In this document: in pieces, positions 1 to 64,000 of the stretch | Position numbering within the stretch: position 1 is the stretch's first letter | How the letters are laid out: each line of letters starts with the position of its first letter | Assembly: GCA_046716885.1 (NCBI GenBank) | Contig: JBKJWL010000054.1 | Location: 8,708 to 72,707 of the forward strand | Direction: 5' to 3' | Origin: Thermoanaerobaculia bacterium | Lineage (GTDB): Bacteria; Acidobacteriota; Thermoanaerobaculia; UBA5066; Gp7-AA6 | DNA: 64,000 nucleotides | The notes under the pieces: generated by a model | The model's input: only the letters and a program-made list of their open reading frames with translations | Told to the model about the DNA's origin: nothing | Databases searched by the model: none | Made by a program: the position numbers and the translations under genes

Positions 1-399
1 GATCTCGGCGCGCATGGCGTGCGCGTGCTGCAGCGCGAACCGATGGAACTGCGGATCGGCCAGATCCATCTGCAGGAACGCCAGGCTGTTCGCGAGCGCC
101 TCGGGCGTCTCCACCATGTGCGTCATCGTCGAGGCGACGGCGCTCAGGGCCGCCAGCGCGGAGTCGTGGTCGCGGCGGATGTCGGCGAACTGCCGGTTCA
201 CGGTCTCGGCGCCGTAGCGGGCCACCGCGAGCAGAAGCCCGCGCTTCGAGCCGAAGCGTTGCATCAGGGTCGCGGGGGCGACTCCGGTCTCGCTCGACAC
301 GTCGGCCAGCGTCATCCTCGCCGGGCCGAGGCGGTTGATGACCCGCATGGTTCCCTCGAGGAGGTCTTCGTCGGACTTTTCGCGGGAGCGGGGCGACAT
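1..399 (-). CDS. TetR/AcrR family transcriptional regulator (runs off window start)
   Basis: Hand translation from ATG 399: MSPRSREKSDEDLLEGTMRVINRLGPARMTLADVSSETGVAPATLMQRFGSKRGLL, a TetR HTH. Not in the ORF track because it is truncated. Confidence 0.88.
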   Translation of the reverse strand, partial: MSPRSREKSDEDLLEGTMRVINRLGPARMTLADVSSETGVAPATLMQRFGSKRGLLLAVARYGAETVNRQFADIRRDHDSALAALSAVASTMTHMVETPEALANSLAFLQMDLADPQFHRFALQHAHAMRAEI

Positions 400-405
400 C
401 CGTTG

Positions 406-434
406 ATTATAAATGTTCATTCATTTATAGTCCA
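406..434 (-). promoter_or_regulatory. sigma70 promoter of tetR overlapped by a palindromic operator
   Basis: Minus strand TGGACT-N17-TATAAT-6 nt-ATG. Inverted repeat TATAAATG-N6-CATTTATA at 408-429. Confidence 0.7.
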
Positions 435-517
435 CCCGTTTTCTCCGGCAGGTTCTTGCGGACGTTCCGGCGAAACGGAGTTCGAGGTTTTCCACGCCGG
501 ATCGAAAGGAGCCCAAA

Positions 518-946
518 ATGAAACGTAGCCCCGCCTTCCTGTCGCTTCTCCTCGTCACCGTCTCGGTCGCCGCCGCCATCGCTCAGTCACCCGGCGTGGA
601 CGACTACGAGATGACGACTTACCAGGTCGCCTTCCTGCGGAAGGGGCCGAACTCGACGCCCGGGGACACGCCCGAGCACAAGGCCCTGCAGGCCGCGCAC
701 ATGGCGCACATCGGCAAGATGGCCGAGACCGGCAAGCTGATTCTCGCCGGCCCGTTTGCCGACGGGGGCGACCTGCGCGGACTGTTCATCTTCCGCGTGG
801 ATTCCCTCGAGGAGGCGAAAGCCCTGGCGGAACAGGACCCCGCCGTCAAGGCCGGCCGGCTGGTCATCGAGTGGCATCCCTGGTACGCCGCGAAAAACAT
901 CACGGTCACCCCAAAAGCCGGCCGCTCGGCGCCCGACCCGTCGTAG
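518..946 (+). CDS. YciI-like (YCII-related) protein with signal peptide
   Basis: AHMAHI...GKLILAGPF..GGDLRGLFIF...A.QDPAVKAGRL motif; AAGGAG SD. Confidence 0.85.
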   Translation: MKRSPAFLSLLLVTVSVAAAIAQSPGVDDYEMTTYQVAFLRKGPNSTPGDTPEHKALQAAHMAHIGKMAETGKLILAGPFADGGDLRGLFIFRVDSLEEAKALAEQDPAVKAGRLVIEWHPWYAAKNITVTPKAGRSAPDPS

Positions 947-968
947 AATCCCCTCTTCGGAGGTGGGA

Positions 969-1385
969 ATGGCTTTCCGGGTCGTCCGTTCACTGGCCGT
1001 CGTGTCGGCGCTTTTCGTAATTTCGCTCTGTGTTTACGCAGCGGAACCTGCACCGCCGTTCTGTCCGCCTGTCGACGCTCCCGCGCTGGCGGCGCCCGGC
1101 GTGCGGGCCTTCACGGATCCGGTGACGGGAAAGCGTCGCGCTCCCACGGCCGCCGAGTTGCGGCAGATCGCGGAGGAGCGCCTGCAGACCCGCCGCGCAA
1201 AAATCTCGGCTCTCGTCGTGGAGACCCACTCGGGGGGAATGAAGTCGGTCGACCTCGGCGACGCCTTCCTGATGGAGGTCGTGCTGGAGAAGGGCCCCGA
1301 CGGCAAGTCGCGCACGCGATGCGCCCCAGCGTCGGGCCGGGCGGCCGCGGCGAGCGGCGTCCCCGCCGGGGAGAAGCAGCCATGA
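969..1385 (+). CDS. small secreted protein (post-PEP-CTERM-1-like / propeptide-like)
   Basis: GGAGG SD then ATG 969; signal peptide; GVRAFTDPVTGKRRAPTAAE motif; ATGA overlap with the downstream peptidase. Confidence 0.7.
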   Translation: MAFRVVRSLAVVSALFVISLCVYAAEPAPPFCPPVDAPALAAPGVRAFTDPVTGKRRAPTAAELRQIAEERLQTRRAKISALVVETHSGGMKSVDLGDAFLMEVVLEKGPDGKSRTRCAPASGRAAAASGVPAGEKQP

Positions 1386-2875
1386 GCGCTCGCGGGCTCC
1401 AAAGTGCAGCCGCGACCCTGTCCGTGCTCGCCTGCCTCGCCGCGGCGCCGGCTCGCCGGGGCGAAGCGGCGACGATCGTGGTCGTCAACGGAAACCAGCC
1501 CGGAGTAGGCTTCAACGACCCCGCGCCCGCGACACCGGTCGGCGGCAACTCGGGCACCACGGTGGGCCAACAGCGGCTCATCGCATTCCAACACGCCGCC
1601 GATCTCTGGGGCGCACTGCTCGAGAGCCCGGTGGAGATCCGCGTCCGCGCCACCTTCGAAGGTCTGACCTGCTCCGCGACCACCGGTACCCTCGGCGCCG
1701 CCGCTCCCCTGCGCACCGTAATGGATTTTCCCGGCGCGCCGCTGCCGGACACCTGGTACCCGGTGGCCCTCGCCAACCGGATCGCCGCGACCGACCTCTT
1801 CCCCGGCATCGACGACATCGAGGCCCGGTTCAATTCCAATCTGGGTGCCACGGGCTGCCTCGAAGGAAGCAGCTGGTACTACGGCCTCGACAACGCGCAC
1901 GGCGATGGGACGGACCTCGTGGCCGTGCTCCTCCACGAGCTCGGCCACGGCCTCGGCTTCATCTCCCTCGTGGACGACGAAAGCGGGGTCGAGTTCTTCG
2001 GGTCTCAGGACGTGTTCGAGACTCGAATCCTCGACACCTCCACGAACAAGCACTGGAACGACATGACCGATCTCGAGCGCAGCGCCTCGGCCGTAAACTC
2101 GGGCCGGGTCGTCTGGGACGGCCCCGCCGTGACGGCGGCCGTGCCCGCAACCCTGTCCGGGCTCCCCGTCCTCACGGTGTCCTCGCCTCCGGATCTCGCC
2201 GGCGACTACGACGTCGGCACCGCGTCCTTCGGCGGCGCGCTCACCGCCGCCGGTCTCTCGGCCCCTCTCGTGGCGGCGATCGATCCGGCCGACGCCGCCG
2301 GGCCCTCCTCGACCGACGCGTGCTCCGCCCTGACCAATGCCGGCGAGGTTGCAGGAAAGGTCGCCCTCGTCGACCGCGGAACCTGCTTCTTCGTGATCAA
2401 GGCGGCCAACGTCCAGGCCGCGGGGGGACGGGGAATCGTCATCGTGGACAACGTCGCAGGGACGATCCCCCCGGGTTTGGGCGGGGACGACCCGAGCATC
2501 ACGATCCCGGTCATCAGCCTCACGCAGGCCGACGGCAACGCCCTCCGGGCCGCCCTGGTTACGGGAGTCGGCGTCACTCTCCGGGTCAACACCCGGCGCC
2601 TGGCGGGCGCGGGCCTCGAGAATCGCGCGATCCTGTTTTCGCCCAACCCACTCCAGTCCGGCTCCTCGACGTCGCATTGGGACACGAGCGCAGTGCCGAA
2701 CCTTCTGATGGAGCCCAACATCAACGACGATCTGCCTCACGCGGTCGATCTGACGCTGCCGCTTCTGCGGGACATCGGGTGGAAATCGGACGCCGACCCG
2801 GGGACCGACCCGCGTCAGGCCCCGCGAGAGACGGCCTCGGCGCGCGAGCCTGCCGTCGTCGCGCCGCGCCCGTAG
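1382..2875 (+). CDS. secreted PA-domain zinc metallopeptidase
   Basis: HELGHGLG zinc motif; PA domain (GKVALVDRGTCFFVIKAANVQAAG); SHWD...LMEP; signal peptide. Confidence 0.88.
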   Translation: MSARGLQSAAATLSVLACLAAAPARRGEAATIVVVNGNQPGVGFNDPAPATPVGGNSGTTVGQQRLIAFQHAADLWGALLESPVEIRVRATFEGLTCSATTGTLGAAAPLRTVMDFPGAPLPDTWYPVALANRIAATDLFPGIDDIEARFNSNLGATGCLEGSSWYYGLDNAHGDGTDLVAVLLHELGHGLGFISLVDDESGVEFFGSQDVFETRILDTSTNKHWNDMTDLERSASAVNSGRVVWDGPAVTAAVPATLSGLPVLTVSSPPDLAGDYDVGTASFGGALTAAGLSAPLVAAIDPADAAGPSSTDACSALTNAGEVAGKVALVDRGTCFFVIKAANVQAAGGRGIVIVDNVAGTIPPGLGGDDPSITIPVISLTQADGNALRAALVTGVGVTLRVNTRRLAGAGLENRAILFSPNPLQSGSSTSHWDTSAVPNLLMEPNINDDLPHAVDLTLPLLRDIGWKSDADPGTDPRQAPRETASAREPAVVAPRP

Positions 2876-2900
2876 CGCCCGCCCGACTGGAGAAGCCGGA

Positions 2901-3305
2901 TCAACTCTGGGCCATCCTCTCGATCTGGGCCCACTCCTTGTCGGAGACGGGCATGACCGAAAGGCGGGAGATCCGGACCAGCGGGAAGTCCTTGAAGACG
3001 GGCCGCGCCTTGATCTCGGCGAGCGTGACGGGGCGCTTCAGCTTCTTCACGGGCACGACCTCCACGGCGTAGAGTTTGCCGCTCTTGTCCTTCGGATCGG
3101 CGTACGCGTCGCCCGCGGCCTTCGCGATCGCGACGACGGACTTCTCGCCACCCGTGTGGTAGTAGAAGATCCGGTCGCCCTTCTTGACGGAGCGCAGGTG
3201 CTTCTGAGCGAGCGGGTTCTTGACGCCTGTCCAGCTCGTCTTCCCGTCCCGCACGAGATCGTCGAAGGAGTAGTGCGTCGGCTCTTCCTTGAAGAGAAAG
3301 TTCAT
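2901..3305 (-). CDS. EVE domain-containing protein
   Basis: FLFKEEP..YSFDDL...TSWTGVKN...GDRIFYYHTG...SRLSVMPV. Confidence 0.92.
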   Translation of the reverse strand: MNFLFKEEPTHYSFDDLVRDGKTSWTGVKNPLAQKHLRSVKKGDRIFYYHTGGEKSVVAIAKAAGDAYADPKDKSGKLYAVEVVPVKKLKRPVTLAEIKARPVFKDFPLVRISRLSVMPVSDKEWAQIERMAQS

Positions 3306-3574
3306 TGGCCGGCCTTCGACGCGGCGGGCGCCGCCGGCTTCGGCCGGTTGCGGTAGCGCTCGTAGAGCCGCTTCTGCTTATCGGTCAGATCGAGCGCACG
3401 GCCGTCCAGGTACGCCCCGACGACGCGAGAGCGCATGTCGGGGGCGACGATCACGCGGGCGCCCGTGAGCGCAAAGGCCAGTCGGTCGGCGCCGCGCGGC
3501 GAGGCGGCGGAGATCGAGACGGCGAGACAAGCCATCAGCAGTGGAGCGAGCGCCTTACGAATGAGTCTGCTCAT
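3302..3574 (-). pseudogene. internally deleted amidohydrolase (N-terminus fused to extreme C-terminus)
   Basis: Signal peptide and FALTGARVIVAP joined directly to DMRSRVVGAYLDGRALDLTDKQKRLYERY; the catalytic barrel is absent; 90 aa. Confidence 0.6.
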
Positions 3575-3656
3575 GCCGGCGCGAGATTCTATATGCTTCG
3601 CCTTCGCGGACGACACGGGCCGTGCCCGGACTGCCGCTCATGAAACAGGAGGAACG

Positions 3657-4295
3657 ATGACTCGGAAGATCTCGATTCTCGGAATCAGCTTGATTCTCGC
3701 CGCGGGGAGCCTCGCCTCGGCGCAGGAGCGCAAGCCTTTGAGCCCCGCGGGAACCGCCGCGACGATGGTCGGTGGCAAGTGGGGGGCGCCGGACAAGGAC
3801 GGCGAGAGGGAGTACACCGGCGGAAAGTGGATCGAAGTGTCCTACGCCCGCCCCATGCTGCGCGGACGCACGGACGTTTTCGGGAAGGCCGCCGACTACG
3901 GCAAGACGGTCACCGGCGGCGCTCCGGTCTGGCGCGCGGGCGCGAACGCGACCACGAAGCTGATGACCGAGGTCCCTCTGATGATCGGCGGCAAGCGGGT
4001 CGAGCCCGGTACCTACGGCGTGTTCGTGGACCTGAAGGAGGGCGCCTGGACGCTCGTCGTCTCCAAGCAGCCCATGCAGGATAAGTACGACCCCAACGAC
4101 AAGACGAAGATCTGGGGCTCCTACGGCTACGACGTCAAGTTCGACGTCGTGCGCGTTCCGATGACGATGATCACGCCCAAGGCGTCGATCGAACAGTTCA
4201 CCATCGGCTTCGTCGACATGACCGACGCCGGCGGCAAGCTCGCGATGGCGTGGGAGAAGACCGCAGCCGTCGCTCCCTTTACCGTCGCGCCGTAG
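3657..4295 (+). CDS. DUF2911 domain secreted protein
   Basis: AGGAGG SD; LSP...IEVSYARP.LRGR..FG...WRAGANATT...EQFTI. Confidence 0.88.
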   Translation: MTRKISILGISLILAAGSLASAQERKPLSPAGTAATMVGGKWGAPDKDGEREYTGGKWIEVSYARPMLRGRTDVFGKAADYGKTVTGGAPVWRAGANATTKLMTEVPLMIGGKRVEPGTYGVFVDLKEGAWTLVVSKQPMQDKYDPNDKTKIWGSYGYDVKFDVVRVPMTMITPKASIEQFTIGFVDMTDAGGKLAMAWEKTAAVAPFTVAP

Positions 4296-4299
4296 CGGG

Positions 4300-6288
4300 A
4301 TGATGCGAGTAGCGGGAGGGGCCCGGCCCCTCCCCTACATTCTCGTGCTGGCCGCCTCGGCGGCGACCGCCCAGGAGCGCGCCATCCCGTTCTGGCCCAA
4401 CGAGGTGCCGGCGGCGATCCACGCGGAGGTGGACGGCGTCGCGGTCCTCGAGACGGTGCGGGAGCTCTCGCGGTTCCACCGCGTGCAAGGCTCCCCCGGC
4501 TTCGCGGCCGCGGCCGAGCACCTGCAGCGGAAGCTGCTCGCCGCCGGAGTCGGGGACGCCGCGATCGAACGCTTCCCCGCCGACGGGAAGACGCGCTACG
4601 CCCACTTTCGCAGCTACCTCGGCTGGGACCCGCGCTGGGCGACCCTCGAAGAGATTTCTCCGGCGCCGAGGCTGCACGCATCCTTCTCGCGTATGCCGGT
4701 GGCCCTCGCCGACTATTCGCAGGACGCGGACGTGACGGCGGAGCTCGTCGACGTCGGCAAAGGCACGTCAGCCGCCGACTACCAGGGTAAGGACGTCCGC
4801 GGCAAGATCGTGCTGGCCGACGGAGACCTCCCGACGGTCCACCGACTCGCCAGCATGGAGCGCGGGGCGGCAGGGTTCCTGTCCGACTACCCCAACCAGA
4901 CGACCGCCTGGTCGGGGGACGATCGCGATCTCGTCCGCTGGGGCCACCTCGACCCCTACCAGACGGCGAACCGCTTCGCCTTCATGATCTCGAAACGCCA
5001 GGCGCAGGCCTTTCGGGAACGCCTCTCGCGCGGCAGGGTCGTGCTGCGAGCCCGCGTCGCGGCGAAGATGGTTCCGGCCACGTACGACGTCGTCGTCGCG
5101 ACGATCCCCGGCGCCGACCCGGGAGCCGGCGAGGTCGCCCTGACCGCGCACCTCTGCCACCAATCCGCCGGTGCCAACGACAATGCGTCCGGCAGCGCGG
5201 CGATCTTCGAGATCGCGCGCGCGCTCCAGAGCGGGATCCAGAAAAAGACGCTCCCGCGCCCGAAGCGGACGATCCGGTTCCTCTGGGTGCCGGAGATCGC
5301 GGGATCGCAGGTCTATCTCATCCGTCACCCGGAGGTCGCGAAGCGGCTCGTTGCGGGCGTGCACATGGACATGGTCGGCGGCCTTCTCGCAACCACGAAA
5401 GGCACCCTCCATATCTCCCGAACCGCCGAGACACTTCCCCACGTCGCTAACGAGATCGCGCGCTTCTTCCTCGACGAGGTCGCCGCGGCTTCGGCACGCT
5501 ACGCGGAGCAGGGCGGGGACCCCTACGCCGGCTTCGTGTGGCTTCCGGGCTCGCGCGAGCCTTTGCTCGCCGACCTCCGGCCGCTCGAGCTCGGGAGCGA
5601 TCACCAGGTGTTCCAGGACTCGACCTTCGCCGTCCCGATGCTCTACTTCCACGATTGGCCCGACGTCACGATTCACACCAACAAGGACCAGCCGGAGAAC
5701 CTCGACGCGACGAAGCTGGGGCGAGTCGCCTACATGGGCGCCGGCATCGCCTGGACTCTCGCGGCCCTGCCCGACGCCGAGGCGCCGCGGCTGCTGACCG
5801 CCGCGCGCGCAGGCACCGAGGAGCGGATCGCCCGGGCGGGCGCTGCCGCGGGTCCCGACACGCCGCTCGTCCGGAGAGAGGCCGCCGCGGCCGGCGCCGA
5901 AACCCTGGCGTCCGTCGCCGCGCTCTGGCCGTCGACGTCCGGGGACGCCGCTCGCGAGATCGAGCGCCTGCGCCGGCTCGCGTCGGCGCCGGCGGGCGGG
6001 CGGCCCACCGATCCCCGGGTTCCCACGCGCAATCTCGAGATCCGCGGGCCCCTGGACATCTACTACTCGAGCTATGTCCAGGAAACAATCGATCCCGCGG
6101 GAGCAGCCACCTTCCCCTCGGCCTCCGAGACGGTCTTGTACGAAGCCTTCAACCTGGTGGACGGCAGGCGCAGCGTTTCGCAAATCCGCGACATCCTGGC
6201 CGGACGCTACGGCTTCGCGCCGCTTCCGGCGATCACGGCGTACTTCGAGCTCCTCGCGAAGGCGGGCGCCCTCACCCTGTCTCCTTGA
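4300..6288 (+). CDS. M28 family (DUF4910-like) aminopeptidase with PA-like insert
   Basis: AHLCH, GANDNASG, WVPE, HMDMVG, SDH, IHTNKD zinc-peptidase motifs. Confidence 0.85.
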   Translation: MMRVAGGARPLPYILVLAASAATAQERAIPFWPNEVPAAIHAEVDGVAVLETVRELSRFHRVQGSPGFAAAAEHLQRKLLAAGVGDAAIERFPADGKTRYAHFRSYLGWDPRWATLEEISPAPRLHASFSRMPVALADYSQDADVTAELVDVGKGTSAADYQGKDVRGKIVLADGDLPTVHRLASMERGAAGFLSDYPNQTTAWSGDDRDLVRWGHLDPYQTANRFAFMISKRQAQAFRERLSRGRVVLRARVAAKMVPATYDVVVATIPGADPGAGEVALTAHLCHQSAGANDNASGSAAIFEIARALQSGIQKKTLPRPKRTIRFLWVPEIAGSQVYLIRHPEVAKRLVAGVHMDMVGGLLATTKGTLHISRTAETLPHVANEIARFFLDEVAAASARYAEQGGDPYAGFVWLPGSREPLLADLRPLELGSDHQVFQDSTFAVPMLYFHDWPDVTIHTNKDQPENLDATKLGRVAYMGAGIAWTLAALPDAEAPRLLTAARAGTEERIARAGAAAGPDTPLVRREAAAAGAETLASVAALWPSTSGDAAREIERLRRLASAPAGGRPTDPRVPTRNLEIRGPLDIYYSSYVQETIDPAGAATFPSASETVLYEAFNLVDGRRSVSQIRDILAGRYGFAPLPAITAYFELLAKAGALTLSP

Positions 6289-7313
6289 GAATCGCTCAGA
6301 TCGCGTCGATCGCTTTCTCCGTGCCCCCGAAATCGCACGGTGGCACCGAGATCGCGATCGACCTCCTGACGCGCGGCCTCGTGGCCCGGGGCCACGACGT
6401 CACACTCTTCGCCTCGGGCGACTCGAAGACGACCGCGCGGCTCCACGCGGTCGTACCCCGGGCGACGCAGGGCGACTCCTCCGCCACGTCGTACCTCGAA
6501 CGGGAGTACGAAGTCCGCAACGCCGCGGAGGCCTATCGGATGGCCGATCGTTTCGACGTCCTGCACTCGCACTGGCCGACACCCGCGGCCTACTTCTCCG
6601 ACTCGACGCCGAAGCCGAGCGTCATGACCTACGCCTACATCGAGAAGACGCTCCACGATTACTACCGCGCCAGCTACCCGAACCTGCATCCCGTTTGCCT
6701 CACCGAGGCGCAGGATCGGATGCTCGGCGGGGGGCTTCCCGTCATTCCGTACGGCGTGGACGTGGCACGGATCCCCTTCGTCGCCGCGCCGGAGGACTAC
6801 TTCGTCACGGTCGGACGGCTCGTTCCTCACAAGGGCGCGGATCGGGCCATCGCGATCGCGCGGCGGCTCGGCCGTCCGCTGGTGATCGTCGGCGCGGTCA
6901 CACCGTACCTCTCCGACAGCGAGCCGTACTTCGAGGAGAAGATCCGGCCGCACCTGGACGGGCGGACGGTCATTCACCACCCGCACCTTCCAAACGACGA
7001 GGTCGTGAAGCTCGTCGGCCGCGCCTCCGCCTTCCTCTTCCCCATCTCCTGGGACGAACCCTTCGGGCTCGTCGTGGCTGAAGCCATGGCGGCGGGCACT
7101 CCGGTCCTCGCGGCGCCCCGAGGCTCGCTGCCCGAGCTCGTGGAGCACGGCGTCACGGGGTTCCTGGGCGGGACCGACGCGGAGCTCGCCGGGTACGCCG
7201 AACGGATCGGGGAGATCGACCGCGCCGCCTGCCGGCGCCGCGCGCAAGAGCTCTTCAGCGCGGAGCGGATGGTCGCCGATTACGAATCGTTCTACCGGCG
7301 GCTCATCGGGTAG
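6285..7313 (+). CDS. glycosyltransferase family 4
   Basis: TTG start overlapping the upstream TGA; RIAQIAS...VPP..HGGTE, GHDVTLFASGDS, EPFGLVVAEAMAAGTPV. Confidence 0.92.
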   Translation: MRIAQIASIAFSVPPKSHGGTEIAIDLLTRGLVARGHDVTLFASGDSKTTARLHAVVPRATQGDSSATSYLEREYEVRNAAEAYRMADRFDVLHSHWPTPAAYFSDSTPKPSVMTYAYIEKTLHDYYRASYPNLHPVCLTEAQDRMLGGGLPVIPYGVDVARIPFVAAPEDYFVTVGRLVPHKGADRAIAIARRLGRPLVIVGAVTPYLSDSEPYFEEKIRPHLDGRTVIHHPHLPNDEVVKLVGRASAFLFPISWDEPFGLVVAEAMAAGTPVLAAPRGSLPELVEHGVTGFLGGTDAELAGYAERIGEIDRAACRRRAQELFSAERMVADYESFYRRLIG

Positions 7314-8502
7314 CTTGCGCCCCGGGGCGTCGTTGGGCTCGGGGCCGATCGCGACAGTCGTCCCGGTTCTCCTCCGCAAAAAGTAGGAGCTCGACGGGCG
7401 TCGACGCCGCCGCGCCCTCCGCCATTTTCGCCGCGACCGTTCCGGCGCGCTCGGGCGTGACGAACCCGTCCGAGGCCGCAAACTGCGCCGCGTAGTAGAG
7501 CTGGCCGTCGCGCGGATCGCGCCACACCGCGCCGACCGACAGGACCAGCGCGACCGACCTGCCGTCGCGCGAGGCGTGCGAGAAAATCTCGACGTCCTTG
7601 AAGTGCCCGCCGCGCACGTTTCGGTGCCTTCCCTCGAGGCCCGTCGTTCCTGCCTGCCGGTCGAGGCACCCCCGGTACTGCATATTCTCAGGCAGCGCCT
7701 GACGCTCTTCGAGCCGTAGGGTCCAGCTCGCGAAGAGGTTCCCCTCCGAAGGGTGGCTCCGCGCACCGAGGGGGCGAGGCTCGCAGCCCGAGCCGGGCTC
7801 CGAGGAGGCCGTGACGGCGAGGGTCTCCTCACCGCGGGTCCACTCGATCGAAACGGGAGGCCCGGCTCCGACGACGAGACCGCCGCGGATCTGCTCCGAC
7901 GGTCCCTCGATGGCGAGAAACCGCCGGCGGAAGATTTGATCGTAGGCCAGCTGGACCACCGTGATCGACGTTTCGTCATCGCCGGGTATCGGCAGGTCGA
8001 TTGTCTGGGCCGCGGCCGAGGGAAAGAGGGGACCCCAGCAAAGCTCCGAGCGGCCGGCGCGCGTCGTCACGAAGAGCGGGGCAAGCTCCGGCGGGGGGCC
8101 GGATTCGGGCTCCCCCTGCATGCGGGACGTGCGGAAGTACTCGGACAGGAGCATTCGGGGCGACTCGGAGAACGCATCCGGCAGCGCAGGAGGTGGCCTG
8201 CGCTCCGCCGGCAAAGAGACCACGAGCCGCTGCTCGACGACGCGGATCGATAGGCCCGTGCGCGCGGACAACGCCCCGAGCGCGCGCTCGAAGGGCAGGT
8301 TCTCGATCCGCAACGTCACCGGGTCGTTCGCGGCGTCCCCGGTGTCCGGCTCGAAGACCGGCTCGAGATGCCCGAGCGCGGCCAGACTCGAGATGATCTC
8401 GCCGAGCGCCATGTCGACCACGTCGAGATCGACCGGCGGGAGGGGCTCGCGTCCCGCCGGCCCCGCAAGAGCGATCACCAGGACGACGACGGCGAGCGGC
8501 AT
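7303..8502 (-). CDS. secreted hypothetical protein with N-terminal STN/secretin-N-like domain
   Basis: GGAGG SD; signal peptide; VDLDVVDMALGEII...VTLRIENLPFERAL...GLSIRVVEQRLVV; the rest is unrecognised. Confidence 0.6.
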   Translation of the reverse strand: MPLAVVVLVIALAGPAGREPLPPVDLDVVDMALGEIISSLAALGHLEPVFEPDTGDAANDPVTLRIENLPFERALGALSARTGLSIRVVEQRLVVSLPAERRPPPALPDAFSESPRMLLSEYFRTSRMQGEPESGPPPELAPLFVTTRAGRSELCWGPLFPSAAAQTIDLPIPGDDETSITVVQLAYDQIFRRRFLAIEGPSEQIRGGLVVGAGPPVSIEWTRGEETLAVTASSEPGSGCEPRPLGARSHPSEGNLFASWTLRLEERQALPENMQYRGCLDRQAGTTGLEGRHRNVRGGHFKDVEIFSHASRDGRSVALVLSVGAVWRDPRDGQLYYAAQFAASDGFVTPERAGTVAAKMAEGAAASTPVELLLFAEENRDDCRDRPRAQRRPGAQATR

Positions 8503-8549
8503 AAGGACCTCCAGGGCAGTGTACGCTCGATTCCGGCTATCCTTCGACC

Positions 8550-9695
8550 GTGCCCTTCGACTTCTCCGCCGAGAACCTGGACCGCGAGTTCCCCGTTCGC
8601 CGGAACCTGATCTATCTCAATCACGCGGCGGTGGCGCCGCTGCCGCGCCGCGTGGCGGAAGCGATGACGGCGCACGTCGAGAGCGTCCGCGATCGCGGTG
8701 CCGCGGACTGGCGGCGCTGGTATGGAGACATCGAGAAGGCGCGGGAGAAAACGGCGCGGTTCATCGGCGCCTCCACCACCGAAGTCGCGTTCCTGCCGAA
8801 CACCTCCTGGGCCGTCAACCTCGTCGCGCTCGCCTTCCCCTGGAAGGAGGGCGACAACGTCGTCACCGACGACATGGAGTTCCCGTCGAACGCCTACCCG
8901 TGGCGGGCGCTTGCGGGACGCGGCGTCGAGTGCCGTGTCGCGAAAAATCGGTCGGGACGCGTGACGCTCGAGGACCTCGCCGCCCGGGTGGACGCCCGGA
9001 CCCGGGTCATCGCGATCTCGTGGGTCGCGTTCCACAACGGCTGGGTCTTCCCCGTCTCGGAGATCGGGGCCTTCTGCCGGGAGCGCGGGATCCTCCTCTT
9101 CGTCGACGCCATCCAGGGCCTCGGCGCGCTCCCAATGGACGTGGGCCGAGCCGGCATCCACGTTCTCGCCGCCGACGCGCACAAGTGGCTCTACGGTTGC
9201 GAAGGCGGCGCCGTCTTCTTCGTGGCCGAGGAAGCGCGCGAGCGCGTGCCGGCAATCGTCTCGGGCTGGTGGAGCCTCAAGACCGAGGGTGAGTACCTCG
9301 AGTACCGGGCCACACCGTACGCCGGCGCGCGCCGCTACGAGCCGGGCACGCTCCCGACCGACCACGTCCTGGGGCTCTCCGCGGCCCTCGATCTGTTGAA
9401 CGAAATGGGCCGGACGACCGTGCGGGACCGTATCCTCGAGATGGCAACGGGGCTGCGCGACGGCCTGTCCGCGCGCGGATGGAGGATCTCGACGCCCGAG
9501 CCGCTCGCCTCCGGCATCCTGGCCGCCGTGCCTCCGCGCGGCGACGTCCATTCCTGGGCGAAGGCCCTCGAAGAGCGCGGCGTCATCGTCGCCCCCCGCG
9601 AGGGCGCGGTGCGCTTCTCGCCGCACGCGGGCAACGACGCCAGCGAGATCGACCGCGCGCTCTCGGAGATCGACGGGATCGCCCGGGAAACCTAG
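8550..9695 (+). CDS. class V PLP-dependent aminotransferase (cysteine desulfurase/lyase-like)
   Basis: IYLNHAAVAP, EFPSN, VDAIQGLG, AHKWL (PLP Lys), RYEPGT. Confidence 0.92.
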   Translation: MPFDFSAENLDREFPVRRNLIYLNHAAVAPLPRRVAEAMTAHVESVRDRGAADWRRWYGDIEKAREKTARFIGASTTEVAFLPNTSWAVNLVALAFPWKEGDNVVTDDMEFPSNAYPWRALAGRGVECRVAKNRSGRVTLEDLAARVDARTRVIAISWVAFHNGWVFPVSEIGAFCRERGILLFVDAIQGLGALPMDVGRAGIHVLAADAHKWLYGCEGGAVFFVAEEARERVPAIVSGWWSLKTEGEYLEYRATPYAGARRYEPGTLPTDHVLGLSAALDLLNEMGRTTVRDRILEMATGLRDGLSARGWRISTPEPLASGILAAVPPRGDVHSWAKALEERGVIVAPREGAVRFSPHAGNDASEIDRALSEIDGIARET

Positions 9696-10129
9696 AGCGA
9701 CTCGGCTCCCGATCCGGCGATCAGCGCGACCGCGGTCGCCGGATCAATGACGGCTACCGCCGAGCCGCGAAAGCCCCTCGGGTCCCGTGTGACGATCGCG
9801 TCGCATTCGCGCATCGCGGCGCATGCGGCGCAGACCGCGTCCTCGAAATCACGGATCGGGAGAGCCAGCGCATGGCGCAGGACCTTCTCGTCGACCGACG
9901 CAACCCGGAACACCTTGAGCAAGTCCTCCACCGCCTGTCTCGCGAAGCGACTACCCCGGGCGCGGCCAGCGAGGTAATGAACCGTGGTCACGGCATGAGC
10001 CGACAGAAGCCCTTCTGCGAGCCCTTGCTCAATCCCGGCCCACAGCAGGGCCGCGGCATCCGCGTGAGGCTTTCGTTCCAGGAGGACGTCGAGGACGACG
10101 TTTAGATCGAGGAGGAAGCGTCTCTTCAC
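9692..10129 (-). CDS. PIN domain toxin
   Basis: LLDLNVVLDVLL, DFEDA, IVTRD. Confidence 0.9.
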   Translation of the reverse strand: MKRRFLLDLNVVLDVLLERKPHADAAALLWAGIEQGLAEGLLSAHAVTTVHYLAGRARGSRFARQAVEDLLKVFRVASVDEKVLRHALALPIRDFEDAVCAACAAMRECDAIVTRDPRGFRGSAVAVIDPATAVALIAGSGAESL

Positions 10130-10356
10130 TCGTACTTGTCGCGCACGTGACGCCGATAGGTCTCCGGGCGAACGCCCTTGAGCGAGCCGCGAAGCCGGCG
10201 AAGGACGGGCGGCGCCTCGCCGGCCGCGGGCCTGCCCGAGACGAGCTCGAGGTAGCGCTCGACCATTCGCGAGACCGACGTCCTCTGCCTCTTCGCGAAT
10301 TGCTTTGCCTTCCGAACGACTTCGCCATCCACGCTGAGGGTCAGCTTCGAGCTCAT
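10126..10356 (-). CDS. DUF6364 family RHH antitoxin
   Basis: SKLTLSVDGEVVRKAKQFAKRQRTSVSRMVERYL; coupled to the PIN gene; two ATACGTA boxes upstream. Confidence 0.88.
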   Translation of the reverse strand: MSSKLTLSVDGEVVRKAKQFAKRQRTSVSRMVERYLELVSGRPAAGEAPPVLRRLRGSLKGVRPETYRRHVRDKYE

Positions 10357-10391
10357 ACGTATCTCTTGCTCATCAATCTACGTATATCCTA

Positions 10392-10517
10392 GAGGCCGGC
10401 CCTCGAAACCGCAAGCGCCACTCCGCCGTCACGTCCCTGGCGCTCGACCCCACACGAGACGCGATCGTCGCGGGGACCCTCGGCGCCGGGGTCTTTGTCG
10501 TTCCGCTGAGAGAGTAG
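10392..10517 (+). pseudogene. C-terminal stub of a BNR/beta-propeller gene
   Basis: Start-less frame SAVTSLALDPTRDAIVAGTLGAGVFVVPLRE* ending at TAG 10515-10517. Confidence 0.5.
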
Positions 10518-10527
10518 GAGTCTGGAT

Positions 10528-11484
10528 CTACCCGCCGCCGTCTTCCGGCGGAACGGCGTCGATCGTGAGCCCCGAATCGTCGGCGAGCACGGTGCGGTTG
10601 CGCCCGCCCTGCTGCGCGCGCTGGAGTGCGCCGCTGGCGGCCTTGAGCAGACCGGACGGATCGCCGCCGGCCTCGCCCCCTTCCGCCGCGACACCGAGCG
10701 AGAGCGTGAGGGGCACGGGCCCCGCCGACGTGTGGACGGGCCGCCGCGCGAAGGCCTCCCGGATCCGCTCGGCGACGGTCAAGGCTCCAAGGCCGTCGGA
10801 GCCCGGCAGCACGATCAGGAATTCCTCGCCGCCGAAGCGGCCCACCGCGTCGTAAGGCCGAACGGAGGAGTTCATCCGCCGCGCCGCCTCGCGGAGCACC
10901 TCGTCGCCGACCGGGTGGCCGAGGGACTCGTTGACCTTGCGAAACTCGTCCAAGTCCGCCAGCACCACGCCGACCGAGCCGCTCTTGCGCCGCGCGCGCT
11001 CACGCTCCCGGTGGAGGACCTCCAGAATCGCGGCGTGGTTCCACGAGCCCGTCACCATGTCGCGCGTCGACTGGACGCGTAGCGCGTCCTGCGTAGCCCG
11101 CAGCGCCGTCTCGATCTCGACGATCCGAGCGCCGGTGCGCACGCGGGCCTTCACTTCGACCGGGTCGAGCGGCGCGAAGAGAAAATCGTCCGCGCCGGCG
11201 TTCAGGCCGTCGAGTAGATCCTCCCCGTCCGCCCGAGCGGTGAGCAGGAGGACGTACGCGGAAGGCAGGTCCGGCTGCAGCCGGAGCTTGCGGCAGACCT
11301 CGACGCCCGAGAGCCCCTCCATCTGCCACGCCAGGATCGCGAGGATCGGCGCCTGCTCGGATTCGAGCCGGCTCCAGGCCTCCAGGCCGTTGCGGGCGGG
11401 GGCGACATCGTGGCCCCACTTGCCGAGCCATGACTCGACCTGGCGGAGCCGTTCCGGATCGCTGTCGGCGACCAGAGCCCTCAT
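10528..11484 (-). CDS. response regulator diguanylate cyclase (REC-GGDEF)
   Basis: N-terminal REC domain; RPYD I-site and GRFGGEEF. The REC phospho-Asp position appears to be Ala (AILAWQM). Confidence 0.9.
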   Translation of the reverse strand: MRALVADSDPERLRQVESWLGKWGHDVAPARNGLEAWSRLESEQAPILAILAWQMEGLSGVEVCRKLRLQPDLPSAYVLLLTARADGEDLLDGLNAGADDFLFAPLDPVEVKARVRTGARIVEIETALRATQDALRVQSTRDMVTGSWNHAAILEVLHRERERARRKSGSVGVVLADLDEFRKVNESLGHPVGDEVLREAARRMNSSVRPYDAVGRFGGEEFLIVLPGSDGLGALTVAERIREAFARRPVHTSAGPVPLTLSLGVAAEGGEAGGDPSGLLKAASGALQRAQQGGRNRTVLADDSGLTIDAVPPEDGGG

Positions 11485-11540
11485 TCCGCGCCTCTCTTCT
11501 GGAAGATCGGGGACCTCCGCCGAATCCTAACGCATTCGCG

Positions 11541-12296
11541 CTACAGCGCGTCGAACCCGACGAGATCGATACCTCTTGCGCGCGCGAGCTCCCGGATCCT
11601 GCGGTCCGTGAGGACGTCGATCTCCCGCTCCCGCTCGTCTGCGTACGTGCTCGTGGCCTTCAGCTCGGCGTCCGCGCGGCCGGGGTGGCACATCAGCTCC
11701 GCGGTCCCATCCGGCAGCTCCTCGAGGATCCGCTCGAGCGTCTCGAATCCTACGGTTTCCCGGAAGAAACCGTCCAAGAAACGGTCCGGCGTCCTCACCC
11801 CGGCAGCGCGGAGGCTCGCTCGGGCCTCGTCGCTCGAAGCGCGCGCGGGGAGCGACCGCTCGCGGGCCACAGCCGCGAACACGGGAGCGACGGAGGGGTG
11901 GAGCGCCACGTGGTGGTGGGAGTCGAGGTGAGACGGGGCCCTGTACGAAAGGAGTTGAAACAACTCGATCTGGGCGTTGAGCTCGCGGCGGACCTCCTCC
12001 GCCGGAATCCGCGGCGGCAGCTCCTCGCGCGTGCGCGGAAACCGGCCGCCGCGAGTCAGCGTCGGCAGCTCCCGGGCCGCGGCCGCCGGCGGCCCTCCCC
12101 CGCTCAGGACGAAGTGCAGACCCAGCGAGAGACGCGGCGCGCGCTCGGCGGCCTCGCGGATCCCCTGCGCCGCCGCCCTCTCGAGCACCATGACGGTCGC
12201 CGAGGTCACGATCCCGCGGCGGTGCGCCTCCAGCACGCCCGCGTTGACGCCGGGCGTGCGGCCGAAGTCGTCGGCGTTGACGATGAGCCGTTTCAA
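11541..12296 (-). CDS. ChbG/HpnK (YdjC) family deacetylase
   Basis: TTG start; RLIVNADDFG, GLHF, HLDSHHH, ELMCHPG. Confidence 0.92.
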   Translation of the reverse strand: MKRLIVNADDFGRTPGVNAGVLEAHRRGIVTSATVMVLERAAAQGIREAAERAPRLSLGLHFVLSGGGPPAAAARELPTLTRGGRFPRTREELPPRIPAEEVRRELNAQIELFQLLSYRAPSHLDSHHHVALHPSVAPVFAAVARERSLPARASSDEARASLRAAGVRTPDRFLDGFFRETVGFETLERILEELPDGTAELMCHPGRADAELKATSTYADEREREIDVLTDRRIRELARARGIDLVGFDAL

Positions 12297-12347
12297 GCGA
12301 GCCTCAACACATTCTGCCTCAGTTCCTCGGAGATAATCGGCGCCAGC

Positions 12348-12746
12348 ATGGCGACACGAGGCGTGCGGGGAGCGACGACCGTGGACGGCAACGACGCGGC
12401 CGGAATCCGGGAGGGCACGCTCGAGCTGCTCGGCATTCTGGTCGAGCAAAATCGGATCCGGCCGCAGGACCTCGCCAGCGCCGTCTTCACAGTCACCGAG
12501 GACCTCGACGCGGAGTTTCCGGCCCTCGCCGTGCGCTCGCTGCCGGGGTGGGAAGAGGTGCCGCTGCTGTGCGCGCGGGAAATCCCCGTGCCCGAATCCC
12601 TCGGGCACTGCGTCCGGGTCCTGCTTCTCTGGAATACGGAGGAGCCGCAGGAGAGCGTCCGGCATGCGTTTCTGCGCGGCGCGCGCGGGCTGCGGCCGCA
12701 GTGGGCGGTGCGCGTCGACGGGGACGACGGTTCCCCGCCAGAATGA
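12348..12746 (+). CDS. aroH: chorismate mutase, AroH class
   Basis: RGVRGATT, FTVTEDLDAEFPA, VPLLCAREIPV, CVRVLL, LRP. Confidence 0.93.
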   Translation: MATRGVRGATTVDGNDAAGIREGTLELLGILVEQNRIRPQDLASAVFTVTEDLDAEFPALAVRSLPGWEEVPLLCAREIPVPESLGHCVRVLLLWNTEEPQESVRHAFLRGARGLRPQWAVRVDGDDGSPPE

Positions 12747-13564
12747 CCCGCGTCGCGGTCGTCGGCCTCGGACTCATCGGCGGCTCGGCCGCGCTGGCTC
12801 TGCGGGCGCGCGGATACGACGCGGACCCGGGAACTCGCGCCCGCGCGCGCGATCGCGGGATCGAGACCTTCGACACGCTCGTGGAAGCCCTCTCCGGCGC
12901 GGAGATCGCCCTCACTGCCGTGCCGACCGCTGCCACGCCCCAGCTCCTGCGCGAGATCTCGGCGCTCGCTTCGGCGGCGATCCTGACCGACACCGCGTCC
13001 CTCAAAGTTCCGATCGTGCAGGCCGCGTCGTCCCTGCCGCCGGGAGCGCGCTTCGTGGCGGGACATCCGATGGCCGGCTCGAGCGAGAGCGGCGTCGAGG
13101 CCGCCACCCCCGAGCTCTTCCGGGGGCGCCCGTGGATCCTGACGCGGACCGCCCGAACCGACGAGGCCGCCTTCGCCGCTGTCGCCGGGCTCGTGCGGGA
13201 TGTCGGAGCGCGCGTCGTCCCGGTCGAAGCCGAACGCCACGATCGGCTGATGACGTGGCTCAGCCATGCTCCCCTCGCGGTCGCGGCGGCCCTGGCGCGG
13301 GCGGCCGACGGGGCTGCCGGCGAGGGCCTGGCGGAGATCGCGGGACCGGGCTTCCTCGGGACCACCCGGGTCGCGGCGCAGCCGCTCGCTCTGGCGCTGG
13401 AGCTCGCACTGGCCGACCCACGCGCTCTCGCCGACGCGATCGACGGGATTGCCGACGAGCTCGGCGCGCTTTCCGCCGCCCTGCGCCGGGGCGACTCCGC
13501 CGCGGTCGCCGATTACCTCGAGCGGGCCGGCGCCTTGCGCCGCGCCCTCGACCCGGCCAACTGA
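12743..13564 (+). CDS. tyrA: prephenate/arogenate dehydrogenase
   Basis: VGLGLIGGS, TDTASLK, GHPMAG, HDRLM..SH; ATGA overlap with aroH. Confidence 0.88.
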   Translation: MTRVAVVGLGLIGGSAALALRARGYDADPGTRARARDRGIETFDTLVEALSGAEIALTAVPTAATPQLLREISALASAAILTDTASLKVPIVQAASSLPPGARFVAGHPMAGSSESGVEAATPELFRGRPWILTRTARTDEAAFAAVAGLVRDVGARVVPVEAERHDRLMTWLSHAPLAVAAALARAADGAAGEGLAEIAGPGFLGTTRVAAQPLALALELALADPRALADAIDGIADELGALSAALRRGDSAAVADYLERAGALRRALDPAN

Positions 13565-13577
13565 ACGGCCGGCACTG

Positions 13578-15269
13578 TCACCGCGGGTACGACGCCCGCA
13601 CGCGGCGAGCCAGATCCGCGAATCCCGGCAGGTCGAGGCTCTGCGCCCCGTCCGAGAGCGCCGTCTCCGGATCCGGGTGCACCTCGACGAGCACGCCGTG
13701 CGCACCCGCCGCGAGGCCGGCGAGCGCGAGCGGGATCACGATCGACCGGATCCCGGCCGCGTGGCTGGGGTCCACGATCACGGGCAGGTGCGTGCGCTCG
13801 CGAACGAGGGCCACGCCGTTCAAGTCGAGCGTGTGCCGTGTCGCGCGCTCGAACGTGCGTATGCCCCGCTCGCACAGGATCACCTCTTCGTTGCCGTCCG
13901 CCAGGACGTACTCGGCCGCCGAGAGCCACTCCTCGATCGTGGCGCCGCCGCCGCGCTTGAGTAAGATCGGCTTACCGCTCCGGCCCGCCGCGCGGAGCAG
14001 AGCGAAGTTCTGCATGTTGCGCGCGCCGATCTGCAGGATGTCCGCGTAGCGCGCGACGACCGGCACCTCTTCCCAGGACAGGACCTCCGTGACGATCGGC
14101 AGCCCCGTCCTCTCGCGCGCCTCCTCCAGGAACTTCAAGCCCTTCACGCCGAGCCCCTGGAAATCGTAGGGCGAGGTGCGCGGCTTGTACGCGCCGCCCC
14201 GGAGCATGTCGGCTCCCGCCTCCGCGACGGCGGCGGCGACCTCGAGGAGCATTCCCTCGCCTTCGACGGAGCAGGGGCCCGCGATCAGCACTGGAACGGA
14301 ACCCCCGATCTCCACTCCGCGCACGGTCACGCGCGTGCCCTCGGGCCGCTGCCGGCGGTCGTGCAGGGGAATGTTCGGCCTGGGGCGGTAATGCGCGGGA
14401 GGAGGCGTCGGGGGCTTCGAGGGCGCGGTCCCGTCGTTCCATTCCCGGTAGCACCCGAGGACCACGACCTTGGTGACGAGCGCTTCGGTCGCCTCGATCG
14501 CCTCGGCCAGGCGCGGCTCGTCGGGCGCGCCTTCCACGTCCAGGTAGAAGCGGTAGGTCCAGGGCGCGGTCCGCTCGGGCCGAGACTGGAGGGAGGTCAG
14601 GTTGACGCCGCGCGACGCGAACGCCTGGAGCGCCGCGGCGAGCATCCCGGGCTTGTGCGGCAGCCAGAGCAGGAGGGACGTCTTGCGCCGGAACTGCTCC
14701 CCTTCGGCGGGGACCGGGTCGCGGGTGAACGTCAGGAACCGCGTCTGGTTGGACGGGTCGTCCTCGATGCGCTCGGCGAGGATCTCCAGCCCGTACTGCT
14801 CACCGGCCGGCCTCGGCGCGATCGCCGCCTGGTCGCGGCGCTTTTCTCGCGCCACGATCTCCGCGCTTCCCGCCGTGTCCCACTCGCTGACGAGCTCCGC
14901 TTGCGAGAGCTGGCTGTCGAGCCAGATGCGGCACTGGCCGAGCGCGACCGGATGCGAGAGCACGCGCCGGACCTCCTCCAGCTTCGTGCCCGGCAGACCG
15001 AGCAGGGCGTGATAGACGGGAAGGAGAATCTCGTCCGAGAGGTGGAGCGCGCCATCGCCGAACGAGTCGTGCAGCAGGTCGTAGGTCGCGGTCACCGAGC
15101 CGAAGAGCGAGTTCTCGATCGCGAGGCACCCGGCCTCGGCCCGGCCCTCGCGCACCGCCGCGACGACCTGCTGCACGTTGCGGCAGGCGACGATCTCCGC
15201 GTCCGGCCAGCGCCACTTCGCCGCCGCCTCGGAGAAGGACCCGTGAGTTCCCTGGATCGCCACGCGCAT
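13578..15269 (-). CDS. pheA-aroF: fusion of prephenate dehydratase-ACT and type I-beta DAHP synthase
   Basis: N-part: [38 protein letters not shown]-part: [46 protein letters not shown]. Confidence 0.93.
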
Positions 15270-15279
15270 GGGTTCTCCC

Positions 15280-15313
15280 AAAAAAGAAACGGCCCCGCAA
15301 TTTCGGCGGGGCC
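15280..15313 (-). terminator. intrinsic terminator (attenuator) just upstream of pheA-aroF
   Basis: Minus strand GGCCCCGC-CGAAATT-GCGGGGCC-GTTTCTTTTTT, then GGGAG SD and ATG. Confidence 0.8.
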
Positions 15314-15338
15314 TGCTGCGTTCGGTTTCCGGTCGGCG

Positions 15339-15416
15339 CTACGACACGCTCTCCGAACCGGACGCGCCAAAGGCCGCGCCGGAGCCGGTAAACGGGCAGA
15401 AGCGGTATCGGAGCAT
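15339..15416 (-). CDS. putative Phe/Tyr-sensing leader peptide MLRYRFCPFTGSGAAFGASGSESVS
   Basis: 25-aa ORF with 1 Tyr and 3 Phe codons between a promoter and the terminator. Confidence 0.65.
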   Translation of the reverse strand: MLRYRFCPFTGSGAAFGASGSESVS

Positions 15417-15425
15417 CGCCGGACG

Positions 15426-15454
15426 AAAATACGCCGCGGCGGCCGGGGAGTCAA
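15426..15454 (-). promoter_or_regulatory. sigma70 promoter for the leader peptide and pheA-aroF
   Basis: TTGACT-N17-TATTTT, 9 nt before the leader ATG. Confidence 0.65.
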
Positions 15455-15492
15455 CCGGGCCGCTCGCGGCGGGCGATCTGGAGAGTCTCCTT

Positions 15493-16989
15493 TTACGACT
15501 CGGCCTCCAGCGTGAAGCTGCAGATCGCTGCGCCGTTCGCGTCCTTGAGCGTGACCGTGAGCTGCTTCGTGGCGGCGTCCACGTCGACCAGCCCGTAGGC
15601 GAACGCGTTCGGCTCGATGCAGTCGGGGGCGGTCAGGCTCGTGAGGAGACCGATGAAGCCGTTCGCCGCCTCCTCCGACCCCAGAAGGGCCACGAGCTCC
15701 GCGAAGAGCGTGTCTTCGGAGACAGGCCCGGCGATGAACTCCTTGGCACGCGGGGTGGGGTCGGTGAACACGCTCTGGCGCACGTCCACGATGACGTTGG
15801 CGTGGAGGTCGCCCGTCAGAAAGACGACATTTCGGACTTCCGAGTCCCGCAGGAAGTCGAGAATCTCCTTCCGCTCCGCGGCGTAGCCCTCCCAGCGGTC
15901 GTAGGGGTCGCCGAAGAGCTCGGCGATCGGGACTTCGTTGACGACGATCTTCCAGGTGGCGGTCGAACGCAGGAGATCTTCCTGAAGGATCCGCTTCTGG
16001 AGGAAACCGAGCATCGTCCGCCCGGGATCTCCGATCACCTCGAGGCAGCCCGCCGGGGGATCCGGAGGAAGCCCCGCGAGGAGCCGGACATCGGGCGGCG
16101 AGGTCGGCAGCAGGTCTCCCTGACAGGCCGCGGTCGCGTCCGCCGATCGGAATGCCCGCTCGTCCAGGATGAAGAGCTCCACTTCCTTGCCCCAGCGGAA
16201 CTTCCGGTAGAAGCCCACGTGGGAATTGTGGCCGCGGATCGGCATGTAATCCTCGAACGCTTGGCGGCCGGCCTCGAGAGCCGCCGGGTCCACGTCCTCT
16301 CCCGCGAAATCGTCGAGGACCTCGTGGTCGTCCCAGATCGCGTACGAGCCGGTCGCGGCGAAGAGGGAGCGCAGGGCCGCGTACCCGCGGTTCTGCTTGT
16401 AGCGGCCGCGAATGCACTCGACGTCGGCGCCGCACGCCGGATCGTTGTCGGCGTAGACGTTGTCGCCGTTGTAGACGAAGAAGTCGACCCCGTCTTCGCG
16501 CGCCCGGTCGAGCGTCTCGAACTGGTTGAAGGGCGGGTCGGCTGACCCGTCGAAGTCGCTCGACCACGCGAATCGCACGTTCGCGGAGACCCAGCGGTTC
16601 GGAGGAGTCCGGAACTTGCCGATCTCGCTGACGGATCCTCCGGCGCGGAACCGGTAGGAATACAGCGTGCCGGGATCGAGGTCCTCGACCTCGATCCGAA
16701 CCGTGAAGTCGCGCGCGGCCACGGCGTGTCCCCGCGCGCGGTGGACGCCCCGGTGGAAGGTCGGGTCGGTGGAGACCTCGACCCGAACGGGGGTCTGCCG
16801 ATTGACTCGGGTCCACAGGACGGCGATGGTCGGCCGCACGTCGCCACTCGCGACCCCGTGGGTGAACGTCACCGGGCCGCCGGCCGTCGGCTCCTGTTCC
16901 CGGGGGGAGCACTCGACCGCACCGGTCTGCAGCATCCCGAGGATCGCCAGAGCTCCGAGAAAACGCAGGCTCGAGTGGAAACGGTTCAT
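15493..16989 (-). CDS. phoD: PhoD-like alkaline phosphatase D
   Basis: FTHGVASGD..VLWTR, GDNVYAD, WDDHE, LDER.FR, DRWEGY, LTGDLH. Confidence 0.88.
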   Translation of the reverse strand: MNRFHSSLRFLGALAILGMLQTGAVECSPREQEPTAGGPVTFTHGVASGDVRPTIAVLWTRVNRQTPVRVEVSTDPTFHRGVHRARGHAVAARDFTVRIEVEDLDPGTLYSYRFRAGGSVSEIGKFRTPPNRWVSANVRFAWSSDFDGSADPPFNQFETLDRAREDGVDFFVYNGDNVYADNDPACGADVECIRGRYKQNRGYAALRSLFAATGSYAIWDDHEVLDDFAGEDVDPAALEAGRQAFEDYMPIRGHNSHVGFYRKFRWGKEVELFILDERAFRSADATAACQGDLLPTSPPDVRLLAGLPPDPPAGCLEVIGDPGRTMLGFLQKRILQEDLLRSTATWKIVVNEVPIAELFGDPYDRWEGYAAERKEILDFLRDSEVRNVVFLTGDLHANVIVDVRQSVFTDPTPRAKEFIAGPVSEDTLFAELVALLGSEEAANGFIGLLTSLTAPDCIEPNAFAYGLVDVDAATKQLTVTLKDANGAAICSFTLEAES

Positions 16990-17040
16990 GGTTCGCCTCC
17001 TGCAATGCAAGAGAAGCGAACGGCGCGAAACCTTACGGAC

Positions 17041-17757
17041 TCAGGCCTCCCCCAGCGAGGCCAGCAGGTAGCGGATCTCCTCGTCGATCTCCCGGGGGTC
17101 GGCGACCGTCTCGGCGATCTCGGCGCGGAGGCTCTCGCCGAATCGACGGCGCAGCCGATGAACGGCAACCCCGACCGCGGACTCGGTCATCCCGAGCTCG
17201 GCCGCGACCGTTCGGTACGCCGGCTCGGGGTCGTCCCCGGTCAGGTAGGCCTTGAGCCGCTCGAAACGGCCGGCGTCGCCGGAGTCCGCGATCTCGGAGC
17301 GCATGCGCACCATGGCGCGCTGCAGCACGGCCGTCGCCCAACGCCTCTCGAAGAGCTTCTCGGGCGTCAGACCGTCGGCCGGCTCGATCCGGTATCGGCT
17401 CTCCGCCGCCTCGGCATCGAGGGAGAAAGGAGTGCGTCCCCCGCCGCGTTTCAAGGCCCGAGCACGGTCCCGCTCGTTGGAGAGGAAGTGCTTGATCGAG
17501 GCGAAGAGAAACGAGCGAAACCGTCCTACCTCGGGACGGAGACCCTTGAGGGCACCCTTCTCCAGGAGCTGGAGGAGGTAACCCTGCGTCAGATCGGCGG
17601 CGTCCTCAGCGGAACAACCCTGCCGGCGCACGAAGGCGTAGATCGGGTACCAGTATGCCTCGCACAACGCGGCGAGGGCTCGACGAGCCTCCTGGGAATC
17701 GGTCCCGCCCGCGGCGAGCACGAGACTCCAATTGGTCGTCGCGAAGCGATGATCCAT
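17041..17757 (-). CDS. ECF sigma-70 factor (F.TT.WS type)
   Basis: FATTNWSLVL, YWYPIY.FVRR.G, GRFRSFL, sigma4 VAVHRLRRRF. Confidence 0.9.
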   Translation of the reverse strand: MDHRFATTNWSLVLAAGGTDSQEARRALAALCEAYWYPIYAFVRRQGCSAEDAADLTQGYLLQLLEKGALKGLRPEVGRFRSFLFASIKHFLSNERDRARALKRGGGRTPFSLDAEAAESRYRIEPADGLTPEKLFERRWATAVLQRAMVRMRSEIADSGDAGRFERLKAYLTGDDPEPAYRTVAAELGMTESAVGVAVHRLRRRFGESLRAEIAETVADPREIDEEIRYLLASLGEA

Positions 17758-17915
17758 TCTTCGAGCCAGGAAGTCTGTGCTGATTCTCTCCTCTTTGCCG
17801 GCCCGGTCCAAGAACCTCGCGCGGAAACGTCTCAATTCGCTCTGGGCTAAGATCGGTCCGCTCCGCCCGCACCGTTTTGCGGGAATCCGGGCCCGGCAGC
17901 CAGGAGGAATAGCGC

Positions 17916-18851
17916 GTGCGCACTCCCCGGCCGTCTCCGTGGCGGCGCCTGCCGACGGAGGCGGCCCATCCGCTCTCGGCCGACCTCGACCGGCTCGGCG
18001 TGCCGCGGGTCGTGGCGCTGATGCAGTCGGAAGACCGGCGCGTGCTGGCGGCGCTGAAGTCGGCGCGCCGCGAGATCGTCCGGGCGGCCACCGCACTGCG
18101 CGACGTCTATCTCGCCGGCGGAAACTGCCTCCTGTTCGGCGCCGGGACGAGCGGCCGCCTGGCCGTTCTCGAGGCGGCGGAGCTGCCGCCGACCTTCGGG
18201 ACGGAGCCGCGGCGAGTCCGCGCATTCATTGCCGGGGGGCGCCCCGCGGTGTTCCGTTCCCGGGAAGGGGCCGAGGATGCGTTTGCCGAAGGCTCGCGGC
18301 GGGGTTCGCGCGCCCGGCCGAAGGATCTCGTGATTGGAGTCTCGGCGAGCGCCGTTACGCCCTTCGTGCGGGGGGCACTCGCCCGAGCCAGGACTCGCGG
18401 CGCGCGTACCGTGCTCCTCTGCGTAAACCCGACGCGGGAGGCGCGCGCGCTCGTCGACATCGTCGTCGCCCTTCGGGTCGGCCCGGAGGTCGTGGCAGGC
18501 TCGACGCGGCTGAAGGCCGGGACGGCCACCAAGCTCGCGTTGAACCAGATCACGACCTCCGCCTTCGCGTCCGCGGGACGCGTCTTCGGGCCCTGGATGG
18601 TCGATCTGTCCCGCAGCTCGGCCAAGCTCCGGGACCGCGCGGCCCGCATCGTGGCCGCGGCGTCCGGAACGAGCGCCGCGCGGGCGCGTGGACTACTCGC
18701 TCGCGCGCACGGCGACGTGAAGACCGCGATCTACATGGCGCGCACGGGGGCGCGATACCCCGCCGCGCGCGAGACCCTCTCCCGCGCGGGAGGAGACCTG
18801 CGGGCTGCCCTCGACTCGCCCGTCAGGAAAGCGCCTCGAGAGCGAGACTGA
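17916..18851 (+). CDS. murQ: N-acetylmuramic acid 6-phosphate etherase
   Basis: GAGTSGRL, ELPPTFG, EGAED, GPEVVAGSTRLKAGTATK, MVDL...KLRDRA. Confidence 0.93.
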   Translation: MRTPRPSPWRRLPTEAAHPLSADLDRLGVPRVVALMQSEDRRVLAALKSARREIVRAATALRDVYLAGGNCLLFGAGTSGRLAVLEAAELPPTFGTEPRRVRAFIAGGRPAVFRSREGAEDAFAEGSRRGSRARPKDLVIGVSASAVTPFVRGALARARTRGARTVLLCVNPTREARALVDIVVALRVGPEVVAGSTRLKAGTATKLALNQITTSAFASAGRVFGPWMVDLSRSSAKLRDRAARIVAAASGTSAARARGLLARAHGDVKTAIYMARTGARYPAARETLSRAGGDLRAALDSPVRKAPRERD

Positions 18852-19731
18852 CGGCTCCCATCGCCGGCTCCTCCCGGAGTAGGACGACTCGAGCACCAGG
18901 CGCCGCCAGACGCTCCGCGACGGCCTTCTCCAGGGTCGGCACCGCCGCGAAGGTTCCGCCCGAGAGGACGACGTCGTGAGGAGTCGAGGCGAGCCTCAGA
19001 CGTTCGCGCACGCTCGACGCCGCGAGCGCGAGCTCCTGGACGGCCGCCTCGAGAATCCCCCGCGCGGTCTCGTCCCCGCTGAGCGCCGCTTCTTCCACGC
19101 GCGTGGCGAAGGCCGCGACGCGGGACCGCGGAAACTCGCCGTCGTAGACCGAGCGGAGGATCTGGCCCGGTGCCGCGATCTCGAAATGATCGTTCAGGAG
19201 CTCCTGCAAGCGCGTCACGGGACCGCGCCCGTCCTCCGCCCGCAGCGCCTCGCGCACGGCCCGGACGCCGATCCAGAAGCCGGAGCCCTCGTCTCCCAGG
19301 TGCCAGCCCCAGCCCCCGGATCGAGCCACCTCGCCGGAGGCGTTCCTTCCCCAGGCGATCGACCCGGTGCCGCAGACGAGCGCCAGGCCCACGCGTGCGG
19401 ACGAGCAGCCCGCGACGAAGGCGATCCGCGCGTCGTTGGTGACGACGACCCGGTCCCGAAATCCGAGACGTCTCAGGATCGCCCGCAGCACGGCCTCGTC
19501 CTCCGGCCGGTCCGCGCCGGCGATTCCCAGGGCGAGAGCCTCCGGGCGCGGCCCGCCCGGCCCCTCCACCTCCTCGACCAACCCATGGAGCACTTTCTCG
19601 ACGCCGAGCTCGCCGTGGGTCCGCAGGTTCGCGCCGCCGCCTTCGGCGCGCGACACGACCCGCCCCGTTTCCTCCGCCAGCAGCGCGACCGTCTTGGTGC
19701 CGCCGGCGTCGATGCCGAGGACGCGCCGCAT
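18823..19731 (-). CDS. BadF/BadG family N-acetylglucosamine/N-acetylmuramic acid kinase
   Basis: LGIDAGGTKT, NDA, GTGSIA, GGWG..LGDEGSG. Confidence 0.9.
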   Translation of the reverse strand: MRRVLGIDAGGTKTVALLAEETGRVVSRAEGGGANLRTHGELGVEKVLHGLVEEVEGPGGPRPEALALGIAGADRPEDEAVLRAILRRLGFRDRVVVTNDARIAFVAGCSSARVGLALVCGTGSIAWGRNASGEVARSGGWGWHLGDEGSGFWIGVRAVREALRAEDGRGPVTRLQELLNDHFEIAAPGQILRSVYDGEFPRSRVAAFATRVEEAALSGDETARGILEAAVQELALAASSVRERLRLASTPHDVVLSGGTFAAVPTLEKAVAERLAAPGARVVLLREEPAMGAVSLALEALS

Positions 19732-19733
19732 CG

Positions 19734-21371
19734 TCAGGCGGCTGCCCCGGCTGGCGGAGCTCGGGTTGGTCTCACGCCGTAGCGCGCCGCGAGCACCGCG
19801 GCGGCGCCGGCCGCGGCGACGAGCCCGACGACCGCGAGCCCGCCGAGCCGAAGCCAGTCGGGAATTGCGGCCGGCGCCAGGAGCCGGGCGACCGCGGCGG
19901 CGTAATTCACGCCCTCCTCCGGGTTCAGGCGCGCCGCCTTCAGCGCCGACAGGAGCGAGGAGACGCCAGCGGCGATCAGGAAGCCCACGACCCCGGCGCC
20001 GGCGGCGACGAGCGTGAGCCGCGCCCGCGTCACGGGCCGGGCTTCTATGCGACCGAGCGCGTCGAGCTCCGGCTCGCGCCCCCCGATCGGAGCGAACCGC
20101 TGCAGAAGCAGAAGCCCCGGTATGGCGGCGACAGTGCTCATCAGGAAAAACGGGGTCCACCCCAGCGCATCGGCGGTGAAACCGGCGATCGGCCCGGGGA
20201 GGATGCGGCCGATGGCGAAGATGCTCGAGAAGAGGGCGTACTGGGTGGCGGAGAACTGCCTCTGCGTCATCCGCAAGAGGAGCACGCCGAAGGCTCCCGT
20301 CGCCATTCCCTGGCATAGGTTCTCGACGGCGATCGCGGAATACATCACCAGGCGGTGGGACATCGGCTGAATCACCGCGCCGACGACGCCGCCCGCGCAG
20401 GGCGAGCCCGGCGTGAGCTGGTCCACGGCGATCAAGCCGAGGAACCCGACGTCCTGCATCGCGCCGAAGATCCACAGGCAGCGCGTGAGCCCGAAGCGTT
20501 CCGTGGAGAAGCCGCCCACGATCGTCCCCGTGATCAGAAAGGTCAGGCCTATCGTGGCGGTTGCCAGCCCCACGTCCTCGGGCACGTAGCACTTTTGGAT
20601 CAGGAACGGCCGGACGAGCGCCGTCGCGAGGTTCTCGCCGAATTTGTAGAGGACCAGGAAGCCCAGGATCGGGAGAATCCCGGCGCGGCGGAAGAGATCG
20701 ATGAGAGGCCCCACGACCGCGTCCCGGAGCGTACGGGGCGGAACGGGCGCCACGGCCGGCTCCGGCGACCGGAGGACGACCATCGCCAGCGGCACGAACA
20801 GAAACGCCAGGACGACGAACACCGGCGGCCACCCCAGCCACTGCCCGAAAGTGATCGTCACCGCCCCGGACAGCAGGACCGCCGAGCGGGCAAACGCCGT
20901 CCGCGCTCCGACCGCGATGCCCTGCTCCTTGCGCTCGAGCACCTCGACCGCATACGCGTCGATCACGATGTCCTGGGACGCGGAGCCGAAGGCGATGAGC
21001 AGGGCGAGCACGGCCACGACGCCGACCGTCCCCGTCCCTCCGACGGAGGCGAGCCCGAGAAACCCGCAGAACAGGAACGCCTGGCAGACCAGGATCCACG
21101 AGCGGCGCGCGCCGAGATTCCCGAAGCGCGGGGCCCAGCGATCCATCAGGGGCGACCACAGGAACTTGAAGGTCCAGGGCGCCTGCGCCAGAGCGAACAG
21201 GCCGACCGTGCGGATGTCCTCCCCGCGGTACGTCAGGAACGCGGGCAGCGCGATCCACACCAGGCCAAGCGGCAGCCCCGACGAGAACGACTGCAGCGTG
21301 ACGGCGCCGATGCGCCGGGAGGACGCGGCGGCGCGCAGGCTCGCCAGGGTCCCGACGCGCTCGCCCGCCAT
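19734..21371 (-). CDS. ampG: AmpG-like muropeptide MFS permease
   Basis: SFSSGLP, PWTFKFLWSPLMD, SASQDIVIDAY, LYKFG, FSATQYAL. Confidence 0.92.
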   Translation of the reverse strand: MAGERVGTLASLRAAASSRRIGAVTLQSFSSGLPLGLVWIALPAFLTYRGEDIRTVGLFALAQAPWTFKFLWSPLMDRWAPRFGNLGARRSWILVCQAFLFCGFLGLASVGGTGTVGVVAVLALLIAFGSASQDIVIDAYAVEVLERKEQGIAVGARTAFARSAVLLSGAVTITFGQWLGWPPVFVVLAFLFVPLAMVVLRSPEPAVAPVPPRTLRDAVVGPLIDLFRRAGILPILGFLVLYKFGENLATALVRPFLIQKCYVPEDVGLATATIGLTFLITGTIVGGFSTERFGLTRCLWIFGAMQDVGFLGLIAVDQLTPGSPCAGGVVGAVIQPMSHRLVMYSAIAVENLCQGMATGAFGVLLLRMTQRQFSATQYALFSSIFAIGRILPGPIAGFTADALGWTPFFLMSTVAAIPGLLLLQRFAPIGGREPELDALGRIEARPVTRARLTLVAAGAGVVGFLIAAGVSSLLSALKAARLNPEEGVNYAAAVARLLAPAAIPDWLRLGGLAVVGLVAAAGAAAVLAARYGVRPTRAPPAGAAA

Positions 21372-21425
21372 GAAGTCAGTTTACGATCCTTGACAGGCGA
21401 AACGCGCGTCTGATCTTGTCTGCCC

Positions 21426-22736
21426 ATGCTGAACATCCTCGCCGCGCCCGCCCTCGCCGCCGGACTCCTCGCCCTGCCGGCCGCGTCCGGCTCTCCCGCT
21501 TTGGCTCCGCTGAATGGGATCTATCCGGACCTCGACGCGCTCTACGTCGACCTGCATCAGACGCCCGAGCTCTCGCTCCACGAGGAAAAGACCTCGGCGA
21601 AGCTCGCCGGGCGGTTGAAGGCGCTCGGGTACGAGGTCACCGAGCGTGTCGGAGGCTACGGGGTCGTGGCCGTGATGAAAAACGGCAAGGGCCCGACGGT
21701 CCTCGTGCGCGCCGATATGGACGCATTGCCCATCCTGGAGAAGACGGGGCTTCCTTACGCCAGCAAGGTGACGGTGAAAAACGACGCCGGCGTAGAGGTC
21801 CCCGTCATGCACGCCTGCGGCCACGACGTCCATATGACGTCGCTGATCGGCGCCGCCACGCTGCTGGCGAAATCGAAGAGCCGGTGGCGCGGCACCCTCG
21901 TCCTCGTCGCCCAGCCTGCCGAGGAGGGCGGCGGCGGCGCCAAGAGCATGCTGAAGGACGGCCTTCTGACCCGCTTCCCGAAGCCGGATTTCGCGCTCGC
22001 GCTTCACGATTTCCCGTTTCTGCCAGCCGGAAAGGTCGGAGTGACGTCCGGCTACGCCCTGGCCAACGTGGATTCCGTCGACATCACGATCTACGGACGG
22101 GGCGGCCACGGCTCCGCGCCCCAGAACACCGTGGATCCGATCGTGATCGCGGCGCGGACCGTCCTGGCGCTGCAGACGATCGTGTCCCGCGAGAACGATC
22201 CGCGAGACCCGGCTGTCGTGACCGTCGGGTCGATTCACGGCGGGACCAAGCACAACATCATTCCCGACGAGGTCCGCCTCCAGCTCACCGTGCGCACCTA
22301 CAAGGACGAGGTGCGCAAGCGGGTCCTCGCTTCGATCGCGCGCATCGCGAAGGCCGAGGCCGCCGCTGCGGGCGCGCCGAAGGAGCCCGCGGTGGTCGTG
22401 GACGAGGACCGCGGATACGCCACGTACAACGACCCGGCGCTGGCGCGGCGAGTCTCCGGCGCGCTCTCGGCGGCGCTCGGCAAAGGCAACGTCGTCGACA
22501 CGCAGCCGGTCATGGGCGGCGAAGACTTCGGCGAGATCGGCGCCGCGGCGAAGATCCCCTCCGTGCTCTTCTGGGTCGGGGGCACCGAACCGAAGACGTT
22601 CGCGGCCGCCGGCGGCGACATGACGCGCCTGCCGTACCTCCACTCCTCCGAGTGGGCGCCGGACCGCGAGCCGACGCTGAAGACGGGGACGGCGGCGCTC
22701 ACCGTCGCGGCCCTGGAGCTGCTGGGCAAGCCCTAA
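21426..22736 (+). CDS. M20D family amidohydrolase (secreted)
   Basis: LHQTPELS, RADMDALP, MHACGHD, QPAEE, GGHG, GEDF, LHS. Confidence 0.93.
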   Translation: MLNILAAPALAAGLLALPAASGSPALAPLNGIYPDLDALYVDLHQTPELSLHEEKTSAKLAGRLKALGYEVTERVGGYGVVAVMKNGKGPTVLVRADMDALPILEKTGLPYASKVTVKNDAGVEVPVMHACGHDVHMTSLIGAATLLAKSKSRWRGTLVLVAQPAEEGGGGAKSMLKDGLLTRFPKPDFALALHDFPFLPAGKVGVTSGYALANVDSVDITIYGRGGHGSAPQNTVDPIVIAARTVLALQTIVSRENDPRDPAVVTVGSIHGGTKHNIIPDEVRLQLTVRTYKDEVRKRVLASIARIAKAEAAAAGAPKEPAVVVDEDRGYATYNDPALARRVSGALSAALGKGNVVDTQPVMGGEDFGEIGAAAKIPSVLFWVGGTEPKTFAAAGGDMTRLPYLHSSEWAPDREPTLKTGTAALTVAALELLGKP

Positions 22737-22740
22737 GACT

Positions 22741-23631
22741 GTGAGCGGCGTCCTCGACTTCCAGCTCTTTCGCATCGCCGGGTCCCCGGTCACGGTCGGA
22801 AGCCTGATCACCGCCCTGGCAATTTTCGCGAGCTCTTACATCCTCGCGCGGTTGGCGCGGCGCGTGGTGGTTCAGCGTGTTCTCGCAGGCACACGCCTGA
22901 CCGCCGGCATCCGCTACGCGATCGGGCGGTTCCTCGGGTATCTGATCCTCTTTTTCGGGACCGTCGTCGCCCTGGAGACTCTCGGCGTCCACGCGGGGGC
23001 GCTCGCGGCATTCGGCGCGGCGTTGGGTATCGGCATCGGCTTCGGCCTGCAGGACATCGCCCGGAACTTCATATCGGGCCTGATCCTGCTCATCGAGCGG
23101 CCGGTCCAGGTGGGCGACCGGATCGAAGTCGGCAACGTCTCGGGGGACGTCGTCGAGATCCGAAGCCGGGCGACGGTGGTCCGCACCAACGACGACATCC
23201 ATCTGATCGTGCCCAATTCCCGGTTCATCTCCGATACCGTCATCAACCATAGCTTCGGCAAGTCGCGCGTACGCCGCAGGATTCCCGTCCGTGTGGCTTC
23301 GAGCTCGAACCCTCGCGAGGTGGAGACGGTCCTGGTCGAGGCGGCGCGCTCCAGCGCGAACGTCCTTTCGGACCCGCCGCCGACAGTCCGGCTGCGCGGG
23401 TTCGGAGATTCCTCGCTCGATTTCGAGCTCCTATGCTGGACCGCGACGAGGCTCAATCTTCCCGGGGCGTTTCGGAGCGAGCTCAATTTCCTGGTGCACG
23501 AGGCTTTGACCAAACACGGCATCCAGCTCCCCTCCCCGCAGCACGACGTGCACATCCGTTCGGCTGTCCCGCTCGATCGGCCCGTTGCGGGCAACGGCCT
23601 CCCGGGGTCCGGCACGGAAGATGCAGATTGA
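22741..23631 (+). CDS. mscS: MscS family mechanosensitive channel
   Basis: GIGFGLQDIARNFISG...ERPVQVGD...VPNS; FGDSSLDFEL. Confidence 0.92.
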   Translation: MSGVLDFQLFRIAGSPVTVGSLITALAIFASSYILARLARRVVVQRVLAGTRLTAGIRYAIGRFLGYLILFFGTVVALETLGVHAGALAAFGAALGIGIGFGLQDIARNFISGLILLIERPVQVGDRIEVGNVSGDVVEIRSRATVVRTNDDIHLIVPNSRFISDTVINHSFGKSRVRRRIPVRVASSSNPREVETVLVEAARSSANVLSDPPPTVRLRGFGDSSLDFELLCWTATRLNLPGAFRSELNFLVHEALTKHGIQLPSPQHDVHIRSAVPLDRPVAGNGLPGSGTEDAD

Positions 23632-23648
23632 TAGGACCGGGAGGAGTC

Positions 23649-23852
23649 ATGAACAAGGAGGAGCGCGAAGGTAAAGCGGCGACCCTGAAGGGTCGCGTCA
23701 AGCAAGCGGCTGGGATCCTCATCGACGACGAAAAGCTCGAAAAGCAAGGCTCTCGAGATCGTACAGAGGGCGAGGCCCGGGAAACGGTGGGTAAGGCCCG
23801 CCGAAAGGTCGGCGAGGTCCTCGAGGATCTCGGGAAGAAAATCAAGCGCTGA
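23649..23852 (+). CDS. CsbD family protein
   Basis: GGAGGAG SD; MNKEEREGK..LKGRVKQAAG.L.DDE.LE..G..DR.EG. Confidence 0.88.
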   Translation: MNKEEREGKAATLKGRVKQAAGILIDDEKLEKQGSRDRTEGEARETVGKARRKVGEVLEDLGKKIKR

Positions 23853-23928
23853 CGGCGACGCTGTCGGCCCAGAGCACCGGACGGACATCCTCTCACCGGC
23901 GCGGGTGAATCTGCTTTAGGATTCGCCA

Positions 23929-25884
23929 ATGGCCAGCGCCCGCCCCATTCGACGACCCCGCTCCGCCGTCTCAGCCCGGCCGCGCCGCCCTCAGCGTCAG
24001 CGCTTCCACGAGGCGGCGAGCCTCTACGGGATCCCGAACTGGGGCAAGGGATTCTTCCACGTCTCCGAGGACGGGGATCTCGTCGTGCGGCCCACCCGCG
24101 AGGCGGGGCGGAGCGTGTCGCTCAAGCAGATCGTGGACGAGGCCGCGGCGCGCGGCATCGCGACGCCCCTGGTGATCCGCTTCCCGCAGATCCTGTCGAC
24201 CGCCGTCGCGAACCTGAACGACGCCTTCGCCCGCGCCATCGACGAGTACGGCTACGGCAACGTCTTCCGCGGCGTCTTCCCGATCAAGGTCAACCAGAAG
24301 CGCGTCGTCGTGGACCACATCGTCGCGGCCGGGCACCGGTACGGTTACGGCCTCGAGGCCGGCTCCAAGCCCGAGCTCCTTGCGGCGATCGCCGCGGACC
24401 TCGGCCCCGAGTGCCTCATCACGTGTAACGGCTACAAGGACGACACCTTCGTGCGCATGGCCTTGAACGCCGTCCGGATGAAGAAGAAGGTCGTGCTGAT
24501 CCTCGAGAAAGTCTCCGAGCTCGACCGGATCCTCTCGGTCGCAAAGGCGCGGGGCGTCCGGCCGCTCATCGGAATGCGCGCCAAGCTCTACGCCCGCGGG
24601 TCCGGGAAGTGGGCCAAGTCGGGCGGCGAGGCGGCCAAGTTCGGCCTGACGACTCCCGAGATGCTCGAGACCGTGAAGATCCTCAAGTCGAAGAAGATGC
24701 TCGACTGCATGGTCATGCTGCATTTCCACATCGGGTCGCAGATCACCGACATCCGCAAGATCAAGGACGCGATCCGCGAAGCCGGGCGCGTGTACGCGAA
24801 GCTGCGCGCCGAGGGTGTGCCGATCCAGTACCTGAACCTCGGCGGCGGCCTCGGGGTGGACTACGACGGCTCGAAGACCGCCTTCGAGTCGTCCATGAAC
24901 TACTCGGTTCAGGAGTACGCCAACGACGTCGTGTACACCGTCAAGCAGATCTGCGACGAGGAGAAGGTGCCGGCGCCCGTGCTGGTGACCGAGTCGGGCC
25001 GCGCCGTGACCGCCTATCACTCCGTCTTCGTGACCAACGTGCTCGACGTCGCCGACCGGATCGAGCAGGGCCGCCGCGTGGACGTCGGGGCGGGCGACCC
25101 CAACGTCCTCCAGGAGCTCGCGTCCATCTACGAGACGGTCAATGCCAAGACGATCCGCGAGAGCTACCACGACGCCCTCCAGTACAAGGAGGAGCTCTTC
25201 ACGCTATTCAACCTCGGGCACCTGTCCCTGGAGGACCGTTCGCGGGGGGAGATCCTCTTCTGGCAGATCTGCGAGAAGATCCACAAGGACCTGAAGACTC
25301 TGAAGGAGATTCCCGAGGAGTTCGAGGACATGGAGACGACGCTCGCCGACAAGTACGTCCTGAACTTCTCGGTCTTTCAGTCCCTTCCGGACGTCTGGGC
25401 GATCGACCAGCTCTTCCCCGTCCTGCCGATCCACCGGCTCGACGAGCGGCCCGGGGAGCTCGGCACGCTCGTCGACATCACGTGCGACTCGGACGGGAAG
25501 ATCGAGAAGTTCATCGACCTGCGCGACATCAAGGAGACGCTGCCGCTGCACGCGCTGAAGGACGGCGAGCCGTACTACATCGGGGTCTGCCTCATGGGCG
25601 CCTACCAGGACGTGCTCGGCGACCTGCACAACCTGTTCGGAGAGGCGCACGAAGTCATCGTCACCGTCGACGAGAAGGGGCGAGGGCACATCGACGACGT
25701 GCTTCCGGGCGAATCCTGCGAACGGGTGCTCGAGTACATGAACTATGACCGGACCGGGATTCTCGACTCGATCGGGCGCCAGCTCGCCCGCGTGGCCGGC
25801 AGGCCGCTGAAGAAGGACGAAGCGCGCTCGATCTACAAGGAGTTCGAGGAGGTCTTCCCGCGCTACACATACCTGGAGCGCTGA
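23929..25884 (+). CDS. speA: biosynthetic arginine decarboxylase
   Basis: FPIKVNQ, LEAGSKPE, KFGL, HFHIGSQ, GGGLGVDYDG, TESGR, ITCDSDG. Confidence 0.96.
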   Translation: MASARPIRRPRSAVSARPRRPQRQRFHEAASLYGIPNWGKGFFHVSEDGDLVVRPTREAGRSVSLKQIVDEAAARGIATPLVIRFPQILSTAVANLNDAFARAIDEYGYGNVFRGVFPIKVNQKRVVVDHIVAAGHRYGYGLEAGSKPELLAAIAADLGPECLITCNGYKDDTFVRMALNAVRMKKKVVLILEKVSELDRILSVAKARGVRPLIGMRAKLYARGSGKWAKSGGEAAKFGLTTPEMLETVKILKSKKMLDCMVMLHFHIGSQITDIRKIKDAIREAGRVYAKLRAEGVPIQYLNLGGGLGVDYDGSKTAFESSMNYSVQEYANDVVYTVKQICDEEKVPAPVLVTESGRAVTAYHSVFVTNVLDVADRIEQGRRVDVGAGDPNVLQELASIYETVNAKTIRESYHDALQYKEELFTLFNLGHLSLEDRSRGEILFWQICEKIHKDLKTLKEIPEEFEDMETTLADKYVLNFSVFQSLPDVWAIDQLFPVLPIHRLDERPGELGTLVDITCDSDGKIEKFIDLRDIKETLPLHALKDGEPYYIGVCLMGAYQDVLGDLHNLFGEAHEVIVTVDEKGRGHIDDVLPGESCERVLEYMNYDRTGILDSIGRQLARVAGRPLKKDEARSIYKEFEEVFPRYTYLER

Positions 25885-26981
25885 CGAGGATTCGGATTTC
25901 GAAGTTTGGATCTCGGAGTCTCTTGCTGGCAGCCTTGCTGCCAGTCACTGCGGGCGCTGCGGTCCCGCCGGCCCCGCCTGCACGGGAGCTCGTCGTCGGC
26001 GTCTACGAGGCGCCCCCGTGGGCGATGAAGGCGAGAGACGGAGCGTGGCGCGGCCTCACCGTCGACCTCTGGAAGGAGGTAGCCGCGGATTTGAGCCTCC
26101 CCTATCGCTTCGTTGAGGCCCCGCCCAACGCCATCCTCGACGCCGTGAGCCAGGGCCGCATGGACCTTTCCGCCGGCCCCTTCGCCGCGACGATCGAGCG
26201 CGAGCAACTGCTGGATTTCACGCACGCGTACATCGTCTCGGGCGTCGGTGTCGCGGTGCGCCGCAGGGCCGACGAGGATCGCTGGCTCGCGGTGGTCGAG
26301 GCGCTCTCGACGCCGACGGCCCTGCGCCTGTACGTCGCGGTCGCGGTGCTGATGTTCCTGGCGGGCGCGGCCCTGTGGCTTCTCGAGCGCCGGCGCAACG
26401 CCATGTTCTCCGGCTCGACCGCACGGGGCCTCGGCTCCGGATTCTGGTGGGCCGGCGTGACGACCGTCGGCGTGGGGTACGGCGACAAAGTGCCGATCAC
26501 GTTTTGGGGCCGGCTGATGGCCCTTCTCTGGATGTTCATCAGCCTGATCCTCGTCACATCGTTGACCGCGTTCGTGGCCGCTCGCCTGGCGCTCGCCGAG
26601 TTCGGCGAGATCCGCGGCGTGGCAAGCCTGAGAAACGCCGTCTCGGCCGGCGTCGAGGGCTCGGCCGCGACCGATTTTCTGCGGCGGGAGAAGATCCCGC
26701 ACCGGCTCTATGCCAGCGGCGCCGAGGCGCTCGCAGCACTCTCGGCTGGAGAAGTCAAGGCGGTGGTCTACAACGGAGCGGTGCTGCGGTACTACGCCGA
26801 GCGCGATCCGGGGAAGCTCATCGAGGTGCTGCCGGGAACCCCCGAGGCGATGTCTTACGCCTTCCCCCTGCCGGACGGGAGCCCCCTGCGCGGCCCGATC
26901 AACGCCGCGCTGCGCCGCGCGATGGCGGAGGCGCACTGGCGCGACCTCGAGGACAGGTACCTCGGCGGCGAGGTCCCATAG
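25881..26981 (+). CDS. GluR0-like ligand-gated K+ channel (solute-binding domain split by pore)
   Basis: SBP_bac_3 halves flank TM-pore-TM with TTVGVGYGD filter. Start is probably CTG 25881; TTG 25923 is the alternative. Confidence 0.85.
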   Translation: MTRIRISKFGSRSLLLAALLPVTAGAAVPPAPPARELVVGVYEAPPWAMKARDGAWRGLTVDLWKEVAADLSLPYRFVEAPPNAILDAVSQGRMDLSAGPFAATIEREQLLDFTHAYIVSGVGVAVRRRADEDRWLAVVEALSTPTALRLYVAVAVLMFLAGAALWLLERRRNAMFSGSTARGLGSGFWWAGVTTVGVGYGDKVPITFWGRLMALLWMFISLILVTSLTAFVAARLALAEFGEIRGVASLRNAVSAGVEGSAATDFLRREKIPHRLYASGAEALAALSAGEVKAVVYNGAVLRYYAERDPGKLIEVLPGTPEAMSYAFPLPDGSPLRGPINAALRRAMAEAHWRDLEDRYLGGEVP

Positions 26982-26999
26982 GCCTGCCGAGCGCAGCCG

Positions 27000-27345
27000 T
27001 CATTCCAACAGGAACTCCTTCATGAACAGGACCGCCGCGTAGCACTGGAAATCGCGGTTGGATTTCTTGGCGAAGCCGTGGCCCTCGTCCTTCGCCATGA
27101 GGTACCAGACCCGCGTGCCGACGCCGCGAATCTTCTCGAGCATCTGCACGGACTCGGAAAGCGGCACGCGGGGATCGTTCGCGCCCTGGATGACGAAGAG
27201 CGGCTTCTTGATCCTCTCGGCGTTGTTCAGCGGCGCGGTTTTCTCCAGGAACTGGCGCATCTTCGGGTCGCGCTCGTCGCCGTACTCCGCCCGGCGCAGG
27301 TCCCGCCGGTATCCGGACGTGTTCTCGAGAAACGTCACGAAAGAC
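27000..27345 (-). pseudogene. C-terminal fragment of an S9 prolyl oligopeptidase-family peptidase
   Basis: FVTFLENT..YRR.LR.AEYGD, QGANDPRVP, DEGHGF present; no GxSxG, propeller or good start. Confidence 0.75.
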
Positions 27346-27412
27346 CTCGACGACGAAGAGGTCGCCACCGATTACGCAGCGTGCAGCGGAAAGTTCCCCA
27401 GCGGCGGCCCGA

Positions 27413-28483
27413 TCAGCGCGGCCCTGGAATGGACCAGTTGCCCACCGGGTAGAGCGTCGGGCCGACGGTGTGACAGTCGTCCGCGTCGCCGCCTGTATGC
27501 AGATTGCCGGCCCGGTACCACACGACCACGTCGGGCGAGGTCGTCTCCCCGCTTACGAAGCCGTTGATCTTGATGGCGCAAGCAGGCCCGCTCTGGCCCT
27601 GATCGTCGATCTCGGCCCCCGCCTTGTAGCGCAAAAGCCAGACGTCTCCGACCGAGAACGTGTCGGCTGGAAGGTCCGTCTCCGGTCCCGGCACGATCCG
27701 ATAGCCGCGGTGCGTGCCCGAGTCCACCACCGACCAGGCTATTCCCGGCTGACTCGCTCGGCGCATGGCCTCGGTCGGAAGTACGACGATCGGCGGGCGC
27801 GTACGGCCGCGTCCACCGCCCGAGCCCGGCGCGGGACCCTCCGTGACGATGTCGTTGGCGGAACCGTCCACGTCGAAGTCGAAGCGCCAGTAGGCGTGGT
27901 GGCGGTGAGCATAAGCGACGCACGGGTCGCTCACGGCGGCGTACCCGAAGAAAGGCTCGATCCGCCCGTCGAGATGAAAGGTCCACTTCATGAGGTAGCG
28001 GTACCAACCGGCTTCTGTCTGCGTCGTCAGGATCAATCGGTCCGCAAGCTTCTCGGCGGCCACGCCCTCGAAGCTGCCGACGTCGCCCCCGGAGCCTCCC
28101 GCCTCACAGACGGTCACGGGAGGAACAGTAGGTTCCGCGTAGCCGGGCGAGATCACGTTGTCCGCCTGAAAAACGACCTCCTGATCCATCCAATCGCGGT
28201 AGCACGGGCCGCATCCGGCCTCGTAATTCACGTTGAGGATCGGCACATGCGCCCGCTTCATCACGAGGTAGCCGTTGTAATAGACGTTGCGGATTTCCAG
28301 GCCCGATCCATTCGGGCCGCTGCTGTTGGCGGGCCGCATCCAGCAGAACTGCCACACAGGGTCCGCGGTGGGCCAGGACATCAGTATCTCGGTCGTGCCG
28401 TTGCACGCCGGCTGAGCAGCGCATGGCGCCGCGATCGCGGCGGCGGCGAGGAGGAGACCACCGAGACGGCTGCGCGCGCTCAT
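27413..28483 (-). CDS. secreted copper amine oxidase catalytic-domain-like protein
   Basis: GLEIRNVYY, YRD, GWYRY..KW.F..DG.I, HRHHAYWRFDFDVDG, DVVVWYRAGNLH align by eye to CAO domain D4. Confidence 0.65.
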   Translation of the reverse strand: MSARSRLGGLLLAAAAIAAPCAAQPACNGTTEILMSWPTADPVWQFCWMRPANSSGPNGSGLEIRNVYYNGYLVMKRAHVPILNVNYEAGCGPCYRDWMDQEVVFQADNVISPGYAEPTVPPVTVCEAGGSGGDVGSFEGVAAEKLADRLILTTQTEAGWYRYLMKWTFHLDGRIEPFFGYAAVSDPCVAYAHRHHAYWRFDFDVDGSANDIVTEGPAPGSGGGRGRTRPPIVVLPTEAMRRASQPGIAWSVVDSGTHRGYRIVPGPETDLPADTFSVGDVWLLRYKAGAEIDDQGQSGPACAIKINGFVSGETTSPDVVVWYRAGNLHTGGDADDCHTVGPTLYPVGNWSIPGPR

Positions 28484-29013
28484 CGACTCGCCCTCTCGGA
28501 ACCCGGTGTGTAGGCTCGGTACACAGTCTCGCGCTTGACGAGATCGACGACGACCCACCGGATCAGCCCCACTCGGTCCGGCGAAATCAGTTGGATCTGG
28601 ACGCACCGGCTTCCCGGGCCACAGCGCTCACCTCGCCCTTCTTCGAGCGCGAAGCCGCCCTCGAAGATCGCGGATCGTCTCGACGCGATTCGGTCGAGCT
28701 CGGGATCCGCGTGCACCACAGCCAACGCTTCGGTTAATTCCTCCCGGGAGGGTCTCGGCATGTTCTGCGTGATCTTCCGGCTTCCGGTGAGCTCGCCGTC
28801 CAGGGTGTAGTAGTTCTCGCGGGCGACTCCCAGCCCGTAGTCGAAGACGACCTCGACCCGCCGGGGGAACTCGCGGCCCCCCGCCTTGATGGTCTCCTCC
28901 CAGGTCCGGAGCAGGCGCACGGGCCGCGAGGTCCGGGTGACGGTCGCCGCCAGGGCGACGGCGGCCGGCACGACGGCCGCCAGAACCAGAAATGCCGGGG
29001 CGATTCTGCGCAT
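28480..29013 (-). CDS. secreted protein resembling copper amine oxidase N2/N3 domains
   Basis: Signal peptide; PRPSREELTEALAVVHADPEL and VVVDL motifs; ATGA overlap with the downstream gene. Confidence 0.55.
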   Translation of the reverse strand: MRRIAPAFLVLAAVVPAAVALAATVTRTSRPVRLLRTWEETIKAGGREFPRRVEVVFDYGLGVARENYYTLDGELTGSRKITQNMPRPSREELTEALAVVHADPELDRIASRRSAIFEGGFALEEGRGERCGPGSRCVQIQLISPDRVGLIRWVVVDLVKRETVYRAYTPGSERASR

Positions 29014-29069
29014 GGGCACCGTCCTTGTCGAGAGTAGGGGGGCATCGTAGCAAAGATGGCCCCCCGGGG

Positions 29070-30749
29070 CTACGGTGTGGCGGCCGCCTCCGCCAGGGCG
29101 CGTTTGCGGGCCGCTTCGAACTCGTCTCCCTTGTTCCACTCCGGCAGGGTCGGGGCGTTTGCGACGGCCACCCCGAGAGAGAAGCAAAGCTGCGCGTCCT
29201 CAACCGCGCCGGAGAGATCCCAGCTGTCCCGGTACTGGTCGGAGGGCTGGTGATAGTCCGTCCGGGTGTAGAGGTCGATCTGCTCGCGGCCCCAGCCAGC
29301 CGGCTTCCCGATCACCTCGGTCCCGGACTTGAGGTAGGCGGCCGGCACGCCGATCCTGGCGAAATTGAACTGGTCGGACCGGTAGAAGCTTCCGCGGTCG
29401 GGGAACTCGTCCGGCTTGACCGTGCGTCCCTGAGCGGCGGCGAGAGCGAGGATGTCGCGGTCGAGGCTCGATTTGCCGAGGCCGATGGCCGAGATGTCGC
29501 GGGTCTTCCCCCAGATCGCGGCCCCGTCGATATTGATGTTGGCGGCGATCCGTCCGGCCGGGACCGGCGGATGCTTCGCGAGGTACTCCGATCCGAGAAG
29601 GCCCTGCTCCTCTGCCGCCACGAACGCGAAGTAGACCGAGCGCGCAGCCGGTTTCGGCAGGTCCGCAAATGCTGCCGCGATCGCGAGGACCGCCCCCACG
29701 CCTGAGGCGTTGTCGAGCGCGCCGTTGTAGATCGCGTCGTCTCCCGGCTTGGCTCCCGTCTTCACCCCGAGGTGATCGTGGTGCGCCGTGTAGACGACGG
29801 CCTCCTTCGTGAGCTTCGGGCCGCCGCCCGCGATCACGCCGATCACGTTGGCCGACGTGGTCTTCTCGATCGTGTTGGCCATCGCGAGCGAGAGACGGAC
29901 GCCGAGAGGCACCGGGCGGAACTTGCGCGACTCGGCCGACTTCCGGAGCGCGTCGAGGTCCTTGCCGCCAAGAGCGGCGATCCGGCGGGATGCCTCCTCG
30001 GTCGCCCACCCCTGGAGCTCGAGGCGCGGCGATCCGTCGTCGGGAAGCACGAATCGCTCCCCGGACCAGGAAGTCTGCACGACCTGCCACGGATAGGCCG
30101 CCGACGGGGTCGTGTGAATGATGACGACGCCGGCCGCTCCCTTCTTTGCCGCCTGCTCGTACTTGTAGTCCCAGCGGCCGTAACGGAGCCGCGCCTTGCC
30201 GGCGAAGAGAGCGGGATCGCTCTCCGGATCGTTGTTCATTACGACGAGGACCTTGCCCTTCACGTCGGCGTCCTTGAAGTCGTCCCACCGGTGCTCCGGA
30301 GCGACGATTCCATAGCCGACGAAGACGAGCTCGGCGTCGTCGAGCCTGGCTGTCGGGTTCTGCGTGCCGGAGGTGGCGATGAAGTCGTCCGAACGCTTGA
30401 GGGTCAGGCTACGGCTCTTCGCCGTGAGGGTCAGGGTGTCGGGAACCTGGGAGGTGATCCCGATGAGCGGCACCTTCTGGTACCAGCCGCCGCCCGGCGC
30501 GCCGGGCTGAATGCCGAGGGCCTCGAGCTGCGCGGCGATGTACTCCTGGCCGAGCCGGTCCCCGCGGCTCCCGGGACCGCGCCCTTCGAGGAGGTCCGAG
30601 GCGAGGAATCGCACGTGCGCGCGGATGAGCTCCGGCGTGATCTCCGCGGCCGCCGCCTTCTCCGCGGCGCCGATGACGGCCGGAGACGCGGACGCGGCGG
30701 GCGAGACGAGCAGCGAAGAAACGGTCAGTGCGGCGGCGAGTAGGTCCAC
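29070..30749 (-). CDS. M28 family peptidase with PA domain
   Basis: LASDLLEGRGPG, AHHDHLG, NGALDNASG, AEEQGLLGS, RSD, YHQPSD. Confidence 0.93.
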   Translation of the reverse strand: MDLLAAALTVSSLLVSPAASASPAVIGAAEKAAAAEITPELIRAHVRFLASDLLEGRGPGSRGDRLGQEYIAAQLEALGIQPGAPGGGWYQKVPLIGITSQVPDTLTLTAKSRSLTLKRSDDFIATSGTQNPTARLDDAELVFVGYGIVAPEHRWDDFKDADVKGKVLVVMNNDPESDPALFAGKARLRYGRWDYKYEQAAKKGAAGVVIIHTTPSAAYPWQVVQTSWSGERFVLPDDGSPRLELQGWATEEASRRIAALGGKDLDALRKSAESRKFRPVPLGVRLSLAMANTIEKTTSANVIGVIAGGGPKLTKEAVVYTAHHDHLGVKTGAKPGDDAIYNGALDNASGVGAVLAIAAAFADLPKPAARSVYFAFVAAEEQGLLGSEYLAKHPPVPAGRIAANINIDGAAIWGKTRDISAIGLGKSSLDRDILALAAAQGRTVKPDEFPDRGSFYRSDQFNFARIGVPAAYLKSGTEVIGKPAGWGREQIDLYTRTDYHQPSDQYRDSWDLSGAVEDAQLCFSLGVAVANAPTLPEWNKGDEFEAARKRALAEAAATP

Positions 30750-30773
30750 GGGGAGGCCTCCTTGGGCGCGAGC

Positions 30774-32393
30774 TCAGGGTTTCGGTGCGGGCGCCTCGTT
30801 CTTCTGCTGTTCCTTCGGGGGCTCGTCTTTGGGCAGCGGCTTGCGCGGCATGAGGCTGTCGCGCACCGACGCCTGGTACGCGAAGGTGGCCATGACGACC
30901 GAGGCCTGCATGAGGTCGTTTTTCTGCAGGCGCTCGTAGAGGTCCATGTTCGTGTGGTGCGTGCGTGTGTCGTATTCGAGCACGTCCTGGATGAACTGGA
31001 AGCCGGGCAGGCCCGCCTCGTCGAACGACTCGTGATCGGTGCCGCCCGTGTCGTTCATCGTCACGAGGGTGGCGCCGAGGTCCTTCAACGGCGCGAGCCA
31101 GGCCTCGAAGATCGGCACGACCGCGGCGTTGTCCTCGGCATAGATGCCCCGGATCTTCCCGGTGCCGTTGTCGAGGTTGAAGTAGACCGAGAACTTCGCG
31201 TGCTCGGGTTTGATCGTCAGCGGGCCGGTGTTCTTGCGGAGGTAGAACGGCTTGTCCTTCTCTTCGGGAGTCGGTTCGGGCCGCGACGCCAAGTGCTGCG
31301 AGACGTAGGCGCGCGATCCGTAGACCCCCTGCTCTTCGCCGCTCCAGAGGCCGATCCGGATCGTGCGGCGCGGCCGCGCCCCGACGGCCTTCAGGATCCG
31401 CATCGCCTCCATGGCGACGACCGAGCCTGCACCGTTGTCGGTTGCGCCGGTGCCGCCGTGCCAGGAGTCCAGGTGCGCGCCGACCATCACGACCTCGTCC
31501 TTCCAGTCGGTGCCGGGGATCTCGGCAATCGTGTTCCACTGCATCAGGTCGTCTTCGATGAAGCGCGCCTTCACGTCCATCTCGATCTCGACGTCCACCT
31601 TGCGGTCGAGCAGGCGGGCGACGCGGCCGAAGTGCTCGGGCTCCATCGCCAGCGAGGGGAGACCCTGCGGGTCCCCCTTCTTCCACGATCCCCCGCCCTG
31701 GACGCCGAAGGTGCCGAAGTCGCCTCGGGCAGGCAGCACGATGGCGAGCGCCTTCTCCTCGGCGAAGAACTTCTCGGCCGCCTTGCGCAGTTCGCGCAGC
31801 TTCGCGAAAGCCGCGCGGTCGTAGCGCGGCGCGCGCCCCGGCATCTCGTACTCGAAGAGCTCGGCCATCGCCTTCTCGTCGTACCGCCCGGATTCCGGCT
31901 TCTCGTGGAGCTTGAGCTCGCGGGGCTCGCCGAAGAACACGATCTTGCCCGCGAGCGTCCCTTTGAGCTTCTCGAGCTCCTCCTTCGCCTTGACGTTGAC
32001 CCGGGCGGCGCTGGCGCGCACCGGGCCGTTGGTCCCCGGTGTCCAGGCCTCCGGGAGCGCGTAGAGCTGCGCCGCGTCGGGAGCGACCATGCGGATCGAG
32101 CAGGCCTCGTAGGTCCAGCCGCGCCCGAAGGGTCCCCAGCTATCCAGATGCGCGTTGGCGAGGCCCCACTCGGCGAGCCTCGACTTCGTCCACTCGTTGG
32201 CCGCCTTCATCTGGGGCGATCCCGTCAGCCGCGGCCCGATCCGATCCATCAGTTCGGACGCCGTCTCCATGACTTTGGAGTTCGTGAAACCCTCTTGACG
32301 GATTCGCGTGATCATGTCGAGGTCGACGCGCTCCTCGGAGGCCATCGGAGCGGCCAGAACCGACAGGCAGAGCAGAGCGGTGAAGCGTTTCAG
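30774..32393 (-). CDS. M28 family carboxypeptidase Q-like peptidase
   Basis: IGPRLTGS, GAHLDSW, GATDN, GEEQG, DNG.G, TDH, HHTNMD. Probable CTG start after GAGGAGG. Confidence 0.92.
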   Translation of the reverse strand: MKRFTALLCLSVLAAPMASEERVDLDMITRIRQEGFTNSKVMETASELMDRIGPRLTGSPQMKAANEWTKSRLAEWGLANAHLDSWGPFGRGWTYEACSIRMVAPDAAQLYALPEAWTPGTNGPVRASAARVNVKAKEELEKLKGTLAGKIVFFGEPRELKLHEKPESGRYDEKAMAELFEYEMPGRAPRYDRAAFAKLRELRKAAEKFFAEEKALAIVLPARGDFGTFGVQGGGSWKKGDPQGLPSLAMEPEHFGRVARLLDRKVDVEIEMDVKARFIEDDLMQWNTIAEIPGTDWKDEVVMVGAHLDSWHGGTGATDNGAGSVVAMEAMRILKAVGARPRRTIRIGLWSGEEQGVYGSRAYVSQHLASRPEPTPEEKDKPFYLRKNTGPLTIKPEHAKFSVYFNLDNGTGKIRGIYAEDNAAVVPIFEAWLAPLKDLGATLVTMNDTGGTDHESFDEAGLPGFQFIQDVLEYDTRTHHTNMDLYERLQKNDLMQASVVMATFAYQASVRDSLMPRKPLPKDEPPKEQQKNEAPAPKP

Positions 32394-32545
32394 GATATAC
32401 CTCCTCGGAGCAAAACCGCGGAACGGTACCACCCCACTCCGGAGCGGTCAACCACGGGCGGCATCCGCTCTCTCGCGCTCGCCTCCGAGGACTTTCCGGG
32501 CTGCGCTCGGGTACGATCCAATTTCCCGACAGTTGGGAGGTTGCC

Positions 32546-33724
32546 CTGAATCCAGCTGGTGCGCTTTCGCGGCTCGCGACATTCTCGCTTGTGGCCATTG
32601 TGTCCGTTCCAGGCCCAGCCGCGGCCGAGGACCCGGGTTTCGTGCTGCAGGGCGAGGGGGGGCTCGTCACGTCGCTGGTGCTCGATCCCTCCGCCCCGGC
32701 GACGCTGTACGCGACGACTGCGCGCGGCCTCTTCAAGTCGACCGACGGCGGCACCACGTGGCAGCCGCGCAACCGGGGGCTGGAACGCCACTCGGTGCTC
32801 GGTCTCGCCGTGAATCCGCAGTCCCCCGCCCAGCTCTTCGCCACGACCGACACGGGCGGAATGTACCGGAGCGAGGACGGCGGTCTGAACTGGGCGGCGG
32901 CCAACGACGGGCTGTCCGCGCGCTACGTCGGGACCGTCACGGTCGATCCCCATCGGCGGGCGACGCTCTATGCGGGCGCCGAGGCAGGACGCCTCTTCAA
33001 AAGCACGGATGCCGGAAGGACATGGACGGAGCTGACGACCCCCATCTCCCGCGTCACGGTCACGTCGATCACCGTCGACCCCGCTCGGCCGGACTCCCTC
33101 TACGTCGGAACCAACAGCCAGGGCATCTTCAAGACGAACGACGGCGGAACGACCTGGATTCAGCCGGCCGGCCGCCTGCGAAAGGGAACCGTCTGGAACG
33201 TGACCGTCGACACGACGACGCCGACGACTGTTTACGCCGGTACGCACGATGGTCTCTTCAAAAGCGTCGACGGGGGCCTCAACTGGTCTATTAGCCACCG
33301 GGGAATGCTGAGCATCAACGTCCTGGCGCTGGCGATGCACCCGTCCGATCCGGCGATGCTTTATGCCGCGACGGCTTTCGGCATCTACAAGTCGACCGAC
33401 GCGGGAGGGAGCTGGACCCTGTTGAAGCGAGACCTGTACGTCACGGCGCTCGCGATCGACCCGCTCACGCCCTCGGTGCTCTACGCCGGCACACACCTCG
33501 GCGTCCTCAAGACCCACAACGCAGGCTCGGATTGGGCGCCCGTGCGATTGGCGGGCACAGAGGCGCGTCCCGCCGCGCCGCTGCCCCCCCTTCCCGCGCT
33601 CGGACGGCGCGCGCCGCCGCCGCCGGGACCACTGAGGCCCCTTCCGGTCCGCTCGCGGCGACCCCAGGCGCATCAGCCGGAACCGCGAAAGCTCCTCTCG
33701 ATCAAGTCGCCAGGAAAAGAGTGA
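32546..33724 (+). CDS. secreted BNR/YCF48-like beta-propeller protein
   Basis: Repeated DP....LYA.T..G.FKSTDGG.TW blades; Pro/Arg-rich tail. Probable CTG start after GGGAGG; GTG 32591 is the alternative. Confidence 0.85.
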   Translation: MNPAGALSRLATFSLVAIVSVPGPAAAEDPGFVLQGEGGLVTSLVLDPSAPATLYATTARGLFKSTDGGTTWQPRNRGLERHSVLGLAVNPQSPAQLFATTDTGGMYRSEDGGLNWAAANDGLSARYVGTVTVDPHRRATLYAGAEAGRLFKSTDAGRTWTELTTPISRVTVTSITVDPARPDSLYVGTNSQGIFKTNDGGTTWIQPAGRLRKGTVWNVTVDTTTPTTVYAGTHDGLFKSVDGGLNWSISHRGMLSINVLALAMHPSDPAMLYAATAFGIYKSTDAGGSWTLLKRDLYVTALAIDPLTPSVLYAGTHLGVLKTHNAGSDWAPVRLAGTEARPAAPLPPLPALGRRAPPPPGPLRPLPVRSRRPQAHQPEPRKLLSIKSPGKE

Positions 33725-34679
33725 TCGCGAACCGCGCGTCCGGCTCGATCCACTGCTCGTGGAGGCGAAAGCCCGCCCCCTCTCCCATCGCGACGACCTC
33801 CTCGGCCTGATACTTGTAGGAGCTCTCGGTCCAGATCCACTCGCCCGCGGTGAAGGAGACCTCGCATTCCGCGCGGGGGATGCGGACCGTCTGGCGACAT
33901 TGCGACACGAGGCGCATCTCGACGCGCGCTTCCCGCGGGCTCCAGACGGCGCGGTGACCGAACGCGGACAGGTCGAAGTCCGCGAGGAGCTCTGTGTTGA
34001 TCCGCTGAAGCACGTTCTTGTTGAAGGCCGCCGTGACGCCCAGGGGATCGTCGTAGGCCAGCAGCAGCTCGCTCTCCGGCTTGAGGAGGTCCGTTCCCAG
34101 GAGCAGCGCGTCGCCGGGCCGCAGTGTGCCGCGGATCTCGCGCAGGAACTCTTGCGCCGCGGGCCGGTCGAAGTTGCCGATGTTGGACCCGAGAAAGAGG
34201 GTCATCAGCGTGCCGTGCGCCGGCCGCTCGCGCGCCGCGTGCCGCAAGCCCTCCTCGTACGTCGCGCGATGCCCGACCACCGAGATGTGCTCGAGCCGGC
34301 CGAGCGTGCGCTCCGAGAGCTCGAGCGCGTCCGGCGAGATGTCGATCAGGTGAACGAGGACCCTCTTGCGCCGGCTGCGCAGGCTTTCGGCGATCATCGC
34401 CAGCTTTTCGCCGCTGCCGCAGCCGAGCTCCACGAGCGTGACCGGGTCCGCCGCGGGCCCGACCATGTCCGCGGCGAAGTTCGACAGCAGCCTCCCCTCG
34501 GCCCGCGTGATCCGATACCACGGCAGGTGGCAGATCGCCTCGAAGAGCGCGGAGCCGAGGCCGTTGTAGAGGTACCGGGATTGGAGCTGCTTGGGGTCGA
34601 GGGCCAGATCCCGCCGCACGTCGGCCGCGAAGTCGCGAACGGACTCGAGAGGCGGTGCCTGGGCGCTCGTCGGGATCAT
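33702..34679 (-). CDS. egtD: L-histidine N-alpha-methyltransferase
   Basis: GSALFEAIC.LPWY..TRAE, ELGCGS, FLGSNIGNF, AYDD..GVTAAFN.N, TESSYKY. Confidence 0.93.
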   Translation of the reverse strand: MIPTSAQAPPLESVRDFAADVRRDLALDPKQLQSRYLYNGLGSALFEAICHLPWYRITRAEGRLLSNFAADMVGPAADPVTLVELGCGSGEKLAMIAESLRSRRKRVLVHLIDISPDALELSERTLGRLEHISVVGHRATYEEGLRHAARERPAHGTLMTLFLGSNIGNFDRPAAQEFLREIRGTLRPGDALLLGTDLLKPESELLLAYDDPLGVTAAFNKNVLQRINTELLADFDLSAFGHRAVWSPREARVEMRLVSQCRQTVRIPRAECEVSFTAGEWIWTESSYKYQAEEVVAMGEGAGFRLHEQWIEPDARFAITLFLAT

Positions 34680-34695
34680 GGAAGTGACTGCCCGC

Positions 34696-36024
34696 TCATC
34701 CCACAAGCCGGAACTTCGCGTAGACAAACGGATAATTCCCCCGAAACCAGTTCCGGTAGCTCCTCCGGAGCAGCTCCCTGGCCGTCGCCGGGGAGGCGCC
34801 CTTCAGGACCCGGTGCTTCCCGTCGAAGAAGTCGGCGGAGTACTGCGGGTAGGACGGCATCGGCTCGAAGCCCGCAAAGCCGTCGAATCGTGTGGAGGTC
34901 CACTCCCAGCCGTTGCCGACGAGGTCGTGAATGCCCCACGCGCTCGCGCCTCGCGGATACGAGCCCACCGGAACCGGATCGTCGGAGGCGAGATCGAAGT
35001 TGCCGCGCGAGGGGTCCGGGCCCTCCTCTCCCCAGGGATAGGCGCGCTCGGCTCCTTCCGGCGTCCCGTAGGACGCGCGGTGAAACTCCGCCTCGGTCAT
35101 GAGCCGCGCCCCCTTCCAGCGGGCGTAGGCCGCCGCTTCCGCGTGCGTCGCGTAGACCGGCCAGGCCATCGGCAGGGGAATGAGATCCCACATGCCGCGC
35201 CAGAACCAGCTTCCGCGATGGAGCTCCCAGAAGAGCGGGTGTCGCGCGGATTGCTCGGTGCGCCACTGCCAGCCTTCCTCGTCCCACAGGACCTCATTCC
35301 CGTATCCCCCGGCGTCGAGAAACTCGAGGAAGTCGCGGTTGGTGACGCTGTAGACGTCGATCGTGAACTCAGGGACCTCGACCCGATGCGCGGGCCGCTC
35401 GTTGTCCCACGCGAACGGCGCCTGCTCGGGATCGGCTCCAAGCGTCGCCGTCCCCGCCGGGACGCGCACGGACCGCCGCGCCGGCGGCTCGCCCCCGATG
35501 CGAGGTGTTGAAAGACCGAGGGGCCGCACCTTCTGGTCGTACGGCAGCCGGTGCCACATGTAGCGCAGAGTCTCGAGGTGCATCGGCTCGGGCTCGAGGA
35601 CGGCCCAGGCCGCCAGGCCGCCCCGCAGGATAGGGTTGTCTTCGCGGAAGATGTCGCGGTGCGCGATGGCGTCGAGGACCGCGCGGTCCGCGGCGGCCGC
35701 GTAGCTGCGGATCTCGATGCGGGAGGGCCACGCGCTCGCGCCCGCGGGAACCGCTTTCTCGTCGTCCGGGTCGATGCCCCGCTCGAACAGCACCTCGTAG
35801 TCGGGGTCGACCGGGCCGTCGCCGAGCCCGCGCTTCAACAGCGTGTTCACCGCGAAGGCGGGGATGTGGCCTTCATAGAAGCAGATCGGGTTGCGCAGAG
35901 CGATGGGCCGCGTCTCGTAGGCCTCCGGCCGCACCGAGTCGAAGAGCGCCTCGGTGCGCTCGCGGTTGCGGATGTACCAGGCCGCGAGGGCCTCGCGATC
36001 GAGGGGCGTATCCGTAGCCACCAT
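34696..36024 (-). CDS. egtB: EgtB/OvoA-like sulfoxide synthase (DinB_2 plus FGE-sulfatase)
   Basis: RPIALRNPICFYEGHIPAF, WDNE.P, GNGWEWT, YSADFFDG.H.VLKG.S; adjacent to egtD. Confidence 0.85.
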   Translation of the reverse strand: MVATDTPLDREALAAWYIRNRERTEALFDSVRPEAYETRPIALRNPICFYEGHIPAFAVNTLLKRGLGDGPVDPDYEVLFERGIDPDDEKAVPAGASAWPSRIEIRSYAAAADRAVLDAIAHRDIFREDNPILRGGLAAWAVLEPEPMHLETLRYMWHRLPYDQKVRPLGLSTPRIGGEPPARRSVRVPAGTATLGADPEQAPFAWDNERPAHRVEVPEFTIDVYSVTNRDFLEFLDAGGYGNEVLWDEEGWQWRTEQSARHPLFWELHRGSWFWRGMWDLIPLPMAWPVYATHAEAAAYARWKGARLMTEAEFHRASYGTPEGAERAYPWGEEGPDPSRGNFDLASDDPVPVGSYPRGASAWGIHDLVGNGWEWTSTRFDGFAGFEPMPSYPQYSADFFDGKHRVLKGASPATARELLRRSYRNWFRGNYPFVYAKFRLVG

Positions 36025-36063
36025 CCAAAGATACTCTGCAAGGAAGATGCTAGATTCGCGATC

Positions 36064-37716
36064 ATGAATGTGGCCCTCCTCGCTCTCGGCGCGCTCGCGG
36101 TCGCCTCCCCGGCGCCGCGGCTGACCTTCGCCACGAACCTCGCGGAGCGGCTCGCGAAGCTGCCCCGCACCGCGATCGACTACGACCGAGCGCTGCTGGA
36201 CGAGCGGGAAACGCGCGTCCTGCAGGAGCTCATCGAGGCCTCGAGGCCCGTCGGGGAGATCTTCCTGCGCCAGGTCTCGAAGGGGAACCCGCGGCTCCGC
36301 CGGCCGCTCTCCGGCGAGGCCGCGAAGGGCGCGCCCGGCGCCGCCGAGGCTTTGAGCCTGTTCCGGATCCATGCGGGCCCGTGGGATCGCCTCGACGGCA
36401 ACACGCCGTTCATCGGCGCCAAGCCCAAGCCGCCGGGGGCCGCCTTCTACCCCGCCGACCTGACGAAGGAGGAGTTCCAGCGCTGGGTCTCGGCGCACCC
36501 CGCGGACCGGAAGGCTTTCGAGGGCCTCTTCACGGTGATCCGGCGGGACGGCCGAAGCCTCGCCGCGATCCCCTACTCGCGCGAATACCGCAACTTCCTC
36601 GAGGCGATCGTGCCGCGTCTGCGCAATGCGGCGAGCCTGACGGGCAACGCGTCGCTGGCCGCGTATCTCACGAAGCTCTCCCGGGCTCTCCTGGCCGACG
36701 ACTATTACCCGTCGGACGTCGCCTGGATGGATATCGATTCCGACATCGAGTTCATCCTGGGACCCTACGAGGTCTACGAGGACCGGCTCTTCAACTACAA
36801 GGCTTCCTTCACGGCCTTCGTCACCGTGCGCGACAAGACCGAAAGCGCGAAGCTCGCGATCTACGCAAAGCACCTGCCCGACATGGAGAAGAACCTCCCC
36901 ATCCCGGACGAGCACAAGAACCTGGATCGTAAGTTCGAGTCGCCGATCCGCGTCGTGCAGGAGGTCTTCACGGCGGGCGACACGCGCGCCGGTGTCCAGA
37001 CCGCGGCCTTCAACCTTCCCAACGACGAGCGCGTGCGCCAGGCCAGGGGCTCGAAGAAGATTCTGCTGAAGAACGTGATGGAGGCCAAGTACCGCGTCGC
37101 CGGCAAGCCCATCGCCGAGCGCGTGCTCGACCCCGCGCAGATCTCCGCGCTGTCCTTCGATGCCTTCTTCAACCAGACCCTTTTTCACGAGCTCGCGCAC
37201 AGCCTGGGCCCGGGCATCATCACGGGGCCCGACGGCCGGAAGGTCGAGGCGCGCATCCCGCTCCAGAACCTCTACTCCACGATCGAGGAGTGCAAGGCCG
37301 ACGTCGTCGGCATGTGGGCGTTGCTCCAGGCGATCGACAGCGAATGGCTGACGTCCTTCGACGAGAACGCCCTCGCGGTGACCGTCTCGGCGCTCTTCTA
37401 CCGCTCGATCCGGTTCGGCGTGGACGAGGCGCACGGCGGCGGGACCGCGGTCCAGTGGAACTGGTTTCGCGAGAAGGGCGCGGTCGTCCCCGCCGGAGAG
37501 GGACGCTTCCACGTCGAGACCGCCCGGTTCCGCGAGGCCGTCAAAAGCCTCGCCCATGAGCTCCTCATGATCGAGGCGACAGGCGATTTCGCGAGGGCCC
37601 GTAAGCTGCTCGATACATACGGACAATCCAACCCGGAAATGGACGCGGTCAATGCACGGTTGAAAGACATTCCGGTCGACATCGCCCCCATTTACGTCGC
37701 GGCCGGAGAAAAGTGA
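36064..37716 (+). CDS. dipeptidyl peptidase III (M49)-like zinc peptidase
   Basis: GPYEVYED, AFNLPND, HELAH, IEECKAD. Confidence 0.88.
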   Translation: MNVALLALGALAVASPAPRLTFATNLAERLAKLPRTAIDYDRALLDERETRVLQELIEASRPVGEIFLRQVSKGNPRLRRPLSGEAAKGAPGAAEALSLFRIHAGPWDRLDGNTPFIGAKPKPPGAAFYPADLTKEEFQRWVSAHPADRKAFEGLFTVIRRDGRSLAAIPYSREYRNFLEAIVPRLRNAASLTGNASLAAYLTKLSRALLADDYYPSDVAWMDIDSDIEFILGPYEVYEDRLFNYKASFTAFVTVRDKTESAKLAIYAKHLPDMEKNLPIPDEHKNLDRKFESPIRVVQEVFTAGDTRAGVQTAAFNLPNDERVRQARGSKKILLKNVMEAKYRVAGKPIAERVLDPAQISALSFDAFFNQTLFHELAHSLGPGIITGPDGRKVEARIPLQNLYSTIEECKADVVGMWALLQAIDSEWLTSFDENALAVTVSALFYRSIRFGVDEAHGGGTAVQWNWFREKGAVVPAGEGRFHVETARFREAVKSLAHELLMIEATGDFARARKLLDTYGQSNPEMDAVNARLKDIPVDIAPIYVAAGEK

Positions 37717-37724
37717 GGAAAACC

Positions 37725-38144
37725 ATGGAAGAGAACGACCAGGACGCGAGAACGGTGGTCTCGATCTCTCCGACGCGGCGGCGCAAGGCCGCGCCCCGCA
37801 AGCCTGCGGCGGCGCGCAAGCCCGCCAAAACCCCGGCGCGCCGCAGGGCCCCGGCCCGGCGGAAGTCTGCGCCGAAGGCGGCTTCCTTCGAAACGGTGAT
37901 CCGGTCGATCACTAGGGGAGTGACCATTGCGCGCGCGGCGATCGCCGAAGCATCCGGCCAGGGCGTGGCCGCCATGCGCCGCGCCGTCGGGGATGCGTCG
38001 AAAGTCTCCCGCAAGACGGTCAAGCGCCTGGCCGCCGAGTGGAAGACGATGGACCCGAAGAAGAAGGCCGGCATGCTCGCCGCGCTGCTCGGGGCGGCCG
38101 CGGCCGCCTCGGCGCCGCTCGTGCGCAAGAGCTTCAAGAAGTAG
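37725..38144 (+). CDS. Lys/Arg/Ala-rich basic hypothetical protein
   Basis: GAGG SD; KAAPRKPAAARKPAK repeats; hydrophobic C-terminal segment. Confidence 0.65.
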   Translation: MEENDQDARTVVSISPTRRRKAAPRKPAAARKPAKTPARRRAPARRKSAPKAASFETVIRSITRGVTIARAAIAEASGQGVAAMRRAVGDASKVSRKTVKRLAAEWKTMDPKKKAGMLAALLGAAAAASAPLVRKSFKK

Positions 38145-38145
38145 C

Positions 38146-40794
38146 GTGGCGGGACGCGGGCAATCGCGGCGGCCCTCTTCCGGCCGGAGAGGGAGAAGGA
38201 CGGTTGCGGTCCTCGCGCTCCTCGTCTTCGTTGTCGCGCCCGCGGCTGCGCGCGCGGCAGAGCCGGCGGCCCCTTCCTATGCGCTGAGTCCCCCGACGGC
38301 GGGCGGCCTCGAGGCGGTCGACCGGATGCTGCGCCGCCTGGCGACGCACCGGCGCCTCCTCGTGGTCGCGGCGCACCCGGATGACGAGGACACGGAGCTG
38401 CTCGCGGCGGTGGCGCAGGGCATGGGGGGCGAGGCGGCTTACCTCTCCCTCTCGCGCGGCGAAGGCGGCCAGAACCTCGTCGGGCCAGACCTCGGCGTGG
38501 GGCTCGGGCTCGTGCGCTCGCAGGAGCTCTCCGCGGCGCGGCGGCTCGACGGCGCCCGCCAGTTCTTCACGCGCGCCTACGACTTCGGGTTCACCCGCTC
38601 CCTGGAGGAGACGCTGGAGAAGTGGCCCCGCGAGGTTCTGCTCGAGGACGCCGTGCGGGTCCTGCGCCGGTTCCGCCCGCAGGTCGTCGTCACGATCTTC
38701 TCGGGCACCGCGCGCGACGGTCACGGCCAGCATCAGGCTTCCGCCATGATCGCGCGGGAGGCCTACCGCGCGGCGGGCGATCGGGCGGCCGCCACGCAGC
38801 TCGCCGCCGAGGGCCTGACGCCCTGGCAGCCGCGCGCGCTGTACCGCAATACGGCGTGGTTCGACAAGGAGGAGACGACGGCCGTGGTGCCGACGGGCGG
38901 GGTCGACCCGCTGACGGGGCGCTCCTTCTACCAGATCGCGATGGCCAGCCGCAGCCTCCACCGCTCACAGGACATGGGCGTCCTCCAGGAGCCGGGGCCG
39001 CAGGAGACCGCAGTGGGCTGGGTCGACGGCGGGGCGGGTCGCGAGGGCAAGGACCTCTTCGCCGGGGTGGACACGCGCCTGTCGGCGATCGCCGCGGAGA
39101 TCGCCGACCCCGCTCGACGCGCGGAGGTGGAGAAGCGGCTCGGCCGCGTGGAACGGCTGGCCGCCGAGGCCCGGGGCCGGCTTTCTCCCCCGGAGCTGGC
39201 GGCGATCGTGCCGATGCTCGCGAAAGCGCTCGCGGAGCTGCGCGCGGCGCGCGGGCTCATCCGGGCCGGCGACGGCGGGGCCGCGATGCTCATCGACGAG
39301 AAGCTCGTCCTCGCGCAGGGGGCGTTGGCCGCGGCCGCGGGCGTCACGCTCGACGCGCTCGCGGAACGCGAGGTCGCCGTGCCGGGCGAGGCGGTCGAAG
39401 TCACGGCCGCCGTCTGGAACGCCGGCACGGAGCCCGTGTCCGTGACGAGCGTCTCGCTCACGAGCGCCGACGGGTGGAGCCACGGCGAGCCGGCCGCCGG
39501 CCGCTCCGTCGCGTCCGGGAAGCTCGAGGAGTGGAAGTTGAGCGCGGCGGTGCCGAGCGATGCCCGGCCTACCCTTCCCTACTTTCTGTATCGGCCTCTC
39601 GCCGGCTCGCTCTACGACTGGAGCCAGACCCCGGCGGCCGTGCGGGGCGAGCCGTTCCAGCCGGCTCCCCTGACGGCCGTCGTGAGTCTGACGATCGCGG
39701 GCGCCCCCGTGACCCTGGCGCGAGAAGTGTCCTTTCGCGGGCGCGACCAGGCGATCGGAGAGGTCCGCCGGCTCGTGCGCGCGGCTCCGGCCATCGACGT
39801 CGCGGTGGATCCGGAGCTCTCCGTGTGGCCCCTCGCGAGCCCGGAGAGGCACATCGAGATCACCCTGACCTCCAACGCTTCCCGCCCACTCGCCGGGCGC
39901 CTCGAGATCACGCCTCCGCCGGGATGGCCCGCTCCCCCGCCGCGCCCCTTCTCGCTCGGCAAGCGGGGCGAGCGGCAGTTCTTCGACGTCCCGGTGCGGG
40001 CGCCCTCGCCGCTCCCCCCGGGGCGCTACGCCCTCCGTGCGGCCGCGGTGCTCGAGAGCGGCGAGCGGATGGAGCTCGGCATCCGCGCGCTCGACTACGG
40101 CTACATCCCGCTGACGCCCATGCCGGAGACGGCCCAGGTCGCAATCTCCGCGGCCGACATCCGCTTCCCGGCCCTGCGCCGCGTCGGATACGTGCGCGGC
40201 GCCGCGGACCGCGTGCCCGAGGCGCTGACCGCCGTCGGCCTGCCCCTGGAGATCCTGACGGAGCGCGATCTGCTCGTGGGGGACCTCTCGCGCTACGATG
40301 CGATCCTCATCGGCAGCCGGGCGTACGAGACCGACCGGACCCTCGTGCGCGCCAACGCTCGGCTCCTCGACTACGCGCGCGAAGGCGGCTTGCTGATCGT
40401 GCAGTACCAGCAATACCCTTTCGTACAGGGCGGGTTCGCGCCCTTTCCGATCGAGATCGCGAGGCCCCACGACCGCGTCACCGACGAGACGGCGAAAGTG
40501 GCCCTTCTCGATCCGTCGAGCCCCGCCTTCGATACGCCCAACCAGATCGGGCCGGCGGACTGGGACGGCTGGGTGCAGGAGCGTGGCCTCTACTTCGCGC
40601 ACACCTGGGCGCCGGAGTACACGCCGCTGCTCGCGATGAACGATCCCGGGAGTCCGGAGCTCAAGGGCGCCGTGCTGACCGCGAAGCTGGGAAAGGGCCG
40701 GTACGTCTACACCGGACTCGCGTTCTTCCGCCAGCTTCCCGCCGGAGTCACCGGCGCCTACCGCCTACTCGCCAACCTGCTCGCGTGGCGTTGA
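38146..40794 (+). CDS. PIG-L/LmbE family deacetylase with NEW3 and C-terminal GATase-like domains
   Basis: AAHPDDE, RGEGGQN, DFGF, HGQH, SRS.H.SQ, WVQERGLYF, FFRQLPAGV.GAYRL. Confidence 0.9.
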   Translation: MAGRGQSRRPSSGRRGRRTVAVLALLVFVVAPAAARAAEPAAPSYALSPPTAGGLEAVDRMLRRLATHRRLLVVAAHPDDEDTELLAAVAQGMGGEAAYLSLSRGEGGQNLVGPDLGVGLGLVRSQELSAARRLDGARQFFTRAYDFGFTRSLEETLEKWPREVLLEDAVRVLRRFRPQVVVTIFSGTARDGHGQHQASAMIAREAYRAAGDRAAATQLAAEGLTPWQPRALYRNTAWFDKEETTAVVPTGGVDPLTGRSFYQIAMASRSLHRSQDMGVLQEPGPQETAVGWVDGGAGREGKDLFAGVDTRLSAIAAEIADPARRAEVEKRLGRVERLAAEARGRLSPPELAAIVPMLAKALAELRAARGLIRAGDGGAAMLIDEKLVLAQGALAAAAGVTLDALAEREVAVPGEAVEVTAAVWNAGTEPVSVTSVSLTSADGWSHGEPAAGRSVASGKLEEWKLSAAVPSDARPTLPYFLYRPLAGSLYDWSQTPAAVRGEPFQPAPLTAVVSLTIAGAPVTLAREVSFRGRDQAIGEVRRLVRAAPAIDVAVDPELSVWPLASPERHIEITLTSNASRPLAGRLEITPPPGWPAPPPRPFSLGKRGERQFFDVPVRAPSPLPPGRYALRAAAVLESGERMELGIRALDYGYIPLTPMPETAQVAISAADIRFPALRRVGYVRGAADRVPEALTAVGLPLEILTERDLLVGDLSRYDAILIGSRAYETDRTLVRANARLLDYAREGGLLIVQYQQYPFVQGGFAPFPIEIARPHDRVTDETAKVALLDPSSPAFDTPNQIGPADWDGWVQERGLYFAHTWAPEYTPLLAMNDPGSPELKGAVLTAKLGKGRYVYTGLAFFRQLPAGVTGAYRLLANLLAWR

Positions 40795-40861
40795 CGGCAC
40801 GGCGCCGCGTGAGAAAATCCGCCCGGATCACAACCGCTTTTCAAGGAGGAACCCTGTGAGA

Positions 40862-41686
40862 ATGACCCGCATCACCGCCACTGTTCTGTTCGCCGCCGCC
40901 ACGACGGCTTCCGCGCAATTCGAGGGCGTCGCCGACTTCAAGGTCACGACGAACGCCGGCCAGGGACAGTCCGTCAACGGCACCGGCAAGATGTACGTGT
41001 CGCCCCGGGCCTACCGCTCGGAATTCGAGATGCAGATGACCGGCGCCGGCGGCGGCAAAGACTCGCGCAAGGGCGCGCCGGCCGCGATGAAGATGACGAT
41101 GTTCTCGAAGCTCTCGGAACCGGACCGGCTCTACATGTTGAACGACGCCGCCAGGACCTACTCAATCTGGGACCTGTCCAAGAGCCGCGAGGACATGAAG
41201 AACGCCCCGAAGGAAACCTACACGGTCAAGAAGCTCGGGAAAGAGACGGTCGCCGGGCTCTCGTGCCAGAACGCGCTCCTGACCTCGTCCAAGGGGGACG
41301 AGATCGAAGCCTGCGTCTCCCGCGACTTCGCCGCTTCGAGCGACTGGATCGCCGCCATGAACCGCGGCGACCCGGCCTCCGGATCCTGGATCCACTCCCT
41401 CAAGAGCGCCGGAATCGAGGGCTTTCCCGTCCGCTGGTCGACGCGGAGCAAGGGCAGCAAGGACGCGACCATGACGATGGAGCTGACCCGGGTGGAGAAG
41501 AAATCGCTTCCCGCCTCGCTCTTCGAGGTGCCCGCGGGCTACAAGCAAAGCGAAACGGCGATGGGCGGGCTGACCCCGGAGCAACAGAAGTCGATCGACG
41601 ACGCGCTCAAGAACCTGACCCCCGAGCAGCGCAAGGCCTACGAAGACGGCATGAAGCGGTACGCGCAGCCCACGCCGAAGCCCTAG
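40862..41686 (+). CDS. DUF4412 domain secreted protein
   Basis: AQFEG, GKETVAG.SC, GFP, LPASLFEVPAGY. Confidence 0.8.
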   Translation: MTRITATVLFAAATTASAQFEGVADFKVTTNAGQGQSVNGTGKMYVSPRAYRSEFEMQMTGAGGGKDSRKGAPAAMKMTMFSKLSEPDRLYMLNDAARTYSIWDLSKSREDMKNAPKETYTVKKLGKETVAGLSCQNALLTSSKGDEIEACVSRDFAASSDWIAAMNRGDPASGSWIHSLKSAGIEGFPVRWSTRSKGSKDATMTMELTRVEKKSLPASLFEVPAGYKQSETAMGGLTPEQQKSIDDALKNLTPEQRKAYEDGMKRYAQPTPKP

Positions 41687-41695
41687 CCGGGAGCT

Positions 41696-41793
41696 GGGGT
41701 CAGGTCTGGACTCTGTCCTTTCGACGCGGCGACGGGACGAAAAGAAGTCCTGACCTGACACTCGGTTCGGACCGGCCCACCAGACCTGACCCC
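41696..41793. repeat. palindromic REP/MITE-like element
   Basis: 14-bp inverted repeat GGGGTCAGGTCTGG...CCAGACCTGACCCC between convergent genes. Confidence 0.8.
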
Positions 41794-42180
41794 CTACCAG
41801 ATCGTCCGGAGTCCGATCCTTCCGCGCAGGCGCGCGTCCTTGCTGACGACGGGGGAACGGTTCTCGAGGGCCGAGGCGGCAATCATCCGATCCGCCGGGT
41901 CGCCGGGAAAATCCTCCGGCAGCCGCGAGGCGGCGACGGCAGTCGCGGGCGACAGGGGAAGCGTCACGACGCGCGGGAGCGCGAGGGCCTGGCGGAGCCA
42001 GACGAGGACGTCGCGATCGAGCTGGAGGCGCCCTTTCGCGACGAGCATCGCAACTTCCCAGCAGCTGATCGCCGACACGCCGAGGCTTTCTGCCTGCGCG
42101 ATCGCCTCGCGCGCTCGCACCGACAGTCGCCGGGGCTCCGCCGCCCACCAGATCCACGCGTGCGTGTCGAGGACGATCAT
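41794..42180 (-). CDS. vapC: VapC family PIN toxin
   Basis: MIVLDTHAWIW, SAISCWE, DPADRMIAA, VSKD. Confidence 0.92.
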   Translation of the reverse strand: MIVLDTHAWIWWAAEPRRLSVRAREAIAQAESLGVSAISCWEVAMLVAKGRLQLDRDVLVWLRQALALPRVVTLPLSPATAVAASRLPEDFPGDPADRMIAASALENRSPVVSKDARLRGRIGLRTIW

Positions 42181-42401
42181 TCCGCGGCGTTCCACGCGTC
42201 GCCGATGGGCGAGATCAGATCGCCCTCGCGCACCACACTGCCGGAGAGACCGGGCGGCGCCTCCACGGGCACGACCCGGGCGACCGGTTTGCCGCGCTTG
42301 GTGACGAGGAGCTCGATTCCGCTCTCGGCGACTTCGTCGAGCAACGCCAGGCACCGGGCCTTGAACTCCCCCGCGGCCACCGTGCCTTTGCTTCTGACCA
42401 T
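42177..42401 (-). CDS. Phd/YefM family antitoxin
   Basis: AAGEFKARCLALLDEV...VTKRGKPVARVVP; ATGA overlap with the toxin; TATAAT upstream. Confidence 0.9.
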   Translation of the reverse strand: MVRSKGTVAAGEFKARCLALLDEVAESGIELLVTKRGKPVARVVPVEAPPGLSGSVVREGDLISPIGDAWNAAE

Positions 42402-42452
42402 GGTCATATGATTATAGTCGTAAGTCAGCCCGGCTGCTAACATCTCCCGGCC

Positions 42453-43508
42453 ATGCCGCTGCGCCCATTTCGCCTCCCGATCGCTTCCTTTCTTATTGTC
42501 GTCGCGACTTGCGCCCTGGCCGCGTGCCGCCGCGACGCGCGCACTCCGCTCGTTCTCTATTCGCCGCACGGGCGGGACCTGCTCGGGCTGATCGAGCGCG
42601 AGTTCGAGCGCGCGCATCCGGACGTGGACGTGCGGTGGCTCGACATGGGCTCACAGGAGGTCTACGACCGCCTGCGGTCGGAGAAGGCGAACCCGCAGGC
42701 CGACGTCTGGTACGGCGGACCCGACACGATCTTCTCGCGAGGCGCGCGGGAAGGGCTCCTCGCCGCGTACCGCCCGTCCTGGGCCGACGCGGTCGCGCCC
42801 GAAAGCCGGCACGCGGATGACCTCTACTTCGGCCTCTACCGCACGCCGGCGATGCCGGTCTACAACTCCGCCGCGATCCCGGCCGCCGAAGCCCCGAAGG
42901 AATGGGACGACCTGCTCGAGCCGAAGTGGAAGGGCAAGATCCTGATCCGCGATCCACTCGCCTCCGGCACCATGCGCGCGGTCTGGGGCTACATCCTCTC
43001 GAAGTCCGTGCGCGAGACCGGCTCGCCCGAGCGCGGCTTCCAGTGGCTCGCGAGGCTCGACGCGCAAACGAAGGAATACGTCTTCAACCCCATCCTCCTG
43101 TACGAGAAGATCGTGCGGCAGGAGGGACTTCTCACCATCTGGGACCTTCCCGACACGCTGCTCGAGCGGCAACGCGGCTCGCCCCTCCAGTATGTCTTTC
43201 CGAAAAGCGGCACGCCCGTCATCGACGACGCGGTGGGCCTCGTGGCGGGCAGCCGGCACGCGGCCGTCGCGAAGCAGTTCATCGACTTCCTCGGCGAGAA
43301 ACCCATCCAGGTGCTGGCCGCGGAAAAGACGTTCCGGCTGCCGGCGCGCACCGACCTCGGCAACGCGCTGCCGGAGTGGGCCCTGGAGATTGAGCGCGAG
43401 ATGGTGCCGGCCGAGGTCGATTGGGACCTCGTCGGGAAAGAGGGCTCCGCGTGGATGGCTACCTGGGATCGGACGATCCGGGGCAAAGGGGCGGCCCTCG
43501 CGCGCTGA
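42453..43508 (+). CDS. ABC transporter substrate-binding lipoprotein (Fe3+/thiamine class)
   Basis: LAAC lipobox; RLRSEKANPQADVWYGG; WDDLL.PKWKGKI..DP..SGT. Confidence 0.9.
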   Translation: MPLRPFRLPIASFLIVVATCALAACRRDARTPLVLYSPHGRDLLGLIEREFERAHPDVDVRWLDMGSQEVYDRLRSEKANPQADVWYGGPDTIFSRGAREGLLAAYRPSWADAVAPESRHADDLYFGLYRTPAMPVYNSAAIPAAEAPKEWDDLLEPKWKGKILIRDPLASGTMRAVWGYILSKSVRETGSPERGFQWLARLDAQTKEYVFNPILLYEKIVRQEGLLTIWDLPDTLLERQRGSPLQYVFPKSGTPVIDDAVGLVAGSRHAAVAKQFIDFLGEKPIQVLAAEKTFRLPARTDLGNALPEWALEIEREMVPAEVDWDLVGKEGSAWMATWDRTIRGKGAALAR

Positions 43509-43558
43509 CGGGCGCCGCGCAACTGCCCGCGGCGGTTTGAGATAAGTTCTGCGGGCCG

Positions 43559-44611
43559 ATGCCCGACTTTCTCCGGCTCGAGTCGCTCGAGAAGCGCTTC
43601 GGCGACTTCACCGCGACGCGCGGCGTCTCGCTCGCGGCTAAGAAGGGCGAGATCGTGGCGCTGCTGGGCCCCTCGGGCAGCGGCAAGACGACGGTCCTGC
43701 GGCTGACTGCGGGCTTCGAGAGGCCGGACGCAGGAAGGATCCTCGTCGAAGGGGAAGACGTGACCTCCGTCGCTCCCGAGCGCCGGAACTTCGGCATGGT
43801 CTTTCAGCACTACGCGCTGTTTCCGCACATGACGGTCGGGGAAAACGTCGCCTTCGGACTTTCGAGCCGCCGGGCGGACCGGCGCGAGATCGCCGCCCGC
43901 GTGGCGGAGGTCCTGGCGCTGACCGACCTCGCGGGCTTTGCGGACCGACGCGTGACCGCCCTGTCCGGCGGGCAGCAGCAGCGGGTCGCGCTGGCGCGCG
44001 CTCTGGCCCCGTCCCCGCGTGTCCTCCTGCTCGACGAGCCGCTCTCGAACCTGGATCCGTCGCTGCGCGAGAAGACGCGCCGCGAGCTGAAGCGCGCGAT
44101 CCGCAAGGTCGGAATCACGACCCTCTTCGTCACCCACGAGCAGGACGAGGCATTCGCGCTCGGCGACCGCGTCGCGGTCCTGAACGCGGGGCGCCTCGAG
44201 CAGGCAGGCAGCGCCGAGGAGCTCTTCGAGCAGCCGGCGACGCGTTTCGTGGCAACGTTCATCGGACGGTCGAGCGTGATCCCGGTCCGGTGGGAGATGG
44301 GCGCGCGCGTGCCGCGAGGCCCCGTGTGGCCGGCCGTGCCGGGGGCGCCGTTGCCGGAGGGCGCCGACGCGGATCTCGTCGTGAGGCCGGAGGCCCTGAC
44401 CTTCTCCGCGCGCGCCGTGCCGGAAGCCCTCGAAGGCACAGTCTCGGAGCGCCGCTACGCGGGCAGAGTCGCGTACTTTCTCGTCTCGACGGAGGCCGCG
44501 GGCGAGGTCGAGGTCCAGGCTCCCCCGAACGCCGCCCGCGAGGGCGAGCGCGTCCTCGTGATCCCGGTACCGGGCGGCCCGGTCCCGCGGGTTTTCCCGA
44601 GGGAGGCGTGA
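43559..44611 (+). CDS. ABC transporter ATP-binding protein (FbpC/PotA-like)
   Basis: GPSGSGKT, LSGGQQQR, LLLDEP, TOBE-like C-terminus. Confidence 0.95.
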   Translation: MPDFLRLESLEKRFGDFTATRGVSLAAKKGEIVALLGPSGSGKTTVLRLTAGFERPDAGRILVEGEDVTSVAPERRNFGMVFQHYALFPHMTVGENVAFGLSSRRADRREIAARVAEVLALTDLAGFADRRVTALSGGQQQRVALARALAPSPRVLLLDEPLSNLDPSLREKTRRELKRAIRKVGITTLFVTHEQDEAFALGDRVAVLNAGRLEQAGSAEELFEQPATRFVATFIGRSSVIPVRWEMGARVPRGPVWPAVPGAPLPEGADADLVVRPEALTFSARAVPEALEGTVSERRYAGRVAYFLVSTEAAGEVEVQAPPNAAREGERVLVIPVPGGPVPRVFPREA

Positions 44612-46260
44612 CCCCCGCCGCGCGCGCGCGCCGCTCCCCGGCTGCCGCCCTCCTTCTGCTCCTTCTCTTCTGGCTCGTGGGGTATCCGCTCCTCCTCACG
44701 CTCGCGGAGGCCCTCGGCGCGCCCCGGTGGACGCTCGAGCACTTCGCCGCATTCGCGCGGAGGGCCGCCGAGTGGCAGGCGCTGTGGGCGAGCCTCTGGA
44801 TCTCGCTCGCGACGGTGGCGCTCGCGGCCGCGATCGGCGTGCCGCTGGCCTTCCTCTTCGAACGCGCGGAGTTCCCCGGCCGGCGCATGCTCGGCACGCT
44901 CGTCGCGCTCCCCGTGGCGTTGCCTCCCCTGATCGGAGTCCTGGCTTTTCTCTTTCTCTACGGCGAGAGCGGCTTCGCCTCGCGGGCAGTGCAGGCGCTG
45001 CTCCGCCTCCAGCAGCCGCCCTGGCGGCTTTCGGGGCCCACGGCGATCCTCCTCGTGCACGCCTACTCGATGTACGTCTACTTCTATCTTTTCACCCGGG
45101 CGGGCCTGGCCCGCCTGGACGGCGCGTACCTGGAAGCCGCGGCCAGCCTCGGGGCTGGACGCGGCCGGACGGCCGCGAAGGTGACGCTGCCGCTCCTCGC
45201 GCCGGCGCTTTCCGGAGCGGCCCTGCTGACGTTCATGACGTCGCTTTCCTCGTTCAGCGCACCGTACGTCTTCGGCGGAAGCTTCCGGGTCATGACGACC
45301 CAGATCGTCGCCTCGAAGTTGAACGGCGACACGGGCCTGGCGATGGTCGAGACGGTCACGCTGGCCGCGATCGGGTTCATCGGGCTCTGGCTGCTGCGAC
45401 GGACCGAGCGCTCGCGAGAAGTCGCGGGCACGGTGCGCGGCGTGGCCCCGCGCCGGCGGCAGCTGTCCGGCGGACGCTGGGCCGTGGCGGCCGCCGGCTG
45501 GGCGCTCGCCGTCCTGCTCCTGCTTCCCCACGCCACGCTGATCCTGGTCTCCTTCGTTCCGCGCAACACGTGGACGATCGAGGCCCTCCCCCCGGTCCTC
45601 GACCTGCGCAACTACGCGGCTCTCCTTTCAGAGCCCGAGCGCCTGAGGCCGATCGTCAACTCGCTGTGGATGGCCTCGGCGGCGACGGCTGCCGCGATCG
45701 TGCTGGGATTTTCGGCGGCGGCGGTGGCGATCCGGCGGCGCGGGCGCACAGGCGCCGCGCTCGAGACGCTCGTGGCCGCGCCCTGGGCATTGCCCGGCAC
45801 GGTCTTCGCGATCGCGCTGGCGGCCGCGTTTAGCGTCGACGCGCCGTGGGCGGGACGGTTCGTCCTGGTGGGAACCGCGGCGATCCTTCCGCTCGGCTAT
45901 CTCGTAAGGAGCCTGCCCCTGACGGGGCGGGCCGCGTTCGCGGGACTGCGGCAGATGGATCCGGCTCTCGAGGAGGCCGCCGCCTCGCTCGGCGCCTCGC
46001 CCGCGCGACGCTTCCGCCGCGTGACGCTCCCGCACGTGCGCCCGGCCCTCGCCGCCGGCGCGAGCCTGGCGTTTCTCGCGGCCCTCGGCGACTTCGTCGT
46101 CTCGATCGTCCTCTACACCTACGAGACGCGGCCCATCTCGATCGAGATCCTCTCCTCGCTTCGCCTCCAGGAGATCGGCGTGGCGGCGGCCTACGGCGTG
46201 CTTCTGACGATCCTGTCCGCGGGGGCGTTCCTCGTCTGGGGAAGAGGGACGCAGGTCTAA
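44608..46260 (+). CDS. ABC transporter permease (FbpB-like, two EAA motifs)
   Basis: LEAAASLGA and EEAAASLGA; GTGA overlap with the ATPase gene. Confidence 0.92.
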   Translation: MTPAARARRSPAAALLLLLLFWLVGYPLLLTLAEALGAPRWTLEHFAAFARRAAEWQALWASLWISLATVALAAAIGVPLAFLFERAEFPGRRMLGTLVALPVALPPLIGVLAFLFLYGESGFASRAVQALLRLQQPPWRLSGPTAILLVHAYSMYVYFYLFTRAGLARLDGAYLEAAASLGAGRGRTAAKVTLPLLAPALSGAALLTFMTSLSSFSAPYVFGGSFRVMTTQIVASKLNGDTGLAMVETVTLAAIGFIGLWLLRRTERSREVAGTVRGVAPRRRQLSGGRWAVAAAGWALAVLLLLPHATLILVSFVPRNTWTIEALPPVLDLRNYAALLSEPERLRPIVNSLWMASAATAAAIVLGFSAAAVAIRRRGRTGAALETLVAAPWALPGTVFAIALAAAFSVDAPWAGRFVLVGTAAILPLGYLVRSLPLTGRAAFAGLRQMDPALEEAAASLGASPARRFRRVTLPHVRPALAAGASLAFLAALGDFVVSIVLYTYETRPISIEILSSLRLQEIGVAAAYGVLLTILSAGAFLVWGRGTQV

Positions 46261-46378
46261 CGCCCGCGGTCGCCCGACTCCCGCCTCAGAGCAGCAGCTC
46301 GAAGGACACGAGCGGCGTCTTCGGCATGTTACCCGGCCGACCTCCCGGGCAACTCATCGAAAAGCCGCCAAGATCCTC

Positions 46379-47887
46379 TCAGCGATCCACCACACGGGGC
46401 GCCGGATGCGGGGGCACGCGCTGGATTGCGACGTACGCGAAGGCGCCGGGACGCGTCGCCGCCGGGGCTCCGGGGTTGGACACGACGATGTCGACGATTC
46501 CCGGAGGATGCGCCGGCGCTCGCGCCGTCAGCGTGCTCGGGTTGAGAACGGTGACCACGGCCGGAGTCGATCCGAAGAACACCTGGGCGGCGCCGGTGAA
46601 ATTGGCCCCCGTGATCGTCACGATCGTCTGGCCTCGCGAGGGCGAGGAGGAGGGCGAGATCGTGTCGATCGTCGGGGTGATCGGGAGGCTCGCCCGCACC
46701 TTGAAGAGCGCGCCCGTTTCCGTCCCGAGGTAGAGCTCGCCGTCGGCGCCTTCGCCGAAGGTGGTCAGGCTCGGCGCCGTGATCGGAGCGAGCTCGGCCG
46801 TCCACACCGCGCCCTGACGCGTCGCGGCCCAGATCCGCCCCGAGCAGAAATCGCCGTAGACGTATCGGCCGTACAGGTCGGGGATGGATGCCCCGCGGTA
46901 GACGAAGCCGCCCGTGACCGAGCACTCGCCGCCGCTGTGGTCGTACTCCAGGATCGGCAGTATGTACTCGGGACTGTCGCAGGGGGGTGTCCCCAACGGA
47001 CATCCCGCCGTGTTCCCCTCCCCGCAGAGCGTCCCCTCCATCACCTTCCAGCCGTAGTTTTCTCCTCCCGGGCTGTCGACCAGCTGGAAGTCGATCTCCT
47101 CACGCCGTCCCTGGCCCACGTCTCCAATGAGCATGTCCCCGGTCACTCGGTCGAAGGAAAAACGCCAGGGATTGCGGAGACCGTTCGCCCACGCCTCCAG
47201 AGGACCGCCGGTCGACACGAAGGGATTGTCGGGCGGGATCCCGTAGAAAGGCGCGGTGTCGACGCTCTGGTCGACATCGATGCGCAGCATCTTGCCGAGC
47301 AGGGTCGAACTCGACTGCGCGTTACACGACGGGTCGTTGCCGCCGCCACCGTCGCCCATGCCGACGTAGAGGAAGCCATCGGGCCCGAACTGAAGCTGGC
47401 CTCCGTTGTGATTCGCTTCGGGTTGCTGGATGTTCAAGAGAACGGCCGCGCTGAACGGATCCGCCACGTTCGGGTCGGCCGTGACGTGATACCGGGCGAC
47501 GACCGTATCGCCGTTCAGGTCGGTGTAGTTGATGAAGAAGAACCCGTTCTGCGCGTAGAGGGGGTGGAACGCCGTCGAGAGCAGGCCCCGCTCTCCGCAA
47601 CAGGAGATGAGCGTCGAGACGTCGAGAAAAGGAGTGGGGAGCACCTGCGTGCCGTCCCAGATGAGGATCCGGCCACGCTGGAGCGTGAGGAAGAGGCGGG
47701 CATCACCAGTGTGGGTGATCCCCGTGATGCTCGTGAGACTGTCGGCCAGCGGCTCGAGCTCGACGGCCGGAGCCAGAGCGCGGTCAGCAGGCGCGGCCCC
47801 GGACGCGGCGCCACGGCTCTCCCGGGAGACGAGTGCGAACGCCGCCACCAGGAGAACCAACCCCGAAAAGGACGCCAGCTTCCGCAT
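46379..47887 (-). CDS. PQQ-dependent glucose/sorbosone dehydrogenase-like protein with IPT/TIG domain
   Basis: GERGLL..AFHP, NHNGG.LQFGPDG.LY...GDGG, GLRNPWRFSFD, DVGQ; C-terminal IPT domain. Confidence 0.92.
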   Translation of the reverse strand: MRKLASFSGLVLLVAAFALVSRESRGAASGAAPADRALAPAVELEPLADSLTSITGITHTGDARLFLTLQRGRILIWDGTQVLPTPFLDVSTLISCCGERGLLSTAFHPLYAQNGFFFINYTDLNGDTVVARYHVTADPNVADPFSAAVLLNIQQPEANHNGGQLQFGPDGFLYVGMGDGGGGNDPSCNAQSSSTLLGKMLRIDVDQSVDTAPFYGIPPDNPFVSTGGPLEAWANGLRNPWRFSFDRVTGDMLIGDVGQGRREEIDFQLVDSPGGENYGWKVMEGTLCGEGNTAGCPLGTPPCDSPEYILPILEYDHSGGECSVTGGFVYRGASIPDLYGRYVYGDFCSGRIWAATRQGAVWTAELAPITAPSLTTFGEGADGELYLGTETGALFKVRASLPITPTIDTISPSSSPSRGQTIVTITGANFTGAAQVFFGSTPAVVTVLNPSTLTARAPAHPPGIVDIVVSNPGAPAATRPGAFAYVAIQRVPPHPAPRVVDR

Positions 47888-47931
47888 TGCTCTCTGATGA
47901 TACGGCATCGAGAGGCGAATGGATCGCCGCG

Positions 47932-48440
47932 TCATCGGAGCGGGAGCTTCAGGATGACTGTGTCCCGCATTTCGTTGGCTGGAATCGGCCTTTTCTCGTC
48001 CAGGAACTTCTGCCCCTGGCTGTCCGCTATGAAGTACAGCGCGCCGCCGACGACGGTGCCGAGCGTGGGCTCGTCGAAGTCCGGGTGGTTCATCTCGAGG
48101 ATTCGTCCCCGCGCGATACCGAGCCCGTCTGGAGTCAGGTCCAGCCGGATAACGCGGTGGGGCTGAATGCCGTTCTGGATCGCGACGAGCCCGCCGTCCG
48201 AGTAGACGAGGCCGTCGATCCCGTTCAAGGCCAGGTTGCCCAGGTCTCCCGGTCGCCCCGGTCGTAGGCCTCGCGCGCCTCACGGGCGAGCACGGCAGAG
48301 GCCTTTGGAGGATCCGGCGCGGGAACCGATTCGCGAACCGCGGACCCGCTGCCGCTCAGACACGCCTCGACGGTGGCGAAGCCCTCCGAAACGGGGGCGA
48401 GGGACAAACCGACAACCGCGAAGAGAAGGATCATGACCAT
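47932..48440 (-). pseudogene. internally deleted secreted SMP-30/gluconolactonase-like gene
   Basis: N-terminal signal peptide fragment (48440 to ~48250) abuts, out of frame, a C-terminal GIDGL...IQNG.QP.RV...FDEPTLG fragment. Confidence 0.6.
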
Positions 48441-48463
48441 ACGGAGAGGGAGGGCGCGCGGGT

Positions 48464-49120
48464 TTACGCGACGACCGCGTAGGCGCGGACCGGGAAGCTG
48501 CCGACTCCGAGGAACGGGGCCGGCGCGCAGTGGAAGCGGAAGCCGGACTCGGGCAGCTCCTTCAGGTTGCAGAGGTGCTCGACGATCGGGATCCCGGCCG
48601 CGAGCAGCAGGGTGTGGGCCGGGCGGACGCCGTCCCCCGCGTCGTCGATGTTGAGCGAGTCGATGCCGACGAGCGCGGGTCCGGCAGAAGAGAGGTACTC
48701 CGCCGCGGCGCGCGTCAGGTGCGGATGGCCGTCGAAGTAGCGCGGCGTGCCCCAGTGCGCGTCCCATCCGGTGCGGATGAGAACGGCCTTCCCGGAAAGA
48801 TCGCGGCCGGAGAACTCGGAATCGTCCACCGCGCGTCCTTTTCCGCCGGCCTCGACGACGAGCCCCGGCAGATCTGCGAGTCGCTCGAGGGGCAGCGAGC
48901 CGATGTCTTTGCCGTGCGCGAACCGGTGGAAGGGCGCATCGACGTACGTGCCCGTGTTGACGACCATGCGCACGCGCGCGATCTGGAACGTCGTCCCCTC
49001 GGCGTAGTGCCCGCGCGAGGCTTCGCGGCCCAGAAAGTCGGAGACCACGGGACCGGGCAGCCCCGGGTAGGTGATCATGCCCGGGGAGATCGGGTGCGAG
49101 AGGTCCACCAGGCGGCCCAT
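48464..49120 (-). CDS. cyclase family protein (kynurenine formamidase-like)
   Basis: DLSH, NTGTYVDAPFH, VGIDSLNID, IVEHL, PVRA. Confidence 0.9.
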   Translation of the reverse strand: MGRLVDLSHPISPGMITYPGLPGPVVSDFLGREASRGHYAEGTTFQIARVRMVVNTGTYVDAPFHRFAHGKDIGSLPLERLADLPGLVVEAGGKGRAVDDSEFSGRDLSGKAVLIRTGWDAHWGTPRYFDGHPHLTRAAAEYLSSAGPALVGIDSLNIDDAGDGVRPAHTLLLAAGIPIVEHLCNLKELPESGFRFHCAPAPFLGVGSFPVRAYAVVA

Positions 49121-49133
49121 GGAGGGCGATTAT

Positions 49134-49511
49134 CTACTTGGCGTACGCCTCCGCGCCGAGAAAGTGGAGCGAGACGTACTCCTCGTCGCCTTCGACCCAG
49201 CTGTCGTGCCCGGGGCGCACCGAAAAAAGATCGCCGGGCGAAAGCACGACGCTCGTGCCGTCGTTCATCTCGACCCGGGCCCGTCCCCGGAGCACCAGGC
49301 CGACGTGCTCGACTTCACAGGTCGGCGTGCCCGCCGTGGGCGCCACGTGCTCCGACCATTTCCAACCCGGCTGATAGGTGGCGCGGCCGACCGTCACGCC
49401 GCCGATCGTCACGAGCTCGAAACGGCCCTTCGGAAACTCCCGGAGCTCGTCGGGTTTCTCGAAGCGTTTGAGAACGACAGGCGAAACGTCCATCGGCGCG
49501 CCTCCTGACAT
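49134..49511 (-). CDS. cupin domain protein
   Basis: YQPGWKWS, C.VEH.G, PGHDSWV.G. Confidence 0.88.
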   Translation of the reverse strand: MSGGAPMDVSPVVLKRFEKPDELREFPKGRFELVTIGGVTVGRATYQPGWKWSEHVAPTAGTPTCEVEHVGLVLRGRARVEMNDGTSVVLSPGDLFSVRPGHDSWVEGDEEYVSLHFLGAEAYAK

Positions 49512-49523
49512 ATTAGTGATGGC

Positions 49524-50018
49524 TCATATATTCTTCCGCCGGTCCCGCCAGAGCCTCTTGAGCACCTGGATCTGTCCCGTGTGGTAGACGTCGTGCGACG
49601 CGACGCCGTAGACGAGCGTGTCGGTCGTGTACCGGCTGCCCGGAGGCTTACGCCCGAGGTCGGATGGCGCGAGGGCGCCGACGGCCTCGCGGAGCCGCAG
49701 ATGCTGGGAGTGGAGAATCGCCACGTCCGCCTTCCAGGCCCGCTCGGCCGGCGGTCCGGATCGGGGGAACCAGTTGCTCCCCTTCTCGGGAAACGCGCCG
49801 GGCTTCTCGCCGGTGAGCATCCGCCGGACCGCGTACTTCCAGTAGGCGGCGTGCATGACGAGCTCCCAGATGCTGTGCCGCCCCGGGGCCGGTCGCCAGG
49901 CCGCCTGCGCCGCCGTGACGCCGCGCAGCGACCCGCGGAGGTTGGGACCCTGCCAGGCTCTTTTCTCGTAAGACTCGTCGAGCAGTCGGCGCAGCAGGTC
50001 TACGGCGGACGGCACCAT
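49524..50018 (-). CDS. DinB family protein
   Basis: AW.GP, HSIWELVMH..YW, HDVYHTGQI. Confidence 0.9.
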   Translation of the reverse strand: MVPSAVDLLRRLLDESYEKRAWQGPNLRGSLRGVTAAQAAWRPAPGRHSIWELVMHAAYWKYAVRRMLTGEKPGAFPEKGSNWFPRSGPPAERAWKADVAILHSQHLRLREAVGALAPSDLGRKPPGSRYTTDTLVYGVASHDVYHTGQIQVLKRLWRDRRKNI

Positions 50019-50087
50019 TGGCAACCTCCCAGTTCTACCTGGCGATCGGGATCCCGGACAGCGATCCGAGAGCCAGCAACAAAAGGG

Positions 50088-51062
50088 TCAGCGTCGGCCC
50101 CCTTCCACCCGAAGCGAAACGATGTTCTCTTCGATTCTCGGGACCGACCGGCGCGCGCCGTGGCGAATGATGAGCGCCACGGCCGCCACGATGATCGCCG
50201 CCGCCACGAGGGTTCGCGGAGTCACCGACTCGCCCGCGAGCACCCAGCCGAGAAAAATCGCCACCACGGGGTTGACGTAAGCGTATGTCGAAACCCGCGC
50301 GGGCGTGGTGGCTCCGAGAAGAAAGATGTAAGCGGTGAACCCCAGGAGCGATCCCGCCACGATGAGATAGCCCAGCGCCAGGAGCGAGGCCGAGGAGACG
50401 GAGGACAGGGAGAACCCGCGCCCTTCGCGCAGGACAGCGGAGACGCAGAGCAGAATCGCGCCACCGGCGACCATCTCCATGGCCGTCGCGAGGAGAGTCG
50501 AGGAGGGGAGCTTCGCGCCGCGCGAATAGAGCGAGCCGATGGCCCAGAAAAGGGCAGCCGCCAGCAGCGCAGCGGCACCGAGCGGGTCCACGTGAGTTCC
50601 TCCCGCGAAACTTCCGGGGGCTACGAGAAAGGCCAGGCCCGCCAGCCCCATCGCGAGGCCGACGATCACGACGCCGTGCGGCCGCTCGCGCTGTTGGATT
50701 CCGTCGAGCACGGTCATCCAGATAGGCACGGAGGCCACGATCAAAGCGGCGAGGCCGGAGGGCACGCGCTGCTCGGCCCAGGTTACGAGTCCGTTTCCGC
50801 CGAGGAGCATCAGCCCCCCGATAACCGCCGCCGCGCGCCAGTGCCGGGCCTGGGGCATGGGCGTGCCGCGCAAGCGGAGCCAGCCGAAGAGGATCAGCCC
50901 CGCCGTCAGGTGCCGAACGCCCGCCAGGAGGAACGGCGGGATCGTCTCGACGCCGATCCGGATCGCAAGGTACGTCGAGCCCCAGAGCACGTACACCGCG
51001 GCGAAGGCCAGGAAGAGCTCGGCGCGCGTCGCGGGCCGGCGGTGCGGGCGGGTCTCAGGCAT
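50088..51062 (-). CDS. EamA/YedA drug-metabolite transporter
   Basis: VYVLWGSTYLAI, STYAYVNPVVA. Confidence 0.92.
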   Translation of the reverse strand: MPETRPHRRPATRAELFLAFAAVYVLWGSTYLAIRIGVETIPPFLLAGVRHLTAGLILFGWLRLRGTPMPQARHWRAAAVIGGLMLLGGNGLVTWAEQRVPSGLAALIVASVPIWMTVLDGIQQRERPHGVVIVGLAMGLAGLAFLVAPGSFAGGTHVDPLGAAALLAAALFWAIGSLYSRGAKLPSSTLLATAMEMVAGGAILLCVSAVLREGRGFSLSSVSSASLLALGYLIVAGSLLGFTAYIFLLGATTPARVSTYAYVNPVVAIFLGWVLAGESVTPRTLVAAAIIVAAVALIIRHGARRSVPRIEENIVSLRVEGGRR

Positions 51063-52032
51063 GCCGCGTCTCCGCCGCCTTCGTGCAGCCGAGATCCGGC
51101 TCCTCGGGAGCGACCTGCTCGAGCTCTTCCCCGCCGTACTTGATGATCAGCGCGACGGCGCCCACGATCACGGTCGCCGCGAGGGCCACGCGCGGAGTCA
51201 GCGGCTCGCCCGCAAGCGCCCAGCCGAGGAAGACCGCGACGATGGGGTTGACGTACGCGTACGTCGAGACCCGCGAGGCGCTCGCCACGCGCAGCAGCCA
51301 GAGGTACGCCGAGAAGCCGACGATCGAGCCGAAGATGAAGAGGTACACCGTCGCAAGAACGGACCGGGTCGACACGGCCGCGGGGTCGAAGCGCCCGAGC
51401 TCCCCGGTTGCGAGGCCGAGCGCCGCGAGCATCGCGCCGCCGCAGAGAAGGGTCGTCGCGGAGGCCATGACAGGCGAAGCGGGCAGTCGCGATCCGCGCG
51501 AGAAGAGCGAGCCACCCGCCCAGGCGAAGGTGCCTACGACCAGGACCGCCGACGCGCCGAGGTGGAACCGTTGGCTCCCCAGAATCGAGCCCGGGCCCAC
51601 GAGGATCCCGAGGCCCGCCAGACCCAGGGCGAGGCCGGCGAAGACGAGCCCGCGGGGCATGCGGCGGCGGCGCATGGCTTCCATCAACACGAACGAAATC
51701 GGTTCGGTTGCAACGACGAGGGCCGCCACCCCCGAGGGTATGAAGTGCTCCGCCCAAACCACCGCTCCCGTCCCGCCGAGAAAAAGCAGCCCGCCGGTGA
51801 TCGCCGAGCCCCCCCACTCGCGGCGCGTGGGCGCGGCCGTTCCGCGCAGGCGCGCGAAGGCATACATCACGGCACCGGCGAGAGCGAACCGCACACCCTG
51901 CGTCAGAAACGGCGGCAGCGTTTCGATCGAGAAGCGGATTCCGAGATACGTCGATCCCCACAGGACGTACACGGCCGCAAAGGCCATGATGACCTTGCCG
52001 AGCGGGGGTTTTCCCGGGCGCGGGTCAGGCAC
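51055..52032 (-). CDS. EamA/YedA drug-metabolite transporter (tandem paralog)
   Basis: VYVLWGSTYLGI, STYAYVNPIVA. Confidence 0.9.
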   Translation of the reverse strand: MPDPRPGKPPLGKVIMAFAAVYVLWGSTYLGIRFSIETLPPFLTQGVRFALAGAVMYAFARLRGTAAPTRREWGGSAITGGLLFLGGTGAVVWAEHFIPSGVAALVVATEPISFVLMEAMRRRRMPRGLVFAGLALGLAGLGILVGPGSILGSQRFHLGASAVLVVGTFAWAGGSLFSRGSRLPASPVMASATTLLCGGAMLAALGLATGELGRFDPAAVSTRSVLATVYLFIFGSIVGFSAYLWLLRVASASRVSTYAYVNPIVAVFLGWALAGEPLTPRVALAATVIVGAVALIIKYGGEELEQVAPEEPDLGCTKAAETRHA

Positions 52033-52513
52033 GGACGGTCTCCGGTATGGCGTCCGCCGGTGCCGCGATCGGCAGCTCCGAGGACTCTTTGACGGTATCG
52101 AGCACGATCGTCGTTCGGGTGGACTTGATGGACTCGATGCGGCCGAGCCGATCGTGCAGGAGCCTGTGGAGCGCGTCCGTATCGGCCGCACGCACCTTCA
52201 CGAGGAAACAGTCCTCCCCCGCGACGTGATGGACCTCGAGAACCTCGGGAATCGCCGCGACGAGTTGCGCCGTCTCTTCCTCGCCCGGCTTTTCGTCGGC
52301 GCGCACGAAGATGTAAGCGAGAAGCGGCAGGCCCACCAACTTCGGTTTCACGCGCGCGGCGTAGCCTTCGATGACGCCCCGCTCCTCGAGCTTGCGAACC
52401 CGCTCGAAGACGGCCGAGGCCGCCAGGCCCACCTGCCGTGCGATCTCCGCGTTTGAAGTTCTGCCGTTTCCCTGCAGTATCTTCAGTATTTCAGTGTCTA
52501 TTCCGTCGATCAT
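52025..52513 (-). CDS. Lrp/AsnC family regulator
   Basis: ID.ID.EIL.ILQ.NGRTSNAEIARQVGL; AGEDCFLVKV. Confidence 0.94.
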   Translation of the reverse strand: MIDGIDTEILKILQGNGRTSNAEIARQVGLAASAVFERVRKLEERGVIEGYAARVKPKLVGLPLLAYIFVRADEKPGEEETAQLVAAIPEVLEVHHVAGEDCFLVKVRAADTDALHRLLHDRLGRIESIKSTRTTIVLDTVKESSELPIAAPADAIPETVRA

Positions 52514-52519
52514 TCTGAA

Positions 52520-52548
52520 AATGTATACGATCTACGATGTTTTGTCTA
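52520..52548 (-). promoter_or_regulatory. sigma70 promoter of the lrp operon (leaderless)
   Basis: TAGACA-N17-TACATT-6 nt-ATG. Confidence 0.65.
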
Positions 52549-52571
52549 TTGAGGTTTGGCGACGGTGGGAC

Positions 52572-52674
52572 GGGGTCAGGTCTGGACTTTGTCCTTCGCC
52601 CGGGCGACTAGGGAGAGGCGGAGCTGACCTGGCCTCCGGTTCGGTCCGAAAGGACAAAGTCCAGACCTGACCCC
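52572..52674. repeat. palindromic REP/MITE-like element
   Basis: 25-bp perfect inverted repeat GGGGTCAGGTCTGGACTTTGTCCTT...AAGGACAAAGTCCAGACCTGACCCC. Confidence 0.85.
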
Positions 52675-52684
52675 AGCCTGAATC

Positions 52685-55600
52685 TCAGGTCGCGAAGTAG
52701 CGCGCCTGGGGATGATGGAGGACGAGCGCCGAGACGGACGCCTCAGGATCCATCATGTAGCCCTCGGTGAGCTCGACTCCGATCTTGCGGCCGTCGAGCA
52801 GGCGGAAGAGCGTGACCTGGTCGGCGAGCTCGGGGCAAGCCGGATAGCCAAAGCTGTAACGCTTGCCGCGGTAGCGCCCCTGGAAGCGGTCCCGCATCGT
52901 TGTCTCGGGCGGATCCGGGAAGCCCCACTGCTCGCGCAGCCTCCGGTGGAGCCATTCGGCGGCCGCCTCGGCCGTCTCGACGGCGAGGGCCTGCAGGGCG
53001 TGGCAGAGCAGGTACTCGCCAGAGGCCTTCAGATCCTCGGCGCGCTGCCGCACGCCTTCGCCGGCCGTCGTGAGGAAGAGCCCGACCGAGTCGCGGGGGG
53101 CACCCGGCGCGCTGGGGTGGACGAAATCCGAGAGGCACAGCCGCTCGCCAGCCACCTGCCGTGGAAACGTGAAGCAGGCCTCGCCGCCGCCGGGCACGGC
53201 CAGGTGAAGCGTGTTTCCGTCGGAGGACGCGGGGAAGTACCGGTACATCGCCCGCGCCGTGAGCCACCCGGCCGCCTGCACCTTCTCGATGACTCGCTCG
53301 AGCTCGGCGAGCTTCGGATCTCCGGCCTCCTTGAGCTTCCAATAGCTGCCCCGCAGCCCGAGGTGCTTCGCGTAGAGCATGTGGGGGTTCAGATACGGCC
53401 AGACCTCCGACAGATCGAGCTCGCCGAGGACGTGCTCCTCGCCGTCGGGCGCCGGCAGGGCCTCGGCGATCGAAACCTCGGTGCTGCGCACGGCCGGCGC
53501 GGCGAGCGGGATCTCCTCCTCCGGTCGAGCCGCGGCGGCGATCGCGGCCCGGCGCTTCTGCGCCTCCGCGAGGAGCCCCGCGCGGGCGTCGTCTCCCGAG
53601 AGGATGCGGTCGGCGAGCGCGAGGCCGCGCATCGCGTCCTCGGCATAGACCACCAGCCCGCCGTACGCCGGCGCGATCCGGTGGTCGGTGAACTTCTGCG
53701 AAAGCGCGGCGCCGCCGACGAGCATCGGAGTCTCCACACCCGCCGCGGTCAGGTCCTGGGCAGTCGTCACCATCTGCTGCGCGCTTTTCACGAGGAGCCC
53801 CGACAGGCCGATCAGGTCGGGCCGGTGCTGGTGGTACGCCTCGACGAGCTTCCCGGGCGGCACCTTGATGCCGAGGTTGATCACCTCGTAGCCGTTGTTC
53901 GAGAGGATGATCTCGACGAGGTTCTTCCCAATGTCGTGGACGTCGCCCTTGACCGTCGCGAGAATGACCTTGCCCTTGCGCGAACCGGTCGTCTTCTCCA
54001 TGAACTTCTCGAGGTGGGAGACGGCAGCCTTCATCGCCTCGGCCGACTGCAGCACTTCGGCCACGATCAGCTCGTTGGCGTTGAAGAGTCGGCCGACCTC
54101 GCGCATGCCGTCCATGAGCGGGCCGTTGATGATGTTGAGCGGCGCCGTCCCCGAAAGGCGCACGGCCTCGAGGTCCTCGACGAGGCCCTCCTTCGAGCCC
54201 TCGAGGATGTAGCGCGGCAGCCGTTCGAGCGGGGTGCCGGCGCGCTCGCGCGGGGCCTTCGGAGCGGCGCCCTTGGCCTTAAAGAAGCTCGCGAACGCCG
54301 CGACCGGGTCCGCCCCGCGATTGTAGAGGAGGTCCTCCGCCAGACGCTTTTCTTCATCCGGGATCGACGGGTACCGGACGATCTTCTCGGAGTTCACGAT
54401 CGCCAGATCCAGCCCCGCCTTCGTCGCGTGGTAGAGGAAGACCGAGTTCAAGACCTCGCGCCCGGCCTCCGGCAGCCCGAAGGAGACATTCGAGATGCCG
54501 AGGATCGTCTTCGACTCCGGGAAGGCCGCCTTGATGAGGCGGATCCCCTCGATCGTCTCGACCGCGCTGCCGACATACTTGGCGTCCCCCGTGCCGCACG
54601 GGAAGACGAGCGGATCGAAGAGGATGTCCTCGGCCGGGATCTCGTACTTCTCCGTCAGGAGCGTGTAGCTCCTCCGGGCGACCTCGAGCTTGCGGTCGCG
54701 CGTGACGGCCATGCCATGCTCCGGGTCCTCGTCGATCGTGCCGACGACGAGGGCGGCGCCGTACCGTTGCGCCAGCGGAACGACCGAGCGGAACCGCTCC
54801 TCCCCGTCCTCCAGGTTGATCGAGTTCAGGATCGCCTTGCCCTGACTCCACTTCAGGCCGAGCTCCAGCACTTTGGCGTCGGTCGAGTCGAGCATCAGCG
54901 GAACCTTGACCATCTTCGTCGCCCGCTCGAGGAAAGCGTTGACGTCCGCGACCTCGTCCCGGTCCGGGTCCTGCAGACAGACGTCGATGACCTGCGCGCC
55001 GTTCTTGACCTGAGCGCGCGCAATTTCGGCGGCCGTCTCGAACTGGCCCTCGGCAACGAGCCTCTTGAACTTCCGGCTTCCGAGCACGTTGGTCCGCTCG
55101 CCGACGAGTACCGGCCGGTTGTCGACGTCCAGCTCGAGGACCTCGATCCCCGAGACGAGGGTCTTGCTGTGAATCGGGACGCGCCGGGGCTTGCGCCCCT
55201 CGGCCGCCGCGGCGAGCGCCCGGATGTGCGCGGGTGTCGTGCCGCAGCAACCGCCCACGACGTTGACCCAGCCCTCTTCCATGAAGCGGGAGAGATCGCG
55301 CGCGAGCTTCTCCGGCGTCTCGGCGTACTTCCCGTCGGAGTCCGGCAGGCCCGCGTTGGGATAGCAGGAGGTCAGCGTCTTCGCCAGGGCGGAGAGGCTG
55401 CGCAGATGGTCCGTCATGAACTCCGGTCCAGTCGCGCAGTTCAGGCCCACCGAGAGAAGCGGCGCGTGCATCAGCGAAGCGTAGAGGGCTTCGACACCCT
55501 GCCCGGCGAGCATCGTGCCCGTCGGCTCGATCGTCACCGAGGCCATGATGGGCACGCGCCAGCCGACCTCCGCAAACGCCTGCTCGAGACCGATGAGTCC

Positions 55601-56152
55601 CGCCTTCAGGTTGCGCGTGTCCTGCGTCGTCTCGAGGAGCAACACGTCGGCTCCGCCCGAGAGAAGCCCCATCGCCTGGATCCGGTAGTGGACGATCATC
55701 TCGTCGAAGGTCACGCCGCCGGTGACCGTCATCGCCTTGGTCGTCGGGCCCATCGACCCGGCGACGAAGCGCAGGCGGCTCGGGGTCGAGGCTTGCGCCG
55801 CCGACTCCCGCGCGAGCTCCGCCGCCCGGCGGTTGATCTCCACCGCCTTGTCCGCTAGACCGTACTCGGCCAATACGAGCGGTGTTCCCCCGAAGGTGTC
55901 CGTCTCGACCATGTCCGCGCCGGCGTCGAAGTAGTCCCCGTGCATCCGCCGGACCAGATCGGGCCGCGTCAGGACCAGGTTCTCGTTGCAGCCCTCCAGA
56001 TCCGCGCCCCCGAAGTCCTCCGCGGTCAGGTCCTGGCCCTGGATCCAGGTGCCCGTGGCCCCGTCGAGGATCAGGATCCGCTCCGCGAGGAGCTCCTGGA
56101 GCGCCTCGGCGCGCTCGCGCTGGTTCGGGCCGGTCGGGCGGTTTGCGGACAT
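52685..56152 (-). CDS. metH: cobalamin-dependent methionine synthase
   Basis: [21 protein letters not shown]12 motif, [10 protein letters not shown]. Confidence 0.97.
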
Positions 56153-56208
56153 GGAGGACGGATTATGAGGGATTCGAAGCTAGACTTCTCCTCTCGAGGA
56201 GGTGGTCC

Positions 56209-56487
56209 ATGCCCAAGTTCGTCATCGAGCGGGACATCCCCGGCATCGGGAAGCTGTCGCCGCAGGAGATCCAGGCGATCTCCCGAAAGTCCAACACCGT
56301 CGTCTCCGAGGTCGGCCGGAAGCTCCAGTGGGTCGAAAGCTATGTCACCGACGACAAGCTCTACTGCGTGTACATCGCCCCGGACGAGCAAGCGATCCTC
56401 GATCATGCCTCGCACGGCGGATTCCCGGCGAATCGCATCTCGGCGGTCCGTCGCATGATGGACCCGACGACCGCGGAGGAGCGCTGA
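56209..56487 (+). CDS. DUF4242 domain protein
   Basis: GGAGG SD; MPKFVIER.IPG...QWVESYVTDDK.YCVY.A...H...GFPANRI. Confidence 0.88.
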   Translation: MPKFVIERDIPGIGKLSPQEIQAISRKSNTVVSEVGRKLQWVESYVTDDKLYCVYIAPDEQAILDHASHGGFPANRISAVRRMMDPTTAEER

Positions 56488-56512
56488 CACGAGCCGCGGC
56501 TATACTCGCCTC

Positions 56513-56782
56513 GTGCCGTCCCTGCCGGGAGAAGAGCTCGTCGAAAAGGGCATCGCGGACCTCGCGAGGGGCGAGGAAACCCTGGAGGCATTGCTCGTCT
56601 CGATCGGCGCGCCTCGTCTGTCGCGAGCCGGACTGACGATCCTGAACCCGATCCCGTCGCCTGAGCACCGGCTCTACGAATATTTGGCGCGGACCAACTC
56701 GGACTCCGCCCACTCCCGGTACAACGCTCTGATCCGGCGTCTCGTGAGCTTCGAGCGAGCGGCGGAATGCGGCGCCTCGTAG
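56513..56782 (+). CDS. small hypothetical protein (putative antitoxin)
   Basis: 89 aa; TATACT-6 nt-GTG; overlaps the downstream nucleotidyltransferase gene. Confidence 0.7.
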   Translation: MPSLPGEELVEKGIADLARGEETLEALLVSIGAPRLSRAGLTILNPIPSPEHRLYEYLARTNSDSAHSRYNALIRRLVSFERAAECGAS

Positions 56783-57300
56783 ACGCGGCCCGGCTCGAAG
56801 AGTTTCTCACGGCCCTGGCGAGGGAGAGTCGCGCCGACGTCCGCATCTATCTGGCGGGGGGAGCGACGGCCGTGCTCCAGGGCTGGCGTCCATCCACCGT
56901 GGACATCGACCTGAAGATCGTGCCCGACAGCGACGCCGTTCTGCGGGCAATCCCCCGGCTCAAGGAGTCCCTCGAGATCAACGTCGAGCTCGCGGCGCCG
57001 GACGAGTTCATCCCGGAGCTTCCGGGCTGGCAGGAGCGAAGCCCGTTGATCCGCCGCGAGGGCGGCGTGTCCTTTCACCACTACGACTTCTCGGCCCAGG
57101 CGCTCGCCAAGCTCGAGCGTGGACACGACCGGGATCTTTGGGACGCCGGAGAGATGGCGCGGCGCGGGCTGATCGACCCCGCGGTCCTGCTCCGCTACTT
57201 TGACCAGATCTCGCCAAACATGTACCGCTATCCGGCGATCGACCCGGTTTCCTTCCGGCGCGCTGTCGAGGACTTCGTCCGCGGGCACTCGAAGCTCTGA
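56767..57300 (+). CDS. DUF6036 family nucleotidyltransferase
   Basis: YLAGGATAVL.GWR.ST.DID Pol-beta motif; ALAKLERG..RD..D. Confidence 0.82.
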   Translation: MRRLVDAARLEEFLTALARESRADVRIYLAGGATAVLQGWRPSTVDIDLKIVPDSDAVLRAIPRLKESLEINVELAAPDEFIPELPGWQERSPLIRREGGVSFHHYDFSAQALAKLERGHDRDLWDAGEMARRGLIDPAVLLRYFDQISPNMYRYPAIDPVSFRRAVEDFVRGHSKL

Positions 57301-57347
57301 AAGCCCGCTGATATCCTTTCGCCCCCGGTCCACGAAAGGAGATTTTC

Positions 57348-60011
57348 ATGCGGCGGTTCGTCCTGTCAGTGCTGTGTCTGCTGCCCGGAGTTCTCGTCGC
57401 CGTTCCCGAGAAGGCGCCCACATCGTCCCCGGTCCCCGCCGCGCGTCTCGACGAGCCCCGGTTGAAGGCCCTGAAGGCGCGCGCGATCGGGCCGGCGGTG
57501 ATGGGCGGGCGCGTCTCCGAGATCGCTCTCGATCCCGAGAACCCGTATGTGTTCTACGTCGGGTTTGCGACGGGCGGGGTGGCGAAGACGGCCAACAACG
57601 GCGGGACCTTCACGGGCCTCTTCGATACGGAGCCGGTCGCCTCGATCGGCGCGGTCGCCGTGGCCCCGTCAGACCCGAAAACGATCTGGGTGGGCACGGG
57701 CGAGGCCAACGACCGGAACAGCTCCGGTTGGGGCGACGGAGTCTATCTCTCGAAAGACGGCGGCGAGACCTGGGCGAACGTGGGACTGAAGAGCTCGCGC
57801 GCGATCGCGCGCGTCATCGTGCATCCCACCGACCCGAGCCGCGCCTGGGTCGCCGCGGCCGGCAACCTCTGGGCGCGGGGCGGCGAGCGGGGACTCTACG
57901 CCACGCGCGACGGCGGCAAGACCTGGCGCGCTGCCCTGCAGGCCGCGGCGCCCTACGCGGACCGCGTCGGCTGCGGCGACGTCGTCCTCGATCCCTCCGA
58001 TCCCGACACGATCTACGCGGCCCTCTACGCCCGCGAGCGCCAGCCCTGGTCGTTCGCCGCGGGGCCCGACGCGACGGACGGCAAAGACCTCGGGGGCATC
58101 TTCAAGTCGACCGACGGCGGCGCGAACTGGACGAAGCTCTCGAAGGGCCTCCCCGGAGGAACCGCGCGCATCGGCCTCGCGATCCACCGCAAAAACCCGA
58201 AGATCGTCTACGCCATCGTCCAGTCGAGCGAGGGCGGAACCAGCGATATCCGCGACGTGACGAGCAAAAGCGGCGGGGTCTTCCGCTCGGAAGACGGCGG
58301 CGAGACCTGGGCGCGGCGGAGCAACCTGAATCCGCGGCCCTTCTACTTCTCGCAGATCCGCGTGGACCCCGAGAACCCGGAGCGGGTTTACGTTCTCGGC
58401 TTCGCGCTCCACGTTTCGGAGGACGGCGGCAAAACGTTTCGCGAAGACCGCTTCGGGAAGGTCCACCCCGACAACCACGCACTGGCGATCGATCCTCGGA
58501 GCCCGGAGCGGCTGCTCCTGGGCACCGACGGCGGCGCGTACCAGAGCTTCGACGCGGCGAAGAGCTGGGAGCACTTGAACCGCTTCGCGGCCGGCCAGTT
58601 CTACCGGATCAACCTCGACGAAAGCGTTCCCTACCGGATCTGCGGCGGCCTGCAGGACAACCTGAACTGGGTCGGCCCGAGCCGGACCCTGACGAAGGAG
58701 GGCATCCTCAACACTGACTGGATCAACATCGAGGGCGGCGACGGATTCTCGTGCGTTTTCGACCCCGAGAACCCGCAAATCGTCTACGCCGAGTCGCAGG
58801 AGGGCGAGATCCACCGCTTCGACCTGCGCAGCGGCGCCGTCAAGAACCTCCGCCCGTCGCCGACCGAGGGCCAGCCCGGCTACCGGTTCCACTGGAACTC
58901 GCCGTTGATCGGCAGCCGCCACGAGAAGGGAGCGATCTACCTCGCCGGCAACCGCGTCTTCAAGCTGACGTCCCGCGGCGAGGCGTGGAGAGTGATCAGC
59001 CCCGACCTCTCGACGCAAGATCCGAAGAAGACGACGACCGTCGGGAGCGGCGCCGAGAACTACGGCGTCGTCTACACGCTGGCCGAGTCTCCGCTCCAGA
59101 AGGGGCTCCTCTGGGCGGGCACGGACGACGGGAAGGTCTGGGTCACGAGCGACGAGGGGGCGAACTGGGCGGACCTCACTCCGAGTCTCCCGCCCGCCGC
59201 GAAGGGACTCTGGATGGGCCGCATCGAGGCGTCCTGGCACGATCCGAAGGCGGCCTACCTCGCGGTCGAGACGCACCGCTCGGGCAAGTTCGCGGCGCTC
59301 GCGTACCGCACGGCGGATCTCGGCCGCACGTGGCAGTCGATCGCCGGGGATCTGCCCGCCGACGGCCCGGTCAAGGTCATCCGCGAGGACCCCAGGAACC
59401 CGAGCCTCCTCTTCGCCGGCACGGAGCTCGGCCTCTTCACCTCGCTCGACGGCGGCGCCTCCTGGCAGAAGCTCGGCGGTCTGCCGACGGTCCCTGTCGA
59501 CGACCTCGTCGTCCACGGCCGCGACCGCGACCTCGTCGCCGCGACGCACGGACGGAGCCTCTACGTCCTCGACGACATCACCGCGCTCCAGGAGCTGACG
59601 GCGGAGGTCCGCGCGAAAGACGCGCATCTTTTCCCGCCGCGGCCCGCGCACGCCTTCAACCCGCTGCCCGGATTCGGCGACTGGAACGGCGTGGCGGTTT
59701 TCCGCGGCGAGAACCCCAAGCCCGGAGCGCTCCTGACCTGGTGGGTCAAGGACTTCACCGGTGACGAGGTCAAGATCGAGATCGTGAATGCGCTCGACCA
59801 GCCGGTTGCGAAGCTCTCGTCGCCGGCCACCCCCGGCCTCGGGAGGATCGTCTGGGACCTGAAGCCGTCAAAGGAGCTGCTGACCGAATACGGCGGCGAG
59901 GGCGCGAAGTTCGTCCGAGCGGGCGACTACAAGGTGACGCTGACCTTCGGGAAGGCGAAGTCCGAGCAGACCCTCGCGGTCACGGTGGCGCCGGGCATCG
60001 AGACGCGTTGA
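57348..60011 (+). CDS. VPS10/BNR-repeat glycosyl hydrolase-like secreted protein
   Basis: R.IGPA.MGGR, many S.DGG.TW repeats, GGLQDN, GTDDG, ATHGRS. Confidence 0.92.
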   Translation: MRRFVLSVLCLLPGVLVAVPEKAPTSSPVPAARLDEPRLKALKARAIGPAVMGGRVSEIALDPENPYVFYVGFATGGVAKTANNGGTFTGLFDTEPVASIGAVAVAPSDPKTIWVGTGEANDRNSSGWGDGVYLSKDGGETWANVGLKSSRAIARVIVHPTDPSRAWVAAAGNLWARGGERGLYATRDGGKTWRAALQAAAPYADRVGCGDVVLDPSDPDTIYAALYARERQPWSFAAGPDATDGKDLGGIFKSTDGGANWTKLSKGLPGGTARIGLAIHRKNPKIVYAIVQSSEGGTSDIRDVTSKSGGVFRSEDGGETWARRSNLNPRPFYFSQIRVDPENPERVYVLGFALHVSEDGGKTFREDRFGKVHPDNHALAIDPRSPERLLLGTDGGAYQSFDAAKSWEHLNRFAAGQFYRINLDESVPYRICGGLQDNLNWVGPSRTLTKEGILNTDWINIEGGDGFSCVFDPENPQIVYAESQEGEIHRFDLRSGAVKNLRPSPTEGQPGYRFHWNSPLIGSRHEKGAIYLAGNRVFKLTSRGEAWRVISPDLSTQDPKKTTTVGSGAENYGVVYTLAESPLQKGLLWAGTDDGKVWVTSDEGANWADLTPSLPPAAKGLWMGRIEASWHDPKAAYLAVETHRSGKFAALAYRTADLGRTWQSIAGDLPADGPVKVIREDPRNPSLLFAGTELGLFTSLDGGASWQKLGGLPTVPVDDLVVHGRDRDLVAATHGRSLYVLDDITALQELTAEVRAKDAHLFPPRPAHAFNPLPGFGDWNGVAVFRGENPKPGALLTWWVKDFTGDEVKIEIVNALDQPVAKLSSPATPGLGRIVWDLKPSKELLTEYGGEGAKFVRAGDYKVTLTFGKAKSEQTLAVTVAPGIETR

Positions 60012-60014
60012 GTG

Positions 60015-60077
60015 GGGGTCAGACCTTGAGTCTGGAGCCTCTCCGTTCGAAAAGGTTCAGATTCAAGGTCTGACCCC
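60015..60077. repeat. palindromic REP-like element
   Basis: GGGGTCAGACCTTGAGTCTG...CAGATTCAAGGTCTGACCCC (one mismatch) between convergent genes. Confidence 0.75.
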
Positions 60078-60093
60078 GTAGCTACCGTAGGGC

Positions 60094-62421
60094 CTACGGC
60101 GAGGCGCCGGCCGACGCGAGCGCTTCCTGCGATCCCGCGGCCCGCGCCTTCTCGAAGAAATCCGCGGCCTCGGATGATCTTCCGACCGCCGCGGCCGCGC
60201 GCGAGAGCTCGAGCAGCGTCACGTCGTCGGAGCAGGCCCACATCAGCGAGAAGTCATGCCCCCGACGGCCGGAGAAGAGCTCGAGCGCCTCCTCGAGCGG
60301 TTCCTCCCCATCGGTCCGCGCGAGACCGGCCAGCGCCTGGACAAGGAGGTGCCCGCCGCCGAGCGCCCTCGGCCGGCCGCGCAGATGGGCCACGGCCTGC
60401 GTGAACGCGGCGTGGGCCGCGGCGGTGTCGCCCTGGTCGAGCGCCGTGCGCCCCAGAGCGCAGAGACACACGCCGCGAAACGTGTCGCGGTACATGAAGT
60501 CGGAGCGTTCGACCGCCTCCAGCCCACGCAGACAGGCGCCGCGGGCGCCGGCCAGATCGCCGGAGCGGCGAAGGCACTCGCCGAGGTAGCCTCCGACGCC
60601 GGCGGTGGGGCCCATCCCCGCTTCCCCTTCCAAGGCCAGGCATTTCTCGAGGCACCAGAGCGCTTCCGCGTGGCTGCCGAGCTCCAGGTGCGTCCACCCC
60701 AGAGCGAGCCACGCGAAGCCGTGGCGCGGGTCGAGCTCGACCGCCCGCTGAAACAGGCGAAGGCCCTCGGCCCGCCTGCCAATCTGGAGGAGAGAAAACC
60801 CGCCGAAATAGGGGGCGTAGGCGTTCGCGGGGTCGAGCTCCATGGCCCGGCGTTCCTGCTCGAACGCTTCGTCCTGACGCCCCTCCCGCGACAGGCAGTA
60901 TCCCAGCCAGATGCGCGGCTCGGCCAGCTCGGGATCAGCCGCAATGGCCCGGCGTGCGTAGCTCTCGGCGATCTCGAGCTCCCCCGGATCCGTCTGAAAG
61001 GGGAAACGCATCGCGTGGACGGCCGCAAGCCCGGCGAGGGCAGGAGCGTACGCGGGATCGGCGCCGGCAGCCTCCTCGAACAGGACCCGCGCCTGGTCGA
61101 GCGTCCCCTTCTCGAGCCGATGAAAAAATCGGCGCCCCCGCGCGTGGCGCTCGTAGACGTCGATGCGCGGAGGCGCGCGAACGACCGGCGCCACGCCGCC
61201 GGGCCGCAGGTGCTCCGCGGCCGCGGCGGAAAGCCGGTCCTGCATCGCGAACATCTCGTCGAAATCGCCGTCGATCTTCTGCGACCCCACGGTCTCGCCC
61301 GTCACGCCATCGGAGAGCTGCGAGGTCACGCGCAGGCGGCTCCCGGCGCGCTGGTAGGCGCCGGAGAGCACCCACCGGCACCCGAGGATGCGGCCGAGCG
61401 TGGACGCGCCCCCATCGGTGTCCGCGAGGGCGTGCCGCACCTTCTCCCGCGGAACGAGTGAAACGCCAGGAAGGCGTCCGAGGTCCGCGGCGAGACTCTC
61501 GGCGAAGCCGCTGCCGATCCAGTCGTCGTCCGGGTTGCTCGAGAGGTTCCGAAGATCGACGATCGCGAGCGTGTCCGGAAGCGAGGCGACCAGCTCCCCC
61601 GACGCGAGCGCGCGCAGATCCGAGAGGAAGGCGGCCGCCGACGGATACCGCCGCTCAGGATCGCGGGCAAGAGCGCGGTGGAGCACGACGCCGGCCTCCG
61701 GCGCGACGCCCGTCCTGCGCAGCGGCTCGACGTCGGCCGCCAGGATCGCCGCGATCCGGTCCGCGGCGGTCTCTCCGGGGAAGGCGGCCCGTCCCGCCAG
61801 CGCTTCGTAGAAGACAGCGCCGAGCGAGAAGAGGTCCGACCGCTCGTCGAGCGGCTGCCCGCGGAGCTGCTCGGGCGACATGTATCCGAGCGTCCCGATC
61901 ACGGCGCCGGGCGCCGTCAACGCCACTTCGGTCGCGGCTTCGCTCGCGCCGACGCGCCCGAGCATCTGCGCGATCCCGAAGTCGAGCAGCTTGCCGAGGT
62001 TGTCCCCGGTCACCATGACGTTCTCCGGCTTGATGTCGCGGTGGAGGACGCCGGCCGCGTGCGCGTGCACCAGCGCCTCGAGCAGCGAGGCCATCAGGGA
62101 CAGCGCCTGCGGAAACGGAAGAGGGCCGCGCCGCAGCCGGTCCCGCAGCGTCTCGCCGGCGACGAACTCCATGGCGAGAAAGGCCACGCCGTCGGACTCG
62201 CCCGCCTCGAAGAACGTGGCGATCGCCGGGTGCTGCAGCCGGGCGCACGCCTCCGCCTCGCGCAGGAGCCTCGCTCGCGCGTCGGGCGACAGCGCGGACG
62301 AAAGCACCTTGACCGCGGCCATCCGGCCGAGGGCCAGATCGCGGGCGAGAAACACCTCGCCCATTCCTCCGGCCCCCAGTCGGCTCTCGACGAGATAGTG
62401 AGAGAGGGTGCGACCGAGCAA
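60094..62421 (-). CDS. Ser/Thr protein kinase with TolB-N-like and TPR domains
   Basis: GAGGMGEV, HRDIKPEN, DFG, YMSPEQ; C-terminal TPR repeats. Confidence 0.94.
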   Translation of the reverse strand: MLGRTLSHYLVESRLGAGGMGEVFLARDLALGRMAAVKVLSSALSPDARARLLREAEACARLQHPAIATFFEAGESDGVAFLAMEFVAGETLRDRLRRGPLPFPQALSLMASLLEALVHAHAAGVLHRDIKPENVMVTGDNLGKLLDFGIAQMLGRVGASEAATEVALTAPGAVIGTLGYMSPEQLRGQPLDERSDLFSLGAVFYEALAGRAAFPGETAADRIAAILAADVEPLRRTGVAPEAGVVLHRALARDPERRYPSAAAFLSDLRALASGELVASLPDTLAIVDLRNLSSNPDDDWIGSGFAESLAADLGRLPGVSLVPREKVRHALADTDGGASTLGRILGCRWVLSGAYQRAGSRLRVTSQLSDGVTGETVGSQKIDGDFDEMFAMQDRLSAAAAEHLRPGGVAPVVRAPPRIDVYERHARGRRFFHRLEKGTLDQARVLFEEAAGADPAYAPALAGLAAVHAMRFPFQTDPGELEIAESYARRAIAADPELAEPRIWLGYCLSREGRQDEAFEQERRAMELDPANAYAPYFGGFSLLQIGRRAEGLRLFQRAVELDPRHGFAWLALGWTHLELGSHAEALWCLEKCLALEGEAGMGPTAGVGGYLGECLRRSGDLAGARGACLRGLEAVERSDFMYRDTFRGVCLCALGRTALDQGDTAAAHAAFTQAVAHLRGRPRALGGGHLLVQALAGLARTDGEEPLEEALELFSGRRGHDFSLMWACSDDVTLLELSRAAAAVGRSSEAADFFEKARAAGSQEALASAGASP

Positions 62422-62483
62422 CGTCCCCTCCGCAGCGCCGATTATCTCCTTGCGAGGGGGGCATACAATCGCCCCACTTCTTC

Positions 62484-64000
62484 ATGACGCTCTCGGCCGG
62501 ATCCCGACTCGGGCCCTACGAGATTCTCGCGCCGCTCGGCGCGGGTGGCATGGGCGAGGTTTACCGGGCGCGGGACGCAAAGCTCGGCCGCGAGATCGCC
62601 ATCAAGGTTCTCCCCCCCGCCATGGCGTCGGATTCGGATCGACGCCAGCGCTTCGAGCAGGAGGCCCGCTCCGCCTCCGCCCTGAACCACCCCAACATCC
62701 TGACCATCTACGACATCGGCGAGGTCGATGGGACCGTCTATATCGCCATGGAGCTCGTCGAGGGGAAGACTCTGCGCGAGCTCGTCGCCTCCTCAGAGCC
62801 ACTGCCGACGAAAAGGCTCCTCGACCTGGCCGTCCAAATCGCCGACGGCCTGGCCAAGGCGCATTCGGCCGGCATCGTGCATCGGGACTTGAAGCCCGAG
62901 AACGTCATGGTGTCGAAGGACGGGTTCGCAAAGATCCTCGACTTCGGTCTGGCGAAACTGACGGAGGCCGCCTCGCAGGTGCAGTCCGTCCTGCCCACGG
63001 CCATCGCCGCGCCGACCGAGCCGGGAACTGTCATGGGCACGGCCGGCTACATGTCGCCCGAGCAGGCGAGCGGCCAGGCGGTCGATTTTCGCTCCGACCA
63101 GTTTGCGCTGGGCTCGATCCTCTACGAGATGGCGGCAGGCAGGCGGGCGTTCGAGAGGAAGACCGGCGCCGAGACGCTCGTCGCGATCATCCGCGAGGAA
63201 CCCGAGCCCTTGCAGCAAGCGGCTCCGAAGGCGCCGGCGCCCGTGCGCTGGATCGTCGAGCGCTGCCTTGCCAAGGATCCCGAAGAACGCTACGCCTCGA
63301 CCAAGGACCTCGCGCGCGACCTGAAGAGCGTCCGCGACCACCTGACGGAGACCTCCCTTTCCGGCGGCCTCGAAGCGGCCGAGCCCGCGAAAGCGCCGAG
63401 ACGTCGCTGGCTCGCGCCGGCAATCCTCGCCTTCGCCGCCGGTGCGGGCATCGCGCTCTTCGCCGCGCACAGCCTCGGCCTCTTCGTGCCGGACCCGCCG
63501 GTGTTTCAGAGACTCACTTATCGCCGCGGCGCGATCGTCACGGCGCGCTTCGCTCCCGATGGAAACTCCGTCATCTACGGCGCGGCTTGGGACGGAAATC
63601 CCATCGAGATTTTCACGACCCGGCCGGAGAGCCCGGAGTCGAAGTCGCTCGGCCTTCCCTCGGCCGACGTCCTGGCCGTGTCCCGCACCGGTGAGCTCGC
63701 GATCTCGCTCGGCTGGCGTTCCCTGGTCGGGTGGGAGTCCACGGGCCTGCTCGCGCGGGTCCCCGCGAGCGGCGGCGCGCCCCGGGAGGTGCTCGAGAAC
63801 GTGGAGGATGCGGACTGGTCGCCGGACGGCAAGGAGCTGGCCGTGATCCATCGCGCGGGGGAACGCGCGCGTCTCGAGTACCCGATCGGCACCGTCCTCC
63901 ACGAGGCGACGGGCTGGCTCAGCAACCCACGCGTCTCGCCCGACGGCCGCTTCGTCGCGTTCTTCCGTCACCCAGAGCGCGGCGACAACGCCGGCCGGCT
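62484..64000 (+). CDS. Ser/Thr protein kinase with TM and PD40/WD40-like repeats (runs off window end)
   Basis: Hand translation MTLSAGSRLGPYEILAPLGAGGMGEVYRARD...HRDLKPEN...DFGLAK; F.RLT..RG, ARFAPDG, WSPDG. Confidence 0.93.
   Translation, partial: MTLSAGSRLGPYEILAPLGAGGMGEVYRARDAKLGREIAIKVLPPAMASDSDRRQRFEQEARSASALNHPNILTIYDIGEVDGTVYIAMELVEGKTLRELVASSEPLPTKRLLDLAVQIADGLAKAHSAGIVHRDLKPENVMVSKDGFAKILDFGLAKLTEAASQVQSVLPTAIAAPTEPGTVMGTAGYMSPEQASGQAVDFRSDQFALGSILYEMAAGRRAFERKTGAETLVAIIREEPEPLQQAAPKAPAPVRWIVERCLAKDPEERYASTKDLARDLKSVRDHLTETSLSGGLEAAEPAKAPRRRWLAPAILAFAAGAGIALFAAHSLGLFVPDPPVFQRLTYRRGAIVTARFAPDGNSVIYGAAWDGNPIEIFTTRPESPESKSLGLPSADVLAVSRTGELAISLGWRSLVGWESTGLLARVPASGGAPREVLENVEDADWSPDGKELAVIHRAGERARLEYPIGTVLHEATGWLSNPRVSPDGRFVAFFRHPERGDNAGR

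Follow-up and report, generated by a model that had tools for sequence, protein, structure and literature searches.

A putatively secreted, two-gene relative of copper amine oxidases carrying W-Y-R-Y at the topaquinone-precursor position

We analysed a 64,000-nucleotide stretch of contig JBKJWL010000054.1 from a Thermoanaerobaculia bacterium (Acidobacteriota; assembly GCA_046716885.1), hereafter the window. An initial annotation, made from the sequence, had described two coupled genes there as a split relative of the copper amine oxidases (CAOs), and the gene features and coordinates that it gave are all present as described, on the minus strand. The features used below are the following.

28480..29013, minus strand: small-subunit gene, 177 aa (open reading frame and translation)
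27413..28483, minus strand: large-subunit gene, 356 aa (open reading frame and translation)
28480..28483, minus strand: ATGA overlap of small-gene stop and large-gene start (plus strand, TCAT)
28942..29013, minus strand: predicted small-subunit signal peptide, spanning about residues 1-24 (MRR followed by a hydrophobic stretch and by ALA before AT; from sequence)
28412..28483, minus strand: predicted large-subunit signal peptide, spanning about residues 1-24 (MSARSR followed by a hydrophobic stretch and by CAA before QP; from sequence)
28223..28225, minus strand: Y87 codon, counterpart of the cofactor-O4-bonding Tyr (ECAO Y369; hhalign)
28193..28201, minus strand: Y95-R96-D97 codons, candidate gate Tyr and catalytic base (conservation; modelled interface)
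27995..28006, minus strand: W160-Y161-R162-Y163 codons, family signature replacing N-Y(TPQ)-D/E-Y (phmmer alignment to ECAO)
28001-28003, minus strand: Tyr161 codon (sequence)
27899..27907, minus strand: H193-R194-H195 codons, H-x-H pair of predicted Cu ligands (aligned to ECAO H524/H526)
27497..27499, minus strand: H329 codon, predicted third Cu ligand (aligned to ECAO H689)
27347..27371, minus strand: terminator-like hairpin, 42 nt past the large-gene stop (consensus scan, pattern match only)

Because the plus strand reads TCAT at 28480-28483, the coding strand reads ATGA, in which the stop codon of the small gene and the start codon of the large one overlap. The overlap itself is not conserved: in other genomes 6-129 nt lie between the two matches. 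The large product contains TEAGWYRY, HRHHAYWRFDFDVDG, DVVVWYRAGNLH and YRD, and the small product contains PRPSREELTEALAVVHADP and VVVDL. Each product is also predicted to have a signal peptide of its own, as had been claimed; judged by eye, each N-terminus begins with basic residues, continues with a hydrophobic stretch and closes in an Ala-rich segment. These ends are of low confidence in the AF2 models (pLDDT 52-56 for residues 1-30 of the small protein and 66-72 for residues 1-20 of the large one). The consensus scan that picked out the terminator-like hairpin returned 5 sites where 1.1 were expected. The one run labelled RNA-Seq, flagged as probably DNA, yielded short contigs only.

The large protein is a compact catalytic beta-sandwich domain of the CAO D4 type. 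Pfam family PF01179 matches it above the cut-off (33 bits against 27; E 3.9e-8, hmmscan), and the top Foldseek matches of its AF2 model (pLDDT 89.1, pTM 0.88) are all CAOs, with E 5e-14 and TMq 0.6 for the Arthrobacter globiformis (AGAO) and E. coli (ECAO) enzymes. The profile of its family (alignment A1) finds AGAO at E 5e-11, and hhalign pairs the family with 16 canonical CAOs at a probability of 99.4% (E 6e-22, 303 columns), and at 98.7% in another comparison. Its significant structure and profile matches are CAOs exclusively and, judging from the sequence comparisons, this resemblance is not due to chance. The domain is shortened to about 330 residues, the 303 aligned columns being spread across about 395 template columns. 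The kinship and the structural likeness to the CAO fold put forward initially were thus both borne out for the large protein, and a prediction that annotation pipelines would call it hypothetical was mistaken: the Pfam match is found on all 120 relatives listed, and some JGI product names already read copper amine oxidase.

By phmmer, W160-Y161-R162-Y163 aligns with N465-Y466-D467-Y468 of ECAO, placing Y161 on TPQ466, and H193/H195 and H329 align with H524/H526 and H689, so that in the alignment all three Cu histidines of CAOs have counterparts. The CAO consensus T-x-x-N-Y-D/E is absent: the consensus here is E-A-G-W-Y-R, with Trp for Asn, Arg for Asp/Glu and no Thr at -4. We surveyed the motif both in 133 relatives, where its four positions are kept in 132, 133, 133 and 133 proteins, and in 150 representatives (family members at no more than 50% identity), where the counts are 148, 149, 139 and 150; W-Y-R-Y can also be read in 51 of 52 genome loci. 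H195 is found in all 150 representatives, H193 in 140 (with Arg in 9) and H329 in 122, as well as in 128/133 relatives. By hhalign, Y87 pairs with the Tyr in the VPYGD motif of canonical CAOs, ECAO Y369, and it is kept in 132/133 relatives and 147/150 representatives; the strictly conserved Tyr that bonds O4 of the cofactor (AGAO Y284, HPAO Y305) is therefore represented as well. Lys76, considered as occupant of that position in an LTQ-like link, was rejected on the ECAO numbering. D202, D204 and D318 align with ECAO D533, D535 and D678, which we take to be the ligands of the peripheral Ca site. H193/H195/H329, Y161, Y87 and these three Asp residues are invariant or nearly so in the 133 relatives and strongly kept in the 150 representatives. 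The ECAO alignment and these counts together uphold the statement that the three His and the precursor Tyr are retained while the flanking Asn and Asp have become Trp and Arg.

The catalytic base is less straightforward. R96 and D97 are present in 133/133 relatives, and in 147 and 146 of the 150 representatives, respectively. The column of the CAO catalytic Asp (ECAO D383, AGAO D298) holds Q101 in the window's protein and E or Q among relatives in the profile alignments, and the invariant Asp of Y/F-R-D lies 4 residues upstream of it, after a variable-length loop. Because the alignments set ECAO D383 four residues further on, we infer the role of D97 as base instead of reading it from the alignment; the proposal that the Asp of YRD serves in this way is plausible.

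In the small protein, beta strands corresponding to the last part of D2 lead into a diverged D3 (N3)-like domain, a kinship that is visible only through fold and profile-profile comparison. None of its 136 relatives matches any Pfam family, hmmscan at E up to 10 gave no match of the small protein to N2 or N3 (PF02728), and sequence searches of PDB and Pfam/NCBIfam returned chance-level matches only. Its AF2 model (pLDDT 85) has CAO chains as its top Foldseek matches (E 5e-4, TMq 0.57), and hhalign pairs its family with the N-terminal region of the 16 canonical CAOs at a probability of 95% (E 3.8e-8). The N2/N3-like nature proposed for it consequently stands for D3 and the end of D2, but not as two full N domains. 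Its invariant motifs are TSRPVRLL, PS.EE..EA, EGGF, CGPG.RC and VVDL (alignment A2).

Further support for this assignment comes from relatives in which both parts form one chain. The small-protein HMM matches an N-terminal extension in 32 of 151 family proteins, and hhalign pairs the small-protein family with that extension at a probability of 98.4% (E 5e-15). These fused proteins form a sister clade that is separate in the tree (support 0.94). Typically 520-600 aa long, with some above 1000 (examples are L007, L011 and L030), they share with the split pair the same D4 domain, A-G-W-Y-R-Y, Y/F-R-D and H-x-H-H; they differ in carrying the homologue of the small subunit as an extension of more than 150 residues, in having a Y-x-P-M-P-P loop motif where the split pair has EGGF and, in some, in bearing C-terminal P_proprotein or fn3-like domains. 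One member of the split clade itself, P0263, also has both parts in a single chain. Clustered at 50% identity, the W-Y-R-Y family as a whole gives 305 clusters or more. Atlas clusters are most frequent in Planctomycetota, Nitrospirota and Acidobacteriota, with further genome loci in Myxococcales, Bacteroidota, Rhodothermales and Spirochaetales. Because W-Y-R-Y marks so deep a family, the split is one of its architectures and not a local oddity. The pair, which had been presented as an isolated case, belongs to one clade of a large family.

Across the split clade the two genes stay together. In a scan of species genomes from several phyla, 51/52 loci have the small gene immediately upstream of the large one, and the remaining locus ends 130 nt past the small gene. 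The arrangement was likewise found in 7/7 genomes with a D4-only gene, or 6/6 when the unpublished genome G024 is set aside, and the phyla and orders with an adjacent pair are Acidobacteriota, Myxococcales, Spirochaetales, Rhodothermales/Rubricoccaceae and Bacteroidota. The separate encoding described initially is thus upheld, and the two genes co-occur strictly. The heteromer suggested at the same time is in line with a confident complex model, in which the small and large proteins reach an ipSAE of 0.89, whereas the highest-scoring of 3 controls has 0.10; 58 of 80 solved complexes attained that mark, as did 2 of 110 mismatched pairs. Between runs, 90% or more of the contacts agree, with partner pLDDT of at least 88. 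We note that this score may stem from likeness to the D3-D4 contact within solved CAO chains. In the model, W160 packs on the small subunit and touches its residue 118, next to the EGGF loop (119-121), large-subunit residues 95-98 sit in the interface beside 158-160, and invariant residues of both proteins meet.

The surrounding genes say little about the substrate. Among 13 loci sampled by phylum, no genes other than the two themselves recur outside the same genus. A block of M28 peptidase, small gene, large gene and S9 peptidase (M28 in 31/52 loci, S9 in 25/52) is found in 0/15 non-acidobacterial loci; since it is confined to Acidobacteriota, we treat it as inherited gene order. As a pointer to a role in peptide breakdown it is weak at best, and outside Acidobacteriota the neighbouring genes offer no substrate clue.

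Compared with the topaquinone enzymes AGAO and ECAO/TynA (EC 1.4.3.21/22; PF01179 with PF02727/PF02728), the pair shares the D4 beta-sandwich fold, the aligned three Cu His, precursor Tyr, O4-bonding Tyr and D-x-D...D residues, a D3-like domain against the active-site face and, by prediction, export from the cytoplasm. It differs in being encoded by two genes where those enzymes are single D2-D3-D4 chains, in its shortened D4, in W-Y-R-Y for N-Y-D/E-Y without the Thr at -4, in a catalytic Asp that is off the aligned column, and in additional invariant Arg96, Lys76 and His196 and several cysteines. Among other quinoprotein amine oxidases with self-made cofactors are lysyl oxidase (LTQ) and LodA/GoxA (CTQ). 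The pair may do the same kind of work as these, that of an extracellular oxidase with a cofactor from its own residues, but we saw no homology to them, the significant structure and profile matches all being CAOs. According to one 2012 paper, LTQ enzymes are non-homologous to CAOs, and the CAO structures solved up to 2012 are all homodimers of D2-D3-D4 chains with two beta-hairpin arms and an Asn-Tyr-Asp/Glu consensus (PMC3382800). Our literature search, which covered main texts, found no paper on a split CAO or on the W-Y-R-Y family, and a CAO phylogeny paper (PMC12058724) yielded no relevant passage.

We propose that the pair may be a secreted, two-subunit Cu/quinone amine oxidase, a reading for which we regard the case as evenly balanced. 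Each subunit would be exported through its own signal peptide, with assembly outside the cytoplasm. The small subunit would take the role of D3, holding its invariant EGGF loop and Trp38 over the active-site face of the large subunit, and the large subunit, as a trimmed D4 beta-sandwich, would bind Cu through His193, His195 and His329, with Tyr161 at the topaquinone-precursor position. Most likely Cu and O2 would turn Tyr161 into a TPQ-type quinone, which would oxidatively deaminate a primary amine, yielding an aldehyde along with ammonia and H2O2; Asp97 would act as the base, and Tyr87 would keep the cofactor in place. The family-specific Trp160, Arg162 and Arg96 would reshape the cofactor pocket and its entrance; a substrate unlike the classical CAO ones, perhaps an anionic or peptide-borne amine, would fit such a pocket.

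The same two-subunit fold might instead support other chemistry, either with a non-TPQ cofactor (a Trp-derived or cross-linked quinone, or a Cu-tyrosyl radical) or as another oxidation, which we consider unlikely. W160 and R162 are conserved like the Tyr itself, C91 and C188 are well kept (134 and 136 of the 150 representatives) and in the complex model adjoin interface residues near the site, and the catalytic Asp is missing from its aligned position. According to PMC9491219, the canonical Asn sits on the TPQ ring and governs where the ring is placed, and therefore a Trp there must alter the cofactor environment. The same source describes AGAO N381A, from which the flanking Asn has been removed, as yielding 'holo' crystal structures with a flipped TPQ ring and a 160-fold slower reaction, suggesting, in favour of the TPQ-type reading, that this Asn is not needed for TPQ formation. 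Every residue known to be needed for TPQ (the three His, the precursor Tyr and the O4-bonding Tyr) is kept in the pair, and the modelled contact of W160 with residue 118, by the EGGF loop, suggests a packing role for this Trp; both argue for the TPQ-type reading.

A further question is raised by relatives that have lost Cu ligands. His193 and His329 are replaced by Arg or Lys, with W-Y-R-Y, Y87 and R96-D97 kept, in 9/150 representatives and 5/52 loci, a same-genus ortholog among them, and therefore the conservation of Tyr161 alone is no proof of a Cu-made quinone. The RH-R/K/T/F triads account for 8 of the 150 representatives, plus one truncated protein, and RHR in the 5 loci occupies at least 3 separate places on the tree. 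As these lineages retain the whole pocket and the partner gene without two of three Cu ligands, the pair could be a secreted binding or structural protein on a CAO scaffold, in which Y87, R96, D97, W160, Y161 and R162 bind a ligand and no Cu-made cofactor forms. We think this decidedly improbable: the window's protein has the HHH triad, as do 121/150 representatives and 43/52 loci, and wherever H193 is lost H329 is lost too (8/8 scorable cases), as expected of a real metal site. The RHR proteins sit on long branches, and the same-genus RHR ortholog pair is 52% and 48% identical, against 60-86% for the four flanking genes compared. The RHR lineages look, from these sequence data, like a change of function after ligand loss and not like the ancestral state.

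That the two genes are mere neighbours, with the large protein acting by itself or, in the manner of classical CAOs, as a homodimer and the small one otherwise employed, is very hard to credit even though the ATGA overlap varies and the complex score could reflect memory of CAO structures, given adjacency from Acidobacteriota to Bacteroidota, a homologous domain that shares one chain with D4 both in the sister clade and in every canonical CAO, the single chain of P0263 within the split clade, and the meeting of invariant residues at the modelled interface.

More speculatively, and as something of a long shot, the W-Y-R-Y family might do without ordinary topaquinone altogether. The invariant Trp, two Arg and an active site at the interface would then give rise to a new protein-derived cofactor or Cu-dependent oxidation; in soil and sediment bacteria the target would be a cell-envelope amine, either anionic or bound in a peptide, and the His-to-Arg variants would represent a second, metal-free function of the pocket.

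CAOs are a textbook case of a self-made cofactor, and two of their rules are broken in this deep, widespread bacterial branch, in that the residues flanking the precursor Tyr are Trp and Arg and a D3-like domain has been split off. Within the split clade, the domain predicted to line the entrance for the substrate is now a subunit of its own, inherited together with the catalytic one. The family bears on whether TPQ can form in a W-Y-R-Y context, on the roles of the flanking residues, and on which amine may be oxidised extracellularly by abundant soil and sediment bacteria, with the natural His-to-Arg variants serving as built-in controls.

The window carries a genuine pair of adjacent minus-strand genes for which there is good support as a two-subunit relative of the copper amine oxidases (CAOs). 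They and their neighbors are arranged as follows.

Gene pair and surrounding features (window coordinates)
23929-25884, plus strand: arginine decarboxylase, biosynthetic-type
25923-26981, plus strand: GluR0-like ligand-gated channel (SBP_bac_3 plus Lig_chan / Ion_trans_2)
27000-27368, minus strand: S9 peptidase remnant ORF, 122 aa, directly downstream of the large gene
27347-27371, minus strand: terminator-like hairpin, 42 nt past the large gene, overlapping the 5' end of the remnant S9 reading frame
28483..27413, minus strand: large gene, 356 aa
29013..28480, minus strand: small gene, 177 aa
29070-30749, minus strand: M28 peptidase, upstream of the pair, 56 nt from the small gene
30774-32432, minus strand: M28 peptidase, second of the tandem, upstream of the pair

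The plus-strand TCAT at 28480-28483 is ATGA on the coding strand, in which the stop of the small gene overlaps the start of the large gene. The sequence strings quoted in the initial annotation were all found in the two products, and the codon for Tyr161 lies at 28001-28003. Both N-termini, which are the low-confidence parts of the respective structure models, open with a few basic residues, continue into a hydrophobic segment and finish rich in Ala, and we read them as predicted Sec-type signal peptides. There are 8 cysteines in the mature large protein and 2 in the small protein (CGPGSRC).

We identify the large protein as a CAO catalytic domain. It matches Pfam PF01179 at 33 bits (cut-off 27), and an AF2 model built on 40 relatives (pLDDT 89.1, pTM 0.88) returned only CAOs among the PDB matches listed by Foldseek, including those of Arthrobacter globiformis (AGAO), E. 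coli (ECAO), yeast and pea and human VAP-1 (best E 4.9e-14, TMq approximately 0.6). Profile comparison agreed with the structural search in supporting the CAO kinship initially proposed: the family profile recovered AGAO (E 5e-11), the large-protein profile matched 16 canonical acidobacterial CAOs at 98.7%, and a wider family profile matched the same 16 at 99.4% (E 6e-22, 303 columns).

A full HMMER pass with the large-protein family over 1.84 billion cluster representatives returned 1346 matches with E no higher than 1e-3, of which 726 reach 1e-10 and 305 reach 1e-30. Conservation was counted in the best 150 representatives (pairwise identity no more than 50%), and residues were mapped by alignment to the 727-residue ECAO chain, numbered as in the literature and checked on topaquinone (TPQ) 466, H524, H526 and H689; the mapping was extended via one canonical acidobacterial CAO.

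Residues of the large protein, ECAO counterparts and conservation
W160-Y161-R162-Y163: ECAO N465-TPQ466-D467-Y468, cofactor motif; kept in 148/150, 149/150, 139/150 and 150/150, respectively
H193, H195, H329: ECAO H524, H526, H689, Cu ligands; kept in 140/150, 150/150 and 122/150, respectively (at 329, 10 gapped at that column, 9 chains ending earlier)
Y87: ECAO Y369, the Tyr bonding cofactor O4; kept in 147/150
R96 and D97: kept in 147/150 and 146/150, respectively
D202, D204, D318: ECAO D533, D535, D678, which we take to be peripheral Ca ligands

The alignment thus bears out the initial reading that the three His at the Cu-ligand positions and the precursor Tyr are kept, with Asn replaced by Trp and Asp by Arg. 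The ECAO catalytic base, D383, aligns with Q101, a position held by E or Q in relatives. Four residues before it, past a loop whose length varies from relative to relative, sits an invariant Y/F95-R96-D97 that resembles ECAO Y381-x-D383, and D97 is the likely candidate for the catalytic base.

The small protein had no match in sequence libraries. Its model (pLDDT 85) had CAO chains as its 39 best Foldseek matches (best E 5e-4, TMq 0.57), and its profile aligned at 95% (E 3.8e-8) with canonical CAOs in their N-terminal region. The helix carrying PS-x-EE-x-x-EA...DP aligns with the helix that opens D3, and the strands before it with the end of D2. The small protein is therefore a diverged D3-type domain; of the N2/N3-like identity first ascribed to it, the N3 part stands, while D2 is represented by its end strands only.

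Modeling of the complex, as initially suggested, gave a confident pair, with an ipSAE of 0.89 versus 0.10 in the best of 3 controls. Of 80 solved complexes, 58 come up to this mark; of 110 mismatched pairs, 2 do. These rates apply only roughly here because our analysis used its own alignments. Runs had at least 90% of contacts in common, with partner pLDDT of at least 88. The modeled interface comprises 53-59, K76, Y87, 90-93, 95-98, A158-G159-W160, 184-187, 294-299 and D318 of the large subunit and W38-K43, 81-87, 118-122 (the EGGF loop) and 146-150 of the small one, and the residues that meet there are invariant in both chains. Because solved CAOs hold the equivalent D3-D4 contact within one chain, the result may reflect this likeness, and in our hands the modeled score shows resemblance to the CAO D3-D4 contact, not binding. 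In classical CAOs the amine channel is lined by D3 residues, according to PMC3382800. The model, which places both 95-98 and 158-160 inside the interface, is consistent with an active-site entrance shared between the two subunits.

The split pair bearing W-Y-R-Y is part of a family, not an oddity. Among the 150 representatives plus the window's protein, the domain is N-terminal in 73/151 and preceded by an extension of more than 150 residues in 72/151. The small protein has its homolog in this extension (hhalign 98.4%, E 5e-15), and the small-protein HMM matched the extension directly in 32/151. A FastTree tree combined 138 domains of the family with 10 of the 16 canonical CAOs, leaving out 13 fragments with fewer than 280 matched profile positions. 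In one clade 49 of 50 members are D4-only (support 0.82); P0263, a member of this split clade, carries both parts on a single chain. The sister clade has 88 members (support 0.94), of which 71 are extended and 12 are D4-only; these 12 may be truncated gene calls. A single ancient gene fission is the most parsimonious history, given that the canonical outgroup consists of single chains. One genome (G163, L008 / L038) encodes a 1038-aa fused W-Y-R-Y protein with C-terminal fn3-like and proprotein-convertase P domains, and family representatives reach 1343 aa; such long fused proteins represent surface-display versions of this catalytic module.

In the phylum sample, strong full-length matches to the large protein occurred in 12 of 301 genomes (E 3e-62 or better). 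Another 17 of the 301 had weak matches only, in open frames 436 to 929 aa long, and 16 loci of these genomes are CAOs of 643-708 aa bearing N-Y-D/E-Y. The small-protein profile matched 7/301 genomes, always directly upstream of the large gene on the same strand (6/6 when the unpublished G024 is excluded); the 5 remaining genomes with strong matches have single chains of 546-1038 aa, as does one of the 7 at a second locus. Scanning one genome per species with this profile yielded 52 loci, labeled Acidobacteriota/Thermoanaerobaculia (37), Rubricoccaceae/Rhodothermales (8), Bacteroidota/Bacteroidetes (4), Myxococcales (2) and Spirochaetales (1). The expected co-occurrence was borne out: in 51/52 loci the small-protein match is followed after 6-129 nt by the large gene in the same orientation, and in the 52nd the sequence ends 130 nt past the small gene. 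Given these gaps, the ATGA overlap is a local trait, but as a rule the two genes are adjacent. A single copy of the pair is present in the window's own genome (97.5% complete), in which no canonical CAO was found. The nearest relative has two small-plus-large pairs approximately 5 kb apart on one contig (L043 and L058) with an M28 gene between them. In another genome (G057, L012 / L036), two large genes in tandem come after one small gene; the first of the two is divided over two frames with an in-frame TGA and must be a broken copy or else misassembled.

Acidobacterial relatives commonly show the order M28 - small - large - full-length S9 (M28 in 31/52 loci, S9 in 25/52), which was found in 0 of 15 loci from other phyla. 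The S9 ORF of the window is a deletion remnant: its match to Peptidase_S9 is confined to the C-terminal part (profile 115-203 of 213) and, compared with the full-length S9 after the L043 pair, it lacks approximately 528 codons, with the retained part 94% identical. The arginine decarboxylase followed by the GluR0-like channel is an order common to the window and a same-genus genome. Pieces 99-100% alike to 27000-29300 occur in contigs from runs labeled freshwater sediment or soil metagenome, in three studies (X1, X2, X8), which places very close strains in these habitats. The prediction that both genes would be called hypothetical held for most source-named relatives of both proteins ('hypothetical protein'), but not for a few large ones ('Copper amine oxidase, enzyme domain') or the family's Atlas clusters, auto-named 'putative copper amine oxidase'. 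In the literature searched, exclusive of supplements and including one CAO phylogeny paper, we found neither a split CAO form nor the W-Y-R-Y motif.

Variants at the Cu-ligand positions bear on the metal site. Arg occupies 193 in 9/150 representatives, and all 8 of these that could be scored at 329 have lost the third His as well (R 4, K 2, T 1, F 1); others are H-H-D (8/150) or H-H-C (2/150) at 193, 195 and 329. The 52 genome loci include 5 R-H-R and 2 H-H-D. R-H-R arose in at least 3 separate places on long branches (Acidobacteriota, Bacteroidota and Rubricoccaceae), and is present in fused proteins too. Loci with both His replaced are L031/L077 (G286, same genus), L075, L082, L083, L093, L039 and L040. 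The R-H-R pair of G286 sits in the same chromosomal slot, with 52% and 48% identity to the window's pair as against 60-86% for the four flanking genes compared. Where His193 and His329 are replaced together (by Arg, or by Lys, Thr or Phe), W-Y-R-Y, Y87 and R-D are retained. That the two His are lost together supports a genuine metal site in the majority, which is H-H-H, and also shows that the pocket can serve without one. The subgroup with Asp or Cys at 329 (including L079 and L084), which often has K, Q, M or Y for R162 and S or A for G159, may have a different metal site.

According to PMC3382800, TPQ formation is known to need the three His, the Tyr that serves as precursor and the Tyr bonding O4, all of which are kept in the large protein. 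In PMC9491219, the crystal structures of AGAO N381A were 'holo' but had the TPQ ring in a flipped position, and the mutant had a 160-fold slower reaction; on that account the flanking Asn is taken as dispensable for TPQ formation, and with the other residues kept we therefore favor a Cu/TPQ-type amine oxidase. Trp160, Arg162 and Arg96 would alter the cofactor cage and would probably select a different amine substrate, possibly anionic or peptide-borne. We put at about even chances that the pair is a secreted, two-subunit Cu/TPQ-type amine oxidase with a changed cofactor cage and probably a different substrate.
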